8,155 bases of DNA, from positions 1 to 8,155 of the forward strand of contig NW_021828518.1 in NCBI RefSeq assembly GCF_006345805.1, read 5' to 3'. The DNA is from Octopus sinensis. Taxonomy: Eukaryota. The position numbers were made by a program, and so were the translations under genes. Each line of letters begins with the position of its first letter. Within the stretch, counting starts at the first letter, position 1. Positions 1 to 8,155 of the stretch are shown piece by piece. The notes under the pieces were generated by a model. That model was not told the DNA's origin. It made no database searches and saw only the letters and a program-made list of their open reading frames with translations.

Positions 1-255
1 ACAATTAAATATAAACTATAAAATATAAAATATAAAACAAAACAAAAAAATAATAATAATATAATAATAAACTATATATACACCCCTACACATATACCTA
101 ATTATATATAACCATATCTAACTACATACACTAAATCACACACCTATATATATCCCTATACATACACATATAAAACGTCTAGGCAACTATTAATAAATAA
201 AATAGCTAAATATTCAACACAATACTTATTCATACTCCCACACACACACACATAC
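1..255. repeat. Low-complexity A/T/C-rich tract (AAT, TA, CA runs; almost no G)
   Basis: Runs such as aaatataaaatataaaacaaaac, (aat)n and (ca)n, with only a handful of G. Confidence 0.7.
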
Positions 256-266
256 AACCACATTCA

Positions 267-1026
267 CGCTCTAGAAAACGGACATCACTCAAAACTATGA
301 ACAGAGAAATGGAATAAATGGAATTAAAAATTATATTCACTTGGTAAAACGAAACACTACTTAAAAATTATGAATGGAAACAATGCAATAAAACAACATA
401 CATCGCAAATAGACACAAATTACTACGAATTCCTTAACAAACCTATCATGATAAACAAAAACTCATAAAAACATATAATGATAAAATCTCCCTTTACTAA
501 ACTCTATAACAAACCTATTAGCAATCCCCCTAACCTAAACATTCACACACAAATACACACGTAAACAACACACACGACATATACAAATACCCACACCACT
601 TACACATACCAATACATACATATAAACCTCAACATATACTCCAAAAACCCACTCAACCCCACACAGACAAATAAACACAAAATTATGAATGGATTCTTTT
701 ATAAAACTACCATGATAAGCTAAAACTCACAAAAAACAGAAATGATAAAACCTCCCTTTACTAAACACTATAACATACTTATATAGCAATCCCTATAACC
801 TATACATTCACACACAAAACACACACGTAAACCACACACCCATAACAAATACAAACACCCACCCCACTCACACACACACCCACAAGTACAATAAGCCTCA
901 ACATATACACCAAACAAAATTACTTTACCAAGGAACTTAACATATGTATAAAAAGTATAACCGCTCTGGAAACGAACATCTCTAAATTAATGAATGGAGA
1001 AATGGAATAAATGGAATTAAAAATAA
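267..1026 (+). repeat. Older diverged and rearranged copies of the upstream repeat family
   Basis: 267-~680 aligns with 962-~1345 (cgctctagaaaacggacatc vs cgctctggaaacgaacatc, offset ~695). ~680-910 is a further partial copy. ~915-1065 resembles ~1718-1878. The core gagaaatggaataaatggaa and variants occur at 304, 997, 1801 and 2822. Confidence 0.85.
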
Positions 1027-2044
1027 TATTCACGTGGCAAAACGAACACCACTCAAAAATTATGAATGAAACAATGTAATAAAACAACCAACATCGAAAA
1101 TAGACAAATTACCACGAATTCCCTAAAAAAAACCATGATAAACCAAAACTCTTAAAACACATATAACGATAAAATCTCCCTTTGCTAAACTCTATAACAA
1201 ACCTATATAAAATCCCCCTAACCTAAACATTCACACACAAATACACACACGTAAACCACAGACCCACGACTTATACACATACCTATACTAACTATAAACC
1301 TCAATATACACCAAAACCCACTCACTCCCAACACAGACAAATTAACACATACATCCCAAAACCTAAATAACAAACCCATATACACATTCACACACAAACA
1401 CACCACACACAGCAAAACACACACACACAATGGATACATATACTCCCTCACATATACGCATATACATACTCACTAAACTCGATATATACAACAATATTTA
1501 CACACCCACACTCATACAGATAAATAAATTATACAACTAAAAACTCACACACAAACTCATATACATAAACACTCCTATGAAAACAACATTAAATACATCG
1601 TAATTAACCAGAATATCAAAAATAACAATATGACATAAGGATAAATAAAATACATACTTACAAGTCAGTTTCAAATTATGAAGTGAAATTAAATTCTTAG
1701 CCGTTAAAAAAATCAAACCAAAATTACGTTACCATAGAAATAACTTATGTAAAAAAAGAATACGCGCCATGGAAAGTAAACGTCATTTAAATTATGAATG
1801 GAGAAAAAGAATAAATGGAACTAAAAACTATATCCACGTGGCAAACCAACACTACTTAAAAAAATTTATTATGAATGGATTCTTAAAAAACTACCATGAA
1901 AAATCATTATATACATTTATGAGCTTTAGCTCACCTTAGCAGCTCTAACAAACAACTTGCAGTAACCCAAACCCATTCTCTATGCCTACCTCACTACTAC
2001 ACTATTCCATTCACAATTCCAAGCAACGCTAGTCCACCACCGGT
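1027..2044 (+). repeat. ~1.02 kb tandem duplication, copy 1
   Basis: Begins tattcacgtggcaaaacgaacaccactcaaaaattatgaatg and ends gctagtccaccaccggt; colinear with 2045-3069. Confidence 0.95.
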
Positions 2045-3069
2045 TATTCACGTGGCAAAACGAACACCACTCAAAAATTATGAATGAAACAATGTCATAA
2101 AACAACCAACATCGAAAATAGACAAATTACCACGAATTCCCTAAAAAAACCATGATAAACCAAAACTCATAAAAACATATAATGATAAAAACTCCCTTTG
2201 CTAAACTCTATAACAAACCTATATAGCAATCCCCCTAACCTAACATTCACACACAAATACACACACGTAAACCACAGACCACGACTTATACACATACCTA
2301 TACTAACTTATAAACCTCAATATACACCAAAACCCACTCCCTCCCCACACAGACAAATTAACACATACATCCCAAAACCTAAATAACAAACCCCTATACA
2401 ACATTCACACACAAACACACACACCACGCAAAACACACACACAAAACAGATACATATACTCCCTCACATATACGCATATACCTACTCACTAAACTCGATT
2501 ATACAACAATATTAACACACCCACACTCATACAGATAAATAAATTATACAACTAAAAACTCACACACAATCTCATATACATAAACATCATATGAAAACAA
2601 CATTAAATACATCGTAATTAACCAGAATATCAAAAATAACAATATGATATAAGGATAAATAAAATACTACTTACAAGTCAGTTTCAAATTATGAAGTGAA
2701 ATTAATTCTTAGCCGTTAAAAAAACCAAACCAAAATTACGTTACCATAGAAATAACTTATGAAAAAAAAAAAAAAAAGAGAATACGCGCCATAGAAAGTA
2801 AACGTCATTAAATTATGAATGGAGAAATAGAATAAATGGAACTAAAAACTATATCCACGTAGCAAACCAACACTACTTAAAAAAATTTATTATGAATGGA
2901 TTCTTTAAAAAACTACCATGAAAAATAATTATATACATTTATGAGCTTTAGCTCACCTTAGCAGCTCTAACAAACAACTTGCAGTAACCCCAAACCTATT
3001 CTCGATGCCTACCTCACTACCACACTAATCCATTCACAATTCCAAGCAACGCTAGTCCACCACCCGGTT
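2045..3069 (+). repeat. ~1.02 kb tandem duplication, copy 2
   Basis: Same start (offset 1018) and end (gctagtccaccacccggtt) as copy 1. Differences are scattered substitutions and homopolymer indels, e.g. the long A run at 2762-2777. Confidence 0.95.
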
Positions 3070-3178
3070 ACAATTCCCAACTCCACCCATTCATTCACAA
3101 TTTCAACGACATTCGCCTCCACAGCGCTACATATAAGCCTCAACATATACACCGGAGATACACTACACATCCGTGCGG

Positions 3179-3667
3179 ATGGGTGAGAGTATACATTGAG
3201 TGTAGTGATGGGGCTCCCATTACTATACACATTTGTACCTGTGTGGTAGTCTCCATGTGTATATTCACGCACGGTATAAATGAGGGGGTACACGCGCACG
3301 TCATTTGCGTGTACCCCCTCACATGTACATATGCATGCTATTGGGGCTCGATATATGCAACAATGTAATCGCGCCCGCATACATGCATATGGGCGAATTG
3401 CACAATCAAAAAACGCACATGTGTGTGTGTGCGTTCCTGGTTGTGCAATTCACCCATCTGGGTGTGAGTGGGTGTAAGCGTATCGCTGTGGATGTCGAGC
3501 TTGATACGTATGTATATGAGTGTGTATTAGGGGGTTGTACGTATTAATTGTGTGCATGTGCTTCACGCACTTGCGTCCATGTATGGATGAATATATTGGG
3601 ATTACTATGTGGGTGTAAATGGGATGGAGGGGGAGTTTGTCATTGTATGGGTGTGGGTTTCATTTGT
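3179..3667 (+). repeat. Long imperfect inverted repeat (~490 nt, centre ~3423), G-U-rich hairpin on + strand; candidate hairpin RNA or structured DNA element
   Basis: Pairings on one anti-diagonal (coordinate sum ~6846-6851): aacgcaca 3412-3419 / tgtgcgtt 3428-3435; gaattgcacaa 3395-3405 / ttgtgcaattc 3441-3451; gctcga ~3346 / tcgagc ~3495; ccccct 3314-3319 / aggggg ~3529-3534; 3230-3251 / 3600-3621 (14 Watson-Crick + 8 G-U); 3179-3188 / 3658-3667. Confidence 0.85.
3281..3321. other. Perfect 15-bp GC-rich stem-loop (11-nt loop)
   Basis: tgagggggtacacgc (3281-3295) is the exact reverse complement of gcgtgtaccccctca (3307-3321); loop gcacgtcattt. Confidence 0.9.
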
Positions 3668-3690
3668 GATGGTGGTTAGTTGGTGATTTT

Positions 3691-3824
3691 TAGTATATAT
3701 ATGTATTGTTATATTAGATATATATATATATATGTATATGTATGATATAATATAGTATATGTATATGTATATGTCTATATATATATGTATAGTATATATA
3801 TGTAATATATATATATGGTATATG

Positions 3825-3855
<31 letters not shown>

Positions 3856-3987
3856 GTATATGTATATATATATATAGTATATATATATGTATATGTGTTA
3901 TATATATATGTATATATATAATGTATATATATATGTATATGTGTATATATATATGTATATATATGTATATATGTATAATGTATATGT

Positions 3988-4022
<35 letters not shown>

Positions 4023-4128
4023 GTATATGTATATATATATGTATATATATGTATATATATGTATATATATATATAGTATATGTATATATATGTATATATA
4101 TAGTATATATGAGTATATATATATATGT

Positions 4129-4159
<31 letters not shown>

Positions 4160-4250
4160 GTATATATATTATATGTATATAATTATATATATATGTATAT
4201 ATATATATGTATATGTATATTATGTATGTATATATATATATATGTATATG

Positions 4251-4296
<46 letters not shown>

Positions 4297-4470
4297 ATTA
4301 TATGTATAAATATGTATATATATATATGTATATATATATATAGTATAATATATGTATATATATATGTATATATATATATGTAGATATATATATATGTATA
4401 TATATATGTATATATATATATATGTATATATATATGTATATATGTATATATATTATGTATATGTATTATA

Positions 4471-4507
<37 letters not shown>

Positions 4508-4517
4508 GTATATATAT

Positions 4518-4549
<32 letters not shown>
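3691..4549. repeat. Degenerate (TA)n/(TATG) microsatellite tract 1 (~860 bp)
   Basis: Continuous TA repeats interrupted almost only by G. Confidence 0.97.
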
Positions 4550-4551
<2 letters not shown>

Positions 4552-5027
4552 AAACATTATTGGTGAATTGAAGAAATGGAGCTGAACGCAGATTGAACAG
4601 AAATCGTTTTATTTCATTCTACACGTGTTTCGAAAGGCACAAATTACCAAAATCCGATTGAATAATGGGACCATATTGTGTCTTTCTCTTCAGGAAGAAA
4701 AAAGGAAATCCGTTGGAAAAACAAAAACAGAACAGAGGCGGAGCAAAAAACAAATCGAACTGTGCTCCTAAGAGCCCATGGCGAAACTCAGTTTCGCCAT
4801 GGGCTCTTAGGAGCACAGTTCGATTTGTTTTTTGCTCCGCCTCTGTTCTGTTTTTGTTTTTCCAACGGATTTCCTTTTTTCTTCCTGAAGAGAAAGACAC
4901 AATATGTCCCATTATTCAATCGGATTTTGGTAATTTGTGCCTTTCGAAACACGTGTAGAATGAAATTAAACGATTTCTGTTCAATCTGCGTTCAGCTCCA
5001 TTTCTTCAATTCACCAATAATGTTTTA
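4550..5027. repeat. Near-perfect 478-bp palindrome (arms 239/238 bp, 1-nt centre at 4789); possible foldback/MITE-like element
   Basis: Centre catggcgaaact-c-agtttcgccatg; ends taaaacattattggtg and caccaataatgtttta. By eye only one substitution (~4610) and one 1-nt indel (~4671) separate the arms. Confidence 0.95.
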
Positions 5028-5173
5028 ATTTCAATTATCCGCACCAACGCACGGTTGCAACGCCAGATGGTTGTACCTCCAACCGTGCTGTTTACTGCTG
5101 TGATTTTGCTACTAAGGTATCGGTTAAAACTTTTGATTAATCTACTACAAGATTATTCATCTTTCTATTTCAC

Positions 5174-5246
5174 ATAATATATATAATATGTATTATATAT
5201 ATATATATATTATATATCTATTATATGTATATGTATTATATATATG

Positions 5247-5280
<34 letters not shown>

Positions 5281-5319
5281 ATATATATATATTAGATATG
5301 TATATATATATATGTATAT

Positions 5320-5351
<32 letters not shown>

Positions 5352-5515
5352 GTATAGATATATTTATATGTATATATATATGTATATGTATTATCTAATA
5401 TAGTATGCATATATATAATGTATATATATGTATATATATATATATGTATATATATTATATATGTATATGTGTATATGTATGTATATTATATATATATATA
5501 TATATGTATTATATG

Positions 5516-5548
<33 letters not shown>

Positions 5549-5582
5549 GTATATATATATAGTATATGTATATGTATAGTGG

Positions 5583-5617
<35 letters not shown>

Positions 5618-5710
5618 GATATATATATATATATATGTTATATATATATATATATATCTATGTATATATATATTATGTATATGTATATATATATATGTAT
5701 ATATGTATAT
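5174..5710. repeat. Degenerate (TA)n/(TATG) microsatellite tract 2
   Basis: TA repeats with G interruptions. Confidence 0.97.
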
Positions 5711-5920
5711 GATCGCCATGTTGATTCGTTAGCTACTGCACGCATTTTTTTTCTCTCCTTCTTTCTGTGTTTTTCTCTCTCTGGTATCTTTCTGTTGAAG
5801 AGCGTAGGCTCGAAACGTTAAAGACTTGTTTTACTTATTTCCTGAGCGCCAATACTAATACAATTGTTCGTTTGTTTTCCACCTGCCTTCGTCTTTTGTT
5901 TATTTTCATAAAGCTTCCGT

Positions 5921-5939
5921 TATATATATGTATATGTAT

Positions 5940-5990
<51 letters not shown>

Positions 5991-6117
5991 GTAGTATATA
6001 TTTATATATATATGTATATATTATATATATATATATAATATATATATATATATATGTATAATTTATATATATGTATATATTATATATATATGTATATATA
6101 TATATATATATGTATAT

Positions 6118-6151
<34 letters not shown>

Positions 6152-6199
6152 TGTATGTATATATATAATATATGTATGTATATATATATATATATGTAT

Positions 6200-6241
<42 letters not shown>

Positions 6242-6384
6242 GTATGTATGTGTATATATATATATGTATGGTGTATATATATATATATGTATGTATATAT
6301 ATATATATATGTATGTAATATATATATAAATGTATTGTATATATATATATATTATATATGTATGTATATATATATATATGTACG

Positions 6385-6419
<35 letters not shown>

Positions 6420-6587
6420 GTATGTATGTATATATATTTATATATGTATGTATATATATATATCTATGTATGTATATAATATATATCTATGTATGTATAT
6501 ATATATATATGTATATATATGTATATATGTATATATATGTATATATGTCTATATATGTATATATGTATATGTATGATATATATATAT
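5921..6587. repeat. Degenerate (TA)n/(TATG) microsatellite tract 3
   Basis: TA repeats with G interruptions; TATG units become more frequent toward the 3' end. Confidence 0.97.
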
Positions 6588-6596
6588 CCGGTTCCG

Positions 6597-6636
6597 TTTT
6601 CAACAGAGAGAGACGTATTGCTCTTCTCTGTGAAAA
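6597..6636. other. Imperfect stem-loop at the edge of the unique island
   Basis: ttttca(a)cagagagag pairs with ctc(t)tctctgtgaaaa: 15 bp with two 1-nt bulges and an 8-nt loop. Confidence 0.45.
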
Positions 6637-6995
6637 AGTTTGCATAGATCGGCGAAAAACCCCTGTAGTTGCAAAACGTTAAAACTCTAAGTCATAGAGA
6701 TCACTACAAAACACTTTGGTTAAAAATATTTTAAAATATATATATAATATATATACATATACACAGTAATTTTCATTTTCGCCGAAACGCACATGGTGCC
6801 AAAAATAAAGAATCAAGTTATCTCCTGCAAGAAAGAAAAAAGAAGCATCTCTCCTGAAAAAAAATCCCGTAAACCAAAAAAATAATCCAGACCACATTGT
6901 TGGATTAAGTATCAATTTCATCTATTTCATATTTTGTTTATTATTCTATTTTATCCTCACGTAGGCCCACATATTAGTTAAAGTTGCGATCGCCA

Positions 6996-8155
6996 TTTTG
7001 TTGTTTACATTCAATATCTGTTCTCGATATAATCATTTTTCAGAACTCTATATTCTAATTAGCCCTAAGATTAAATTAAATAACGTTTAATATTACCCAC
7101 ACTCTAATATAATTTTGTTTGTTACATTTTCAATATCTGTCTCGATATAATAATTTTTCAGATACTCTATCTTCTAATTAGCCTTAAGATAAATTAAATA
7201 ACGTTTTATTGATGAACGTATAATAGCCTTAGGATTTTAAATTAAATAACGTTTAATATTGTTTTATATTGTTAATAATATTGTTAATTAGCCTTAAGAT
7301 AAATTAAATACGTTTAATATTGTTTAATATTGTTAATAGTTTTTCAGATACTCTATCTTCTATTAGCCTTAAGATTAATTAAATAACGTTTAATATTACC
7401 CACACTCTAAATAATTTTCAATATCTGTTCTTGATATAATAATTTTTCAGATATCTATCTTCTAATAGCCTTAAGATTAAATTAAATAACGTTTAATATT
7501 AATAACGTTAATTAGCCTTAGGATTAAATTAAATAACGTTTAATATTGTTTAATATTGTTAATATATGTTAATTAGCCTAAGATTAAATAATTAAATCGT
7601 TTAATATTGTTTAATATTGTTAATAATTTTTCAGATACTCTCTATTCTTATTAGCCTAAGATTAAATTAAATAACGTTTAATATACCCACACTCTAATAT
7701 AATATTAATATTGCTAATATATCATTTTTCAGATACTCTATCTTCTTAATTAGCCTTAAGATTAATTAAATAACGTTTATATAATAAACGTCTAATTAGC
7801 CTTAAGATTAAATTAAATAACGTTTAATATTGCCTTAATATTGTTAATATTTTTTCAATACTCTGTCTTCTAATTAGCCTTAAGATTAAATTAAATAACG
7901 GTTAATATTACCCACACTCTAATATAATATATATATGCTAATATTTTCAGATACTCTATCTCCAAATTAGCCTATTAGATTAAGATTAAATAATTTACCC
8001 ACACTCTAATATAATATTAATATTGCTAATATATTTTCAGATACTCTATCTCCAAATTAGCCTTAAGATTAAACAACGTTTTTACCACACTCTAATATAA
8101 TATTAATATTGCTAATACATTTTCAGATACTCTATCCCCTTACTTAGCCTTAAGA
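6996..8155 (+). repeat. Modular AT-rich satellite/minisatellite, 15 core copies, truncated by the window end
   Basis: Core ~aattagccttaagattaaattaaataacgtttaatatt, with tagcc at 7060, 7179, 7224, 7289, 7364, 7466, 7513, 7574, 7652, 7751, 7797, 7875, 7968, 8058 and 8145. Interleaved with reused modules tttttcagatactctatcttct, acccacactctaatataat and ttcaatatctgttctcgatataat. Confidence 0.95.

Follow-up and report, generated by a model that had tools for sequence, protein, structure and literature searches.

The window analysed here is an entire contig of about 8 kb (8,155 nt) from the 2.7-Gb genome of Octopus sinensis, and most of its left part belongs to a Penelope-like retrotransposon that seems to have been recoded by the RNA editing of its host. 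In this element a segment was inverted, the sense RNA would thereby have folded on its own repeats, an ADAR likely edited the duplex and the reverse transcriptase of the element likely fixed the A>G changes stepwise in the active lineage. Judging from the pattern of changes among the genomic copies, we regard this course of events as probable. RNA editing is normally not inherited, but the series of genomic copies appears to record editing that was written into DNA and accumulated there, on a scale of about one in five adenosines in the flipped segment and none in the ORF.

The element and its inverted segment

A search for copies with positions 3100-3690 returned 475 candidates; the 40 that were scored are dispersed and 95-98% identical. 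In eight long loci the homology spans 1-3706 of the window, extends about 340 nt to the left and continues to the right into an ORF on the minus strand. The whole element measures about 7.3 kb, of which about 4.7 kb are a repeat-rich 3' UTR whose sense strand is G/U-rich but for one A/C-rich arm. The locus L060 has an open frame of 859 aa that comprises a reverse transcriptase (RT), an insert rich in Asn and an end of GIY-YIG type; YRDD and VVY..YIG are present. A homologue (P0001) is 38% and 37% identical over the two parts of this ORF, and 48 homologues were found. A Pfam scan of two pieces of the ORF recovered no relevant family, and Rfam searches at E ≤ 1 over the window, L038 and L039 returned nothing but sub-threshold miRNA-like matches.

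The N-terminal RT motifs RWK and DKT of the Hydra clade are matched by RIKWK and SDKT, and CTCRDKSNC corresponds to a CxCx5C linker. A CCHH motif is lacking, with a single Cys between VVY and YIG. The C-terminal CxxC and CxH are found in L025 as CYLC and CRH, while L060 has CRN in place of the latter. Assignment to the Nematis clade was rejected, as both its CX2-5CxxC linker and its CCHH motif are absent. The layouts of C1b, C1a and C2a contain pseudo-LTRs (pLTRs), partial tandems and inverted 5'-truncated copies. Insertion in (TA)n is seen at 3694-4548 of the window and in the flanks of C1b; the TA threshold was passed by just 11 of the 61 scored 3'-end flanks, a set that includes internal pLTR ends. 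Candidate hammerhead boxes (CUGAAGA and GAAAC) have complementary flanking arms, although the minimum free energy fold differs and Rfam makes no call; the 3' end with this putative hammerhead-type motif lies beyond the left end of the contig and is seen in other copies. Positions 1-3706 form the 3' UTR of a Penelope-like retrotransposon that is present in high copy number and, placed by these motifs rather than by phylogeny, resembles the Hydra clade. In the description of this clade of C-terminal EN+ Penelope-like elements by Craig et al. 2021 (PMC8557442), the same RWK, DKT, CxCx5C, CxxC and CxH motifs, tandem and inverted 5'-truncated copies and (TA)n target are given, together with a hammerhead-type 3' motif to which the candidate boxes may correspond, but the elements are generally shorter than 3 kb, against about 7.3 kb here. 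The Asn-rich insert is also unlike the Hydra clade, and a Penelope element of Adineta vaga is described as having one too (PMC3846280). In L025 (4069-5865) and L060 (6985-9564) this insert places more than 100 aa between the RT thumb and the endonuclease with the frame kept, and in these two copies fragments of the UTR are fused in frame to the beginning of the ORF. The parts of the region are as follows.

1-3706, minus strand: 3' UTR (pseudo-LTR) of the Penelope-like retrotransposon, 5'-truncated at 3706; copies are dispersed and collinear with the RT and GIY-YIG ORF in long loci.
2925-3706, minus strand: flipped segment of about 990 nt, the last ~200 nt lost here by the truncation; inverted relative to L075, L080 and L081.
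2925-3140, minus strand: most heavily recoded part, antisense to the downstream repeats since the flip; 52 T>C and 0 C>T in 209 columns against L075.
3143-3419, plus strand: left arm, which goes back to an older inversion of the repeat unit and was presumably G/U-recoded while the plus strand was sense; 31 columns with a G found in this arm only.
3421-3706, minus strand: right arm, A/C-rich on the present sense strand and complementary to the upstream copies by alignment and duplex energies.
408-2572, minus strand: six G/U-rich copies of the repeat unit (markers at 540, 805, 1228, 1385, 2244 and 2402), the putative duplex partners, in which A>G accumulated once the segment had flipped.
1027-3070, no strand: recent tandem duplication of about 1019 nt (1027-2046 and 2045-3070, 94.7% identical), which some copies lack.
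3694-4548, no strand: (TA)n array at the junction left by the 5' truncation, described as the usual Hydra target (PMC8557442).

An earlier note, made from the letters of the window, had described the upstream block as copies of a hairpin arm in which G is replaced by A and often T by C. All its strings were recovered where it had placed them, including the six exact occurrences of its marker and the variant at 3262. In transition-tolerant alignments against 200 dinucleotide shuffles, the reverse-complemented right arm (3421-3706) matches the left arm with z = 17.6 and the six upstream copies with z = 7.1-17.5, three other upstream stretches reaching only z = 0.4-2.0; under neutral scoring, just three of the six copies exceed z = 4. 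The count of six stands for the markers but not for independent units, because of the tandem duplication, which is missing from the genomic copies L004, L005, L012 and L017. The direction from G to A is real, as the left arm has G where the upstream copies have A at 262 positions and the reverse at 8 (102 and 12 for the reverse-complemented right arm). The change from T to C holds for the left arm (T against upstream C at 114 positions, the reverse at 62) and fails for the right arm (95 against 123).

The segment is found in the opposite orientation in L075, which is one of 40 ORF-anchored loci and whose ORF is 98.7% identical. A search with the orientation of L075 yielded two more unflipped copies (L080 and L081) and a graded series of flipped ones; the unflipped copies are thus three among the 31 loci screened, and the deep nodes among them are short branches. 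The junction sequence of L075 is also present in the outgroup L064, and a tree of the flanking region, for which 20 of the 31 rows (ingroup and outgroup) were kept for sufficient coverage, gives the order outgroup, unflipped, early, mid and late copies, the flipped ones grouping together with 100% support. Because the junction is common to L075 and the outgroup, and given the order of the flank tree, the orientation carried by the window family is the derived one. Compared with L075 over 779 columns, the window shows 75 T>C and 34 G>A, the reverse changes numbering 2 and 1, and the outgroup paralogues have T at 74 of 84 T>C sites and G at 19 of 25 G>A sites. In L072, L073 and L078 the flipped segment was deleted outright, a second route to the loss of the duplex.

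Changes since the inversion

The changes were counted on the sense strand between the majority of the three unflipped copies and the majority of 13 late copies. The flipped lineage underwent A>G at 88 of 411 sites and T>C at 0 of 177 (p = 2e-15); the other changes are C>T (43/293) against G>A (2/108, p = 1e-4), 17 A>T and 8 C>A. Within the first 200 nt of the flipped segment, 51 of the 105 sense adenosines were altered. The suggestion of the earlier note that the copies may record strongly directional, strand-asymmetric transitions finds support here, whereas its RIP option conflicts with C>T and G>A counts that put the changes on one strand only. The substitutions are one-way when polarised, as it had supposed, but the G>A that it saw on the plus strand is C>T on the sense strand, that is, the product of a bias distinct from the A>G process and not of ADAR. 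The reading that the unflipped lineage had gained A>G at these G/A positions was rejected: graded copies and outgroup paralogues make them later C>T in the flipped lineage.

The two kinds of change differ in timing. The four earliest flipped copies already carry 40-57 A>G, yet only 5-6 C>T and 6-8 transversions; mid copies have 68-84 A>G, in partly different subsets, with 6-15 C>T, and late copies about 88 A>G with 42-49 C>T. One copy (L085) has 17 private A>G, 15 of which fall inside 192 nt. The ORF, with 17 fixed differences in 1675 columns, has no A>G. Singletons of the late copies have no excess of A>G (17/1150 against 26/2007 T>C); therefore the pattern does not come from decay of the DNA after insertion. 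We read the symmetry of these singletons as probable saturation, which also amounts to no ongoing signal.

The sequence context and the distribution of the A>G changes both point to an enzyme acting on double-stranded RNA. In the flipped segment, adenosines changed in 30 of 86 cases after U, 40 of 141 after A, 16 of 153 after C and 2 of 29 after G (U/A against C/G, p = 2e-7); the depletion of 5' G taken by itself gives p = 0.058, and the 35 late-only sites have no clear context. The partner repeats, which were not inverted, gained 37 A>G against 2 G>A and 3 T>C, on the same strand and at the same time, with 27/186 inside the partner intervals and 10/461 outside (p = 1e-8), and changed after U in 21/103, A in 5/35, C in 0/21 and G in 1/27. 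Their unflipped controls show no gain of A>G (3:4 and 2:5). A 5'-neighbour preference of the same order is described for ADARs (PMC8586724, PMC5625713). Over 19 windows, A>G follows the presence of a close antisense partner (rho = 0.68, p = 0.0015), with the exception of 851-900, where a good partner goes with 0/21 edits, while C>T shows no correlation; the correlation of A>G with duplex energy has p = 0.08. Preferential editing of A-C mismatches is not clear (22/121 against 10/104). Clustered A>G on one strand, in both duplex partners and after U or A rather than C or G, constitutes the signature of ADAR hyper-editing, and it is this signature that designates an ADAR as the probable enzyme. 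The host encodes adenosine-deaminase (A_deamin) domains at several loci, and contigs of four sequencing runs guessed to be RNA, which are unstranded, cover the stretch.

The proposed course of events would then be the following. An inversion of about 1 kb in a long 3' UTR would let the sense RNA of the element pair back onto its own repeats, and the host ADAR would likely edit A to I in both partners of this duplex. The reverse transcriptase, taking the sense RNA as template, would likely read I as G and so fix A>G in each new genomic copy. New masters would descend from edited RNA, so that the active lineage would accumulate A>G step by step. An older inversion would have made the left arm, recoded in the same way, and a slower C>T bias of the sense strand would supply the G>A seen on the plus strand.

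On the same strand, 43 C>T, 17 A>T and 8 C>A are not products of an ADAR and imply a second strand-biased process, which might also add some A>G. Its C>T bias is also found among copy-private changes (67 against 11), avoids CpC (2/81) and favours CpG only mildly (9/31); it could come from an error bias of the reverse transcriptase or from a cytidine deaminase. The most serious rival extends this process to all the changes: a general strand bias, through deamination of single-stranded sense DNA or RNA or through RT error, would relax any inverted piece towards G/U without an ADAR. The C>T asymmetry, among fixed and private changes alike, agrees with this idea, as does the C-poor sense strand of the entire element. 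Nevertheless, the A>G changes precede the others and arrive in bursts, are restricted to intervals that have a partner, affect both partners including the non-inverted repeats, spare the A-rich ORF and have a 5' U/A bias. It is thus unlikely that a general bias explains the whole, and it likely accounts for the C>T part only.

Loss of perfect complementarity, and the hairpin

The flip creates 41 perfect runs of at least 12 nt, of which early and mid copies keep 8-11 and the window 5, the unflipped level being 4; runs of at least 20 nt go from 11, as computed right after the flip, to 1-3 in early and mid copies and 0 in late ones. This return to the pre-flip level would also be expected if selection acted on RNA structure, ordinary mutation supplying G-U wobble variants that evade silencing or the sensing of dsRNA and from which the next subfamily arises, and the most recoded type is indeed the commonest among the copies fetched. 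Yet any mismatch breaks a duplex, while the changes are nearly all A>G, and the private clusters of A>G in single copies could not be built from single selected mutations. As a replacement for editing this selection is quite improbable; it may act on top of it.

In the unflipped copies the hairpin of the left and right arms has 183 Watson-Crick, 121 G-U and 3 A-C pairs on their own sense strand, and the G-U pairs have dropped from 121 to 81 since the flip. In the window, 67 G-U pairs fall on the plus strand and 17 on the other, and the RNA folds better on the plus strand (-239 against -173 kcal/mol) because the flip moved the hairpin to the antisense strand. The plus-strand hairpin is a relic of the time when that strand was sense. 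As DNA, the hairpin has nearly the same energy on either strand, which lends no support to a role in cDNA structure. Given its 31 arm-specific G, the left arm is most readily taken for an earlier inversion that was recoded likewise. Older relatives (L046 and L057) carry a (TA)n-like tract with G but almost no C on the sense strand, 70-73% like the repeat unit, which suggests that the repeats originated from a self-complementary microsatellite that had been edited. When 17 older or sister UTRs were aligned with themselves, there was a hint of G-U prevailing over A-C, partly from composition, and two of the 17 failed to beat the null. Four members of older subfamilies (L040, L042, L046 and L057) have an imperfect fold-back of about 900 nt of their own, whose pairs on the sense strand include about 100 G-U but 6-11 A-C.

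The earlier note had suggested for this hairpin a plus-strand RNA switch, in which a G/U-rich arm would choose between the left arm and the six copies, in the manner of Dscam docking and selector sequences, or would give small RNAs against the array. Pairing between the arm and the upstream copies is possible as it proposed, but the ORF lies on the minus strand, where the roles are reversed, one A/C-rich arm facing many G/U-rich repeats, and the duplexes are more stable on that strand in six of six cases, by a margin over shuffles that is clear in only two. The comparison with Dscam fails in a transposon 3' UTR with a variable number of repeats and no exons to select. The stability of the plus-strand hairpin (z = -8.7), and the inverted 5' copies in C1b and C1a that would put the plus strand in read-through RNA, speak for such a switch; the wobble of the hairpin, however, was inherited from the unflipped state and has since decayed, and in one insertion the differences between the 5' inverted copy and the 3' UTR show no bias towards editing, which leaves the switch very little credit. 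Gene conversion among the repeats, repair of the palindrome, RIP and errors of assembly can practically be discarded: a few changes do perfect the hairpin centre in the L075 alignment, but paralogues have T rather than C at 77 of the 84 T>C sites, adenosines in A-C positions show no clear preference, and the changes are one-stranded and occur in many copies on different chromosomes.

If heritable editing by ADAR is retained, a wider reading may be considered, towards which we lean slightly. ADAR would count as a major source of heritable mutation in this lineage, and each inversion in its RNA, like each self-complementary (TA)n tract that the RNA captures, would be rewritten to G-U in the germline; this would build the G/U-rich UTR, erase perfect dsRNA and possibly aid the amplification of the recoded type, and Penelope-like elements would copy a sense rather than an antisense RNA template.

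Known systems and neighbouring sequences

ADAR A>G hypermutation has been described in the avian retroviruses RAV-1 and ALV (Felder 1994; Hajjar and Linial 1995, as cited in the review PMC8586724) and in sigma virus (PMC5630973). As described there, an A-to-I edited RNA genome is likewise fixed by copying, with a 5' U/A preference, but those are viral isolates, whereas here the changes belong to an endogenous retrotransposon lineage, with germline insertions and dated intermediates. In LTR retrotransposons, DNA editing by APOBEC, given as restricted to vertebrates and reported absent in 19 invertebrates (Knisbacher and Levanon, PMC4866542), similarly leaves a strand-biased host deaminase signature in genomic copies; it produces G>A on the sense strand and acts on cDNA, whereas the changes seen here are A>G on the sense strand and go with pairing partners in the RNA. 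Hyper-editing of inverted repeats at the RNA level, including a lizard Penelope (Porath et al., PMC5625713), shares the inverted repeats, the clustered A>G and the upstream depletion of G, but is described as edits in RNA against the genome, and not as changes inherited in DNA. In the titles and abstract openings of the open literature, no account was found of a retrotransposon lineage in which inherited A>G edits accumulate. A known class of elements and a known enzyme thus seem to be joined in an apparently undescribed heritable process that is well documented here.

For the present family, the sense-strand signature argues against the antisense template that was proposed for Penelope elements by Arkhipova et al. 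2013 (PMC3846280), and the edited strand offers a test of the open question of sense or antisense templates. Such copies would also be a genomic fossil of germline ADAR activity and of its sequence preference, and they open the way to a simple screen of whole genomes for A>G, on the model of the APOBEC DNA-editing screens. For annotation, they warn that a selected RNA structure need not lie behind a G-U-rich hairpin or a strong skew in such elements.

The rest of the window holds other repeats. In the TA arrays of 3694-6587, G lies almost exclusively on the plus strand, with a GC skew of up to +1.0, and among 11 TA-rich flanks 3' of element ends, G exceeds C on the element sense strand in nine and C exceeds G in one; edited read-through tails or the orientation of the target could explain this skew. 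A near-perfect palindrome of 478 nt (4550-5027; arms 99-100%) has hammerhead-like boxes and resembles a head-to-head pair of 3' ends from a further Penelope-like family. Hammerhead-like boxes (GAAGAG..CGAAAC) also occur at 5790-5830, in a unique island of about 200 nt inside the TA array that is probably another Penelope-like 3' end. The right end of the window (6995-8155) is an AT-rich, satellite-like array of shuffled subunits with periods of 86-287.

Follow-up and report, generated by a model that had tools for sequence, protein, structure and literature searches.

Why should the arms of a long hairpin be held together so largely by G-U pairs, and on one strand only? The question is raised by an 8155-bp stretch of Octopus sinensis DNA (the window), which is an entire contig of a 2.7-Gb genome. 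A sequence-only reading of this stretch had found such a hairpin and had offered two explanations for it: a + strand hairpin RNA under selection for pairing, or an old inverted duplication in which both arms accumulated A>G and C>T changes on the + strand. Based on comparison with related copies elsewhere in the genome, the pattern is very probably the product of ADAR hyper-editing of a retroelement's RNA, written into germline DNA by retrotransposition, and this twice, on opposite strands.

For the geometry of the hairpin, a direction-neutral alignment was used, in which the arms pair on the + strand as 3143-3419 and 3428-3702. Of its 264 columns, 165 are identical, 66 are of G-U type, 16 of A-C type and 17 are transversions, so that the G-U excess claimed earlier is real; a recount gave 67:17 (p = 3.5e-8). 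The stretch that had been offered as an example (3230-3251 against the reverse complement of 3600-3621) has exactly 8 differences, all G/A or T/C, and all 8 trace to A>G when read against a hairpin-less relative. The left arm (L, 3131-3420, + strand) is a fold-back copy of the right arm, is missing from older relatives, and carries a first round of A>G changes. The right arm (R, 3427-3702, + strand; 71% G+T) is an original tail repeat of the host element and carries both the first round, as A>G on the + strand, and a second round, as T>C on the + strand. The fold-back point is a central stem and loop (3389-3459) that pairs on both strands. Inside L, a perfect local stem (3281-3321, both strands) competes with the long duplex and appears in the centroid and in the - strand fold.

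Folding on both strands upheld the proposed structure in part. The + strand reaches -236 kcal/mol (z -7.8) with 0 of 100 shuffles as good, but the - strand, at -171 kcal/mol, does equally well against its own shuffles (z -8.1) by way of local stems. Its arm-to-arm pair probability is ~0 except in the central ~60 nt. The long duplex is strand-specific; the z-score is not. On the + strand itself, 3140-3199 is unpaired in register and 3260-3319 is mainly taken up by a local stem. The asymmetry recurs when the left arm is compared with its own upstream direct-repeat paralogs, with which no pairing is possible (54:6, 54:8, 47:1 and 47:3), and therefore on its own it is no proof of selection for pairing.

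On the minus strand, positions 1-3706 are the 3' tail of a 5'-truncated retroelement, by its motifs probably a Penelope-like element (PLE) of the Hydra clade, at 95-97% identity to copies on several chromosomes. The contig begins just inside the pLTR side of the element; the ORF for reverse transcriptase (RT) and GIY-YIG endonuclease and the hammerhead-bearing pLTR were located in other copies, in window-minus sense. Because the element's gene reads on the minus strand, the + strand hairpin is today antisense to the element. The tail opens with internal repeats that are G/U-rich in sense (U repeats, 1-2924, minus strand), which hold most of a ~1017-nt tandem duplication (1027-2046 and 2045-3070), are the predicted partner of an inverted block, and carry second-round sense A>G. 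The left end of that block (X, 2925-3130, minus strand), with the left inversion junction at ~2925, was U-rich in sense before the flip and A-rich after it, and was then hyper-mutated A>G (T>C on the + strand). Beyond the hairpin, at 3703-3706 (minus strand), this copy is truncated at its 5' end and abuts a (TA)n microsatellite; the inverted block of fuller copies continues for another ~200 nt, to the right junction. Among 460 candidates, at least 40 scored copies of the region have 95-98% identity. A degenerate central-stem pattern gave 308 arm matches (reversed control, 0), corresponding to ~150 hairpin-bearing copies.

Fuller copies form a 7.3-7.5-kb unit (tandem units of ~7.3 and 7.45 kb) that occurs in tandem and inverted within (TA)n, and the element's ends abut (TA)n. 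Open frames of 349 aa (N-terminal) and 598 aa, with YRDD and YIGS, were recovered from natural copies, and homologs of the ORF are ~620-800 aa long and 30-44% identical; Octopus bimaculoides is the source of the one protein match that carries a species name. A Pfam scan and a PDB sequence search of the ORF pieces gave nothing significant, so the RT and GIY-YIG assignment rests on motifs, in the order RT and then C-terminal endonuclease. DKG is modified to DKT (SDKTR), the N-terminal motif is RIKWK (RMRWK or RIRWK in homologs; the clade motif is RWK), the CxCX5C linker reads CTCRDKSNC, CYLC (CxxC) and CRH (CxH) are present, there is no CCHH, and the GIY-YIG core has, by inspection, one Cys inside. 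A putative type I hammerhead, by its core (CTGAAGA...GAAAC), lies on the sense strand of each pLTR; an Rfam scan of the element loci left this core unscored. Together these motifs point to the Hydra clade, agreement with reference proteins being judged by eye. The clade described by Craig et al. 2021 (PMC8557442) likewise has a C-terminal GIY-YIG after the RT, DKT, CxCX5C, CxxC and CxH without CCHH, a type I hammerhead core, (TA)n targets, and tandem and inverted truncated copies. The elements listed there are 1.1-3.0 kb long and include Hydra-1_Obim (2507 bp), whereas the octopus unit of ~7.3-7.5 kb has a ~4.5-kb repeated tail and KWK for RWK. Its length of ~7.3-7.45 kb is outside the Hydra tendency of <3 kb, which is a tendency and not a strict criterion. 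The word "hairpin" is absent from the main text of that paper. Membership of Naiad/Chlamys PLEs, which have an N-terminal endonuclease, DKA and no canonical hammerhead, was rejected, since here the endonuclease is C-terminal, the motif is DKT and the hammerhead core is present. Selenoprotein recoding was set aside because the open stretches in natural copies need no TGA, as was the idea, suggested by composition only, that the A/C-rich repeats are mitochondrial or telomeric, because they map to the element's tail.

Protein searches returned no near-identical relative of the element protein in another species. Other Hydra-like families in the genome (20 loci) have no comparable tail, with ~0.6-2.6 kb shared past the ORF end. 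At least nine such families (L051-L100) are present, at ~35-80% aa identity to one another, from 59 loci scored among 28,996 first-look candidates; many have long open frames, and the published list holds one octopus Hydra family (PMC8557442). In the ORF of the element studied here, RT and endonuclease are separated by a long Asn-rich insert. Five copies (L037-L041, G000:C8:53.46-53.50 Mb) are clustered head-to-tail and head-to-head. Between subfamilies (L035, L047, L151), sense A>T exceeds T>A, by 8 to 2 and 9 to 3 in the ORF and 7 to 1 in the UTR.

The rest of the window holds further repeats. At 4550-5180 a second Hydra-like family is represented by its 3' end, which bears an inverted terminal repeat: a near-perfect 478-bp palindrome (arms 4550-4788 and 4790-5027) with an extension. 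Each arm has a hammerhead core with a long stem II; the tail of L089 matches this region at 98% identity, and at least 40 copies are found at 99% identity or above. A short dispersed repeat between (TA)n tracts (5705-5925) has a counterpart in L171 at 97% identity and others at several loci at 77-88%, and 6995-8155 is an AT-rich satellite with nested periods of ~61, 86, 118, 224 and 287 nt. The (TA)n microsatellites at 3707-4549, 5180-5710 and 5920-6587, which served as insertion targets, are interrupted by G at regular intervals, exclusively on the + strand (GC skew ~+1).

Eighty loci were surveyed, and the block was found in 78 rows, representing 75 distinct loci. In three distinct copies (L107, L128/L151 and L129/L153), referred to here as unflipped, a block of ~1 kb, from ~2925 of the window to ~200 nt beyond 3706, is oppositely oriented, and the hairpin lies on the sense strand. 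When an unflipped-specific segment was used as the query, 3 of 40 scored matches were at 96-100% identity and 37 at 77-89%. Of these 37, 20 were retrieved and 19 tested (L190 was excluded as rearranged). Arm L was absent from the same strand in 19 of 19, and only its template was there. Ancestral states were taken from these hairpin-less relatives and not from the window's own repeats, which are G-saturated and misleading.

For the order of events, a tree was built from 1494 columns of the ORF end and proximal UTR, outside the block, with 43 of 50 loci (7 lacked a 600-nt match); its midpoint root fell among the more diverged hairpin-less copies. Hairpin-less copies are followed by unflipped copies, early flipped copies and younger subfamilies including the window's, with support of 100/100 and 100/93 at the key nodes, the unflipped state being represented by three copies only in an assembly with many indel errors. 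A topology placing the youngest flipped copies beside the hairpin-less group was rejected on constraint. Tail inversion is recurrent in the family: a separate local re-inversion is seen in L102, and this locus, L133, L138 and L146 represent further independent tail inversions or rearrangements, each of them a possible additional test of strand-switching editing.

The first round of change is recorded in the unflipped copies. The arms of L151 form 123 Watson-Crick, 86 G-T, 0 A-C and 13 other pairs, and 81 of the 86 wobbles trace to A>G. At the G(L)-U(R) sites, hairpin-less L171 has T in 55 of 55, meaning that L changed A>G; at the U(L)-G(R) sites it has A in 26 of 31, meaning that R changed A>G, and the other 5 are C>U in L. 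Six other hairpin-less relatives gave 51-55 and 20-26 in the same two classes. A>G accounts for 39 of the 52 differences between R of the unflipped copy and L171, and for 64 of the 74 between L and the reverse complement of L171 (57-68 in two other scorings), against 6 C>T in L. Across both arms, 103 of 181 A sites (~57%) changed A>G. By bin, the R arm stands at 37/72 and the ORF at 0-2 per 104-154 A sites, and at synonymous third positions of the ORF the change is seen at 1/139 and 0/140. A>G is also raised outside the arms of the unflipped copy, at 14/66 beside R and 21/83 in one downstream bin. The 5' neighbour of the changed site follows a clear preference (U 56/89, A 27/37, C 15/40, G 5/15; U+A versus C+G, p = 3e-4), with no G depletion in the R arm alone (5'-G 5/10). 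Of the 67 G-U pairs that can be traced in the window copy, 58 derive from this first round. An inverted duplication with strand-specific transitions in both arms, as had been suggested, stands in outline and in its A>G component; C>T contributed little.

After the inversion, the same bias appears on the new sense strand. From the unflipped to the window-type block, changes on the + strand are T>C 89/409, A>G 0/177, G>A 44/291 and C>T 2/109, with 29 transversions; read on the new sense strand, these are A>G 89, U>C 0, C>U 44/291 and G>A 2/109, with A>U 16 and C>A 8. R has acquired 19 T>C and 11 G>A on the + strand since the flip. Control regions gave A>G at 0/906 in the ORF and 0/104 in the proximal UTR. 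In the tail repeats that are the predicted partners of the flipped block, 71 of 643 A sites show A>G in sense and 18 of 597 G sites show G>A, relative to the unflipped copy. In X, 52 of 107 T sites changed to C on the + strand, with 9 other changes, and 35 T>C belong to a branch whose length in the ORF tree is 0.003 changes per site. The 7 early flipped copies carry 35-52 T>C apiece in X versus 1-4 other changes; among them, 52 T>C sites are variable versus 7 others, and they are partly copy-specific. Later subfamilies added few T>C in X. The variant spectra of the 30 closest copies show no clear bias, as would follow if editing had already faded in that subfamily. Because the A>G bias switches DNA strand together with the RNA strand, the inversion acts as a natural control.

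Second-round A>G also depends on its surroundings. By 5' neighbour, changes are seen at U 30/84, A 40/136, C 17/143 and G 2/27 (U+A versus C+G, p = 9e-7). Depletion of 5'-G taken by itself is borderline in each round (p = 0.06), and the 3' neighbour differs from one round to the other (G 10/13 in round one, 1/17 in round two). Within the hairpin, A facing C changed at 18/84 sites and A facing U at 4/60 (p = 0.018); a preference for A-C mismatches is a trait of ADAR. Several pairs of the central stem passed from A-U through G-U to G-C across the two rounds, and of the 19 window pairs that join G in L to C in R, 12 began as A-U, the hairpin-less relative having T there.

The history that we propose begins with older relatives, which have a G/U-rich tail without an inverted repeat. 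A ~290-nt inverted copy of the tail repeat was then gained, perhaps by template switching, and would have formed a duplex in the sense RNA. In both arms, roughly every second adenosine was replaced by G, presumably through ADAR, whose inosines the element's RT would have copied as G, so that I-U pairs became genomic G-T. The ~1-kb block with the hairpin was next inverted, possibly by a template switch again, which left the wobble hairpin antisense. In the new sense RNA, pairing is predicted between the flipped, A-rich block and the tail repeats; a second A>G burst followed, probably by the same enzyme, and would have faded as the duplex was consumed. It is the mutation spectrum that points to ADAR: A>G is confined to the arms, X and the partner repeats, all predicted duplexes, apart from the two raised bins outside the arms. 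The genome has 17 matches to ADAR-family domains.

A different agent acting on the same fold-back and inversion history, with A>G made in paired segments by RT or polymerase wobble errors, another deaminase or mismatch repair in a cDNA hairpin, is improbable. In its favour, and against ADAR, is the strand-biased sense class of C>U, A>U and C>A, which ADAR cannot make and which is independent of the pairing partner. Shared changes in hairpin-less tails are C>T 9/160 versus A>G 5/615; the C>U bias is thus found there too, and other asymmetric mutagenesis, perhaps enzyme error or cytidine deamination, has acted in this lineage, probably accounting for the U-rich tail. This background spectrum, however, has no A>G excess. 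If G-T were repaired in a cDNA hairpin of the + strand, T>C opposite G would likewise be expected after the flip (the 18/84 above), but such repair fails for round one, in which A>G breaks Watson-Crick pairs, and for the burst in X. ADAR prefers 5' neighbours in the order U>A>C>G, and both rounds fit this order. That the pattern is an artefact, either of G/T-rich composition that wobble-pairs anyway or of long-read errors and misjoins, is scarcely credible and largely refuted: the G+T content of the right arm, the equal z-scores of the two strands, a short contig and copies with indel errors would allow it, yet the stem recurs in the ~150 copies on many chromosomes, and the changes are shared by subfamilies and follow an independent tree. 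Moreover, the opposite-strand joint at the right inversion junction is present in contigs of 2 of 4 independent runs, and the unflipped right boundary is bridged by contigs of 2 runs.

A selected hairpin RNA, in which the antisense transcript folds and is diced to small RNAs, with wobble-compatible changes alone tolerated, is very unlikely. The long duplex does form on the + strand only, it is still stable (-243 kcal/mol, z -8.8 against 12 shuffles, in a window-type copy), and inter-arm transversions are few (17/264). Purifying selection, however, cannot lift change at A sites to 103/181 against 1/139 at synonymous ORF sites, and C>T, equally tolerable, is nevertheless rare in L (6 versus 64 A>G). 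The + strand is now antisense to the element, and its pairing has decayed since the flip: along the ladder of copies, G-T pairs on the + strand number 86, 79-81, 65-67, 58-68, 55 and 52, A-C mismatches 0, 2-3, 7-10, 15, 16 and 22, and the folding energy goes from -306 to -219 kcal/mol. G>A since the flip strikes Watson-Crick pairs, which it breaks (8/57), and wobble pairs, which it keeps (12/82), alike, and only one Watson-Crick pair changed to another; selection for pairing thus finds no support. Gene conversion to paralog letters as the cause of G>A is disfavoured by the same indifference to the partner. The miRNA or hpRNA reading fared no better, since an Rfam scan of the window and four element loci had no match at gathering score, the 7 weak miRNA-model matches on the window reaching at best 31 bits against 100. 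Over the same ladder, sense-strand folding of the flipped block grows stronger (-110 to -177), and the local stem at 3281-3321 reaches perfect pairing. As for the + strand hairpin, it is likely a decaying scar without present function.

Arguments over feedback of RNA editing into inherited DNA usually lack a clean case; here the ancestral, intermediate and descendant states are all preserved in a single assembly. The ~100 edits amount to a dated genomic record, with a two-step route from A-U through G-U to G-C. The signature, G-T far in excess of A-C when the inverted repeats within an element are read on its sense strand, lends itself to scans of any genome, and it carries a warning: a strand-specific, G-U-rich hairpin need not imply selection on RNA structure. 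Tentatively, ADAR may act as a recurrent germline mutagen whose edits are inherited until the element's dsRNA dissolves, so that pre-edited subfamilies would evade dsRNA surveillance; the inversion, which turns a sense G-U hairpin into A-C mismatches, might be favoured in this way (3 unflipped versus ~150 flipped copies), and write-back might account more generally for G-U-rich hairpins, and for repeat tails with strand skew, in animals that edit heavily.

G-U pairs abound in the hpRNA endo-siRNA loci of Drosophila and in the miRNA foldbacks of plants. The octopus hairpin resembles them as a long, imperfect, strand-specific hairpin with many such pairs; unlike them, it lies inside a mobile element, antisense to its gene, and is decaying without pair-preserving selection. 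In a literature search that covered few subscription journals, no report was found of ADAR edits fixed along an endogenous retrotransposon lineage or of hairpins in Penelope-like tails, and the accessible text of a paper on Octopus vulgaris repeats mentions neither Hydra nor hairpins. The closest precedent for the extent of change is in avian retroviruses, in which nearly half of the adenosines of an inverted-repeat region became G (Hajjar and Linial 1995; Felder 1994; per the review PMC12925331), an A-to-G change that the review attributes to ADAR acting before reverse transcription. Those were single isolates, whereas the changes here are fixed in an endogenous germline lineage and inherited by ~150 copies, and the element was changed twice, on opposite strands, the inversion serving as an internal control.

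DNA editing of endogenous retroelements by APOBEC3 is known, and re-integration of edited elements has been called rare (PMC2873906). As in those elements, the marks of a host deaminase would here persist in genomic copies as clusters of a single mismatch type; APOBEC3, however, leaves sense G>A by way of C>U in cDNA, whereas the octopus element has sense A>G in duplex segments and sense G>A at only 2/109. ADAR hyper-editing of inverted or palindromic repeat RNA has been described for a frog Harbinger element, a lizard Penelope element and octopus, which ranks with the strongest hyper-editors, and the edited sites show upstream depletion of G (PMC5625713), as is also reported for ADAR sites in PMC2873906. 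The element described here shares the substrate type and the upstream-neighbour bias with those cases, but in them the edits are in transcripts only, whereas here the pattern stands in the element's genome sequence.
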